A stretch of 63,328 nucleotides of DNA, counting the filler, from Octopus bimaculoides (taxonomy: Eukaryota): assembly GCF_001194135.2 (NCBI RefSeq). It is 7 parts of 6 records of this genome, joined end to end, with 100 filler letters (N's around TTAATTAATTAA, not from the genome) between each part and the next. Parts side by side here need not be neighbours in the genome. Positions count along the whole stretch, not along the records: positions 21,045 to 30,144 come from NC_068996.1; 6 more parts are not named here. One strand, 5' to 3'. Below, piece by piece: positions 1-63,328 of this stretch. The translations under genes were made by a program, and so were the position numbers. Below the pieces are notes generated by a model, which was not told where the DNA came from, made no database searches, and was given only the letters and a program-made list of their open reading frames with translations. The number at the start of each line of letters is the position of its first letter. The stretch's first letter is position 1.

Positions 1-215
1 AAAAATCCTAGCAGATATCAAGTAAGCACTCAGAATAAAAGAAAAAAATTCTAACAATTAGATACTTGTAAATGTAAGTGGAATACAAATCCCAGGCAAA
101 TCCTCGTGCACTTTTAGAAATTCAGAGTATTTAACAACCAATAATATGAACGAAGAAAATCATATCTTTATTTTAGATAACACCTTAAAAATCTAACAAT
201 TGCTTCAGTTGTATT

Positions 216-266
<51 letters not shown>

Positions 267-2117
267 ACGTTTATATATATACACACAGTATTACAATTAA
301 TAATAATACTATGAAATTTTGTGTCAACACATTATCAAGGTAATTCAAATATATATACGTACGCGCACACACAATAAGATCTTAGACGATTACTATTCAA
401 TGAAGTACTCAATGCAATTGATAGCGATTAAGTGACTTGATTATGATCAAACAATTGAATCAGTATTTTCAGGGGCATGTACTCCTGAGAAACGTTCCAT
501 AGTTACTTGAATCAATTGTAGGACCGACGGTCAAATAAAATATTATTTAAAAATGTAGTTGACTAACCACCTTCTTCAAAATTGATGGCCTTGTGTCAAC
601 ATTTGAAAAAGGCAGTGGGCTGGCAGTATCGTTAACATGCCTTGCAAAATGCTTAGCAGCATTTCGTCCGTCTTAAAGTTCTGAGTTCAAATTCCGCCGA
701 GGTCGACTTTGCCTTTCATCCTTTCGGAATCAATAAAATAAGTACCACTTGAACACTGGTGTCTATGTAATCAATCCCCTCCCCCGAAATTGCTAGTCTT
801 GGGCTAAAATTTGTAACTAATATTTAATTTGAAGAGGAAACGTAGGTGAGGTGGGTATTCTGGAGGGATGCAATTGAAGAATATTTTAGTCGAATGAATC
901 GACCCCAGTACTTAATTTTTGTTAAATCTGGGACATGTTTTATCGGTCTCTTTTGTCGAACCGCTAGTGGTGGGTAACAAACATAGACACACACACACAC
1001 ATACATACGACTGACTTCTTTCAGTTTCCGTCTATTAAATTCACTCACAAGACTGCGATCGGCCGGAGGCTATTGTAGCAGACATAGCCCAAGGCGCCAT
1101 GTGGTGGGACTGAATCCGGAACCATGTGGTTTGGAAGCAAGCTCCTTATCACTCAGCCACGCCTGCATCTATACTATACGTGTAAATTTACTTTTAATTG
1201 GTTTAAATCGCCTCAAGTCGAATTAAATCAAATATCAGCGACTTACTTCGTCTTATTAAACACTAAAACGTTGATATGGACTACTGGAGGTCCTCTTGGG
1301 CCACGTTGTGCATCATTGGTCTGAGGGTTGAAACACGATACTAGTAATCACAGTCTTTGATTTAGACACAAGACAAGCAGTTTTGAGAAGTGGGGTCAGT
1401 CGATTAAATCAACCACAGTTCTTGAATGGTGCTTTATTTAAGCGGCTCTGAAAAGATGTAAGGCAAAGTTGACCTCAGTAGGATTTGAACTCAGAATGTA
1501 AAGAATCATGTATTATTCATTTTAGGATGTCGTAAAAAATGGGCAAATATAAGGTTGATTTAATGCCCCAGATGAACACATTTATGACTCTTAAACCTTA
1601 TTGTTCTTAAAAGGAAACTGAAAATATATCATGTCGTGGTTGCTGTTTATCCACATCACAATCCTTTTTTTGAGCAGACCTATGATCAAAAGCACTCCAA
1701 CTATGAAAACCTTTTTAGTGAATATCTAGGACTATAGCTTCCCTTTTTAATGATGTTTGGTTGCAACTTCAAAAGGGATTTGGCTACTCCATTCTATTAG
1801 GTGGAGAGAGACTACATGGAAGCTATATCGTTGGTTGAATATTTGGAATGTATTTAACGTTGTTGTGTGTAGCCGTCAGAAGAAATCATTGGAGTTAACG
1901 AAGACGTTTGTAAGAAAATGCTAATTATTGTCCTGGGTTGTTTTTGAATTGCTTGGATGTGTATTTTGAGGACGTCTTTTGGTGCTGCTCATTAAGAGTA
2001 TGTAGACATATCCTGTTGAAGGATGTTTTCATGTTGTCATTGATGGAGGAAGTGGACATCTAGCCAGAATATAGAGGCTGAGAGGAAATAAAGTTCTGAT
2101 GTAGAAAAAAATGCTGG

Positions 2118-2149
<32 letters not shown>

Positions 2150-4080
2150 CATGAGAGATGTCATTTTACGTTGTCTACAGGTGAAGTGAAGTGTTATTTA
2201 CATAAGAGACGTAATGTTGAATTATCTACATGTGTAGTGAGGTGTTATACCAAGGTTTCATTGACAACATCCAATGCCAGTGCAACAACTGCCCTTTCCC
2301 CATCTCACGACTCTTCCGTTGTCTGACATTAGAACATAATAAATGCTGAATGCAAAATAAATTAAAATTTCAGTTTTCTTCCAGGCCCTAAGACCACAAC
2401 TATACCGATTGTTCTTATTTTCGTTTTTGGGATAGTGGATCTCTAAGCACATTAAGCTATAAATAATAGCATATAAATATTGGATCGAAAACCCCTTTAA
2501 AAGAGAAGTCGAAAGCTGCTCGTGAGACTCGAACTCACATCTCTTGTAGATATGACAAGCGTTCTATCAGTGGATAAAAGTAATCCTTCGAATTTCTTTA
2601 TCTATTTTAGAAACTTCAATCTTACCAGTGTTACCACTCTTTAGAGAGTATGTGAAATAATCATTTTCTGAAAGAGTGAATCTCGAAGCACGTAAAGCTA
2701 TAAATAATCTTTTTGTTTTTTACTTTAGTACAACGCCAGCAATTTTGAGTGGGTAGGGAAATCGATTACCTTTGGCCTTACACTGAAATAAAAAATACAT
2801 GCTTTATAGCTTTATACTTTAAAATTTTTTCTCCCACTTATTTTAATGGCCCAAATCTTTCAATTCCTGAAAAACTAAGCTGGCGTAACAAATCCCCTTT
2901 TATAGTTAGCAGAGACAGGACAACCAGCTTGTTTTAGTGTATGAGATTTTTCCTCTGGGATTTTCCATATGCTTCAACTCTTGAGACTTAAGGCTAACTT
3001 TTTGTACCATATTCTATTTAATTTCCGCAGTCTTTTCGTTTAGTAGTGTTTATTTAGTTAAATGACCTACCCCTTGGTTTTGTTATTATAAAGTAATTTA
3101 TTCAACGAGTAATTTAGAATTTACTTGTTACTTCAAGCCACTCAACATAATAAAATAGACTAATTTCTTGGTTCAAAATGTTAGCCCAAAACAGTAAAGT
3201 AACATGACATACATCAACGTGGATACAATAACATAAAGCACTGCCTATTAGAAGCAGTGTCAACCGTGGTATTTACCATCGCTATTTTATAAAATACCAA
3301 ATTACAGAAAACACAATTCTACATCAGAAGTTGTAGGTGCAGAAGTAGTAGTAGTTGTGTGAAAGAGAAAAAGAGAGTGAGAGAAAGAGAGAGAGATGGC
3401 TAATATACATATCAATTGAATGATACTTGTTATTGTAATATTTTTTTACGTATATTAACAGATGGCCCCGTATATATATATATATATATATATATNNNNN
3501 NNNNNNNNNNNNNNNNNNNNNNNNNNNNNNNNNNNNNNNNNNNNNNNNNNNNNNNNNNNNNNNNNNNNNNNNNNNNNNNNNNNNNNNNNNNNNNNNNNNN
3601 NNNNNNNNNNNNNNNNNNNNNNNNNNNNNNNNNNNNNNNNNNNNNNNNNNNNNNNNNNNNNNNNNNNNNNNNNNNNNNNNNNNNNNNNNNNNNNNNNNNN
3701 NNNNNNNNNNNNNNNNNNNNNNNNNNNNNNNNNNNNNNNNNNNNNNNNNNNNNNNNNNNNNNNNNNNNNNNNNNNNNNNNNNNNNNNNNNNNNNNNNNNN
3801 NNNNNNNNNNNNNNNNNNNNNNNNNNNNNNNNNNNNNNNNNNNNNNNNNNNNNNNNNNNNNNNNNNNNNNNNNNNNNNNNNNNNNNNNNNNNNNNNNNNN
3901 NNNNNNNNNNNNNNNNNNNNNNNNNNNNNNNNNNNNNNNNNNNNNNNNNNNNNNNNNNNNNNNNNNNNNNNNNNNNNNNNNNNNNNNNNNNNNNNNNNNN
4001 NNNNNNNNNNNNNNNNNNNNNNNNNNNNNNNNNNNNNNNNNNNNNNNNNNNNNNNNNNNNNNNNNNNNNNNNNNNNNNNN

Positions 4081-6215
4081 ATTTGTACCAAAGTTGATCT
4101 GGATTTGACAATCCACAGTTCACCAGCATGATGGAGAAGAGGTTTCTCAGCTGCATAGGAGACTTGCACATTTGTGCCTCTGTCAGAGTGGCATCCCAGT
4201 GTGCATCATCTTCCAGAAGACCTCTGAGATGGCATGCCAGATGATATGTTTGACATACTGTGTTATCAACCGTACGTAAGGCTGTAAATGATGTGGGTCC
4301 CTTGATATAGTGTAATAGAAACCTTAGATAGTAGAACTCTGAGTAGTTGGGATGAACAACATAGACTCTGCCAAGTGTGTCTGATTTCTTGATTCCTGGA
4401 TGAAGTGTGGGTGCTCCAAGTGCACGTTTTTTCCATTTGTTTTGGCACCAGGTATGGAATTGTGGAACTTCATTGTATAGTAGTGTTGTAGCAAATTCAT
4501 CATCTTGACAGGGCTTGAAGAATACTGAGAGCGTGGCATTTTTGTGAGCTTCCATTTGTAGTTGGATTGTGTCTGGGATGAAGTAAACCCTTTCGCCATT
4601 CTCCAAATGAACTGCAAGATGTTGCACGTGGGGTTATCTCTCATGAATGGGGAACCTGAGGATTCACCAACATGCTTCACCACTGCTGATATACCTTCAC
4701 ATTTGGAAGGTCTTGATTTTAGCATTGTTCTCTGAATCCTGGACTGCAAAGACTGCCATATCAGATCTCGTGTTGACATATTTGTATACATACTTAATGG
4801 GTTTCACTGAGTTACAGAACTCAACATTGATGTGTGCGTTGAATATCTTGGAGAGGAGGGGACAGTATGGTTCTCTCCACCTGTTGGCAACTGGAATTTC
4901 AGTTTAACATAACTTCTTGATGGTGGTTCCAAACCCATCATCATTTGGCCTTCTTCTTCTGTAGAGTGGATAACCATCATGTCCAGTCTGTGTCTCTTGA
5001 AGAAATTTCTTTGGAAAGCCTTTTGTACACTTTCTATCTTGCATGCATGGAGCATGTAAGTTGATATTCCAACATGGACCATGAAGAGTTCTGGATCTTC
5101 TGAGGATCTGGAATCTCTGCACTGATGAATTTATCTATTATCCTGGCATGGATTTAGTCTATAAGCCAGAGCAGGGTGTGTACATGAGGAAGTCCACGTT
5201 TCTGCTACTCTATTGTATACATGTGACATCTAGTGGCACCAAACGCTTTATCTTTGGTCAGTAACTGCATGAGCTTGATAACCTTCTGCCTGAAGACCCT
5301 TGCAATTATGTCATGTCTATCTTTAGGCTGTTGGTTTGAGAAGAGTTCATTTTGAATCTCTTTCCATTTAGGAAAGAGATTCAAAATGTGAAGGTTATGA
5401 AGAGGTCTGGTCTGAAGTAGTGTCTAACATATGCCGTGACATCTTGTGTGTGCTCATGCATGTATTTTGGGCTTCCTGTGAATGATGATAGAAGGATGAT
5501 CAGCTGACCCATGTTGTTGACATCATGATCATACAACATTGCATCTTGCAGGTGTGCATATGATTCCACACTCAGTTTCTTCTGGTTCAGTCTCAAGTAG
5601 AGTAATCGTTCACTTTCAATTTATGCATACATGTCAACAATGAACTGACTGAACAGATCTCTACAATGTAGGATGTGGTTTGAATCTTAACCCTTGATGT
5701 GGAATGCATAGAAGTCATTGGATGAAACTCGCTTTGAGGAGATTGTCTGTCTAATGTCAATGTGGTAAGTATCATGTCCATAACAGAACAGCAATGGATA
5801 TTGTAGTGCATCATAGGATCTGTGTGTTTATGAAATCCCCATCAGTGTGCTGCCTCTGAGATGGAGGACAATATCACATTTGTCATGTTCTTGCCCAACC
5901 AGAAGCACAGCTATTTCAGATGCCGTTGGCGCATTAACCTTCCCTCCACGTTGACCAGATTGTTTCTTGTCTGATCTGATAACTACCTTGTAATCCATGG
6001 AGTCGGGTGGAATTGCCTCAAGCGCTGTCTTGAAGCTTCTGATCAGGTTGTTGTTGTAATGCAGCATCTTTTGCAGAGATACTACAATGTTCATCCTGAT
6101 GCCGGACATGTTCTTGCATTTCTCTTGCCCTTCTTGTTGAGAATCATCCATAAAATATATTTGAAGGAATTTTGGTGATTCATTAGACAGCTGTCTCTCT
6201 TTCCCTGGCTAGAGA
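4081..6215 (-). mobile_element. Helitron Rep/helicase pseudogene fragment (Rep domain region, many stops and frameshifts; runs into N-gap)
   Basis: Minus-strand translations give Helitron RepHel motifs in the expected order: PKFLQIYF (~6170), NAPTASEIAVLL..DIVL, RPDLFITFT (~5390), HUH motif IE*QKRGLPHVH (~5165-5215), HGPC..APCMQDRKCTKGFPK, GYPLYRRR, LAVHLENGERVYF, GRVYVVHP..EFYYLRFLLHYIKGPTSFTALRTV. Confidence 0.93.
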
Positions 6216-7033
6216 CATACTTTTGGCTTACCTTGATACTGTAGACAAATCTGACACTTGCCTTCTAGGCATGGTTATATACGTATACAGAAATACACGA
6301 GTGCAGAAGATAGTAAACAATGAAAATAACTTGGTAACGGAAATTATGTTTCGACGGGCAGAAAGTAAATAAAAAAAATTAACGGAAAATAAAGTATTGT
6401 ATGGGTTGAAGCGAAATTTGTCTCTCAGTGAACCAAAGAGCCAGTACCGAAGGAACCAGAAAGAAACCGTCAACAACAGAAAAACACAAAACCGTACGGA
6501 TTGAAGTGAAATTAATGAAGATACTTCTGTCAGTAAATTATGAAATTACTAACATCAGTAATTGTGAACTTCTTTCTGTCAGTAATTTGTCGTTGTTTGT
6601 TTGTAAATAGCGATTCAAAACTTAGACTTACAGTGAAATCAGTAACATGGAAGTTAAATAATGACATATGAAAGTTGAAAGTGAAAAGAATAGCGTCTGA
6701 AAAATGAAAGTGAAAACAAGAGATATAGATAGAGAGATATGTTACAGAGAGATAGAGATAGATAGAGAGAGATGGATAGAGAGATATACATAAAGAGATA
6801 TGTTACGTCACTGACGCTGGAAAACCGGAAGTAAATATTTTCAAATCTTTCAAAGTCGTGAATGTAATATAAAAAAGCAATATCTTTTTATTCTTAATAA
6901 TTTTTAATCAAAAAATCAAATGAACAGCCTATAATTTGTCCGAGTGCACATTATTCATGCATCACAAGTATGAAAGCAATTGGTGAAGCCGTTTTCGCAT
7001 GAAAAGTGACTACACACGCGTCTCTATTATATA

Positions 7034-7112
7034 TATAGGGAGAATTCACAAAAAAACAACAAAAGACGAAGACAGGTGGTGTAGACAACAAACAGATGTA
7101 TTAGTTTAACGC

Positions 7113-7113
<1 letters not shown>
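7034..7113 (-). repeat. Truncated copy of the (TA)n-associated short repeat also at 53.6 and 59.9 kb
   Basis: gggagaattcacaaaaaaaacaacaaaagacgaagacaggtggtgtagacaacaaacagatgtattagt aligns by eye with 53582-53650 and 59948-60015. Confidence 0.75.
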
Positions 7114-7143
<30 letters not shown>

Positions 7144-7289
7144 GTGTATTTCTTCTATCTTAATGAATAAAAATTCTTCTGATAGAATAAATGGGTTAAT
7201 ATTTTTAAAATGAATCAAGTCATAACCTTATCCATCTATTGTTTTCATAATCGGTCATAATGTCTTACGTTTAAGATGATTCCCATGCT

Positions 7290-7373
7290 TTCCCTGATGA
7301 GAAGGTTACAATTTTAATATCAAAGATCCCTATGGATCACACAGGTTGTAATCCTTTGAAACATATGTAGGAA
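7290..7373 (+). ncRNA. Type I hammerhead ribozyme, complete core, palindromic stem III (Penelope/retrozyme type)
   Basis: TTCC-CTGATGA-GAAGGTTACAA...TTGTAATCCTTT-GAAAC-ATAT-GTA-GGAA. Stem I TTCC/GGAA, core CUGAUGA (7294-7300) and GAAA (7358-7361), 11-bp bulged stem II, stem III ACATATGT palindrome, GUA cleavage triplet. Confidence 0.8.
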
Positions 7374-7422
7374 TAAAGTATGCAATTATAACATGCGTTT
7401 TNNNNNNNNNNNNNNNNNNNNN

Positions 7423-7463
<41 letters not shown>

Positions 7464-8564
7464 CACATATACATACATATATATTCTTGATGTCAATTCG
7501 TGTGTCGAAAGAAATACTATTGATCCTTTGGAGGGGCATTATGCCGGTAATAATAAACACACGCACTGGTTCGGTCCTTTATTGTTATTGTTAGCTAATG
7601 GGTTAGTTACTCCGTTAACCAATTTATCGATCAGCCGTTTGTTACTAGTTTTTCAAACTCATATGTTAAACACTTTGGTCAAACAGTTAATTGTTCAAAT
7701 GTTCAGTATTGTTAGTGTTGTAATTTCTTCTTTTGTCAAATAATTATTTCATCACATTGTTGCAATCTCTTCAGTGACACGTCTCTCTACTTCCATTTCT
7801 TTTGAACTTATGCTCCAGCGTTGGGATTCGTCCGTGATCTGTCTAAAATGAGTATGTAAGTGTGTGTATGTCTGCATGTGTGTGTGTTTCTACATAAGAG
7901 TGTGCATACGTATGTGTGTGCGTTTTTTAAATACTATGTCATTTTTCATATACATAAAATAGCGGTTTTGGTTTTCCCTTTGTTTTCTTCGCAAACACAC
8001 ACGTTCATCCATATAACGTTCTTCTCAAAGACAGTTAAACCGTCTTCCTTGTTTGATAAATGTTGAATAGACTGATACCTATCTGTGCGTGAGCATGAGC
8101 ATGCGTATGCGTGCTCGTGTCCATGTGTATATGGAAGGGCATGTATGCACGAGCGTGTGTGTCTGTGTTTGCGTGTACGTGTGTGTGCGTATGTGTCTCA
8201 GTTTGTCTTTATGTGTGTATGTGTTTGCATTCATATGTGTATTAGTTCCTCTGTGTTTGTGTGTGCGTGTGTACTCCTGTATGCATTTTTCTGTGTGTGC
8301 GCGTATGTGTCCGTGTGGGTGTGAGGGCATGTATGTGTCCGTGTGGGTGTGAGGGCATGTATGTGTCCTTGTTTGTCTTTGCATATGTGTGTATGTATTT
8401 GTGTGTAATGCATTTTGAGAACCGGATCTCGAACTACACATACTTGTAAAGCTATAAATAGCCGCATATAAATGTTGTGTTGAAAAACTCCTATAGATAG
8501 AAAAAGCTGACATTTTCTATTATTTATTGCTTTATGTGTGCTTCGAGATCTAATTAAAAAAAAA

Positions 8565-8618
8565 AGAATTATTCCACGTTCTCTCAAAAGTTTATAAAAT
8601 CTTATGGCGTCAACTATA
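8565..8618 (-). mobile_element. Terminal segment of an unclassified DNA-transposon/MITE family
   Basis: Reverse complement is nearly identical to 16383-16436 (tgtatagttgacgccataagattttata(c/a)acttttgagagaacgtggaataattc); both abut TA-containing microsatellite. Confidence 0.55.
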
Positions 8619-8888
8619 CATCATGCATGCCTACATACATACATACATACACGTACATGCATACAAACGTACATACATACATGCATGCGTGCACACATAC
8701 AAACGTACATAATACACTCACATGTGTGTGTGTGCGTATTTATTCGCAAGGATGACACGCAAATTTGTGAAGCGTTCCATACTTTTTTCACTACGTGGCA
8801 CCTTGGGCAAGTGTCTTTTACAATAGCCTCGGGCCGATTAAAGCCTTGTGAGTGGATTTTGTTGACAGAAATTGATAGAAGCCCGTCG

Positions 8889-8946
<58 letters not shown>

Positions 8947-8963
8947 CCTACCTACCTACCTAC

Positions 8964-9025
<62 letters not shown>

Positions 9026-12000
9026 GTTCATAATCAAGGGACTTAGTTGAAGTACTTTTTTTAGCAATGGGCCAAAATATGTGACTGTATTTGGAGAAGA
9101 CCAATAGCCAACTATTAACTTCTTTTTAAAGTATCATTTGCTCTTTTTTCGAAGTTAACCAGAAGGTAACGTCAGTAACCATGAACTTTAAAGTGGTTTC
9201 TACACTGGTGAGATCGATGTGGTTGATGTTCAGCGCGCATGTCTGTAGCTCCAATGTTCGTTGGGTAAAAATCTCAAAGGTTGGTTCGGGAAGATAGACT
9301 AGGTGAAATCGTTAATGTTTGGTCTAGATACGGCACAATAAAAATGACAGAAGGAAATATGGGTAGGTTTAGTGGGTTTTGGACAAGAGATTATACAAGT
9401 AAATTTAGAAGCCATTGTTGTAGCAATAAATGGGACAGAAAGAGTATTTTGTGTGAATATTCGGTAGTTTTTAGAATGCGGATGTTTTTGTATATGTTCG
9501 CATATATAGCAGCAGCAGCATCTTGTGAGCAATTTTACTTGAACTTTGCTGAGGGTTAGTAACCGACCAGGGTTGAAGATCTTTATGACCTAAAAGAGAA
9601 GCGTTTGTTATTGTGATGCAGTTTTTGAAATGTTAAATATGTTAGGTTGCCTTGGCATATTTTTTAGCTTTGAAGAAGAAGGCTGGTCTTTCGGACACCG
9701 TTTTGACTATAAGATCAGCAGAGAGTGTGAGAGCAAGCTTTTTCAGTGATTTTGAGATTTTAACTGTGTATTGTTTTTAACTAAAGAGAGTAAAGTACAA
9801 GATTATTTCTTGAATGAGATTATCACCGTTGATGTTTAATTTGAATTCCTAAGTTAGCAGTTGAAGGGAAATACTGGCAGTTCTTGACTATAGTTCAAGA
9901 TTTTCTTTGCATAAAAACATGATGGATGGTTTTCTCCTAGTCGTTTAAGCCAAATTCTTCAGCTGGAACAGCTTCAGCATAGTTGTTGTTAAATCATTTG
10001 CGGTTTGGACTGGAAAGAGTCACGCCTGGAGGGCATGGCATACACATATACACTTGACTGTTTAACACAATATCTGAAGTTGTTACTGAGAAACAGCTGT
10101 ACCTTACTCACCTGCTCGTTAAGATTCAGCTTGGTTATGTTATAAATGACTAAACTTCTAAAAACGAACGGTTGTGTGACATGAAAGTATGACTCAGGAT
10201 AAATTAAAGTGCAACGATGTACTTACGAGTTCTTTCTTGATTTCACATGTAGGACACATGTTGTTGAACAAACCATTGCACTGTGTCTCACAATCTTATA
10301 TTGATATAATCACAATGAATGCAGTGAGGTGGTTGATTAAGTTAATTCAAATCCCGTTGAAGCAGACATCTTTCAACTTTTCGGTTTCTGTAAAATAAAT
10401 ATCGTATACTAATGCTAATCATGTACGAGTCAATGAAAGCCTGTACAAGGTCGTTCTATTTTCTAGAGATAACAGTTAAATCTTCTTCAAACTACACCCC
10501 ACCGTCTTAAGAATGTTGCCCAATATCTTTTTAGATATACGCAGTAACAGGTTGATCATCGCTGGAATAATATTGATCATAGTCAGAGCTAAACAACAAC
10601 AGCCACAACCAATTATATATGCTGATGAGATCAATAAAACAGAAATATGTGTGGAATTATCACCATACTGCTAAAGATCAGACTTACTGTCCACACTATT
10701 CTGTATCTTATTAACTTTAATTCCAGGGTAGTCACTCGTGTCCGAATTATGATTTTTTTTCCTCATTTCTGTGGGTATAATTCTAATTAAGACAAAATTA
10801 AATATTCCACGTTTGACTGTAGGCCCTTGAATAGTGGTTTTCTGTGTGGTTGTTAAAAAAGTTACATGTGGTGTAGCATAGTTAGAATTCTTGGTATTGT
10901 GGACAATTAGTCAATGACACCAAGCACATAGTAGAATTATTATTTTTTAGTCTCCACAAGTGTATCCTTATCGATGTCACAGATTTGACCCGATTTTAGC
11001 TTTTTAGAATTTGTTTTGTTTCCTTTGTCTCTTGTAAACCTTCTAATAAAACAAAGAAAACGAAATTTTTATATATTGAGTGTAAATATGCTTAAACACA
11101 ACAAACATAAACACTAAAATCACAAACCCCAAAGAAAAAAGAAAAAGCAATAATAAATATCAGATGAGGGCTTCAACCTACATTCCCTGGCTGCCCCTGA
11201 AGTTGTGAATTTAATCTTTTACATTCTCTGTTTCCACTGGTTGTGTTTAATCTGAGATTGTAACTATAAGCAAAAATAGAAAAAAGAAAGAAAAGAAAAA
11301 TGGTGGGCCAATAGACCAGGGGCCCCCAACCATCAAACTGTGGCCCAGTACCGGGCCGCAATGGAAAGAATAAATTTTAAAGTTCTAATCTTTCTGTTTG
11401 ATTGACTATTACAATCTGCAGGGTGTTTTTGCATCATATATATGTTATATGCGTTTTATATACCCATTATATATATGTAATAATTAAATTATATATTATT
11501 CACTTTACTGTGCTTTGCTATGCATGTGATCTCTCGGTCTGTGAGAAAATTGCCTTGCTTGAAAGCGGTTCGCGGTGCAGCAAAAGTTGGGTAGCGCTGC
11601 ATTTGACCATAAATGCATATTCTTTGGTGGATAAACTTAATCAGTCACATGGTTTAACAGCACAATCTATTCCTTGGAAACTCTCAGCAAAGTTTAAATT
11701 GTTGCAGTTATTTAGGTCAGGTTTCCGGGACTTTCATTGTTTCTCCACCAATCTTGAAGGGCTGACAAAAATACCATGGTGTTGCACTTTCACTTCTGGT
11801 AAAATTACAAAAAATATAGCAAAAATATTCTAAAATCAAGACCTCTCCGACAAAGAATTAATCAAGTTCATTATAAATGCGCTAAAATCAACTCATGAGT
11901 ACCTAAAATGCAATAGGCTACGCATGTTCTTTGAATAATTTAGCATTTTGGAATAAGAAAGATTGATTTAAAGTGTAGTTTTTAGAAATGAAATCCGGAT

Positions 12001-12334
12001 GCGAATTTTTTAATGTATTAATTTTACAACATATTATACGTATTTTGAGAGTGAGGTGCGGGGTATTAGGGCGGAGGACCGAGAGGGATGGTTGACGCAA
12101 TGGATATGTATGATTTCTTGCGCACCAAGCGATCGCATAGGGAATTTCTTGTAGGCAAATGATATTAGCAACCTAGGTGAAGTGAGAACGGCTGAAAGAT
12201 GTAAAAGCATGGGAAAATTCAGTGTAATTTTTTTTGAGAGCAATAAGATTTACTGTAAAATATACAGCGAGTCATTCTAATGCTGGAAGACAAAATTTAA
12301 AATAAGTTTATGTCCATCCATCGGAGCGATGAGG

Positions 12335-12515
<181 letters not shown>

Positions 12516-12582
12516 ATGTCTGTCTGGCTGTCTGTCCGTCCGTCCGTCCGTCCGCCCGTCCGTCCGTCCGCCCGTCCGTCTG

Positions 12583-12642
<60 letters not shown>

Positions 12643-12704
12643 ACTACTTCTCTCTCTCTCTCTNNNNNNNNNNNNNNNNNNNNNNNNNNNNNNNNNNNNN
12701 NNNN

Positions 12705-13944
12705 GACAGAAGTAAATACACCCTTATAATCATAGAAATTTATTTAAATCTGAAATTATACATTCAAAGTATTTATTAATTGTTATATTGTGAATATTTG
12801 ATATTTAGTAGACGGGCCCTTTGTATTTTTCAATGCAAGGACCCTATTAGGTATGTTACTGATTAGATGACGAATATTCTCTTGCGGGATTTCTTGCCAA
12901 GTTTCATGCAGTAATCTCAAAAGATCTGGCTTTGAAGATACTTTCTTGTTCTTTTCATGAAGTGACCTGTCCATTATGTCCCAGAGGTGTTCAATAGGGT
13001 TCATATCTAGTGACTGGCTCGACCATGGAAGCTTTTTAATGCCATTCTCATCCAACAAATCTTGGGTCATTTTAGCCGTTTGAGATGAAGCCTCATTTTC
13101 CATAAATAAAGACACTACTTTAATCTCCACTGGAGAAGACTGAAAGGAGTCCTTTTTGCAATATGGACACGTATTTATCTGACTTTATGTTTTCCTCACA
13201 CTCCACCAGCTCTGATCAACCATTTCTCCAGCTCCAAATTTCTCCCCAGACCATCACAGAATAGCTGCCGTGTTTCATTGTTGGCTGGAATCTTTTCACA
13301 TCAAATTCTTGATCACAGTCTCCAGACCCACACTCAACCACTGTCAAGAAATACAGCAAATCTGGATTCATCAGAGAATATGACAGTGTCCCAAAATGCT
13401 AGTGGCCTCTCTACCATCTCACTGGCCCAATCTTTTCTCCGCTTAATGTTGGCTGGTCGAGAAACTGGCTTCCTTCTTGCTTGCTCTGCCAGGGTAACAA
13501 AGTTTGTGCCGAAACTAGACAGCTGTTCTGAGACTGACATCAACTTGTTCTGCTATGTCGGAGGCTTTGCAACGAGGATTGTCCTCCACATTTCTCTTAA
13601 CAAAAAGAAGGGTCCTGTCAGAGGGCCCTGGTTGATCTGGGCGAGGTGATGTGGACTCTTTCTCTTTTCTGGTGAATTGCACAATCGCTTTATTAACTGT
13701 AGAAAGCGGGATCTTAAGGTTTTCTGCAATTTTACGCTAACTATGTCCACCTTCAGAACGATTCACAATACGGCCTCTTTGAAATTCAGATAGTTTCAAG
13801 GCTTCTTTTGTACATGGCATGATTAAACAGTCACATATACAACCTGAAACATAAAAATGTCAATTAATGAAAAAAACACACAAACCTTTACAAGTTAGAA
13901 TAAGCATAAAACGATGTTTTATGGGGTGTCTATTTACTTCTGTC
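12705..13944 (-). mobile_element. Tc1-family DNA transposon with terminal inverted repeats, pseudogenised transposase
   Basis: [20 protein letters not shown] (first D), FMENEASSQTA, and PWSSQSLDMNPIEHLW (Tc1 WPxQSPDLNPIEHLW). A 14-nt inverted repeat GACAGAAGTAAATA at 12705-12718 and 13931-13944 bounds the coding region. Confidence 0.9.
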
Positions 13945-13997
13945 GTGCGCGTGAATGCGCGCGCGCGCGCGTATGTGTGTGTGTGTGTATGTATACA

Positions 13998-14240
13998 CAC
14001 TCCTTATTTAAGAGGGGTGGGCGTAATCTCAATGAAATTTGGCTGCTATTTCTTGCAGGTCGAGCGGTCATGTAGAGAGACTCCCTCGCCGACTCGAGAA
14101 ATAGTACACGCAACAGACGAGGCAGTAAGTACAGAGTGCTAAGAAACAGTCGATGCAGGTCGATGATGGGCAGAGGATTGTAGGGTATTAGTGGATGAGG
14201 CTTTGTTAGGTGGGAAAGTTTTTTTTTTATACATACATAC
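13998..14240 (+). repeat. ~240-bp direct repeat, copy 1 (unclassified, ends in (TACA)n)
   Basis: Aligns by eye with 15064-15305, including an identical stretch gcagtaagtacagagtgctaagaaacagtcgatgcaggtcgatgatgggcagaggattgtagggtattagtggatga. Confidence 0.9.
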
Positions 14241-15063
14241 ATACATACATCTTTAAGGATAACTGATGATTTACGCTGTGACTTTGTTTAAAGTGAAAAA
14301 GTCACGCAACGTCAACTTCCTTCTCTGTCGTCCGTGACCGATTTTAATCCAGTGGCAAGACCAGGTCATGACGATTGGGGATAGAGACGGTTGCAGTGTA
14401 TGACCAAGATGCCTTGCTTGCCTCATCTTGCTCTCTGTACTGACCAATGCCTTGCTGCTGTTACTTTCCCCTCTATCCAGCTACGAAAGTTTCTTCTGCA
14501 GAGTCTACCGGATCCAGTCTTCACATGTATTGGTAGGCAAGCCCTAATATGCTACTTAACTTATAGCTGGGACACCGACAAGTGTTATTACTCCGGGTTA
14601 GAGTAAATCTGGGAAAAATAGTTGCTTAGAAGTGGTTCCATTCTCCTCAAAAACTCTAGAACACCCGGACCCCTCAAAGAGATGCAGTCTGAAGTCATAT
14701 CCAGGACAAAATACCCAGACAAAATAGTGAATACATTACCTTCAAAAATGGCGAGGAAAAATGTATTGAAAATGCCATGTCATATCACTAGTCTCATTTT
14801 TGAGGATGGCAATCTCTATCTCGATTAGACTGTGTGGGCAGGTAAATCAGGGGCTTACACGTATGACGTTTTCATCAATATAGGTTCCAAAAGAAAGCTG
14901 TCAGAGAGTAGCCGGTTCTTTGTCAGCTTACGATCCTTCTTCTGTTACTGAAATTTGAATTAATCAAGACAAAAATTGCTAATGTGAGAAATATTAGTGG
15001 TTGCTAGAGCAGATCTACATTCAAAGGTGTTCCGTAATTTTTGCGTATCAATGTCTATATTAT

Positions 15064-15305
15064 CACTCGTTATTTAAGAGGGTAGGGCGTGATCCTAATG
15101 AAATTTAGCTGCTATTTTTTGCAGGCTGAGCGGTCATGTAGAGAGACTCCCTCGCCGACTTGGAAATAGTTCACGCAACAGATGAGGCAGTAAGTACAGA
15201 GTGCTAAGAAACAGTCGATGCAGGTCGATGATGGGCAGAGGATTGTAGGGTATTAGTGGATGAAGCTTTGCGTGTCAGGTGGGAAGGTTTTTTTTATACA
15301 TACAT
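15064..15305 (+). repeat. ~240-bp direct repeat, copy 2
   Basis: Same sequence as 13998-14240 with scattered substitutions. Confidence 0.9.
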
Positions 15306-15790
15306 ATAAATAGATAGATATCGATATGATACATAAAACACAGTGAATTTCAGATTTAAAAGTTACAATACATTGGTGTAATAAAAATTTGAGATGATAA
15401 AATATTAAAAGGGCGTACTAAAATACCACGAAAATATTACAATTTAACAATTCCATCTACGGGCCGTTTCAGAGACATGCCAAGTAATATGATATATTTC
15501 ATATTTTAAAAACTGATACTCTCCTCATCAGGATGTTTTCATACAATGCNNNNNNNNNNGTTGCTATGTAATTGTATAATTGTATTTCTGTATTTGTTTT
15601 TTTTTACTTGGCATGTCTCTGAAACGGCCCGTAGATGGAATTTTTAAATTGTAATATTTTCGTGGTATTTTAGTACGTCCTTTTAATATTTTATCATCTC
15701 AAATTTTTATTACACCAATGTATTGTAACTTTTAAATCTAAAATTCACTGTGTTTTATGTATCATATCGATATTTATCTATTTATATGTA
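15301..15790. repeat. Inverted repeat (arms 15301-15487 and 15604-15790), probable inverted Penelope-type pseudo-LTR pair
   Basis: Arms of ~187 bp are reverse complements with about 4 mismatches. Each carries the GAAAC...GTA half of the hammerhead. A 10-N gap lies between them. Confidence 0.8.
15454..15535 (-). ncRNA. Type I hammerhead ribozyme, complete core, long stem II loop
   Basis: Minus strand reads CATC-CTGATGA-GGAGA...TCTCT-GAAAC-GGCCC-GTA-GATG. Stem I CATC/GATG, stem II GGAGA/TCTCT, stem III ACG/CGT, GUA triplet. Confidence 0.72.
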
Positions 15791-16382
15791 TTTTTATATT
15801 TATATATTTGGAATTTTTATATAAGTTTTATAAATGTAGAAGAATATATGTATATATTTGATTTTGTGTGAGGTTATTAATTATGTTCCTCTAGTTTCCA
15901 CTTACATTGCCTCCATTCGGATTATTAAACGGAATATAGCTCACTTGGATCACTACAACTCCAGTCTGTAGTTTATTTGCGAGTATTGTAAATATTAGCA
16001 ATCTCAAAATAAAGCAGTGTATTTTATATATACATACACACACATACATATATATATATATCCAGAAAGAGACAAATAGACAGACAGATAGACTTCCAGA
16101 CAGAGAGATAGACTGAAAAACAGACTGACGGACAGACTGACGGACAGACAGACAGTCAGACAGACAGATAGACAGATAGACAGACAGACGGATAGGTAGG
16201 TAGGTAGGTAGGTAGGTAGATAAACAGATAAATACTCATTGTGACCCAACAAAATATACACAAACACAAATATTCACAATGAAAAATTTCGCTTTACACT
16301 CCATAAGTCGTTGTAGGAGCACACAGCCACGTATGTATGTATGTATGTATGTATGTATGTATGTATGTATGTATGTATGTAT

Positions 16383-16436
16383 GTATAGTTGACGCCATAA
16401 GATTTTATACACTTTTGAGAGAACGTGGAATAATTC
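16383..16436 (+). mobile_element. Second copy of the terminal segment at 8565-8618
   Basis: About 53 of 54 nt match the reverse complement of 8565-8618. Confidence 0.55.
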
Positions 16437-16468
16437 TTTTATATTTTATTTATATATATATATTTTTT

Positions 16469-16504
<36 letters not shown>

Positions 16505-18047
16505 TTTTTGATGAGCTGCTCCACATCGGTCACCGGAGTGATATTTGATGTATGTATGTATGCTGATTATAGTTTTCTAGATTGTTATTTACTTCGACCT
16601 TTTACGAAAACGCCGGGAAGCGGCTTTTTGGTTAAAAAGAAAATGTTTTTAAATTTTTAAAATATATCCGAGTTTCCACTAGTGCGAAATTACAAGACCG
16701 TATCCCGAAATTATTGGCTATAGTTTACAGTTTTCGTAAGCGTGAAATCTCATAACCAGAAATAGCCGTAATGCAGAGGATGTCTGTGCCGCTAAGTATT
16801 TATTAACTGTGCCTGACAGAATCTCGTCGAAATCAATTTTGCTTCTCAACTCTTCCGTGGCCGATAAAATAGTACTTGTCATGTACCTATAATCCACTCT
16901 AAGTATGAATGGAATTAGAATATAGGAGGATTTAATCAGCCATCAGATGTATGACTACTCCACTATACAGCTGTTGGCCTTTGGGTCTTTCTGCCGCAAG
17001 TATTCAAAGTAGGTCTCTAGTTTGCGAGTTATCTATGAACCATATGATCTTTCTTTTTCTCCATGAACCCCAGAGGCTTTGAAATGGGTCACGGGTGCTG
17101 CCTTTTCTCTTCTGACTACGCGCCCTCCCATATCTGTTATAACTGCTAATTTTCTTCAAATTTGTTATGCTACCTAGTGTAATTTATAACCTCAACAATA
17201 TCTCTAGAATTACAAATCTTCTTCAACTGAACCACGTGTAAAGAGAGGAATAGGTCCAACCACACATTTATAATTGACCATTTTAACCCTTTGCCTGCCT
17301 TATGAATTTTCATATGTTAATCTGAAACATCCATGCTTATTTTCTGACTTTTAGTTGGATCTGGTTTCATACGTTATGAGTAATATAAAGCTTTCCTTCA
17401 ATTTACTCTGAGAGTGGAAAAAAAAACTAGGCAATGTGTATCATATGTGATCTATGGCAGGCCTGTCACCAGACTTTGATGCCTGGGGATGTTTCAGAAT
17501 ATTCTGGGTGGGCGCTAATTTGTAATAATGCTAAAGTGGAGTTTCGAAAATAAGTGTTTCACTGTAAATTTGAGGGTGCACCAGTGCACCCCCTTAGCAA
17601 CGGGCATGTTGCATGAACGCCTGGGAAATATATGATACACAGGACAGGCAAAGGTTTAACTTTAGTGATAACCGAAATATAGTGATTTTCATGGCCGCAG
17701 TTCTATTAACACATGCTAAGCTTTACCATTTTTTGTCGGTAAGAATTTCACAAATTTCTCTATAAATATTTGCACAACATGAATTAAGTTTCGTTGCACA
17801 AAAAAAAAAAAAAANNNNNNNNNNAAAAAAAAAAAAAAAATACTTATATTAAACAAACAAAAATTATTACTATATACGCCGATAATTAATTAGACGAAAA
17901 TATCTAAAATATATAACATCTTTTGAAAAAAATAACAAGAGAGATACGGCCTAATTGCCTAATAAACAAATTATATAGAAATAATATATCCTGTTGGTAT
18001 AGAGACTCATTGTTATACATACATACATACATATATATGTATGTGTA

Positions 18048-18115
<68 letters not shown>

Positions 18116-18440
18116 NNNNNNNNNNNNNNNNNNNNNNNNNNNNNNNNNNNNNNNNNNNNNNNNNNNNNNNNNNNNNNNNNNNNNNNNNNNNNNNNNNNNN
18201 NNNNNNNNNNNNNNNNNNNNNNNNNNNNNNNNNNNNNNNNNNNNNNNNNNNNNNNNNNNNNNNNNNNNNNNNNNNNNNNNNNNNNNNNNNNNNNNNNNNN
18301 NNNNNNNNNNNNNNNNNNNNNNNNNNNNNNNNNNNNNNNNNNNNNNNNNNNNNNNNNNNNNNNNNNNNNNNNNNNNNNNNNNNNNNNNNNNNNNNNNNNN
18401 NNNNNNNNNNNNNNNNNNNNNNNNNNNNNNNNNNNNNNNN

Positions 18441-19105
18441 GTGAGTAAATTGTCGCCATTATATTTTTTTTATTTCACGCATACGCATTGTTTGTTTTTG
18501 ATTTTCCCGACTACACAGTATAGTAGGGTTCAGTTGGGTACCGTCTGTGAGAAAAACACCACCATGATGCAATTCACTCTGCCAGAAATTTGGAAATGGC
18601 ATGCTGCACTGCATGTACCGAGAGTGATAAAAATCAAACATCCACGGTGTTTGGAGTAATTACTAGTGATGGCGACATTATGCCTCCATTCATCTTCCCA
18701 CACGGCCTCAGACTCAACACAGAGGCCTACATCAAGTGCTTGGATGAGGCAGTCCTGCCCTGGGTCAAGAGGGTGGCTACTGGAAGACCCTATATCTGGC
18801 AACAGGACTCTGCACCATGCCACACAAGCAGACAATTTCTGTGACTACATCACCCCTAACATCTGGCCACCTAACTCTTCAGACTGCAACCCCCTTGATT
18901 ATTATGAGACCGCCCAAAAGAGTTGCAGGAAATTCCGAAGTCATCTGGAGGCCGTGGTTGAAGCCAATGGCGATTTTATTGAATAAATTTATTCTTTAGC
19001 ATTTCAAGATATTTTTATGTAATTTTGGTAAATATATCTGTTAAAATGAAATATGTTATTTTCATTTTTGCGTTATTTAGCTGACAGTTTATTCACCGCA
19101 CCCTG

Positions 19106-19107
<2 letters not shown>
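18441..19107 (+). mobile_element. Tc1/mariner-superfamily (maT/DD37D-like) transposon, internally deleted
   Basis: VFGVITSDGDIMPPFIF..YIWQQDSAPCHTS, IWPPNSSDCNPLDYY, RKFRSHLEAVVEANGDFIE. The right end is ...ttattcaccgcaccctg followed by TA; the left end gtgagtaaattgtc resembles the inverted copy but is cut by a gap. Confidence 0.85.
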
Positions 19108-19137
<30 letters not shown>

Positions 19138-19627
19138 TGTATGTATGTATGTATGTATGTATGTATGTATGTATGCATGCATGCATGCATGCATGCATGT
19201 ATGTATGTATGTATGTATGTATGTATGTATGTATGTATGTATGTATTAGTACGTCGCCTGATTTCCTCCCGACCATAAATTAACACTAATGGTATATTAC
19301 AAGAACGAAAAAATTTAATTTCTTTGCAACACACTTCTAGAAGTCCTTGAATGAACTCTAAATGACCACTGTTAAGATATAAATTTAATTGGAAACATCA
19401 AAGTTTCTAACTTCTTGAGTTTAAACGTTATATCCGACATTCGTGTAATTTCCTATCCTTCAGGCTGACTTTGCACTTACAATAAAGTTCAACTGTAACA
19501 CAAAATGCACAAAATCTTTGTTGTTAGCAAAATAGCAAAAACTCTGCCTACAAGAGAACACCTCATGAAAACCGAATAATAAAAGATGCTGTTACAGATG
19601 CTGCTGATGCTGATAATAATAACAGTA

Positions 19628-19689
<62 letters not shown>

Positions 19690-19693
<4 letters not shown>

Positions 19694-20125
19694 GCCAATA
19701 GACCAGATATAGTTGTCAAAGATCATGAAGTAAAAAAATGCTTCCTAATTGATGTATCAATACCAGCAGATGACAACGTTTCCCTAAAAGAAATGGAAAA
19801 ACTTTCAAAATACAAAGACCTGGAAATAGAGGTAACTCGAATGTGGAATCTAAAAACAGAAACAATTCCTATCATAGTAGGTACCTTAGGTATAATTAAA
19901 AAATATTCAGATAAATACATAACAAAAACACCAGGACTTACAAATATATATAACATACAGAAAATTGCACTACTGGGCACTGCACACATCCTACGCAAAA
20001 ACACTTTCAATACAGTAACCATAAGAGCATCACTGCAAACCACAGCACATACCCAAGGCACACAGAGCTGCGCTCGGTAGTGAAGTGAAAGCACGTTATA
20101 AAAATAAAACTACTGAACAATAGTA
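19690..20125 (+). mobile_element. R4/Dong-like non-LTR retrotransposon 3' end (RLE domain) within (TAA)n
   Basis: ANRPDIVVKD..CFLIDVSIP..KLSKYKDL..MWNLK..IPIIVGTLG..QKIALLGTAHILRK is a PD-(D/E)xK restriction-like endonuclease; (AAT)n flanks both sides. Confidence 0.88.
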
Positions 20126-20479
20126 ATAATAATAATAATAATAACGCCGCCGACGATGACGGTAACGTTGACAACGATGATGGCAGGAACTGCAGTGACT
20201 ACAACGACGACGATGATTGTGAGGATGCAATAATTATTTTGTGCAGCTGCTGTTCTCTTTATAAAATTAAGTATAGTTCTCGAATGCTGTACTGTGGCGC
20301 AAGGTTCTGAATTCTTTTTCATTTCAAGTCTATTAAATACTATTCAAAGCTCATAAACATAAACTTCTAGCTTAATTTTCAGGCTTGGAACATTTTTTTT
20401 CTTTACAGTTAATGACAGTTCAGTCCATATTCTATACATAGTCATTGGTTATAAGAAAAGTTTGTAGGATATTATGGGA

Positions 20480-20944
20480 GAAGACCAGAAAAGAACACAT
20501 CCACAGCACAGCGTAACTGTGACTAGAATCATCAGCATTTAGGATTTAACACACATACAATCACATGTATGCAAAATGAAAAAGTTGTGAAGTATATCAA
20601 AGCCCACCCAAGGGTAAGATATTTCAAGAGCGGCACAGAGGACGCTCAATACAGATACGCAAAGGTCTCAGAAGAAGACTTTGCAGAAAGACTGTTTCAG
20701 GAGCACGTAAGAAACAAACTAATAATTGACGTCTCCAACGACGTAAAAGAGGGCAGATTGATTGTCAGCCCGGCAGCCACCCCAAACCAGAGCCCGGTGG
20801 CAACCCCGAGAAAGAGCCCAGCAGAAACGGAAGGAGGAGGGGAGGTTGGCAAACAAAAAGTGCCATGCTCCCTCTCACAACCGTAAGTCCTCATTTTCTA
20901 CCTTTATTTTTTCAATGATTAAGTTGGGTAGTTTAAATGTGCGT
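20480..20944 (+). mobile_element. L1/Tx1-like LINE fragment: end of ORF1 and first codons of ORF2
   Basis: An ORF with a low-complexity S/P-rich C-terminus ends at 20886. It is followed by ATG at 20915 reading MIKLGSLNVR, the typical start of an APE endonuclease (xxSLNVR). Cut by an assembly linker. Confidence 0.55.
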
Positions 20945-21044
20945 NNNNNNNNNNNNNNNNNNNNNNNNNNNNNNNNNNNNNNNNNNNNTTAATTAATTAA
21001 NNNNNNNNNNNNNNNNNNNNNNNNNNNNNNNNNNNNNNNNNNNN
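20945..21044. other. Artificial assembly linker N44-TTAATTAATTAA-N44
   Basis: The same palindromic 12-mer with stops in all six frames sits at 20989, 30189, 31338, 39831, 51922 and 60650, each centred in a 100-bp N block. Confidence 0.97.
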
Positions 21045-21592
21045 CGTAATGTAAATTACAGCTTTTGCGTTTTATTCCTTCTCACAGTTGGCTTGTCAGC
21101 CCAGTTAGTTTCGCTAGACCCCAGTGTTGAACCCAATCCTGGGCCAATGGATTTCCTACCATTCAAATATGAATCAGAAATTGAGAAATTGACATTTCTA
21201 TCAGTGAAAATACTTAATCGTTTTCGTGCTAAAATCAACAGCCATTTATCATTTCTGGAAACATGCAAACAAGAAAAAGTTAAACCGGATGGTCTTACAT
21301 CAAATATACCAATATGTACATCAAAGCCTGACAACTCATTGCTTCAAAAGTTTAAATCAATTGGTGAGAGCAATTCATTTAACATAATGGAAGCTATCAT
21401 TGAACACTATCGTTCAAAATTAATATTGCTTCGTGCAAGCATTAAGGAGATTTCGAGTGTCCTTGAAAAGGTATGTTCTTCTAAAAATCGTTTGAACTTT
21501 TTGTGTAACTGTTTGATGAACTTTGAAAAAATGGAAATTTCGGCCCTGAAGAAAAGAAGCTGAAAAAGCTGATTTCTCATTCTCCTGAGCCA

Positions 21593-22130
21593 GTGGGCAA
21601 GGGAACATTTTGGTTGATAAGATTTGCTTTGAAATATGAGAAGTCGTTTTTACTTTCAGGACAAATGTTATGTGATAAACTCATTGATGCCGGATTGAAA
21701 ATCGTAACGGAAAATTTTCCAGAAATTTCAATACAACCACACATTTTTTCTCACACGGAATTTCTAACATACAATCCACACCGCACACTGTTTATCCATC
21801 ACACCAGGAACAATCATTTTGTTTTATCAACAATTTTTTTTGGAGATGTTTATATTTATGACAGTTTGAATTTACAAGTTTCGCAGGAACTAACGGCAGA
21901 AATAACAACGTTGTATTCACCACAAACAGACATTATTCCTACAATTCAACAAGTTCATATAATTAATCCCCAAGTTGGCGCATATGATTGTGGCCTTTTT
22001 GCCCTGGCGTATGCATTTGAACTGGTCATTGGAAATGCTCCAGAGAAGTTTCTATTCGATCAGTCAAAAATGCGAGCACATTTAAGATTTTGCCTCGAAA
22101 ACAATAAATTTGTTCCTTTCCCGAAAGTAA
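21593..22130 (+). pseudogene. Ulp1/SENP-like (peptidase C48) cysteine protease domain inside the PLE ORF
   Basis: RNNHFVL (His 21815-21817), IYDSLN (Asp 21860-21862), QVGAYDCGLFALAYA (oxyanion Gln; Cys 21989-21991), and FDQSKMRAHLRFCLENNKFVPFP. The frame is open over 301 codons. Confidence 0.85.
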
Positions 22131-22901
22131 AAGTTTTTCAAATGTCTACAAAAACCACAGAAGTCACTAACTGTCTATCACCCACTCAGAAATGGATTAC
22201 CCTTAGAAAGACGACTAAAAATTATAACTTCTCACATGAACATTCAGAACAAATTTTACCACCCAATAGGTTCCGCGTTTTAAGTGAAGATTTCGAGCAA
22301 AGCCCAAAAAGTAGTCAGGAATCTAATGAGAAAAAGACTCTGAAAACCACTTGCCCGAGAAAAAACATCACACTAGAGAATAAGTCGGTTATAAATTTAT
22401 CTAAACTAAAACTTTCGCGCGACGATGTCTCAGTCTTAGAGCTTGGACTGAGTTTTTGCCCAAGCACTAAGAGTTTCGACAAGAATAAACTAGCTTAAGG
22501 GCTATTTCAGTTTGTCCGCCGCCACAAGCTGAAAGAATATCTTTTTGAAAAAACTGGTAACGAGGAGTTAGAAAACCCTATGTTTACTAAAAATGATGAT
22601 GATCGAAATTGGCATAATTAGATTGAAAAGAATCCCAATTGGTATCCAGATAAAGTTCGGGATGGACGTTCACAAGCACTACTGGAATTTCTTGAATCTT
22701 GTGAGGATAAAACGGATTTGTACTGACATAGGGGATTACTGGAAACATGCAAATGCTTTTGTATGTCATTATGTCAAACGCGGTTACAGTGACTCACGAT
22801 TAAAAGGAATAGCAAATGAAATAGCTAAGATTAGCAAAGATAGTCAAACCTACACGCATAATTTTAGTAAACACAATACAATAGATGACAGAATTCCTTG
22901 A

Positions 22902-23439
22902 GTGATTAGCTGGCACCGACATTTCGCTGGCATTTCAAAAGTGTTGCATGAAAGTTACCAGCATGTGGCGAAAAAATATCCCAGTTTCAAACAGATATTT
23001 CCTCAGCCGCCTATTGTAACCTTTAGACGGAATAAGAATATAAGAGAATTATTAACCTCTATATCTGACTCCAAGAAAACGAACGTTGGAATATCTGCAC
23101 GATGTACCTTAAAGAACAGCCGCAAGAGAGATAAGCCCTGTTCATTGTGCAACAACATGAGTGAAGTGAATTCCATCAGAAATCATAACAGAAATGTTAT
23201 GATTTATACAGAAGATGGAACATGTAAAGATTCCCATTTGGTGTACGCTGCAGAATGCACGAAACACAGCTTAATTTATGTTGGTTGTGCAACAGAACGA
23301 TTAAACAAAAGATTTAATGGGCACAGATTCGATGTCAGGCACAATTACAGTAGTTCGACAGAACTTACTAAACATTTCATTTCAAGCGGCTGCAATTTTG
23401 AAGAAGACTTGAAAATGCATATTCTCAGAAAATATTCTG
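22902..23439 (+). pseudogene. GIY-YIG endonuclease region of the PLE
   Basis: PIVTFRRNKNIRELL, CSLC, LVYAAEC, IYVG, R..F.GHR..V, L..HF; preceded by an in-frame TGA at 22899-22901 and cut by an N-gap. Confidence 0.88.
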
Positions 23440-24033
23440 NNNNNNNNNNNNNNNNNNNNNNNNNNNNNNNNNNNNNNNNNNNNNNNNNNNNNNNNNNNNN
23501 NNNNNNNNNNNNNNNNNNNNNNNNNNNNNNNNNNNNNNNNNNNNNNNNNNNNNNNNNNNNNNNNNNNNNNNNNNNNNNNNNNNNNNNNNNNNNNNNNNNN
23601 NNNNNNNNNNNNNNNNNNNNNNNNNNNNNNNNNNNNNNNNNNNNNNNNNNNNNNNNNNNNNNNNNNNNNNNNNNNNNNNNNNNNNNNNNNNNNNNNNNNN
23701 NNNNNNNNNNNNNNNNNNNNNNNNNNNNNNNNNNNNNNNNNNNNNNNNNNNNNNNNNNNNNNNNNNNNNNNNNNNNNNNNNNNNNNNNNNNNNNNNNNNN
23801 NNNNNNNNNNNNNNNNNNNNNNNNNNNNNNNNNNNNNNNNNNNNNNNNNNNNNNNNNNNNNNNNNNNNNNNNNNNNNNNNNNNNNNNNNNNNNNNNNNNN
23901 NNNNNNNNNNNNNNNNNNNNNNNNNNNCGTACTGTTGAAATATCGTTCAACTAATAAAATATCTTACAATCGAATCACGCTCCTTGTTTTGACTGTTTAC
24001 CTTTGTAAAGAGTTACGTCAATCCTTTTAAAAA

Positions 24034-24034
<1 letters not shown>

Positions 24035-24073
<39 letters not shown>

Positions 24074-24285
24074 TTTTATGTTTGACTTTTGCTTTACATT
24101 TGTTGAATCACAGATAGATTTCTACGAGCTATCTCCTGCTCCTGGTATTGTTGTTTTTCCATCTCTTGGTACTGCAATTGCCAAGTGCTATCTATCCTTG
24201 ATAGACTACCCTAACAATCTTCTGGTGTTTCCAGTATGTCTCTGCTTCCTTCACAACTTTCTGGGGGTTTCTATTTTCTTATTTC
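24035..24285 (-). mobile_element. Degenerate R4/Dong-like LINE 3' end ending in (TAA)n
   Basis: The minus-strand terminus aaagcaaaagtcaaacataaaaaataataat matches the 3' end of the Dong-like copy at 29760 (aaacaaaagtcaaacataaaacaataat). Confidence 0.6.
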
Positions 24286-24499
24286 TTTATTGCCCACAAG
24301 GGGCTAAACATAGAGGGGACAAACAAGGACAGACAAAGGGATTAATTTATTGACCCCGAAAGGAGAAAGGCAAAGTCGACCTCAGCAGAATTTGAACTCG
24401 GGACGTAAAGACAGACGAAATACCGCTAAGCATTTCGCTCGGCGTGCTAACGTTTCTGCCAGCTAGACGCCTTAGTTTCGGTGGTGCTATTTAGGGGGT

Positions 24500-26580
24500 T
24501 TCTATTTTCTGCCATCCTTTATGGCCTTGGTGTGTTTGACTTTCTCATCTTCAGACAAAATCAACATGATGATTGCTCTTGCCTTTGTGGCTTTAAATTT
24601 TTCCGTCACTGATTAAATTAGTAGGCGGAGCTTAGAGGTCTTGCTGGACAGATTGACTGAGCTGAAAAATGGGGGAATGCTCAGTTACCATCACATGAAT
24701 TTATTGCACAGCCTATCCATTGCCTCTACTCGAGTCAAGGCAAAGTCTGAAGCAAAAATGGTCACCGTAGTCTAGGTATGATGCAATACCGGAAGCACAA
24801 TACTTTGAATCTCCCAAGAAGCTGGTTTCTATCAAATGCCCGTAGCTTGTTGTCTAGTGGAGTTTTGGTGTCTTCGGCAATGTCAATATCCTTAAGGGTA
24901 TGATCATAATTTTTCTCAAGGCAATCTTTTTCATTGGATTGTCGAAAACCCAGATCCCTGAATGCTGAAGGTGTCATTTGTCAGCTTTCCTTTAAGAATA
25001 TTCAGGTTCTGAGATTCCACTGGATTGAACTTCAGCCGTGACCATGTGGCCATCTTTTCCAGCGAGTTCAGTGTCCGCTATGTTCCTTCGATTGATGGTG
25101 TCATAACTGTTATGTCGTCCATGAACACTCTGGTTTCCGTCAGTTTCGGGATCTCTCGATTGCTTCCCTCCTATCTCTAGTAAAAGGCTCATGGCTGTCA
25201 CAAATAGCACCACCGAAATTGTGCACTCTGCTATAATGCCCTTTTCCAATCGTTGACATTTAGAGGTGAAATTTTCCACGCTAATCCTTATCTTCAGCGA
25301 AACCAAGTGGGACACTATGAGTTCGACTACTTCTGTTGGTACTTGGTAGTACTTCAATGCACTGTTGACTAGCTGGTGTGGCACATTTGTGTACGCTTTG
25401 GTAAGATCCAGCCATACATGGGAGAGTGAGTCGTTCTTCCTTACTTCTTTAATGACATGGCTGATTGCTGATGTTTGTTCGAGGCATCAAAAGTAGCCTG
25501 GGACCCCTCCTTTCTGGACACTCGTGTCAATGAGATGTGATACTTACATTTGACAACGAAGGTCCAAAAGACCTTCCTCTAAACGCCCAGAAGATAGATT
25601 TCTCGAAACTGATCAAACCCTGCTGAGTTTTTTTCTTTTGGGACTAAACAATCCTCAGCGAGTGTCCAGAGCTAGCGTTCCTGCTTCTTCCAGATCAAAT
25701 GTAAAAGTCTTGCTAGCATCCTTAAAGGTAGTGGGCAATTTTGTAAATTCTATACGTGGTGCCAGAGGTCCTTGGAACAGATGCTGCACGAGCTTTTGTC
25801 AATATCGCCCTCACTTCATCGAAAGTGAAGTCTGCCATGTCGAAGGGGATGTGGAGTTTGAGCTCTGGCAGTGGAGAGGGATAATCCCCCAATAGAATGT
25901 TTCTATTCTGCTCTCCACCTTTTCTTTTGAGTATATTAATCTTTCACTTTTTGGCTTTCCAAGGAGGTCAACTATGAACTGAAAGAGGTTCTTAAAAAAA
26001 GCTTTCCATTGCGTTCGCTTTCCTGTTTTTCTGATGTGACTTTGCTCTGCAAAGCCGGAACGGGTTACTTCGTAATTCCATGATAAGTTGATTTAAGGTC
26101 ACTTTTCTTTCGTCTTCCGCTTCTTTCCTCCGTTTCTTCAGTTGCCTTAGCTCTTTCTTAATCCTACCATCTGATGCTGCCTTCTAATAGGGACGTTCTT
26201 TTTGTTGCTTTTCCTTTCCTTCACACCAAAGTATCTTGGTACGCCTGGTGTACCACTTCATGGTTCTTATCTTCCTGGTAGCGTCCCCTTCAGAATGTCG
26301 TCCAAGACGAGGCTCAAGCCCTTGCCCAACTGGGCCAATCTCGGATTTGTCACCGGTGTCAAATTCAGCCATGGCTGCTTCTCGAAAGGCACCAACCGTT
26401 ATGCCTGCAACACCAAGGCCGAGCTGATGGACAAGATCAAATAGGTGTTCGAAGCTATTCTCTGGGTCACGATGAGGAACGCATATATCTGGTTCTGAAG
26501 CTGTCTTGAGGTCATGGTGGAATCTGAGGGTAGTTACTTTGATTAAATTGTTATCTCCCAGCCATAATCTAGTTGGCATT
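24500..26580 (-). mobile_element. HERO-like (R2-superfamily) non-LTR retrotransposon, decayed N-terminus and RT
   Basis: RIKKELRQLKKRRK; IDTSVQKGGVPG..CLEQTSAI..VWLDLTKAY..VPHQLV..ALKYYQVP; RLEKGIIAECTISVVLF..AMSL. These match HERO-clade RT motifs as I recall them; many frameshifts. Confidence 0.8.
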
Positions 26581-26694
26581 TTTTTTTGATTTTTAAAAAA
26601 ATACTTTTTCTTTTATGCAAAATATCAAATTCAAACAAAATACTCTGTGTGAATGTAAAATTCTTTTGTGACCAATGAAGAAATTCTTTTTGTT

Positions 26695-26800
26695 TTCGCT
26701 GTTGTTGTTGTTGTTGTTGTTGTTCTTCTTCTTCTTATTCTTCTTCTTCTTCTTCTTCTTCTTCTTCTTCTTCTTCTTCTTCTTCTTCCTCCTCCTGTTG

Positions 26801-26862
<62 letters not shown>

Positions 26863-26895
26863 GCTACTACAACCGTCGCCACTGCTGCTGCTGTA
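26695..26895. repeat. Compound trinucleotide array (GTT)n(CTT)n(CCT)n(CTA)n
   Basis: Directly visible; it produces the poly-L/F/T/R ORFs in the track. Confidence 0.97.
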
Positions 26896-26904
26896 TTTCG
26901 CTGC

Positions 26905-27393
26905 CCTCCTTCAATCGGGCAGGCAAGACAGATTTCCTTTGCCTGATGGTTGTGGCGAAAGGGGTTGTCTGGTGGACAAAGCTGAACGATACATTCCTTT
27001 TTGGTAGAAATCTAATTGACTCCTTCAAGTTTCACATGAAAAATAAATTGAGGGTTGAGAGGGAAGTGCTGTCCTCCAGTGAGTTTATTGAAAGGCGGGT
27101 GAAAGTTACGAAAATGGCAAGAGTGGAGCTGCCTCTTTAAGTATAGACCTGATAGTCGGAGAAAGGGAATTGGAAAGGGGTACCTCGAATATCCTGTATC
27201 AGGAAGGCTACATCATTATCATCCCCACTTTTTTTAGCCTTTGCGTACTATGTATATTTCTCTTCCTCTTCATTGTATACCGTCTATACTTACTCCTTTT
27301 TGTTGTTTATTTATTTATTCATTTATTTTGTTATTTCATTATATGTAACCCCAACACTTTGTATTGCCCCACTCATCCTTCGCCCTGATGGCA

Positions 27394-27395
<2 letters not shown>
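26905..27395 (+). mobile_element. L1/Tx1-like LINE 3' end (ORF2 C-terminus plus T-rich 3' UTR)
   Basis: FLCLMVVAKGVVWWTKL..FKFHMKNKLRVERE..EFIERR resembles the Tx1-type ORF2 C-terminus; followed by a T-rich UTR and (AAT)n. Confidence 0.6.
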
Positions 27396-27443
<48 letters not shown>

Positions 27444-27469
27444 TAATGATGATGATGATGATGATGATG

Positions 27470-27513
<44 letters not shown>

Positions 27514-27538
27514 AATAATAATAATAATTATTATTATT

Positions 27539-27762
27539 AAGGCGGCGAGCTGGCAGAACCTTTAACACTCCGGGTAAGATGTTGTATTTAGCGGTATTTC
27601 GTCTGCCGCTGCGTTCTGATTTCAAATTCCATCGAGGTCGACTTTACCTTTCATCCTTTCGGGATCGATAAAATAAGTATCAGTTGAGCATTGGGGTTGG
27701 TGTAATCGAGTCATCCTTTCCCCCAAAACTGCTGCCCTTGTGGCAAAATTTGAAACCATTAT
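27539..27762 (+). mobile_element. tRNA-like SINE family A with (ATT)n tail (well-preserved copy)
   Basis: A-box-like gctggcagaa, B-box-like ttcaaattcc, conserved cctttcatcctttcgggatcgataaaataagta core, end aaaatttgaaacc+(ATT)n. Other copies at ~609-812(+), 1380-1500(-), 24340-24472(-), 43805-43985(+), 51240-51425(+). Confidence 0.88.
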
Positions 27763-27799
27763 TATTATTATTTGATGAAAACCATTATTATTATTATTA

Positions 27800-28725
27800 T
27801 TATTTGCTGGGTATGGTGGAAAGTATCAGCTGTCCACAGCCAGTAGACTAAGGTGACATTTGTTTACTTGTCATGCTCGAAGAATCCCGCGAAGAATTCT
27901 TGCAGTTCCAAGCAATGCTGATTTTCGTAGGTGTTCTACCTTTACATTTGTACCAATCTTTTGGAGCCCTGTTGATAGTTGGGTGCTGACACTTCCAGGT
28001 GCGTCAATTAGTATCGGTATCACTTCTACTCTCCTCATTGACCACAACCTTCGTATTTCCCACTTTAAGTCGTTGTAGTTGTGCAGTTTTTCTTCTTTCT
28101 CTTTGATCATGTTGCCACTGGGACATGCTACGTCGATTACCATGCATGTTCTTTCTGATGACAAAGATCTCCCAAAGTCTCTTCTCACGATACTTAACAT
28201 CTAGGTACCAATCTCCTCACTCTCCTCAATAAATCTGAGTATGTTCTGCGCTCATGTCAATTACAATTTCTCCAACAAATTTCTCAAATCTGGTTGTTAA
28301 TGCTCCCAATGCCTCAACAACTAACGAGATGACAGTTACTTTTCCGTTGTCTACATTCGTGCAATCTCATCTTGTACTTCTCAATCTTTTCCAGTTCTTT
28401 ATCAGTCACGCGTATTGCCATCCCCAGGTATCGCAATATCTATGATCTTGGTTTCCTTCATCATTTTATCTACTACAGCAATGTCTGATCTCCGAGCATC
28501 AATCACCGAATCACACTGGTTTGTAAAATCCCTCAAGATTTTAACCTCATTATTCTCGGTGATACCTTCTGGTTTATGCTCGTACCAATTCAATTTTATC
28601 TGCTACAACAATGTCTGGTCTCCGAAAACCAATCACTTAATCACGCTGGACTGTCAAATAACTCAGGATTTTATACTCATTATTCTCAGTAAAGCCTTCT
28701 GGTTTCAATGTCCTTTTAATTATTA
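27800..28725 (-). mobile_element. Stacked R4/Dong-like LINE 3' fragments (RLE domain)
   Basis: HKPEGITENNEVKILRDF..RRSDIAVVD..IIDIAIPGD (28400-28590), a diverged duplicate of that segment (28600-28710), and VIDVACP..KLHNYNDLKWEIRRLWS..IP..KSALLGTARILRGIL (27871-28170). Confidence 0.88.
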
Positions 28726-29263
28726 TTATTGCTAATCGTAACTCGTCGCTACACCGCCGAGTAACGACGTAGTCAAGATGAAATAGATCCTTCAGCAGAA
28801 ACATAATACAACGATCACATTGATATACTCAACTACCAAACCTGCTTTTTTTCTTGAGGCAGATTTTAATTCGATATTTCACACACACGATCATCATCAT
28901 CGTAATCATCATCAACATCAACAACGACGACAACGACAGCAAGAACAAGAACAACAACAACAATAACAACAACCTGTCATTATAGTGAACGTCATTTTTT
29001 AAAGTCTGTGTTGCTTTCTCTGTATGCTGAAAGACGTACAGAAACGCACGCACACATACACACATACACACACGCGCACGCCCACACAGATACATACACG
29101 CACACACACAAACAGATGCATGCACACATACACACACACAAGCAGCCAAGAGAAAGTTAACTATGTATAATATATATACATGTGGTTATTTTTTTGAAGC
29201 CTGTGTCACGTTGTGTTGACAAACTTGCACTTAAAAATTTGTTAGTAGCTACTGTGACAATAC

Positions 29264-29498
29264 TACCTACCTACCTACCTACCTACCTACCTGCCTGGCT
29301 GCCTGCCTGGCTGCCTGCCTGGCTGCCTGCCTGGCTGCCTGCCTGGCTGCCTGCCTGGCTGCCTGCCTGGCTGCCTGCCTGGCTGCCTGCCTGGCTGCCT
29401 GCCTGGCTGCCTGCCTGGCTGGCTGCCTGGCTGCCTGGCTGCCTGGCTGCCTGGCTGCCTGGCTGCCTGGCTGCCTGCCTGCCTGCCTGCCTGCCTGC

Positions 29499-29568
<70 letters not shown>

Positions 29569-29585
29569 CAGTCTGTCTGTCTATC
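29264..29585. repeat. Compound tetranucleotide array with a 12-bp higher-order unit (GCCTGGCTGCCT)n
   Basis: (CTAC)n, then 12-mer and 8-mer CTGC/CTGG arrays, then (CTAT)n. Confidence 0.95.
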
Positions 29586-29759
29586 TATTATAAACACACT
29601 CTTTCACTCACTCACTGTATTTCTCTCTCAACAACTTTTCCTCTTCACCTTCTAAATATATGTTGTAAAAGGGATTATCTCCCATTTTGATCTCTCCCCT
29701 TCTTCCCTTCATCTAATACATGTCGTGACAGATGGAGATCAATTTCTCATTTTTATAAG

Positions 29760-30144
29760 ATTATTATTACTATTATTGTTTTATGTTTGACTTTTGTTTT
29801 GCATTTGTACAAGTTGGATCCAACTCTCACCCAGAGACCTCAAGAGACAACAAGTTAGAAGTTCATGTAGGTGTTATGCCTAGGGTACCATATATTTGGA
29901 TTTGTACAGTGTTGTTCTAGTGAAGGTTTAAGAAACCATAAGAAAATTATGTGTTTGCTTTAAAATTTGAGATCACATAGACAGTATTTTACGTAGGATA
30001 TGTGCAGTTCCCATGAGCACTATCTTTTGAACTTCAGCCATTTTAGGGTTTCCTGGTATCTGAGCTAGGTAGTAATCAGCCCGTTTCGCTGTCATTCCCA
30101 GGGCACCTATGACAATAGGTATTGTTTTCATCTTCAGATTCCAC
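29760..30144 (-). mobile_element. R4/Dong-like LINE 3' end
   Basis: WNLKMKTIPIVIGALGM..AEVQKIVLMGTAHILRKILSM*, then a 3' UTR ending in (TAA)-like repeats. Confidence 0.87.
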
Positions 30145-30410
30145 NNNNNNNNNNNNNNNNNNNNNNNNNNNNNNNNNNNNNNNNNNNNTTAATTAATTAA
30201 NNNNNNNNNNNNNNNNNNNNNNNNNNNNNNNNNNNNNNNNNNNNATGTTGGCTACTTTAAGGCACAAATATTCTCAAGTTTCACAGGTCCCACTAAATGG
30301 TAAAAGTTGATCAATGGTAAAAGTTTGTAATGTCTCAGTCCATTAAAATATTTGATTATCCGGAATGAATATTGAAGAAGTAGAGATAATACACGATAAA
30401 GATCCTAACA

Positions 30411-31293
30411 ACAATTAGACATTTTCACCCAAAAATCTATACCAAAGTACGTATGTACGAACGTACGTACATACTTACGTAAGTACTTACGTACACGCAT
30501 ACAAACCTACGTACGTGCATACATACCTATGTACGTACGTACATAACTACGTACATACATACCTACGTACGTACATATAAACATACATGCGTACGTACAT
30601 ACGTACGTACCAATGTACATACGTACGAACATACATACATACGTACGTACGTATATACCTACGTACATACGTACATACGTATGTATGCACGTACGTACGT
30701 ATTTATGCACATACATACGTACGTACTTAGGTATAGATTTTTGGGTAAAATGTCAAATTGTCAGGGAGGTAAGGAGGTAAGGGACGCAGGTACGTACGTA
30801 GGTACGTAGGGACGTACATACGCATGTACGTAGGTACGTAGGAACGTAGGTACGTCGGTACGTACGTATGTACGTACGTAGGTATGTTTGTACGTACGTA
30901 GGTATGTTTGTACGTACGTACGTACATAACTCTGTATGCACGTACGTACGTAGGTATGTTTGTACCGACGTACCTACGTAGTTAAGTTTGTACGTACGTA
31001 AGTAGGTATGTATGTACGTACGTACGTACAAAGGTATGTATGTACATACGTTCGTACGTAGGTATGTATATACGTACGTATGTACGTAGGTATGTATATA
31101 TGTAAGTAGGTAAGTATGTACGGACGGACGTACGTAGGTATGTATGTACGTACGTAGGTATGTATACACGGACGTATGTACATAGGTATGTATGTAAGTA
31201 CGTACATACGTAGGTATGTACTACGTACGTAAGTATCTATGTACGTACGTACGTAGGTATGCATGTACATAAGTACGTACGTAGGTATGTAGG
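30411..31293. repeat. Degenerate (TACG/TACA/TAGG)n field; left part bounded by ~40-bp inverted repeats (30411-30450, 30723-30761)
   Basis: acaattagacattttcacccaaaaatctataccaaagtac versus the reverse complement acaatttgacattttacccaaaaatctatacctaagtac. Confidence 0.88.
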
Positions 31294-31761
31294 NNNNNNN
31301 NNNNNNNNNNNNNNNNNNNNNNNNNNNNNNNNNNNNNTTAATTAATTAANNNNNNNNNNNNNNNNNNNNNNNNNNNNNNNNNNNNNNNNNNNNACCCTTA
31401 TACACACACATAAATATGGGCTAACATATATACACACACTCACACAGATAGACACACATACACACTCACACACACACGCAGATATGGAGACACAGATAGA
31501 CACACATACACACACACACAGATAGACACACATATACACACACATAAATGCTGACACACTTACATGCAGATACACTCATGTACACACACATATGTACATA
31601 CTTGTATAGACACACACTTGTACACAACACAGGTACATACACACACACACCCAAGGACACGTGTTCAGCCACGCATATATGCAGACACACACAAACATAA
31701 ATACTCACACACATACACACACAGATACTCACACACACACACACACACACACACAGATACT

Positions 31762-31792
<31 letters not shown>

Positions 31793-31883
31793 ACAGATGT
31801 ACATGCATACAAATATGATGACACATTAATGTACATATACACAGAACAGACAGACAGCTACTGATCAGACACACACATGTACA

Positions 31884-32235
31884 CATGAGGGGGTACCCAA
31901 AAGTAACCAGAAACGATATCTGTAGAACAAGCCCATTGTAGTTCAGATCACTTGATGCAACCCTCAGGCATCAGTCTGCCAACCGGCATCTTCAAGTGTC
32001 GTCATACTACCACATAGTGTATCTTTGTTTTGCAGTGTTTCTCCCCTGTTCATCAACTTTTTGCAATGGCTGAAAGGAAGGGACAGTGTGCTTCCATGAA
32101 ATTCTGTTTTCTGCTGGGGAAAATGGTGGCTGAAATAGTTGCCATGCTTCAAACAACTTACAAGGATGCTGCCATGAGTAAAACACAGGTTTATGAGTGG
32201 TTTTTACATTTCAGGAATGGTCGCTTGTTGCCAAC
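31884..32235 (+). mobile_element. mariner transposon 5' fragment (TIR-like start plus HTH N-terminus)
   Basis: atgagggggtacccaaaagt terminus; QCASMKFCFLLGKMVAEIVAMLQTTYKDAAMSKTQVYEWFLHFRNGR is the mariner paired-like HTH. Confidence 0.85.
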
Positions 32236-32709
32236 CTCGTTCAGGGCGACCATTCACCTCCCAAACGAATACAGACACACAACCACACACACATATACAC
32301 ACACACACACACACCCAATGTCAAATCAGACTGGAGTCTGCTGCAGCTCCCCAGCTTGCGAGTTCTGGTCAAACTGTCCAACCCATGCCAGCATGGACAA
32401 CAGATGTTAAATGATGACGACGATGANNNNNNNNNNNNNNNNNNNNNNNNNNNNNNNNNNNNNNNNNNNNNNNNNNNNNNNNNNNNNNNNNNNNNNNNNN
32501 NNNNNNNNNNNNNNNNNNNNNNNNNNNNNNNNNNNNNNNNNNNNNNNNNNNNNNNNNNNNNNNNNNNNNNNNNNNNNNNNNNNNNNNNNNNNNNNNNNNN
32601 NNNNNNNNNNNNNNNNNNNNNNNNNNNNNNNNNNNNNNNNNNNNNNNNNNNNNNNNNNNNNNNNNNNNNNNNNNNNNNNNNNNNNNNNNNNNNNNNNNNN
32701 AATAATAAT

Positions 32710-32923
32710 CCTTTCTACAAAAGGCACAAACCCTGAAATTTTCGTAGGAGGGGACTAACTGTTTGCATTGACCCCAGTCTTTTACTAGTATTTAATTTAT
32801 CGACCCTGAAAAGATGAAAGGCAAAATTGACCTTGGTGGAATTTGAACTCAGAACATAACTGCAGGTGAAATACTGTTTAAGCAGTTCGTCCCGTGTGCT
32901 AATGATTCTGCCAGCTCACCACC

Positions 32924-32959
<36 letters not shown>

Positions 32960-33190
32960 TTAAATAATAATAATAATGGTTTCAAATTTTGCCACAAGGA
33001 CTGTAATTTGAGGGGAGGGGATGAGTTGATTACGTTGATCCCCAGTGTTTAACTGGTACTTATTTTATCGACCTTGAAAGGATGAAAGGTAAAGTCGACC
33101 TCGGCAGAATTTGAACTCAGAACGTAGTGACGGGTGAAATGCTACTAAGCATTTCATCTAGCGTGCTAACAATTCTGCCAGCTCACCACC

Positions 33191-33266
<76 letters not shown>

Positions 33267-33470
33267 TGATGATAATAATGGGCTTCAAATTTTGCCACAA
33301 GTACTCAACTAGTACTTAATATATTGACCCTGAAAGGATGAATTTATCAACCCTGAAAGGATGAAAGGTAAAGTCGACCTCAGCAGAATTTGAACTCAGA
33401 ACGTAGCAACAGGCAAGATACCACGAAGTATTTCATCCAGCATGTTAACAATTCTACCAGCTTTCCACCT
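32710..33470 (-). mobile_element. Tandem cluster of three family-A SINEs separated by (AAT)n
   Basis: Three successive copies of gaaaggatgaaaggtaaagtcgacctc..gaatttgaactcagaac..ctgccagctcacc. Confidence 0.88.
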
Positions 33471-33479
33471 AACTCTTGG

Positions 33480-34330
33480 TATTGTAGCACCTGCAGGTCT
33501 CCATAAATTCTTCTTTCAGGCTGCTGATGGGAACCATCCTCAAGTTCTACCCATACAGAGCAATGTTACTCAGGCTCTGGATGAAGGTGCATGGCTCAGT
33601 TGTTAGAGCATTGGGCTCACAATCTTGAGGTAGTGAGTTCAATTCCTAGACTAGGCTGTGTGTTGTGATCTTGAGCAAGACACTTTATTTCTCATCACTG
33701 AAGTTCACTCAGCTGTAGAAATGAGTTGCGACATCACAGGTGCCAAGCTGTATCGGCCCCTTTACCTTTCCCTTGGATAACATCGGTGGCATGGAGAGAG
33801 GAGGCTGGTATTCATGGGCGACTGCTGGTCTTCCATAAATAACTTTTGCTCAGATTTGTGCCTCAGAGGGGAGCTTTCTAGGTGCAATCCCATGATCATT
33901 TATGACAAAAGGGGTCTTTACCCCTTACTCAGGTTCTGAGGGTAACCTCAGTCACTTCTACATGAACCTGCTAACCCTCTTCTCAAAGTCCTCAACCGAG
34001 CATATTATGACTCCCATAGACCAAGAGGGGCCAGGGAATCTCTAGGAGGGTGACATGTTGGTAAATTCAAGCTCTAGCCTTTCCAGATTGGTTTGACTCC
34101 TCTACTGCATTTATCCACATTCCCAACTCTTGAAGGATTCTTCAGATGAAGACCATGTCTCTTGACAGCAATGAAACACCATACCAAAGATCTTCAGTTG
34201 TTTCTTGGTGATGAATGGTATCTCTGGGTTTCCGGTCATTAAGCAGAACTTGTTGCCAATCCTGAATCCTGACTTCTTTCAGCACTGACCAGATCAATGT
34301 AATGGGTCTACAAGAAGTAGCAAAATGGTG
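33480..34330 (-). mobile_element. HERO-like LINE fragment (post-RT region) interrupted by a SINE
   Basis: SVEDFEKRVSRFM*K*LRLP on one side of the SINE continues as SLSNIALYG..SSLKEEF on the other. Confidence 0.7.
33580..33924 (+). mobile_element. tRNA-derived SINE family C with a 14-bp target-site duplication
   Basis: Head ggtgcatggctcagttgttagagc...gagttcaattcc; TSD ttactcagg(c/t)tctg at 33566-33579 and 33925-33938. A second copy lies at ~38945-39265 and a partial one at ~35205-35345. Confidence 0.88.
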
Positions 34331-34846
34331 GGCGAACTATTGAAGAGTTTTGATGAGTCAGGTTCCATCAGCAGAGCGGTGGACGCTGGGGGGGGGTATA
34401 GGAGGGGAATGAAGGGGGAAGATGTGTGGCAGGGTGGGGAGGGTGTTGTTTGCTNNNNNNNNNNNNNNNNNNNNNNNNNNNNNNNNNNNNNNNNNNNNNN
34501 NNNNNNNNNNNNNNNNNNNNNNNNNNNNNNNNNNNNNNNNNNNNNNNNNNNNNNNNNNNNNNNNNNNNNNNNNNNNNNNNNNNNNNNNNNNNNNNNNNNN
34601 NNNNNNNNNNNNNNNNNNNNNNNNNNNNNNNNNNNNNNNNNNNNNNNNNNNNNNNNNNNNNNNNNNNNNNNNNNNNNNNNNNNNNNNNNNNNNNNNNNNN
34701 NNNNNNNNNNNNNNNNNNNNNNNNNNNNNNNNNNNNNNNNNNNNNNNNNNNNNNNNNNNNNNNNNNNNNNNNNTATGTGTGTGTGTGCATATCTATGTAT
34801 GTAGATATGTATCTACATATATATCTTAGTGTATATGTATATGCAA

Positions 34847-34916
<70 letters not shown>

Positions 34917-35034
34917 GCACACACATGTGTATACATATATAAATGTATGTATAAAAGTATAAATATCTATGTACATATATGTATATGAGAGTGTGAGTGT
35001 GTGTTTGTGTGTGTTTGTATATATATGTATATAT

Positions 35035-35190
35035 GTATATAATCCTCCTTCATATATATATGTATATAATTCTCCTTCCNNNNNNNNNNTGTATATAATC
35101 CTCCTTCATATATATATGTATATAATTCTCCTTCATATATATATGTATATAATCCTCCTTCATATATATATGTATATAATTCTCCTTCCT
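35035..35190. repeat. 27-bp minisatellite gtatataat(c/t)ctccttcatatatatat, about 5 copies
   Basis: Directly visible; interrupted by 10 N. Confidence 0.9.
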
Positions 35191-35879
35191 ATGTATACAT
35201 ACATACAGGCCCATAGCCTAACAACTAGGGTGTTGGACTCCCAAGTGTAGGGTTCAATTCTTAGAGCTGGCAGTGCGGTGTGTCTTTGACCAAGAGTCAT
35301 CTTGTAACATTGCTCAAGTCAGCTCTAGTGAAAATGAGTACCTAACTTTCTTTTCCCCCAGTGTCACACCTTGAATGCTCAGCTGGAAAAAGGGTGGATT
35401 GGGGGTCTACCTGCAACGGAGTACTTAGTGAAGTATTACAGCAATTTGCAAAAATGTATCACAAACTATCTTGTTATACAGTCATACTTGCTTCATGGTT
35501 ATAACTAAGCTTGCGTGCATGTACGTATGTGCGAGTGTGCGTGTGTGTGTGAGTGCTTATGTTAATGTGTGTGTATGTGTGAGTGTGTGTGCATATGAGT
35601 GTGTGCGTGTGTATAGGTGAGTGCATGTGTGTGTTGTGTGTGTTTGTGTGAGTGTGTGTGTGCACGAGTGTGTTTGTGTGTGTGTGTGAGTGCTTATGCT
35701 AATGTGTGTGTGTGTGTGAGTCTGGGTGCATATGAGTGTGTGCGTGTGTATGTGTGAGTGCATGTGCATGTGTGTGTGGGCGAGTGTGTGTATGTGTTAA
35801 TCTGTGTGTGTGTGTGTGTATGTGTTTGTGTGAAGGTGTGTATGTCTGAGTGTGTGTATGTGTGCATAAAGAAGTGCCA

Positions 35880-36127
35880 AGCTCTAACTGTGGAGGAGGG
35901 TTGACCCAGGAAGACGCGAGACAAAGTGGTAAGAAAGGATCTTCAGACACTGGGCCTCACTTAAGAAAATGGCAAGGGACCAGGAGTTGTGGCGATTTTG
36001 CTGTTTTTGAGAAGACACATCAATCTGAGTAAAACTGTGGTAATCTACACACACAGGCTTGTCCTTCAGAGGTACCAGTACCATGTAAAATGCACTCACG
36101 CTAGTGGTGTTTAAATGCACCCATGCC
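35880..36127 (+). mobile_element. RTE-like LINE 3' fragment
   Basis: Aligns by eye with 51430-51660 (GR..KT..VV.KDL..LGL..RDxE.WRF). Confidence 0.75.
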
Positions 36128-37837
36128 NNNNNNNNNNNNNNNNNNNNNNNNNNNNNNNNNNNNNNNNNNNNNNNNNNNNNNNNNNNNNNNNNNNNNNNNN
36201 NNNNNNNNNNNNNNNNNNNNNNNNNNNNNNNNNNNNNNNNNNNNNNNNNNNNNNNNNNNNNNNNNNNNNNNNNNNNNNNNNNNNNNNNNNNNNNNNNNNN
36301 NNNNNNNNNNNNNNNNNNNNNNNNNNNNNNNNNNNNNNNNNNNNNNNNNNNNNNNNNNNNNNNNNNNNNNNNNNNNNNNNNNNNNNNNNNNNNNNNNNNN
36401 NNNNNNNNNNNNNNNNNNNNNNNNNNNNNNNNNNNNNNNNNNNNNNNNNNNNNNNNNNNNNNNNNNNNNNNNNNNNNNNNNNNNNNNNNNNNNNNNNNNN
36501 NNNNNNNNNNNNNNNNNNNNNNNNNNNNNNNNNNNNNNNNNNNNNNNNNNNNNNNNNNNNNNNNNNNNNNNNNNNNNNNNNNNNNNNNNNNNNNNNNNNN
36601 NNNNNNNNNNNNNNNNNNNNNNNNNNNNNNNNNNNNNNNNNNNNNNNNNNNNNNNNNNNNNNNNNNNNNNNNNNNNNNNNNNNNNNNNNNNNNNNNNNNN
36701 NNNNNNNNNNNNNNNNNNNNNNNNNNNNNNNNNNNNNNNNNNNNNNNNNNNNNNNNNNNNNNNNNNNNNNNNNNNNNNNNNNNNNNNNNNNNNNNNNNNN
36801 NNNNNNNNNNNNNNNNNNNNNNNNNNNNNNNNNNNNNNNNNNNNNNNNNNNNNNNNNNNNNNNNNNNNNNNNNNNNNNNNNNNNNNNNNNNNNNNNNNNN
36901 NNNNNNNNNNNNNNNNNNNNNNNNNNNNNNNNNNNNNNNNNNNNNNNNNNNNNCAGACGCTGAATCTATTCCCACTCCATAGTTTGCTGAAGGCTGGACA
37001 GAAATATAGAGGGAAGGAGGGGGGGGGGCTTGTGGGGTGAGGGAAGTTGTATGCGTGTGCATGTGAAGAGTGTGTACAAGTGTGCACACGTGGTTGTGTG
37101 TGCGTATGAGGAGTGTGTATATATGTGCGCACGTGTGTGTGTATGTGTGTGTGCATGTGAGTGAGTAGTGGGCAATGATTTTGGTTTTTGAGTGTGTACG
37201 TGTGTGTATGTATGTGTGGGGGGGGATGGAATGCTTCTGTCTATGGGTGTATTTGTACGTGTGTGTGTGTGTGTGTGTGTAAGGTTCTATGAATGCATGT
37301 ACAATATATGCTCATCATCCATTGTCCCTGTTCCTTCCTATTATTCACATAAACATCATCAACACCATCATCACCATCATCATTATCATCATCATTATCA
37401 CCACCACTACTACCACTGTCACTCCCTACAGCACCTCCGCCACCACCACTCCTGCCATCAGCCATTCCCCCACCTTTAACCACCCCACACTTTCACCCAT
37501 ATACTCTTACAGCTTCTACACATCCACAACCCCTGTTCTTGTACCACCAGGGTCCACCCTGACTCCTTATCACCTCTATCTCCTCTCTCTATCCACAATC
37601 CACCCTTGGTGGCTTCCACCCTCTTTTCTATACAATGAATAACCCTGTATCCTTTATACACAGACAAACTTGCTCTCTTCAGGCCTCTCTTTTCATATTT
37701 TAACCCCTCACCTTCTAGCATAAAGCCAACACCCTCCCTGTTGTAGCCAGGGCTGGATTAAGATCCGTAGAGGTCCTAAGCACATAAAGGATTTTGATGC
37801 CCCCGTAAAAGATTTTGGTGCCCCAATATATATGTAA

Positions 37838-38218
37838 CATGGCACTCCGTCGGTTACAACGATGAGGATTCCGGTTGATCCAATGAATGGAACAGCCTGC
37901 TCATGAAATTAACGTGCAAGTGGCTGAGCACTCCACAGACATATGTACTCTTAATGTAGTTCTCGGGGATATTCAGCGTGACACAGTGTGACAAGGCTGA
38001 CCCTTTGAATTACAGGGACAACAGAAACAGGAAGTAAGAGTGAGAGAAAGTTGTAGTGAAAGAGTACAGCAGGGTTCGCCACCATCCCCTGCCGGAGCCT
38101 CGTGGAGCTTTAGGTGTTTTTGCTTGATAAACACTCACAACATCTGGTCTGGGAATCAAAACCGCGATCCTATGACTGCGAGTCACTGCCCTAACCACTG
38201 GGCCATTGCACCTCCAGA
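37838..38218 (-). mobile_element. tRNA-derived SINE family D
   Basis: Minus-strand head ggaggtgcaatggcccagtggttagggcagtgactcgc..; its 3' part matches 44345-44500 (+). Confidence 0.8.
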
Positions 38219-38269
38219 TATATATATAATTCAAAGTATAAACATTAATAAACCATAAAATAATTTTTC

Positions 38270-38555
38270 ATTTAAAATAACACACAAAAACCGTTAGATT
38301 CACTGCAATATTTAAATTTAATTTGTCAAAATATTTTCGTCACTTTGAGACTGCGACCTGTTCACTGACAAAATTCCAAGCTGCAGCACGGAATTCCAAG
38401 ATGCACCACGGAATTCCAAGATGCAGCACAGAACTCCAAGATGCAGCACAAAATTTTGTCAGTGAACAGGTTGCGGTCTCAAAGCGACAAAAATATTTTG
38501 ACAAATTAAATTTAAATGTTGAAGTGAATCTAACGGCTTGTATGTTATTTTAAAT
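38270..38555. mobile_element. Foldback/MITE-like element: ~105-bp inverted arms around four 20-bp tandem repeats
   Basis: Arms atttaaaataac..cctgttcactgacaaaat and attttgtcagtgaacagg..gttattttaaat; core (aattccaagatgcagcacgg)x4 at ~38372-38451. Confidence 0.88.
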
Positions 38556-39329
38556 AGCTTATAAACACCTTCCATGCTGCAATTGTTTTCGTTCCAGCAC
38601 ACGATCTCAGATCAGGTCACTTGCTATGCAAGTACATCTCCGTAATTTTTTATTTTTCAAACTGAAACAAAACTAAGATGGAAAATAATGTTTATTTTTG
38701 TATCCTTCCATTTTATTAACATTTGGAAAGTTTCCTCCTACTTTTTTTTCCTCAATTGCAGAGTCTTTGATCAGATCCTCCCTATGGCACCATGAACACT
38801 TTGAAATTATATTTCCAATCATACAAACCACTTCGAATATTACTTTAGCAAGTTTAAGGTGATTTCTTTTGTGCTGTAAACCCTTTACCATTTCTGTGGT
38901 GCCCCACCTCCTTCTCTTGATGCCCTAAGCAGGTACTTATTTTGCATAATGGTTCATCCATGAGGTAGTGAGTTCGATTCCCAGACCGGGTTGTGTGTTG
39001 TGTTCTTCAGCAAGACCCTTTATTTCACGTTGCTTCAGTTTACTCAGCTGTAGAAATGAGTTGTGACGTCATTGGTGCCAAGCTGTACCAGCCCCTTTCC
39101 CTTTCCCTTTTTTTATAACATCGATGGTATGGAGAGAAGAGGCTGGTAGGCATGGACGACTGCTGGTCTTCCATAAAACAACCTTGCCCAGACTTGTGCC
39201 TCAGGGGGAACTTTCTAGGTGCAATCCCATGGCCATCCATGACTGAAGGGGATCTTTACCTTTAATCCAAGGGGTCTTAGACTTGCTGTCTGCAAGGAAA
39301 CCTCACTAGTACTGGTGTCACAAAAAAAA

Positions 39330-39520
39330 AAAGCACCTAGTGCAATGTGTAAAGTGGTTGGATGCATTAAGAAAAACATCCAGCTGCAGAAGCCATGCCA
39401 AAGCAGACACTGCAGTATGAGGCAGTCCTTGGATTTGTCGGATCCTGTCAAACCAGCCGATTTAGGGCAGCATGGAACATGGACGTTGAATGATGACGAT
39501 GATGATGTTGATGACGACGA
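39330..39520 (+). mobile_element. RTE-tailed short retroposon ending in (GAT)n
   Basis: cctgtcaaacc..cagcatggaacatggacgttgaatgatgacgatg. The same tail occurs at ~32370-32426, 40700-40755, 51810-51870, 54605-54670 and 56590-56645. Confidence 0.75.
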
Positions 39521-39886
39521 TGACAAAATAATATACCCAAATATAGCAACAAGTTAGTCGGTTGTGCGTTTATGAACAGCCACTAAAAAAGAAAATAACA
39601 CAATCAAAAAGGGGAGGTAACTTGAGAACGACTGCTGGGGGGGGGGTAATTTGGCAAGGGAGATAACTTACAAAACTTGCAAAAAAATAACAGTGGCATG
39701 ATTATGTTACCGTATACGGTGGCTAAAAATACACTTTTTACCAAATAAATGTCATCCCGGACCCTAAATGCGAATTTAGGCCCCCCNNNNNNNNNNNNNN
39801 NNNNNNNNNNNNNNNNNNNNNNNNNNNNNNTTAATTAATTAANNNNNNNNNNNNNNNNNNNNNNNNNNNNNNNNNNNNNNNNNNNN

Positions 39887-39918
<32 letters not shown>

Positions 39919-40128
39919 ATATGCATGTGTCTATGTGTAATGTCTATGTTTGTATGAAAACTCATTTTTCATTGTGATAGAACTGAAAAATTGTAAAAAT
40001 TGTAAAAATTACAATATATATATATACACACACACACATGTATATGTATATATTTATACATATGTTTATATGTATGCATGTATATATGTGTATGTATCTA
40101 TCTATGTATATATATGTGTGTGTATGTA

Positions 40129-40165
<37 letters not shown>

Positions 40166-40834
40166 CTAAAATATATCTGAAAACATGTGTGACCATGGGG
40201 GAAATATTACCTTACTTGGAAACAAGTAAGGGCTGGCAACAAGAAGAGTACCGGTCAGTAATAATCTGCCATCTGCCTCAATCATCTTCATCTGATCTGT
40301 GCCAGCAAGCATGGAAACATTTGCATTCGAATGATGATATACCTGGTCAGCCCTGTGCAATAGTCTACAGTCAAAGTATTAGCAGCCTCTGGGCTGTTCA
40401 TTGCTGTACCAACTATTGATGTTACTAATGTACATTGATGTATAGAGCAAAAAACATTGAGCCTTCGGTCAGATGTGATGAATGCAAAGCACATAGAACG
40501 TTCAGTTGTCAAGCTGGTGCTGTAGCATGGCTTTCACTCTGATGGTTGAAACAAATTAAAGAACATACACAAACTTGTGCAGGTGTCATATAAGAAAAAA
40601 ACAGAAAACAAACTGGTTGACATTGAAATGGGTATCCAGCTATAGGAATCATACCAGAGTAGGCTTTGGAACTTTGATGTGACCCACTGGCTTGCCATTG
40701 CATGTTGAGCAATCTAGCCCATGCTAGCCTGGAGAATGGACATAAAATGATGATAATTTATCTATCTTTGTCTGTCTGTCTGTCTATCTGTCTTAAGCTA
40801 TCTTTATCTATCTTTATGTATTTATCTTTCTCTA

Positions 40835-40890
<56 letters not shown>

Positions 40891-41349
40891 CACACTTATG
40901 CATACACACATATACACACACACACACATTGCACACTGAAATACATACACATCTGTAGAGATACGTATGCACACACATACACCTACACATGCATACACAC
41001 AAACACACATGTCTTTGTGTTGAACAGAATGTTATCTTTCTTTTCTCCTTGTATTAAAGTAATATAATGTCCACATCTCATCTGATATCCTGCTTATATA
41101 ACAGCATTTAAGATAACTCACAATTGCTTGTTTATGAGACACTTGGGATATGTATGTAAGTGGTGCGTGTGTGAATATACAGTATATAGATACATGTATA
41201 TGTCTAGTCATTGTGCGTGTGTGTGAATATGTATGTCTGTTAATGTGTGTGTGCATGTGTGCATATATATATGTGTGTGTGTTTGTATGCTTTTGTCTAT
41301 GTCAGCATGTGTGTGAATATATGTGTATCTGTGAATATGTGTTTTTAAT

Positions 41350-41412
<63 letters not shown>

Positions 41413-41750
41413 ATATGCATGTGTCTATGTGTAATGTCTATGTTTGTATGAAAACTCATTTTTCATTGTGATAGGACTGAAAAATTGTAAAAATTCAATT
41501 CACAGTCATGAAGCTCCATGTTTGATGCATTGGCAGCATGTTGGATAACAGGCACGTGCCACCAGTAATTACTCAGGGTAGGCAGTTGGTGACTTTTACG
41601 TAGTAAAACACACCCCAAAAAATAAGTGAAACACAGGCGCGCAACTGAGTTGAAGGCAGATTTACTTCTGCCTTTATAATACGTAAAGAAAACGTTGTTG
41701 TAGGAATGTACGCAGCACATGTACTACAGCAGTACTATGCGTAGCTTTAA

Positions 41751-42469
41751 TACTGAAATTGAAAGGCAGGGGTGAATTATGCCTACCTAATCTACAAAAA
41801 AACGAAATATTTTGCATTTTATGCATAGTAATCAGAGTAACCTTTGTAGTTTTTTTTATTGAATTTATGTGGATATTTTGCCATAAAAGGAAAACCTTAC
41901 TATCAATCTATTTTATTCAGGGTAGGCACTGCCTACCTTGCCTACTCGGGCGGCACCTTCCTGTTGGATAAGTATCTTCTAAATACAGTCTTAGGCTGAC
42001 CCAAGATTTTTCGAGTGGAATTGGTTAGACGAGATTTATGTAGAAAGTCACTGGTATGGACAGGACCTGCAATTCGAAAGACCAGCTTTGTGACATGACA
42101 AACTGTTTCTGCCTGAGGATTATGTTAATGTTGAAGTGTTTATGGGATACTTGGCTGCTTACACTAAAATACAGAGAAAGAAACTGCATGGAAGCCCATC
42201 TCGTCTATCCAATTCCACTCAAAAAATCTTGGATCAGCCCAAGACTGTATTTAGAAGATAGGGAGGTGCCGCCCGAGTAGGCAAGGTAGGCAGTGCCTAC
42301 CCTGAATAAAATAGAATGATAGTAATGTTTTCCTTTTATGGCAAAATATGCACAGAAATTTAATAAAAAACTACGAAGTTTACTCTCATTACTATGCATA
42401 GAATGCAAAATATTTTATTTTTTTGTAGATTAAATAGGCATAATTCGCCCCTGCTTTTCAATCTCAGTA
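41751..42469. mobile_element. Large foldback element: ~280-bp inverted arms, ~160-bp spacer
   Basis: 41751-42035 is the reverse complement of 42198-42469 (e.g. cagggtaggcactgcctaccttgcctactcgggcggcacct and aggtgccgcccgagtaggcaaggtaggcagtgcctaccctg). Confidence 0.92.
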
Positions 42470-43325
42470 TTCAGACACACACTTATAGACATATACATAT
42501 ATGTGTGTGTGTGTATTTATATACATACACACATACACATGATGGCCTTCTTTCAGTTTCCATCTACCAAATCCACTGACAAGGCTTTGATTGGCCTGAG
42601 GCTAGAATAAAAGACACTTACTCATGGTGCCATGCAGTGGGACCGAACCTGGAACCATGTGGTTGGGAAGCACCTATATATTCACACATACATGCATATG
42701 ACAGGCTTCCATTAGTCAAATTCATTCACAAAGCATTTGGCCCAGAGCTTGCCCAAGGTGTCACACAGTGGGACTGAACCCAGACCCATGTGGTTTACAA
42801 AGCAAGCTTTTTAACCACTCAGCCTGCACCTGTAGTTTGACATCTTTTTATAAAACATGAATGGTGAGATCTGGTCCAAATGCCTTGAGGTTTAGTGTAA
42901 AGTTAATGGATTATCTGTTAGTTTTTTTGTGTGGATTATTGATTATTCCAGTTGTTCAATCAACTGCACTTTTATTTATTTTTTTTTTCATCTTTTATTA
43001 TCTTTTAGTCAGGATCAATCAGGATGGAAGGCATTGCTAGTACCCTTTATGGGACCTCTGAGATTAATTGTGGGGAGTGAGAAAGAGGGGGAAAGAAGCT
43101 CAAAGTAGAGACACCGCCTGAATGTACCCAAGGTGCCAAGTGATGATGTTAAACCAAGTAGGCCATAGCGGGATTTGAACTTGCAACACAAAAAAACCAT
43201 AAGAATATGGTGAGGCATCAGGCTTGATACTGTCACATTTCCATCAATCCACTACTCCGGATTGAGGCTTTTTATTGATTTTATTGACTTCAATACAATG
43301 GAAGGCATTTGGCCTATTAGTTAGG

Positions 43326-43395
43326 GCAGCGTTTCTCAACTGAGGTTCCCTGGAAGCCTAGGGTTCCGCAAAAAGTTCCTAGGGGTTCTGCGAGA
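43326..43395 (+). mobile_element. hAT/Charlie-like MITE terminus
   Basis: cagcgtttctcaac..ggttcc..ggaagcctagggttccgc is a typical hAT-MITE end; no partner end was found. Confidence 0.45.
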
Positions 43396-44194
43396 AAGAG
43401 TGAGATAAGCTAATGCTAATTTCATTTTCATAATATTACTACACATGCATAACATATTATTGGTTATTGTAATATTGTAATATAGACACCATCCTAGCTA
43501 ATCTGTTATGTTATCAAAATATATAACAACCATATATATTTACCATATATATTTACCATATATATTTACCAAATTGCCTTCAAATCACATCCAAACACCT
43601 TAGAAAAAGACACATTTGATAATAACATGATCTTGTTTACAGTTCCCTGCCCATAGGAAAATGAATATTGCAGCAAATTTGCCTTTCAACGATGTATTTA
43701 CATTTATTATGATACATAGATGTCTTTCAGAATTAATATGGCTTTAAACTGTTTTAACTTATCCATGACCAGGAAGAATTAGATCAATGCAAACTCTGTT
43801 TTGTTTTCTTGGGGTGGCAGAATTGTTAGATCAGCATAAAAAATACTTTGTTCCAGATCCTTTTTCTGGTTCTTTACATTTTAAGTTCAAATCATACTGA
43901 GGTCACCTTTTCCTTTCCTCTTAGGTGGATCAAGTAAAATAGTGGCCAGGCTCTGGGCTCACTGGTATCAATTTATTAACCTTCGATGTAACTGAATAAC
44001 CAATCCCAACCAGTCGAGACTCAGTGTACAGGTTTTGTTTGCTGAATACAAAATCTGGCTTGCAAGACCTCTGTTTGGGTGATTTTCCTGAGTTCTCATC
44101 TCACCCTTGGGTGCCAGTCTGTTGCAAGGTTACCCATTTACAGCTGAGAGGACTGGAGCAATGTGAAATGAAGTGTTTTAATCAAGAAGGCACA

Positions 44195-44500
44195 TGGCAT
44201 AGTGGTTAGGGTATTTGGATTATTATGATTGTAAGATTGTGAGTTCAATTTTTGGTGGCATGTTGTGTCCATGAGCAGAACACTTTCTCATGTTGCTCCG
44301 GTCCACTCAGCTGGCAAAATGAGTCATACCTGTATGTGTGTCATGCTGAATCTCCCTGAGAACTATGTTAAGGGTACACGTGTCTGTGGAGTGCTCAGCC
44401 ACCTGCACATTAATTTCACAAGCTGCCTGTTCCATTGATCAGATCAACTGGAACCCTCATCATTGTAACTGACTGAGTGCCAGCTGCAGGTTGCCTTTTG
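44195..44500 (+). mobile_element. tRNA-derived SINE family D, second copy
   Basis: gtggttagggta..gagttcaatt head; 3' half matches the reverse complement of 37840-37985. Confidence 0.75.
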
Positions 44501-45858
44501 GTAAGGCTCAGGGACACATCAAAGCAGAGCAGCGTGGTGGATTGTGAAGAGGCAGTAGAAGACTTCAACTGAGCTCATGGCGTTTCTTCCATTGGTGCTG
44601 AGCAGAGGAATCCCAGAAGATCAATGGTCAGGATCACCAGACTCTATCAAGAGAGTAACTGCAGTGCATCCACAGGGGTGGCATCCATGGTTGTGTAATC
44701 AGCTAATGAAAGCTTCATTATGACTCAAGCTTCCAATTCAAATATAAATAATAGAGTTGGGTGGCAACAGAGAGTCACAGGAATTGGTGGAAGCAGTGTG
44801 TCTGGTTGATGATAATTATTCTTGTAAGAATGAGACACGGTTAGAATTTGTTGATCCATTCACTTAGAAAGTGGGAAAACGTTTAAATGCTTAAAATAAA
44901 TTACACAAATACAATCCATGAGGAGCTTCAGCATAGTTTCTGCCAGCCCAGTTTTACCCACATGGCTTGGGTTGACCTAAGGCTTATGGTAAAAGACACT
45001 CACCCAAAATGTCACACACTAGGAATGAATCTGGGGTCTTGTGATTGGAAAATGTGAATTTACCTACTACTACTACTACTACTTTCTGGTTAGATTCTCA
45101 GAGCATGACCAACTGAGACTATGGATATCATCTATCTATCATGTTCTTCGTCTGTTCCTAGGTCCCCTGCCAGATGGTTAATGCTGAAGAATATATATCG
45201 TCATCGTCGTCGTTGTTTAACGTCCGCTTATATATATATCTGTCTTTGCCTCTCACTGTTTCCACCTGTCCCTTTACCCATCTCCTTTACTCCTTCTGTG
45301 TCCCCTATCTCACTGTCACCTTGTCCTCTCTGTCAAACTGTCACCTCTCAAGGACTTAACTCTTCATCCCATTTTTGTCCCTTCACATTTTATCTGTGTG
45401 CCACTTTCTGCTATGACCCCTGGCCAACCAAAGCCTTGTGAGCGAATTTGATAGACAAAATCTGTGTGGGAGCCCATTTTAACTATATATATATAAATAT
45501 GTGTGTGTGTGTGCTTGTGTGTTTGTGTTTGTCTCCGATCACTGCTTGACAAGCAGTGTTGGTTTGTTTTCAACCTTATAACTTGGTATTTTGGCAAAAG
45601 ATAGAACAACTACCAATAGAATAATCACCTGACTTAAAATAATTACTGGGGGTCGATTTATTCCACTAAACCATTCAAGGTGGTGCTCCAGCATGGCTAC
45701 ATTCCACCGATTAACACAAGTAAAAAACAGAAGATAAAGGATATATCTTGAGCTAAATCAATGTGCCCTTCCTCTTCATTTAAGATAGTAGAGTGTAATT
45801 TGAGGGGATTTGGCTGCTATTTCTAACAATATAGCTTCCTCAAAGGACAATACTGGTG

Positions 45859-45895
<37 letters not shown>

Positions 45896-46344
45896 GCCTT
45901 AGCTGTTGCCTTTACTCAAGGTTGATTGATACGATGACGACTCTCTTAGCCTTATAGTTTGTCTTAGGCTTAAGCTGTTTGTTTTATTGATGACGGCAGC
46001 GACACTGATGATAAAGATGATTGTATTTATTATAATGATGATGATGATGATGATGATCTTCACCGTATGCTTGTCCATCTTGCTCCCCCCCACCTCACCT
46101 CCCGTGCTATGCTGTGACACAACCTCTTACACATTTTCACGTTTGATTCTATGAAGAAATAAAGGATTGGTGTTTGTGTACTGGTGGGTGTGTCTGCCAA
46201 ATGGCTGGAATTTAGCATAAGTGTATGTGTGTATATTTCTATACAAAGACATACATACAGTATATACGCACACATACATACAGTATATATGCACACATAC
46301 ATACAGCATATATATATATATATATATATATATACACTCATACA

Positions 46345-46403
<59 letters not shown>

Positions 46404-47014
46404 GATAACACTAAAATAGTCTATAGCTTTTTTAAAAAATTTCTTTGCTCGTTTCTCCACCCATCTTTCTCAATCTCTGTCGTCATCTTCTCTCTCTCTC
46501 TTTCATCCTTGCTGTTCTTCTCTCTTTCTCTCTCTCTCAAGGTCTTGCTTCTCTCTCTTTCTCTCTCTCTCAAGGTCTTGCTTCTCTCTCTTTCTCTCAC
46601 ACCCTTTCTACTCTTCTTTCTCACTCCTCTATGCTTCTTTCTCTTTCTCAATCTCTACATTTTTCTCTCCTTCTCAACCTCTCTGCACCTCTCTCTCTTT
46701 CTCTCTCACTCCTCTCTGCTTCTCTCTATCTCTCACCCATCCCTGCTTCTCTCTATCTCTCACCCATCCCTGCTCCTCTCTCTCTCTCTCATTCACCCAC
46801 CCCTGCTCCTCTCTCTCACCAGTCTCTCCTCCTACTCTCTCCCTCTCTCTGTCTTTTGTCCAGCTGATTTTCTATCAGCCTGTCTGTCAACCTGTGTCAC
46901 TCCTTCAATCAGTCAGACTGACTAAACGGTCATGTGATATTGATCTGTCAGGCCACTCACATCCTGGAGGGGAGGGTTGAGGCAGTGATACATATACAGA
47001 AAATATGATATAGA

Positions 47015-47050
<36 letters not shown>

Positions 47051-47060
47051 NNNNNNNNNN

Positions 47061-47094
<34 letters not shown>

Positions 47095-47217
47095 TTATAC
47101 ACACACACATGTATGTATATATATATATATGTATGTATGTATAATTGTCCAAAAATTCCATGAGTCAGAAAAGAACAGGCAGGCATATATTAGGTAATAG
47201 ATTAAATATTTTATTAT

Positions 47218-48505
47218 TAAGGTGGTCAGCAGGCAAAATTGTTAGCATGCTGGACAAAATGGTGCAAGGCATTTTGGCTTGTCTTTTACATTCCGAGTTC
47301 ATATTCCGCCGAGGTGACTTTGCCTTTCATCCTTTTGGGGGTTAATAAAATAAGCACTAGTTGAACACTAGGGTTGATGTAATCAACTTACCCTCTTCCC
47401 CTGAAATTGCTAGCTTTGTTGCCAAAATTTGAAACCATTATTATTATTATTATTATTATTGAAGCAGTGAGCTGGCAGAATCGTTACTGAGCTTGAAAAA
47501 AAAAAAATACTTAGCTGCCCTTTTTTCTGACTTTACATTCTGAGTTCAAATGCCATCAGGGTTGACTGTGCCTTTCATCCCTTCGGGGTTGATGAATTAA
47601 GTATCAGTGAAACACTGGGGTCGATGTAATTGACTAGTCCCCCCCCCCCCCCGACACAAAAAAAATTTCAACCCTTGTGCCTTTAGGAGAAACAATTATT
47701 ATTATCATTATTAATAATAAGATAACGAGCTGGCAGAATCATTAGCATGCCAGGCAAATCCTACCGTAGTTGACTTTGCCTTTCATTCTTTCAGGTTTGA
47801 TAACTTGAGTACCAGTGAAACACTGGGGGTCATTGTAATCGACTATCTCCCTTCCCCAAATTTCAGGCATTGGGCCTTTAGTAAAAAGGATTATTATTAT
47901 TATTATTCTTTTCTACTCTTGGCATAAGGCCTGAAATTTTTGTGCCTATAGTAGAAAAGATTATTATTATTATTAGTAGTAGTAGTATTATTACTAAAGT
48001 GAGGGAGGCGAGATGGCTAAATAGTAGTACGCTGGGCAAAGTGTTTAATGACATTTTGTCTGTGTTTACGTTCTGAGTTCAAATTCCACTGAGGTCCACT
48101 TAGCCTTTCATCCTTTCGGGGTTGATAGAATAAGTACCAGTTGAACAATGGAAGTCAATGTAATCAACTTTCCCCCCATCCACTGAAATTGCTGGCACAC
48201 ACACAATGGGCTTCTTTTAGTTTCTGTCTACCAAATCCACCCACAAAGTGTTGGTTGGCCCAAGGCTATAGTATCCAAGGTGTCACATTGTGGGACTGAA
48301 CCTGGAACCATGTGTTTGGGAAGCAAACTTCTTACCACACAACCATGCCTGCGCCTATGTATGTTCAAATTCCAGTGAGGTCATCTTTGCCCTTCACCCT
48401 TTCAGGGTCAGTAAAGCAAAGTACCAGTCAAGTGCTGGGACTGATGTAATCCACTATTCCCCCTCCCCTCAAAACTTCTGGCCTTGTGCCAAAATTAGAA
48501 AGCAC
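47218..48505 (+). mobile_element. Cluster of five family-A SINEs separated by (ATT)n, with one family-B SINE (48205-48355, -)
   Basis: Repeated gctggcagaatc..gagttcaaattcc..cctttcatcc..gatgtaatc units at ~47218, 47460, 47720, 48005 and 48360. Confidence 0.88.
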
Positions 48506-49138
48506 TATTACTAACTCAAGAAGTAACTGGATCTTCTTCATCTAGCAACACCAACGCCTGTTTTGGCCCTGTTTTTCTATAATATATTATTGGATGAAAG
48601 ATGAGTCACTGCTATCTCTAGAGGCCAAGTGTCCATCATTGACAAGGACAAACAAGGTCAAAATCACATAATTGTGGTATAAATACTGCCTCTGTCACTA
48701 ATAAATATTTTTTAACAAATTCACTGGCTAATTGTGACACCAGCTCCTGTTCTGGCACTGTTTTCCTATATATCGCTGGCAAAGAGATGAGTTGCTCCTA
48801 ACTCTTGTGGTCGAGTGCCTGTCATTGACAAGACCAAACAAGGTCGAAATCACATAATTTGGTGGTCTTGGTGCTGGAGGTGATGGAGATCTGTCTTCCT
48901 GCTTGCGATATAAACAAGAGTGCATTTTGCACCAAAAGCCAATATGAGAGGTTCTCTCATGCTATCTCCTGCAGTATAGTTTGTTCTAACACAACCTCCA
49001 CGTTTAAGTGGGGATAAAGATTATCTCTCGGTATTAATACTGCCTCTGCAACTAATAGATATTTTTTAATTGATATAAACATATACGTTCCACTTTGTCC
49101 ATTGAACTCTTTTTCAGCACTTGGTATCACCACACTAA

Positions 49139-49182
<44 letters not shown>

Positions 49183-49610
49183 NNNNNNNNNNNNNNNNNN
49201 NNNNNNNNNNNNNNNNNNNNNNNNNNNNNNNNNNNNNNNNNNNNNNNNNNNNNNNNNNNNNNNNNNNNNNNNNNNNNNNNNNNNNNNNNNNNNNNNNNNN
49301 NNNNNNNNNNNNNNNNNNNNNNNNNNNNNNNNNNNNNNNNNNNNNNNNNNNNNNNNNNNNNNNNNNNNNNNNNNNNNNNNNNNNNNNNNNNNNNNNNNNN
49401 NNNNNNNNNNNNNNNNNNNNNNNNNNNNNNNNNNNNNNNNNNNNNNNNNNNNNNNNNNNNNNNNNNNNNNNNNNNNNNNNNNNNNNNNNNNNNNNNNNNN
49501 NNNNNNNNNNNNNNNNNNNNNNNNNNNNNNNNNNNNNNNNNNNNNNNGAATGTAAAATATTACCTGCAATATGTGAGGACTTTGAAGTTGGTCAAGGCTG
49601 TGAAATGCAA

Positions 49611-49651
<41 letters not shown>

Positions 49652-51429
49652 TATGTGTACTGAACTCTAGATATGTGAGTTGGCTATTTGTAGAGGGAGA
49701 GAGGTAGAGCAACAACGAGAGAGAGAGAGAGAGTGAGTGAATGCATTGCCAGTGTTGTTTAACCCTGTGTCAACTCTGATCCTGTTGGCCTTGGATCAAA
49801 TCAGTAATGAAGCAATGACCATCTTGCCTATCTTATCCTCTATCTTTTACCTTTTACTTGTTCCAGTTATTGGACTGTGGCCATGCTGGAGCACTGCCTA
49901 GAAATGTTTTAGTCGAACAAATCAACCCCAGTACTTATATTTGTTTATTTTTTTTTTCACAGTATTTTTTTACTTATTTTATTAATCCCTTTTTACTAAA
50001 CCATTAAGTTACAAGGACATAAACCAACCAGCACCAATTTCAAGCTTTAACGGGGGACAAATACAAACAGAAAAGCACACACATGTATACACACACACAC
50101 ACATACAATGGATTCCCACACAGTGTCCGTCTTCCAAATTCACCCAGAAGGTATTGATCAGCATTTAGCTAAGGTGCCACACAGTGGGACTGAACCTGAA
50201 ACCACATAGCTGCTAATAAACTTCAATACATCTCAATGCTTCTAAAGCAAACTTTATTTGTTGACTTTCAACCTAAGTTGAATTTAATGTATCTAAAGTT
50301 GTGTAATTTTAGCCAATAGGAAGCCTCTGTTGCTGATGTATTGGAAGTTACATCTGCCTATTATCATGGTGACCGCATCTTATTGTTCTTTAGTAAGCAA
50401 CAGTAGTTGTAACTTCTGATATGTCAGCAATGGAAGTTTCCAATTAGCTAAAATTACATAATTTTAAATGCTTGTACTTTATTATTAATTTCTAGAAAGC
50501 AAAAAAAAAAAAGGAAGGAAAAGACATGTGGTTTTCACCATCAACATATAAAAACTACAGCAGAGTAAGAAAATTTGAAAAGAATCTGGTGAAAATTTGA
50601 AATACATCAAGTGGTTCGAAGCATTTTGAAAAGATCCACTTGAAACCTCCGATCATGTTAGATTCTTCGCTGTTGGACGGTTTGACGGAGGGTGGGTTTA
50701 GATGTCAAGAAGTTTAGAATGTTTTGTTGACATTTAGTGGGGAGAGCAAGGAAGAGTTTAATAAGAGAGAATGAGGGAGAGGTGGAAAGGGAGAGAGAGA
50801 GAGAGAAAGAGAAACAATTTTGTGGATGCTATTGTAGCATAGTGTAAATGGTATTTGCTCTCTTTCTCTGTCTCTCTCTCTCTTTCTCTCTCTGTTTCTA
50901 TCTGCCTTTTTTCTCCTCTCTCTCGTCTCTCTCCATCTCTGCCTTTGGTCCCAAGGTCCTTTCAAGGACCATTTCTTAGTTGCCACACACACACACACAC
51001 ACTTATGTACACGAACAAAATTTATGAATAAAATTTATGCACATATACTTGCATATAGACAAGCATGCACATTTTCATGTGCGTGTATGTATATATATAT
51101 ATATAAAGGTAAAGGTTACATTCTCGAGTCATGCCGACTCATAAAGGCTGGCTTCCCGTTTCCATTGTGTATAAATTCCTCACTTGGACGGGATGTTGGT
51201 CCATCGCAGGATTACTCAATTTTGCCGGCTGAGTGGACTGGAGCAATGCCGGGCAAAATGCTGAGTAGTATTTCGTTTGTTGCTACATTCAGAGTTCAAA
51301 TTCTGCCAAGGTCGACTTTGCCTTTCATCCTTTCAGGGGTCGATAAATTATCAGTTGAGTACTGGGATTGATGTGATTGACTGTCCCCCTCCCCAAAAAA
51401 TCCAGGCCTTGTGCCTATAGTAGAAATTG

Positions 51430-51870
51430 TGCCTAATTGTGGAGGGTACCTGTGGAAGGGGTAGACTCTGGAAGACATGGGATGAAGTGGTGAGAAAGGA
51501 TCTTCGGATGCAGGGCCTCACTGAGGAAATGACAAGGGACCGGGAGATGTGGCGATTTGCTGTACTTGAGAAGATGCATCAAGCTAAGTAAAATCGCTAT
51601 CTTCCACATGTACAGGCTTGTCCTTTTAGGTTCTGGTGCCATTTAAAAAGCACCCAAAAAGCATCCATACTGGTGCTGCATGAATGCAGCCATGCCGGTG
51701 GCATGTAAAAAGTACCCAGTGCACTCTGTTAAGTGGTTGGCATTATGAAGGACATCTAGTCATAGAAGCAATACTACAACAATCAGTTAGAGTCTGGACA
51801 GCTAGCCAGCTCCCTGTCAGACCATCCAACCCATGCCAGTATGGAAAGCAGACATTAAATGATGATGAAT
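51430..51870 (+). mobile_element. RTE-like LINE 3' end (ORF C-terminus, UTR, (GAT)n tail)
   Basis: VEGTCGRGRLWKTWDEVVRKDLRMQGLTEEMTRDREMWRFAVL* resembles the RTE RGRPxxTW C-terminus. Confidence 0.82.
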
Positions 51871-53462
51871 ATATATANNNNNNNNNNNNNNNNNNNNNNN
51901 NNNNNNNNNNNNNNNNNNNNNTTAATTAATTAANNNNNNNNNNNNNNNNNNNNNNNNNNNNNNNNNNNNNNNNNNNNATGTATATATATATATGTATGTA
52001 TATATATATATATGTATGTATATATATATATATGTATGTATATATATATATATGTATGTATATATATATATATGTATGTATATATATATATATGTATGTA
52101 TATATATATGTATGTATATATATATATAGACAGTAAGACTCAACAATTTTAGAAACAGCTGGTAAAACACACTTATACTCAGACTACAAACATTATGAGA
52201 GATGCGTGTGGAGGAAGAAATTGCAGGTAAACAAAAACAGTCTGGTATTCAAAGATATCCAGCAAAAAACTCCTCTGGAACAGCACAACCAAAAATATAT
52301 ATTAAAAAAAAAATTGTAAACCCCAGTAGATGCAACAGAATCAAGAGAAAAGCACAGGAATTAATGAGGTTACAAATAGAGGATAGAACAGAAAAATGTA
52401 CCAAGACAATAACCATATATGACACTTAAAGATCACAAACCTCACTTCTAAGTGTATCCCAAATGCAAACTGATCAACCTAATGAAAGGTGAGTTAAATG
52501 TAGGCTCAGGACTATAGAGAATGGTTGTGCTGGGTGTCATACAGTAAGATTGAACCCACAACTATGCGGCTGCAATGTAAACTTGTTAACCACACAGCCA
52601 TGCCTGTATGTAAACTACTTTTTTTTTTTGGTGCTGATAGACAGTGTACCTGCGTAATTTATTTTCTAATTAACTTAGCTGAGTAAACAGATGTCAACGG
52701 GGTTCATTGCAAACAAGATGCTCCATTAACAACATGTTACTTTACTTTGAAGAGTGGAGCCACATGGTGGGTCAACTAACCAGCTAGAAATACTACTGAT
52801 ACATTCCTCAAACCACAATCTACTGCCGTAAAAAAAAAAAAAACCCCAGAAAAGACTTCTTTGATTAGAGTGTCTTCTCAGGCAGGATTGGCTTAAGCAA
52901 CAACTGCTATCATTCATAAAGAAATTTTAGCTCCAATTCCACCATTAAACACAAAGCAAAAAGCAGGATTGCAATGCAGGTCACGGTATCACCAAATATG
53001 ATGCATTACATTTTATTAATAACAATATAGCTCATGTGACTAGTCTAATATTTGCTGGGGTATATTGTTTATCACAGGATAATTTTCTGTTAGGTTTTGT
53101 GGGGTGCTATATGTGATGTAATATCATGTGCTTGTGAGAAGCATAGTCAAACAATGAGAAACTGGGATACGTGCCTGCCCCCAATGTAACAGAGTTACCC
53201 AGTTTTATGCATATAACTTTTAACGTTGTTTGCTTATGATTTGCAAACACTGATAACATTGTTAATCAAACAAAGTAATATGAGAAAAACCTTAAATAAT
53301 AATAATAACAATAATAATAATAATAATAATAATAACAACAACAACAACAAAAAACCCTAAGAATTAAAACTACAAGTCATTTTTGTAAAAAGAAAACATG
53401 TTTTTCATATGCGTGTATGCATCCACACACAAATGCATGCTATGTATTATGAAGGTGGTGCT

Positions 53463-53513
<51 letters not shown>

Positions 53514-53547
53514 TCTCTCTTTGGGAGAGTGGCACAAGCACATACAC

Positions 53548-53581
<34 letters not shown>

Positions 53582-53583
<2 letters not shown>

Positions 53584-53747
53584 GAGAATGTACGAAAAAA
53601 CAACAACAGACAAGGACAGGTGGTGTAAATAACAAAAGGATGTATTAGTATGACGCTCGGGAATACGGAAAGTCTTTAACGTTTCGAGCTACGCTCTTCA
53701 ACAGAAAGAATACGGAGACAAGGAGAAAAACACGGAGAAAAAAAAAT

Positions 53748-53748
<1 letters not shown>
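53582..53748 (-). mobile_element. Short (TA)n-embedded repeat carrying a variant minimal hammerhead (53673-53709)
   Basis: Minus strand TCTTT-CTGTTGA-A-GAGC GTA GCTC-GAAAC-GTT-AAAGA; near-identical copy at 59948-60112. Confidence 0.7.
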
Positions 53749-53824
<76 letters not shown>

Positions 53825-54788
53825 AAATGCCAATAAGAGGTGGCTAACACAGATATACAATATTTCCCCTCATTCTTGTTTGTACATCCAAATACACAGA
53901 CCATATGAGTAAGTGGGTCAAGACTTATGTCTCTACAATCGTATAAATTAGGTTATCAGTTATTGAGGCAACAGACTAGTCGTGGTAAAGGTGAAGATTT
54001 CTACCCACCAAGGCATGTTTACCCAAAGAAGCTATTTATTGAATCATTAAAAAATTCAATATTTTACACACGTACACACACTGGCTCTCTGCTAGGCTGT
54101 GGAGTTAAGAAGCTTACTTCCCAACCATGTGATCTTGGGTTCAGTCTCAGAGCATGGTACCTTGGGCAAGAATTTTCTTTTTTACACTCCAGACTGATCA
54201 AAGACTTGCAAGTGCATTTGGTAGATGAAAACTGAAAGACGCCCAATGTGTGTGTTTGAGTGAGTGCATGCACATGAGTGTGCTGGGTGCTTTTAACACG
54301 GCACTGGCACAAGCATACTTACATGGCACTGAGTGCTTACTACATGGCACCTGCATGAGTGCTTATCATGTGGCACTAGGCATAACAAAGTATGTACTAG
54401 AAACCCAAATTAAATTTCAAGTGGTTAAACTAGAGTTTTTTGGAAAGCTTTCATTGTGCAACTTTAAACAAAATATAAGTACATCTTGATATTTTTATTT
54501 TTTTTTATTTTACACACAGAAGAATAAAGGAGATTCTCATATTGAGAAATTATGTTTTGCCAAAGTAGACATTGAAATTTGGAACACTCCTCTGATTTGC
54601 CAGCCCCTATTGAACCATCCAATCCATGCTAGCATGGAAAATGGACATTAACTGATGATGATGATAATGATAATAATAACAACATCATGTTCTCTTTCTT
54701 TCCAATGAAGAAGTGCAGCCGAAAACGTTGAAGACATCTGTTTTCTATCAATTTCAAATGCTAAGGGGAGTATTGTAGTTCGCTTGAA

Positions 54789-55080
54789 GCATTGTTTGTA
54801 AAGAATAAAAAAGTTTTGAATGGTACAACGATGCACTGTAATACAAACAATAGGCTATATACCTGTTAGTCATCCATAGTCTGATAATATTACGGAATAA
54901 AATTCCTTCTTCAGATATTCTTAGATGGAGTTGCTGCTATAATCGGAATATCTGAAGAATGAAATTTATTCTGAAATATAATCAGACTATGGATGACTAA
55001 ATTACAACGGGTACATAGCCCATTGTTTGTATTATAGTGTATTGTTGTACCATTCAAAACTTTTTATTCTTTACAAATGC
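54789..55080. mobile_element. Foldback/MITE-like palindrome, ~130-bp arms, ~22-nt loop
   Basis: gcattgtttgtaaagaataaaaaagttttgaatggtacaac... versus ...gttgtaccattcaaaactttttattctttacaaatgc; inner ttcttcagatattc and gaatatctgaagaa. Confidence 0.9.
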
Positions 55081-55109
55081 TAAATATCGTTAACATAATT
55101 TTGAAGTCT

Positions 55110-56330
55110 GTGTTGTTTTGGAGAGAGAGAGATAGCTTTAGCAGATCTGGTGAAGGGCATTTACCAAGATACTACAATCTGTAACCTGGTGGTGTTTTAA
55201 GAAAACTAACTGTAGACAGATGAAAGGCTTCAGAGACCCCAATCAAGCCAAATACCGTGCTAAGTGTGAATTGCCAAAGAATTCTGTGAGGAATTTAGCA
55301 TGTAAGTGTTTTACAGGATTCAGTTCCGAACGCCTCAACCCCACAAATAGCCTAGTTTATCACTGGCTCTTCAGATCATAATGCATTTTAAGACTGGCTT
55401 TCCATGGGAACTACTCTGTGCTGATGACCTAGTTCTCATAGCCAAGTAAGAAATTCCAAAAATGGAAGCAAAAGCTGAGAGTCAAGAAAGCTAAGAAAAA
55501 CTTGCAATGACACAAAAGTTTTAGTTAGCAGGAAAGAAGACCGGATTCTGTTGTAATTTGCAGAGCGGCCAAGCTTGGTGTTGCAGAACAGTAGTAATTC
55601 CACATGGTTTATCTAATGTAAACTAGGAGTGTATCGGAACCGAGGCAAGTTGGCAGAAGAAGGAAATTTTTTTTTTTTTTTATGTGCCAGATGTAGAGAA
55701 GTAGTTAGCAGTAAGAGAACCTGTGGAATAAATTCTTTCAAATACCTGGAAGAATTCTGAGAAGTAATTGATAGCTTTTCTTATTTAGGTGACCTAATTA
55801 ACAGCAAAGGTATTTACTCCAAAACATAGAACCCAGAGTACCAGCGTGGAGAATGTTTAGGGAGTTATTACTGATGCTGACAACTAAGTAATTTTCTCAC
55901 AGAACAAAGTGTAGACTGGCAAGCATGGGAGACAATATTGAATGTGTTCCAGTCTTATTCTCTCTCCTCAGGTAAGCATTGACTTTACTGTAGTTTCTGA
56001 AGTAGCAATGGAAAAAACCCACCGAGATGTTTGTTAGAGTACAGAAGTAGGTAGGCTTAGATAATTAAACATATTTGGGAGATTAAATTACCGAGAAAAA
56101 CCAACTCAAAGACACATCTGTATGACAAAACAAGAGTTAAAGTTGGTGCTACACACACGGAAAGTCGTTAACACAATAATCTAATTAAGAACTCACTGTG
56201 CAGAGAGGAAGAAGCTAATATAGTGATGATACAGCTGGGAGAAAGACAAAACAACAAGCAATGTTGCAACTTGAGAAAGAAACATTAATGTACAGGAAAT
56301 ACTGTAGTTGGTGACAGAAGTGGAATAAAG
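55110..56330 (+). mobile_element. Heavily decayed RTE-like LINE RT fragment
   Basis: FPWELLCADDLVLIA (RT YADD motif, ~55400-55445) and DSFSYLGDLI (~55770-55800). Confidence 0.75.
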
Positions 56331-56693
56331 TGAATGTGTGTAAGTAACGCAGCATTTCTCACACTTTTACAGATCCAATTACAAAACAAAGCAACCACAG
56401 AGCCAGCCTCTGCTTGATTGTTTCACATGCTAGAAATAACAGTGGCCAAACCTCTCAAATAATAACACCCTACAAGCTTTAACAAAAAAAGGGGGGAAAA
56501 AAGATTTCTGGCCAGGGGGAGAAATATTACCTTGCCTGGAAATAGGTGAGAGTTGGTGACAGGAAAAGCATCCAGCTGTAGAAAATCTACCTCAGTAAAC
56601 TCCATCTGATCCAAGCAAGAATGGAAAAGTGGACATTAAACATGATATGTATGAGGAAGGTGTGGAAAAGTTCTTGGCTTTGGGTAAAAGAAA

Positions 56694-56871
56694 ATACAGG
56701 AGGGTCAGTTAATTATGATTTTATTCAACATATTCCCCTCTCAGATTCACACACTTATTGCAGCGGTCCTTCAGTTTTTCTAAGCCCTGTAAATGAACTC
56801 GGAAGGTTGGGCCTCCAACCAGGCCTTTCGCAATACCCTTAAAGCCAGGAACTTTTCAGCACCCCCTCATA
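56694..56871. mobile_element. mariner-derived MITE fragment
   Basis: Ends acttttcagcaccccctcata, the reverse complement of a tatgagggggtgctgaaaagt TIR related to the mariner end at 31884. Confidence 0.6.
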
Positions 56872-57399
56872 TGTACGTATGAATGCATGCATCTGTGTGT
56901 GGAGGGGCAAACTATGAACGCATGAAAATAAAATCAGTTCCATTAAAACCCGTAAAAACAATGGAAATACCTACCCCCAGTCACAGTGACAATGCAATTC
57001 ATTCCGGCAGTTACAATAGTAATTATGCAGTGAAACACAGTCTGTGTATGTGGAGGAATAATTTCACACACACATGTACATTAAACATAGCAATACAATC
57101 TCTTTCAGATGCTTGTGTTTTAATATTTACTAGTTCAGCCTATACAGTCAGTGACCTCATATTTAAAAAATAACAGCAACACACACACAATGTAGTAACA
57201 ATACACTCAAATACAAACCTCATTATTTAATGAAATAAATATTCACACACACACACACACACAAACTCCAGATGGTGAAGGTTTATTACAGTTAATAGTA
57301 CAGTACACACACAAATACCAATGATTTGACTGCTATTTCCTAACAGAATGACCAACCAACCGCATATACCATGATGGGACTTAAACGAGCTAGCCACAT

Positions 57400-57875
<476 letters not shown>

Positions 57876-59947
57876 GAAAAAAATATACATATACAATTTT
57901 ACTTTCAACATATACCAGTTTAGTACATGAAGTCCCAGACGGTTGATATCAAAACGTATTCAAAACACATTTGAATTAGTGTCAGAGCCCTATTGATTTT
58001 AACTTTGCCTGATTACACACACACACAAATCTACATTACATTGTATTTTTCTTTTTTTCTGTAGCTTCCATTGTACTTCTCTGCCAGGAACATAATGGAA
58101 ATTTTATCTCCTAGTAGCACAAGGTTTTTCTATTTTTAAATCCCGCACATGTCTGTCATTCCTGACTTTGTTTCACATCAGCTCAGAGCTTTCAGCTTGA
58201 TCTTTAGGAGTTGATCCCATTTTCCCCCCACCATCTTGCATGACTACTCACAAGTGCACAGGGTGCTATAGGTTGCATATATATATACACACATATCCAA
58301 ATACGTCTGTATATGTATCAAACATTGACAAAGTATTTCAAGGATTCACCATTAAGATCTCCCAAAAACCAACATATATACATACAATTATATATCATAT
58401 ATACGAAGACATACACATGCATGTATACATAGACACACACACACACATATATATATATATACATAGACACACACACATACATACATACACATTCACATAC
58501 ACCCCTTCAGTACTATCTTGCCTTTCCAATTGGAGGTAATCGTGTACCTCTCCTACAGCCAGATACCTGTTCTTGTGTTTCTCTCATGCTTTAACCTCTC
58601 ATCACCCGGCACAAAGCCATCACACTCAATACTCCATCCACCTCAGTTGGAGGGGAGGAGGTCTTGTCTTGCTAGTTACTCGGTGACCCCACTGGTACTG
58701 GTGCCATGTAAAAAGCACCAGTACACTCTGTAAAATGGTTGGATTACACTAGATGTAACACACACTTACTGATTGTCCTGTGCTATACACACACATATTT
58801 CAGTATTATCCTTCATGTAGATGAAATAAGAGAAATTCAGAGCCGAACTAGTCACCACTGTTCCAATGTTATAATAATAACAAAACCATAGATGTTGGTG
58901 TATACTCACAGTCAGCCCGACCCTTCTTTCAAATGACGAAGTAATGTGATTTCAACTGTCACGAAAACCAGCCAACAGACAGACAGTCGTATGCAATTAA
59001 TCGGCGGCTGTCTAATTACCTCACTTTGTGCAAAGTAATTATTGAAATGTTATTCGAGCCAGTAGTAAATCTTGTGTTAAAAATGATAATGACAGATGTT
59101 ACTGGAGCCAATTTAGGAGGAGACAAACCAGTAAGAGAACCTCTTCATGACTGTTTGACCTCACAGATACAACAGCTAAATTCTTTGAAGTGTACAAACA
59201 ACAATAAGTCCTCGACGATCAATACATGACTGAGAGAAGCGTAGGAGGTTATAGCTGGAATACACCATGATCATTATCATCAATTTAATGTCCACTTTTT
59301 TATGCCTGTATGGGTCAGACGAATTTTGCCAAGGCAAATTTTCTATGGCTGGGATGGCCTTCCTGTTGTGAACTCTCACCTGTTTCCAGGTAAGGTAATG
59401 TTTCCCCATGGCCAGATATGTTTTCACAGAAAACTGGAAATGAAGGACACCGCATGAATGACAAGCAAAGGAGACTCCCTCGTGTATAAGGACCCCCACC
59501 TAATTTTAGTGGAGGGCTTAAAATTGCAAAAAAGGTTTTGTAAGGGATTATAATACTATCCATATATAAGAAACTCCAATATTTTTTAAACCCAACTTCT
59601 GACAAAAAGGGTTCTTTATACACATTAAAATACAGTATATATGATAGGTTTCTTTCAGTTTCTGCCTACCAAATCCACTCACAAGGTTTTGGTTGGCCAG
59701 GGATTTTAGTAGAAGACACTTGCTCAAGGTGCTACACAGTAAGATTGAATCTAGAACCATGTGGTTGGGAAACAAACTTCTTACCACACAACTACACATG
59801 CATCAGCAATGAAATATCTGTTCATTCAGGGTTTAACAAGAGCACATCATAAGGAACTGTTAAGACCATATAAAAAAGGCTAACTTAACCTCCAACAGGG
59901 CTATTTTATCAATCTGGTGCCTTTATATATGTATATATATATATTTG

Positions 59948-60112
59948 GGAGAATATACAAAAAATAACAACAGACGAGGACAGGTGGTGTAAATAACAAA
60001 AGTATATATTAGTATGACGCTCGGGAATACGGAAAGTCTTTGACGTTTCGAGCTACGCTCTTCAACAGAAAGAATACGGAGACAAGGAGAAAAACACGGA
60101 GAAAAAAAAAAA
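59948..60112 (-). mobile_element. Second copy of the hammerhead-bearing short repeat (motif 60037-60073, GUC triplet)
   Basis: Minus strand TCTTT-CTGTTGA-A-GAGCGTAGCTC-GAAAC-GTC-AAAGA. Confidence 0.7.
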
Positions 60113-60207
60113 ATTGGGAGAAATACATACAAATATATACAAGTGAGTGGACAAATAAAACAAAGGGTACTCAACACATTTATTGGGAGTTACATGCATT
60201 CGGATTT

Positions 60208-60257
60208 CCACTGGCCTGAGGAAAGGCCCCTGTTAGGGGCTTTAAAACGTTGAGTGG
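60208..60257 (+). ncRNA. Degenerate type I hammerhead-like motif (G12 to A)
   Basis: CTGAGGA (60216-60222), 9-bp stem II AAGGCCCCT/AGGGGCTTT, AAAAC in place of GAAAC, GTT triplet, bulged stem I CCACT/AGTGG. Confidence 0.5.
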
Positions 60258-62814
60258 CGCAGAATCCAAAGCAAACTGTCTAATCAGGAAAAAATTATAA
60301 TTGTTGTTATTATCATCATTATTAAATACAAAACCTGTTCTTGTAAATAGCCGTGACCAGAGAAGAAATATTCTATGCAGTGAAGTGAACTATATACTGC
60401 GGTAAAATCAATTATCATAAATATTTCTCAGAGAATTTTAAGGAAATCTCGGTGCTACGAGAACAGACTAATTTAGAAATTCCCTTTCTATCCCATGAAA
60501 GCAGAAAAAAAAAACTATAAAAAATACATATTTAATCTTAAAAAAAAAAATTTTAATTTTGGTTCTTTTTGTTTTATTCTATGTATTTACTAGTGTATAT
60601 AAGGCNNNNNNNNNNNNNNNNNNNNNNNNNNNNNNNNNNNNNNNNNNNNTTAATTAATTAANNNNNNNNNNNNNNNNNNNNNNNNNNNNNNNNNNNNNNN
60701 NNNNNACTTATTTTTTGTAAGCATAATACTTATTCTATCGGTCCCTTTTGCCGAACCGCTAAGTTACGGGAACCTAAACACACCACCATCGGTTGTCAAG
60801 CGATGTTGGGGGGGACAAACACAGACACACAAACATATACACACACTTGCACATACATATATATATATACAGATATACGACGGGCTTCTTTCATCTTCCG
60901 TCTACCAAATCCACTCGCAAGGCTTTGATCGGCTCGCAGCTATAGTAAAAGACACTTGCCCAAGGTGCCATGCAGTGGGACTGAACCCAGAACCATGTGG
61001 TTGGTAAGCAAGCTACTTACCACACAACCACTCCCGCACCTATATCTATTTACTTTATTATAAATATGCGTGTGTGTGTGTGTGTGTTTACACACACACA
61101 GACACATGCATACACACACACATACACAAATTGACAGCATAATAAACTACGGATGTGGTATTATTCCATTGACGAAGACCTTGCGTAACTCCGGCCACTA
61201 GTACGCGAAATCCACCATCTTATTGTGGTTTGATCTCCACGAAATAGTGAGATAGAAAGCTGATATACTTCTAACGTTATCCGCGACTAAAACGCAAAGC
61301 GGTGACTGGAATTATCATGGCTGCGCAGAGAGCTAACCAAGGAGTGAGAAACGTCTGTAGTGAATGAAGGATGCATGGACTATGTTTTTGTATGTAGTCT
61401 TGATATTCAAATGTCAATAATCAAGTAGATATGAGTCTATTCTAAGAGGGACCGAGAGGGATTACTAACGGGAGTTATTAAGAGAGAAAGAAAGAAAGAG
61501 AGGGAGGGAGAGAAAATTTGAACCTCCAGCACGTTATTGTATCTATACCGGAATAATGGATGGTAAAGATGAGTTTGGCAGAATCTAAGTACAAAACGCA
61601 AGGAGCAAGAACAACACGGTAAGTCGTTTTTTCCCCCAACATTTTAACAATTCTGTTAGGGAACAAATTCGTTTAAGTTCAAAAACAAAAGGGGGGGGGG
61701 CAGATATTTCGAAAACTAGTTGTGAAGGGTTTTCGAGCCATGAGCATTCAACCTTCTTAAAGGCATCTCTATGACTATAATATCAAATATGCCCCATCCT
61801 TACTATGATGGTATTGCTTGATTTTAGGGAGAATTGGCTACTGTTTCTAGTGCACTGGCCCTCAACTATTTTTACCTATGGACCCCTTAATTTCTATTTT
61901 ATTTGGATGGACCCTATAGCTATTTGATATTTTAAAAATCACAACGTATTTACATAATTAAATATTATTAGGAAATGTTTTCTTTTTTTCTTTTTACTTG
62001 TTTCAGTCATTTGACTGCGGCCATGATTGAGCACCGACTTTAGTTGAACAAATTGACTCCAGGACTTATTCTTTGTACTTATTTTATCGGTCTCTTTTGC
62101 CGAACCGCTAAGAGACGGAGACGCAAACACACCTGCATCGGTTATCAAGTGATGTTGGGGTGGGGGGGACAAGCACAGAAACAGGATTGACATTGGTTAT
62201 TGTATTGAAATGATCGATATTTCGGATAGTAGTCCAAAAGCGTAGTGTTCTGTCAGCTCCTTTCCTATACACAAAACCTGCGTATCAGGTTAAGAACTGT
62301 TTCAGAAGCATATCAGTGTCCAGCAGTCTCTCTGTCTGTCTGTTTGTCTTTCTGCTCGACAGGAAGAAGAAGAGGAGGAGGAGGAGATGGGGGAAGAGTA
62401 AGAAGAAGAAGAAGCGGCGACAATGTCGACTTGAAAAACTTTAAAATATGGCTTCATGATGACTTTAAGAATAGTAGGGGTAGGTGGTGAGCAACGGGCT
62501 GCAAGTGGATCTAGGAGACATCTACACATACAGGAGGGAGATGGCGAAGTTGTAGGGGGCTGGAGGAAGAAGGAAGAGAGGTAGAGAGACGCAAGATAAG
62601 TGAGTGGAATGGAGTAGAAAGCGAGAGGATGAGAGCAGAAGAGGAGAGTGGCGATGTGGTGACGATGTTAGCAACAACTATGACGGCAAAACAACTTCAT
62701 TGAAGATGGAGGTGTACATGAAAGGGGGGCGGAGGAAGGGTGATGGAGAAGAGCAGGGGTTGGTTGGGTTGACGATGATTCCACCTTGTTTGATAGAAGT
62801 GGATTGAAGAAGGA

Positions 62815-62893
62815 GGAGAAGCAGAAGAAGAAGAAGAAGAAGAAGAAGAAGAAGAAGAAGAAGAAGAAGAAAAAGAAGAAGAAGAAGAAGAAG

Positions 62894-62924
<31 letters not shown>

Positions 62925-63328
62925 TTTAACAGTGAAAGAAGAAAAACAGTAAAAATTAAAAAGAAGACCCAACAACAAACGAACGACGACGAAAACAGCA
63001 TAAACAATAAAGAACGAATAAACAATAGACGAGAGTAAGCGATGAGGGAGGGTGGCAGAAGGTGTGGGAAGAGGGGAGATTGAAGGTAAGGTAACTTGTA
63101 GGAAGGTGAAGATGAAAAAAAGGTAGAAGGGGGAGGAAGTGGAGGAAATATGGCGAAAGACGAAGAGAAGAAAAAGTGGAAAAGGAGGAGGAGGAGAAGG
63201 AGGTTGGGGAGGAGGAGGAGAAGGAAGTTGGGGAGGAGGAGCATGAGGACCTGGAGGAGGAGAAGGAGGAGGAGGAGGAGGAGGAGGAGGAGAAGAAGAA
63301 GAAGAAGAAGAAGAAGAAGAAGAAGAAG
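62815..63328. repeat. (GAA)n and (GGA)n purine-rich tracts
   Basis: Directly visible; source of the poly-L and poly-S ORFs. Confidence 0.97.

What the first reader, a model, noticed from the sequence alone, without database searches (positions are those of the whole stretch)
21093..23439. Penelope-like retroelement with a built-in Ulp1/SUMO-protease-like domain
Seen: one ancestral ORF reads PLE N-terminal domain (HLSFLETC..VKPDGL), then KKLKKL after a single 1-nt frameshift near 21550, a C48/Ulp1-type protease with His (21815), Asp (21860), Gln and Cys (21989) all intact, the PLE pre-RT motif VINLS..LELGLSFCP, an RT remnant and GIY-YIG. The protease sits between two PLE-specific motifs on the same strand with no visible TSD or TIR, so it looks like part of the element. 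Established: Ulp1-like proteases occur in NeSL LINEs and some DNA transposons, whereas canonical PLEs encode only RT and GIY-YIG. I do not recall a described Ulp1-PLE lineage. Inference: a PLE lineage captured a deSUMOylase or deubiquitinase-like domain, perhaps for polyprotein processing or to counter SUMO-dependent silencing.
Basis: partly seen in the sequence, partly recalled or inferred. Interest (0 to 1): 0.82.

Follow-up and report, generated by a model that had tools for sequence, protein, structure and literature searches.

The report
Penelope-like retroelement carrying Ulp1-like protease
This is a dead, internally deleted copy of a jumping gene of the Penelope class, from a lineage that, unlike any Penelope-like element described in the papers I could search, has a SUMO-protease-like cysteine protease built into its single long reading frame between its two usual protein modules.

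Summary
Window 21045-23439 (+) is a decayed Penelope-like element (PLE), probably from Octopus bimaculoides. The stated catalytic codons are exact: His 21815, Asp 21860, Gln 21971, Cys 21989.

The copy is dead. It has one frameshift, four in-frame stops and a deletion of about 384 codons of the RT core. An N-run truncates it at the 3' end.

The protease is not a nested insertion. Profile searches find intact single ORFs of 1187-1553 aa with the same order: leader, 2A-like NPGP motif, PLE ORF1-type N-domain, protease, pre-RT motifs, RT, GIY-YIG. One occurs as two tandem intact copies. All but one of these ORFs fall in a single RT clade. H, D, Q and C are invariant.

Pfam Peptidase_C48 misses the window sequence. 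However, the family profile reaches relatives that pass the C48 threshold, and the AlphaFold model matches SENP5, Ulp1 and SENP1/2.

Two canonical relatives keep ORF1 in a separate frame and have no protease. I therefore favour processing of a fused ORF1-protease-ORF2 polyprotein, with SUMO/ubiquitin-like deconjugation as a close rival. Neither was tested.

No searchable paper pairs PLEs with Ulp1/C48. Repbase and Dfam could not be checked.

The parts
21045..21113 (+). End of the N-terminal leader. It is a hydrophobic stretch (FCVLFLLTVGLSAQLVS). The frame is open to the piece's edge, so the start of the ORF is cut off.
   Evidence: Translation. It aligns with the hydrophobic segment that precedes the NPGP motif in full-length relatives.
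21114..21146 (+). 2A-like (StopGo-type) motif, LDPSVEPNPGP.
   Evidence: Coordinates. The column pattern DPx[VI]ExNPGP is conserved in all 10 aligned full-length ORFs and in P0415, and in loci L001 and L002. Ribosome-skipping activity was not tested.
21147..21560 (+). PLE ORF1-type N-domain, with HLSFLETC at 21243-21266 and VKPDGL at 21279-21296. Frame 0.
   Evidence: tblastn with P0013 aa 40-203. The same motif (xHxxFLxxC...P.GL) occurs in the separate upstream ORF1 of the canonical PLE loci L006 and L007.
21530..21563 (+). Frameshift from frame 0 to frame 2, consistent with loss of 1 nt. It lies in an A-rich basic stretch. KKLKKL follows at 21554-21571.
   Evidence: Relatives read through this K.KK motif in one frame.
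21608..22132 (+). Ulp1/SENP-like (clan CE, C48-type) cysteine protease domain. Catalytic codons: His 21815-21817, Asp 21860-21862, Gln 21971-21973, Cys 21989-21991. No stop codon inside.
   Evidence: Coordinates. AlphaFold model: pLDDT 78.8, pTM 0.80. Foldseek top hits SENP5, Ulp1, SENP2 and SENP1, E 5e-7 to 1e-4. Family profile against PDB: SENP5 E 0.04. H/D/Q/C invariant in relatives.
22187..22282 (+). Post-protease junction with two conserved short motifs: QKWITLRK (consensus KWxxPK) at 22187-22210 and NRFRVL (consensus NRFxPL) at 22265-22282.
   Evidence: Conserved columns and constant spacing in full-length ORFs: protease Q-x-DCG to KW is 67-75 aa, KW to NRF is 22-27 aa. Canonical ORF2s start near an NRRF-like motif.
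22388..22723 (+). Pre-RT PLE motifs N1-N3: VINLS..LELGLSFCP, FxFVRRHKLKEYLF and NPNWYP. This region corresponds to Pfam DUF8422 in relatives. It is interrupted by stops at 22496-22498 and 22619-22621 and ends at the stop at 22724-22726.
   Evidence: Relatives carry a precomputed PF28514/DUF8422 hit over this region. N1-N3 are named as PLE motifs in PMC8557442.
22698..22726 (+). Deletion junction. About 384 codons are missing (DKG motif plus the RT core, equal to P0013 aa 602-985), with a change from frame 2 to frame 0.
   Evidence: tblastn map.
22725..23102 (+). Post-RT thumb/linker region (DYWKHANAFVCHYVKRGYS...). In-frame stop at 22899-22901.
   Evidence: tblastn with P0013 aa 986-1219. Relatives carry PF26215 HTH_animal here.
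23103..23150 (+). Cys-rich linker, C-x11-C-x2-C, upstream of the endonuclease.
   Evidence: L002 has C-x4-C-x2-C. PMC8557442 gives CX2-5CxxC as typical of the Neptune and Nematis clades. This assignment is by motif only.
23238..23439 (+). GIY-YIG endonuclease domain, N-terminal half (LVYAAEC...LIYVGCA...). It is truncated by the N-run at 23440-23927.
   Evidence: Pfam GIY-YIG E 6.3e-4, 20.4 bits, below the 22.6 cut-off. Relatives pass the cut-off: P0023 30.3 bits, P0029 29.2, P0013 24.8.

Best explanation
IDENTITY (well supported). The finding is a dead copy of a canonical, C-terminal-endonuclease Penelope-like retroelement. It belongs to a lineage whose single ORF reads, in order:
- a short leader
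- a 2A-like NPGP motif
- the PLE ORF1-type coiled-coil N-domain
- a basic K.KK stretch
- a Ulp1/SENP-like clan-CE cysteine protease
- a KWxxPK/NRFxPL junction followed by a variable low-complexity spacer
- pre-RT motifs N1-N3
- RT and thumb
- a Cys linker
- GIY-YIG

The window copy lost its RT core, acquired one frameshift and four stops, and cannot move on its own.

MECHANISM (inferred, not shown). Two canonical relatives examined here encode ORF1 and ORF2 in different frames. This lineage fused them and placed a protease between them, much as PR sits between gag and pol. I propose three steps:
1. The leader is separated co-translationally at NPG|P.
2. The catalytically competent protease then cuts the ORF1-protease-ORF2 polyprotein, in cis or in trans. 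This releases the ORF1-like protein from the RT-endonuclease.
3. The cuts are not at classical Gly-Gly sites.

A second activity on host SUMO or ubiquitin-like conjugates is not excluded.
For: Architecture is lineage-wide:
- Relatives at 37-41% identity share protease plus pre-RT motifs. L003 has N-domain, protease and N1 in one open 457-codon frame. L004 has protease, DUF8422, RT and GIY-YIG with a single frameshift.
- The profile search gave 9621 representatives at E<=1e-3 and 254 at E<=1e-30. These include intact ORFs of 1187-1461 aa with the protease at about aa 215-400 plus RVT_1 and GIY-YIG.
- A 1553-aa ORF occurs as two tandem intact copies spaced 5482 bp apart (a 300-nt stretch compared was 100% identical) and sits in a >=90%-identity cluster of 75 members.
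- The RT neighbour-joining tree puts all protease-bearing ORFs except P0070 in one clade.

Protease identity and activity:
- H, D, Q and C are invariant in every PLE-linked representative where the column is present: 28/28, 28/28, 32/32 and 31/31.
- Foldseek top hits are SENP5, Ulp1, SENP2 and SENP1, and viral Ulp-like proteases.
- Relatives matched by the family profile pass the Pfam Peptidase_C48 threshold: P0019 at 49.3 bits, P0153 at 32.3, P0087 at 26.8.
- A 77%-identical Octopus bimaculoides paralogue is named 'Ubiquitin-like protease family profile domain-containing protein' by UniProt.

Processing reading:
- The canonical loci L006 and L007 have the same N-domain as a separate upstream ORF1, in another frame, with no protease. 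This agrees with the Fig. 1 legend of PMC8557442, which says ORF1 can be separated by a frameshift.
- All 11 intact protease-bearing ORFs examined have ORF1 fused in frame.
- The position equivalent to Ulp1 Trp448 is never Trp in PLE-linked proteases (0/24), against 95/173 in other relatives. The position after the catalytic His is Phe in 19/28. This argues for a changed substrate.
- From established knowledge: clan-CE proteases mature polyproteins in adenoviruses, ASFV and poxviruses.
Against: - No cleavage was observed, and no cleavage site was identified.
- There is no Gly-Gly at any module border. In 5 of 11 ORFs there is no GG at all upstream of the DKG motif.
- The conserved border motifs (K.KK, KWxxPK, NRFxPL) are not known CE-protease sites. 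They could instead be nuclear-localisation or nucleic-acid-binding motifs.
- The best structural matches are deconjugating enzymes, not processing proteases. Adenain ranks only 41st.
- The closest sequence relatives outside PLEs are Ulp1-like proteins with a PHD finger, which hints at chromatin.
- Only two canonical loci were inspected for ORF1 framing.
- P0070 lies outside the main clade in an unbootstrapped NJ tree, so the history may involve more than one acquisition.
- No hammerhead ribozyme was found.
- Host taxa are known only for Octopus.
Confidence: 0.5

Rival explanations
1. The protease is a SUMO/ubiquitin-like deconjugating enzyme aimed at host proteins. After nuclear import with the RT-endonuclease, it would strip SUMO or a related modifier from chromatin or silencing factors. 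That could counter SUMO-dependent transposon silencing or help integration.
For: - Top fold matches are SENP5, Ulp1, SENP2, SENP1 and SENP3.
- Profile hits in PDB are SENP5, SENP1 and a Ulp1-like SUMO protease.
- The closest non-PLE sequence relatives combine this domain with a PHD finger, a chromatin reader.
- Basic NLS-like stretches flank the domain.
- From established knowledge: SUMO is required for several transposon-silencing pathways.
Against: - Two Trp residues clamp the SUMO Gly-Gly tail in Ulp1/SENPs (equivalence shown). In PLE-linked proteases the first is never Trp (0/24) and the second is mostly Phe (19/28). The PHD-linked relatives keep both.
- This reading does not explain why ORF1 is fused in frame only where the protease is present.
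- No substrate assay was possible.
Confidence: 0.33
2. The domain is catalytically irrelevant to transposition. It would be a structural or binding module (for example a SUMO- or ubiquitin-binding scaffold), or a YopJ-like acetyltransferase rather than a protease.
For: - Weak Pfam hits of some relatives to YopJ acetyltransferase: P0004 E 0.0033, P0010 E 2.4e-4.
- PopP2 and AvrA appear among the fold matches.
- The Trp clamp is lost.
Against: - Strict invariance of His, Asp, Gln and Cys across representatives that are at most 50% identical indicates selection on catalysis.
- SENP/Ulp1 matches outrank the YopJ-family ones, with better TM-scores and rmsd.
- The YopJ Pfam scores are all below the cut-off.
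Confidence: 0.1
3. The protease in the window is a one-off: a nested insertion, a chimeric assembly, or a host Ulp1-like gene sitting next to PLE debris.
For: The window copy is degraded. It lies next to a 488-N scaffold gap, and its 5' end is cut by the piece's edge, so target-site duplications cannot be inspected. A gene model (P0001) spliced the locus as if it were a host gene.
Against: - The same order of modules occurs in uninterrupted ORFs on many independent contigs from different samples.
- The tblastn alignment of intact relatives is collinear across the window.
- The protease-bearing elements form an RT clade.
Confidence: 0.02

Closest known systems
Canonical C-terminal-endonuclease Penelope-like elements (Neptune / Nematis / Penelope-Poseidon clades; Arkhipova 2006; Craig et al. 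2021, PMC8557442)
   Same: - ORF1-type N-domain.
- Pre-RT motifs N1-N3 (DUF8422), PLE-type RT with the DKG motif, thumb (HTH_animal), and C-terminal GIY-YIG.
- A Cys linker of the CX2-5CxxC kind in the window's sub-lineage.
- Tandem head-to-tail copies.
   Different: - ORF1 and ORF2 are fused in one frame, with a Ulp1-like protease between them and a 2A-like leader in front. The canonical relatives L006 and L007 have a separate, frame-shifted ORF1, no protease, and (in L007) no NPGP motif.
- No hammerhead ribozyme was detected in five related loci.
[quoted passage not shown]
   Same: A Ulp1-like cysteine protease sits in the same ORF as a reverse transcriptase and an endonuclease. Its function in those elements is also unproven.
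   Different: - A different retroelement class: non-LTR RT with a restriction-like endonuclease, reported from nematodes.
- The protease there is at the N-terminus, not between an ORF1-like module and the RT.
- I did not compare the sequences. The acquisitions are presumably independent.
Chlamys-1_cBra, a Chara braunii PLE with weak homology to Josephin (PMC8557442)
   Same: It is the only PLE with a cysteine-protease-like accessory motif that I found in the literature.
   Different: - Josephin belongs to a different protease family.
- The motif lies in a C-terminal extension of an N-terminal-endonuclease PLE from a green alga.
- The homology is described as weak.
Ulp1 / SENP SUMO proteases (MEROPS C48, clan CE)
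   Same: - Same fold (Foldseek E down to 5e-7, TM 0.55-0.63).
- Same order of catalytic His, Asp, oxyanion Gln and Cys within the Q-x-x-x-DCG motif.
- The upstream L-x-D-x-x-I-D motif aligns with the Ulp1 motif W-L-N-D-x-I-I.
   Different: - The window protein does not reach the Pfam C48 model.
- The Trp448 equivalent is Met in the window and never Trp in PLE-linked members. The Trp515 equivalent is Phe.
- The domain is embedded in a transposon polyprotein.
Unnamed Ulp1-like + PHD-finger proteins of about 250-340 aa, abundant in eukaryotic and metagenomic assemblies
   Same: - They are the closest sequence relatives of the PLE protease outside PLEs: P0010 is 31% identical, and profile E-values reach about 1e-40.
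- They share the C-terminal DQSKMRxHLxxC...FP extension.
   Different: - They keep both clamp tryptophans.
- They pass Pfam Peptidase_C48.
- They end in a PHD finger and have no RT or endonuclease. Whether they are host genes or parts of other transposons is unknown.
2A-like (StopGo) peptides near the N-termini of APE-type non-LTR retrotransposon ORFs (Odon et al. 2013; PMC13405545)
   Same: An [VI]ExNPGP motif, preceded by a hydrophobic stretch, lies close to the N-terminus of a retrotransposon ORF.
   Different: - Here it is in a PLE, which those papers do not mention.
- The Asp sits two residues further upstream (DPx[VI]ExNPGP).
- Activity was not tested.
Clan-CE maturation proteases of adenoviruses (adenain), ASFV pS273R and poxvirus I7 (recalled knowledge)
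   Same: Clan-CE cysteine proteases encoded by a mobile or viral genome that process that genome's own polyproteins. They are the functional analogy for the favoured mechanism.
   Different: - Those enzymes cut at Gly-Gly-type sites, and none is present at the module borders here.
- Adenain is only a distant structural match, at rank 41 with E 8e-4.

Membership tests
Penelope-like elements, canonical EN+ type | PLE-type reverse transcriptase (DKG motif plus RT motifs 1-7) | tested here: not met
   In the window copy the RT core is deleted (tblastn gap, P0013 aa 602-985). In the lineage it is present: Pfam RVT_1 in P0013, P0023, P0038 and P0070, with E 1e-12 to 4e-9, and a P[AS]DKG motif. So the window is a defective member of the lineage.
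Penelope-like elements, canonical EN+ type | Conserved pre-RT motifs N1-N3 | tested here: met
   VINLS..LELGLSFCP, FxFVRRHKLKEYLF and NPNWYP at 22388-22648 align column for column with the full-length ORFs. Relatives carry PF28514/DUF8422.
Penelope-like elements, canonical EN+ type | C-terminal GIY-YIG endonuclease | tested here: met
   Window: Pfam GIY-YIG E 6.3e-4, 20.4 bits. This is just under the 22.6 cut-off, and the domain is truncated by the N-run. Relatives exceed the cut-off at 24.8-30.3 bits.
Penelope-like elements, canonical EN+ type | Cys-rich linker (CX2-5CxxC) and CCHH motif around GIY-YIG (Neptune/Nematis type) | tested here: inconclusive
   The window has C-x11-C-x2-C at 23103-23150. 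L002 has C-x4-C-x2-C. P0013 and P0023 lack the motif. Only one Cys lies between GIY and YIG in the window. No reference sequences were available for a proper comparison.
Penelope-like elements, canonical EN+ type | Pseudo-LTRs / partial tandem insertions | tested here: inconclusive
   This cannot be seen in the window, because of the piece edge at 21045 and the N-run at 23440. Related loci do show tandem copies: L005, unit 5482 bp, and L002, where the 3' end of another copy sits directly upstream.
Penelope-like elements, canonical EN+ type | Hammerhead ribozyme motif near the ends | tested here: not met
   No Rfam hammerhead was found in the window piece or in L001-L005, even at E<=1. There is no CUGANGA...GAAA core in L005. 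The window's 3' end is missing. PMC8557442 notes that some PLE clades lack canonical hammerheads.
Peptidase C48 (Ulp1/SENP), clan CE | Catalytic His, Asp, Cys with oxyanion Gln, in that order | tested here: met
   His 21815, Asp 21860, Gln 21971, Cys 21989. These are invariant in PLE-linked representatives.
Peptidase C48 (Ulp1/SENP), clan CE | Match to Pfam PF02902 at or above the gathering score | tested here: not met
   There was no hit for the window protein at E<=1 and none for seven full-length relatives at E<=0.01. P0006 scored 16.2 bits, below the 20.7 cut-off. The feature is met only transitively. Relatives found by the family profile pass: P0019 49.3 bits, P0153 32.3, P0087 26.8, P0010 26.2. 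Many hits also have a precomputed PF02902 match.
Peptidase C48 (Ulp1/SENP), clan CE | Ulp1-type fold | tested here: met
   AlphaFold2 model: pLDDT 78.8, pTM 0.80. Foldseek against PDB: SENP5 5e-7, Ulp1 2.4e-6, then SENP2 and SENP1; 45 hits at E<=1e-3, apparently all clan CE among the listed hits.
Peptidase C48 (Ulp1/SENP), clan CE | Two tryptophans that clamp the Gly-Gly tail (Ulp1 W448 and W515; recalled knowledge) | tested here: not met
   The window has Met and Phe at these positions. PLE-linked proteases have Trp at the first position in 0/24 and at the second in 7/28. Column equivalence comes from the P0019-Ulp1 alignment.
Peptidase C48 (Ulp1/SENP), clan CE | SUMO (or other ubiquitin-like) isopeptidase / precursor-processing activity | not testable with these tools
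   This needs enzyme assays.
2A / StopGo peptides | C-terminal D(V/I)ExNPGP motif after a helical or hydrophobic stretch | tested here: inconclusive
   [VI]ExNPGP is present and conserved. The Asp is displaced by two residues (DPx[VI]E). Activity cannot be tested with these tools.
NeSL/Utopia Ulp1-bearing non-LTR retrotransposons | Non-LTR RT with a C-terminal restriction-like endonuclease | tested here: not met
   The endonuclease here is GIY-YIG, and the RT relatives are PLE-type with DUF8422.

The most novel reading that the evidence does not exclude
A widespread lineage of animal Penelope-like retroelements encodes an active SUMO/ubiquitin-like deconjugase. It carries this enzyme into the nucleus to dismantle SUMO-dependent transposon silencing or to remodel chromatin at the integration site. 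That would make it a transposon-encoded anti-silencing enzyme. The same lineage would combine this with 2A ribosome skipping and a gag-PR-pol-like single-ORF expression strategy, not previously reported for this retroelement class in the papers I could search.
Probability: 0.25. Interest if true: 0.85.

Novelty: new variant of a known kind. Interest (0 to 1): 0.62.

Why it matters
PLEs are textbook 'RT plus GIY-YIG only' elements and the sister group of telomerase RT. This lineage adds a conserved, apparently active clan-CE protease and a 2A-like signal, and it fuses ORF1 with ORF2. That would mean PLEs independently arrived at a polyprotein expression strategy like that of retroviruses, or alternatively that they carry an enzyme aimed at the host's SUMO/ubiquitin-like system.

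Either outcome can be tested with intact natural copies. Either would also shed light on other Ulp1-bearing transposons, such as NeSL/Utopia and Cryptons (and MULEs, from recollection), whose protease function I am not aware of having been established.

There is also a practical point. Genome annotators currently call fragments of these elements host 'ubiquitin-like protease' genes, as with the Octopus bimaculoides entries.

Tried and rejected
- Pfam on the three translated segments gave no protease family, even at E<=1. Only a weak GIY-YIG hit appeared.
- phmmer of the protease against PDB sequences gave nothing at E<=10. A profile was needed, and even then E was only 0.04.
- Hammerhead ribozymes were sought with Rfam at the gathering and E<=1 thresholds on the window piece and L001-L005, and with a core-motif regex on L005. 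None was found.
- Host taxonomy was sought from cluster members and source names. Nearly all relatives come from unnamed ENA, JGI or Logan contigs. Only Octopus bimaculoides is named for the protease. Clytia, Oculina, Branchiostoma, Ixodes and Ylistrum are named for RT relatives whose protease status is unknown or absent.
- The sister RT clade (P0297-P0320) could not be scored for the protease. The one contig fetched starts 116 nt upstream of the ORF.
- A search for Gly-Gly cleavage sites at the module borders found none.
- dN/dS between Octopus copies was not possible, because no DNA was available for the paralogue P0002.
- The one-off nested-insertion reading and the host-gene reading were rejected for the reasons given under rival explanations.
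- Literature searches pairing Penelope with Ulp1, Peptidase_C48, C48, ubiquitin-like protease, cysteine protease or 2A-like returned nothing relevant. The only exception was the Josephin-like motif in a Chara PLE.


Full report
**What is in the window**

The piece 21045-23439 was translated in three frames. It reads as one ancestral ORF on the + strand.
- Frame 0 is open from the piece's edge to 21560. It contains a hydrophobic stretch, the motif LDPSVEPNPGP (21114-21146), HLSFLETC (21243-21266) and VKPDGL (21279-21296).
- The frame changes within 21530-21563.
- Frame 2 then runs without a stop from about 21553 to 22495.
- Further along frame 2 come the motifs QKWITLRK and NRFRVL, then VINLS...LELGLSFCP.
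- In-frame stops follow at 22496, 22619 and 22724.
- From 22725 the sequence continues in frame 0 with a thumb-like region (stop at 22899), a C-x11-C-x2-C linker and the first half of a GIY-YIG domain. Pfam gives E 6.3e-4 for that domain. An N-run cuts it at 23440.

tblastn with an intact relative (P0013, 1260 aa) maps aa 40-203, 224-601 and 986-1219 collinearly onto the window. About 384 codons, the entire RT core, are therefore deleted near 22700-22725. The copy is dead.

A MetaClust gene model (P0001) is 100% identical to the locus. A 77%-identical paralogue is a UniProt entry of Octopus bimaculoides named 'Ubiquitin-like protease family profile domain-containing protein'. The window is therefore probably from that octopus.

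**Is the protease part of the element?**

Yes.
- The first homology search already returned proteins at 37-41% identity that join the protease to the pre-RT motifs and the RT.
- Locus L003 has N-domain, protease and N1 in one open 457-codon frame.
- Locus L004 has protease, DUF8422, RT, HTH_animal and GIY-YIG with a single frameshift.
- A profile of the protease domain, searched against 1.84 billion representatives, gave 9621 hits at E<=1e-3 and 254 at E<=1e-30. These include uninterrupted ORFs of 1187-1461 aa with the protease at about aa 215-400 followed by RVT_1 and GIY-YIG.
- A 1553-aa ORF lies twice, head to tail, on a Tara metagenome scaffold, with a unit of 5482 bp (a 300-nt stretch compared was 100% identical). 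It belongs to a >=90%-identity cluster of 75 sequences, which suggests a recently active family.
- In a neighbour-joining tree of the RT region, all protease-bearing ORFs except P0070 form one clade. Canonical PLE ORFs of about 750 aa lie elsewhere. The tree is midpoint-rooted and has no bootstrap, so it is rough.

**What the extra modules are**

An alignment of ten full-length ORFs plus the window shows a fixed order:
- a leader, M-DDLxxYRxRIGxF
- a hydrophobic segment
- DPx[VI]ExNPGP
- an N-domain with SHRxFLxxC...P.GL and a K.KK stretch
- the protease
- KWxxPK, then 22-27 residues later NRFxPL
- a variable low-complexity spacer
- N1-N3, DKG and the RT

Two canonical relatives were inspected (L006, L007). 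Each has the same N-domain motif (KHHISYLTKC...IPRSL and NHHRDFLKSH...TPRGL) in a separate upstream ORF1, in a different frame from ORF2. Neither has a protease, and L007 has no NPGP motif. This matches the published PLE scheme, in which ORF1 can be separated by a frameshift (PMC8557442).

The lineage found here is an in-frame ORF1-protease-ORF2 fusion with a 2A-like leader.

**Is the domain C48/Ulp1?**

The Pfam model misses the window protein and seven full-length relatives. phmmer against PDB also finds nothing. Four lines of evidence still place it in clan CE, next to C48:
1. The family profile's best PDB matches are SENP5 (E 0.04), SENP1 and a Ulp1-like SUMO protease. They align over His, Asp and the Q...DCG motif.
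2. Relatives that the profile finds at E about 1e-60 to 1e-30 pass Pfam Peptidase_C48: P0019 49.3 bits, P0153 32.3, P0087 26.8, P0010 26.2. Many more have a precomputed PF02902 match.
3. An AlphaFold2 model (pLDDT 78.8, pTM 0.80) matches SENP5, Ulp1, SENP2 and SENP1 at E 5e-7 to 1e-4 and TM 0.55-0.63. There are 45 hits at E<=1e-3, apparently all clan-CE proteins among the listed hits. It also matches viral Ulp-like proteases.
4. His, Asp, Gln and Cys are invariant in all PLE-linked representatives.

One difference stands out. In Ulp1/SENPs two tryptophans clamp the Gly-Gly tail; this is recalled knowledge, and the column equivalence is shown. At the first of these positions, PLE-linked proteases never have Trp (0/24), against 95/173 in other relatives. 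The residue after the catalytic His is Phe in 19/28.

**How it most likely works**

What is shown: the anatomy, the conservation and the fold.

What is inferred: the function. I favour processing of the fused polyprotein, for four reasons:
- The protease sits exactly where ORF1 and ORF2, normally in separate frames, have been joined.
- Every intact protease-bearing ORF examined has that fusion.
- The lineage already uses another device for separating proteins, the 2A-like motif.
- The loss of the Trp clamp argues against a classical SUMO Gly-Gly substrate.

Against this reading:
- No Gly-Gly is present at any border, and no cleavage site is identified.
- The nearest structures are deconjugases.
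- The closest non-PLE relatives carry PHD fingers.

The main rival, close in likelihood, is a SUMO/ubiquitin-like deconjugase that acts on host chromatin or silencing factors. The two readings are not mutually exclusive.

**Comparison with what is known**

Ulp1-like proteases are reported in NeSL and Utopia-1_TSP non-LTR elements (PMC4640811) and in oomycete Cryptons (PMC3212892). A motif with weak Josephin homology is reported in one Chara PLE (PMC8557442).

Five searches pairing Penelope with Ulp1, C48, ubiquitin-like protease or cysteine protease found no description of a Ulp1-bearing PLE.

2A-like peptides are described in APE-type non-LTR elements, but not in PLEs, in the papers I could read.

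Repbase and Dfam could not be searched. The sequences may therefore be catalogued there without comment.

**Verdict**

The window copy itself is a fossil, but it points to a diverse PLE lineage, partly intact, with an architecture not described in the searchable literature. I rate it a new variant of a known kind, of moderate to high interest to transposon biologists. The function of the protease is the open question.

Noticed in passing
window 21114-21146; also L002 about 5480-5512, L001 about 5170-5200, and all full-length ORFs examined: A 2A-like motif, DPx[VI]ExNPGP, follows a hydrophobic stretch and a conserved leader (M-DDLxxYRxRIGxF) at the very start of the ORF. I found no paper linking 2A-like peptides to Penelope-like elements. 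The canonical locus L007 lacks the motif.
   Followed up: partly
L006 3477-3929 and 3974-; L007 3471-4154 and 4001-: Canonical PLE relatives have an ORF1 in a different frame from ORF2. In L006, ORF1 ends ...PNVNRF* and ORF2 begins MKNRRF. The NRF motif thus marks the ORF1/ORF2 junction, and it reappears as NRFxPL downstream of the protease in the fused lineage. The L007 overlap, 4001-4154, would need a -1 shift.
   Followed up: partly
proteins P0010, P0087, P0153, P0061, P0172 and many hits: A very large family of proteins of about 250-340 aa combines this Ulp1-like domain with a C-terminal PHD finger. P0019 has two protease domains in tandem. P0099 adds a YqaJ-like exonuclease. P0123 and P0134 are gene models fused to polycystin channels. 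These could be the source of the PLE protease or parts of other transposons.
   Followed up: no
window 23440-23927: A run of 488 N (a scaffold gap) truncates the GIY-YIG domain. The element's 3' end, and any pseudo-LTR or hammerhead, cannot be examined in this copy.
   Followed up: yes
window 27871-28200 (-) and 29973-30131 (-): Two minus-strand ORF fragments end in similar peptides (...LLGTARILRGILRA and ...LMGTAHILRKILSM). They look like tails of another repeated element. Neither has a Pfam match.
   Followed up: partly
window 24034-24073, 26700-26870, 27394-27528, 28463-28705, 29037-29140, 29290-29588: The downstream 6 kb is dense in simple repeats: (TAT)13, (TTC)22, (CTA)23, (AAT)45, a 130-bp unit x1.9, CA-rich arrays, a 12-mer CCTGCCTGGCTG x17.6, and (CTAT)22.
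   Followed up: no
proteins P0354, P0382, P0404: JGI names some PLE RT fragments 'peptide-methionine (R)-S-oxide reductase'. This looks like an annotation error.
   Followed up: no
L001 1-3252 (-): Next to the PLE copy lies a non-LTR element whose ORFs hit Exo_endo_phos and RVT_1, with an upstream Lipase_GDSL_2 domain.
   Followed up: no
P0013, P0023, P0029 versus window, L001, L004, P0028, P0070: The Cys linker upstream of GIY-YIG (C...CxxC) is present in the window's sub-lineage and in P0070. It appears to be absent in several other protease-bearing sub-lineages.
   Followed up: no
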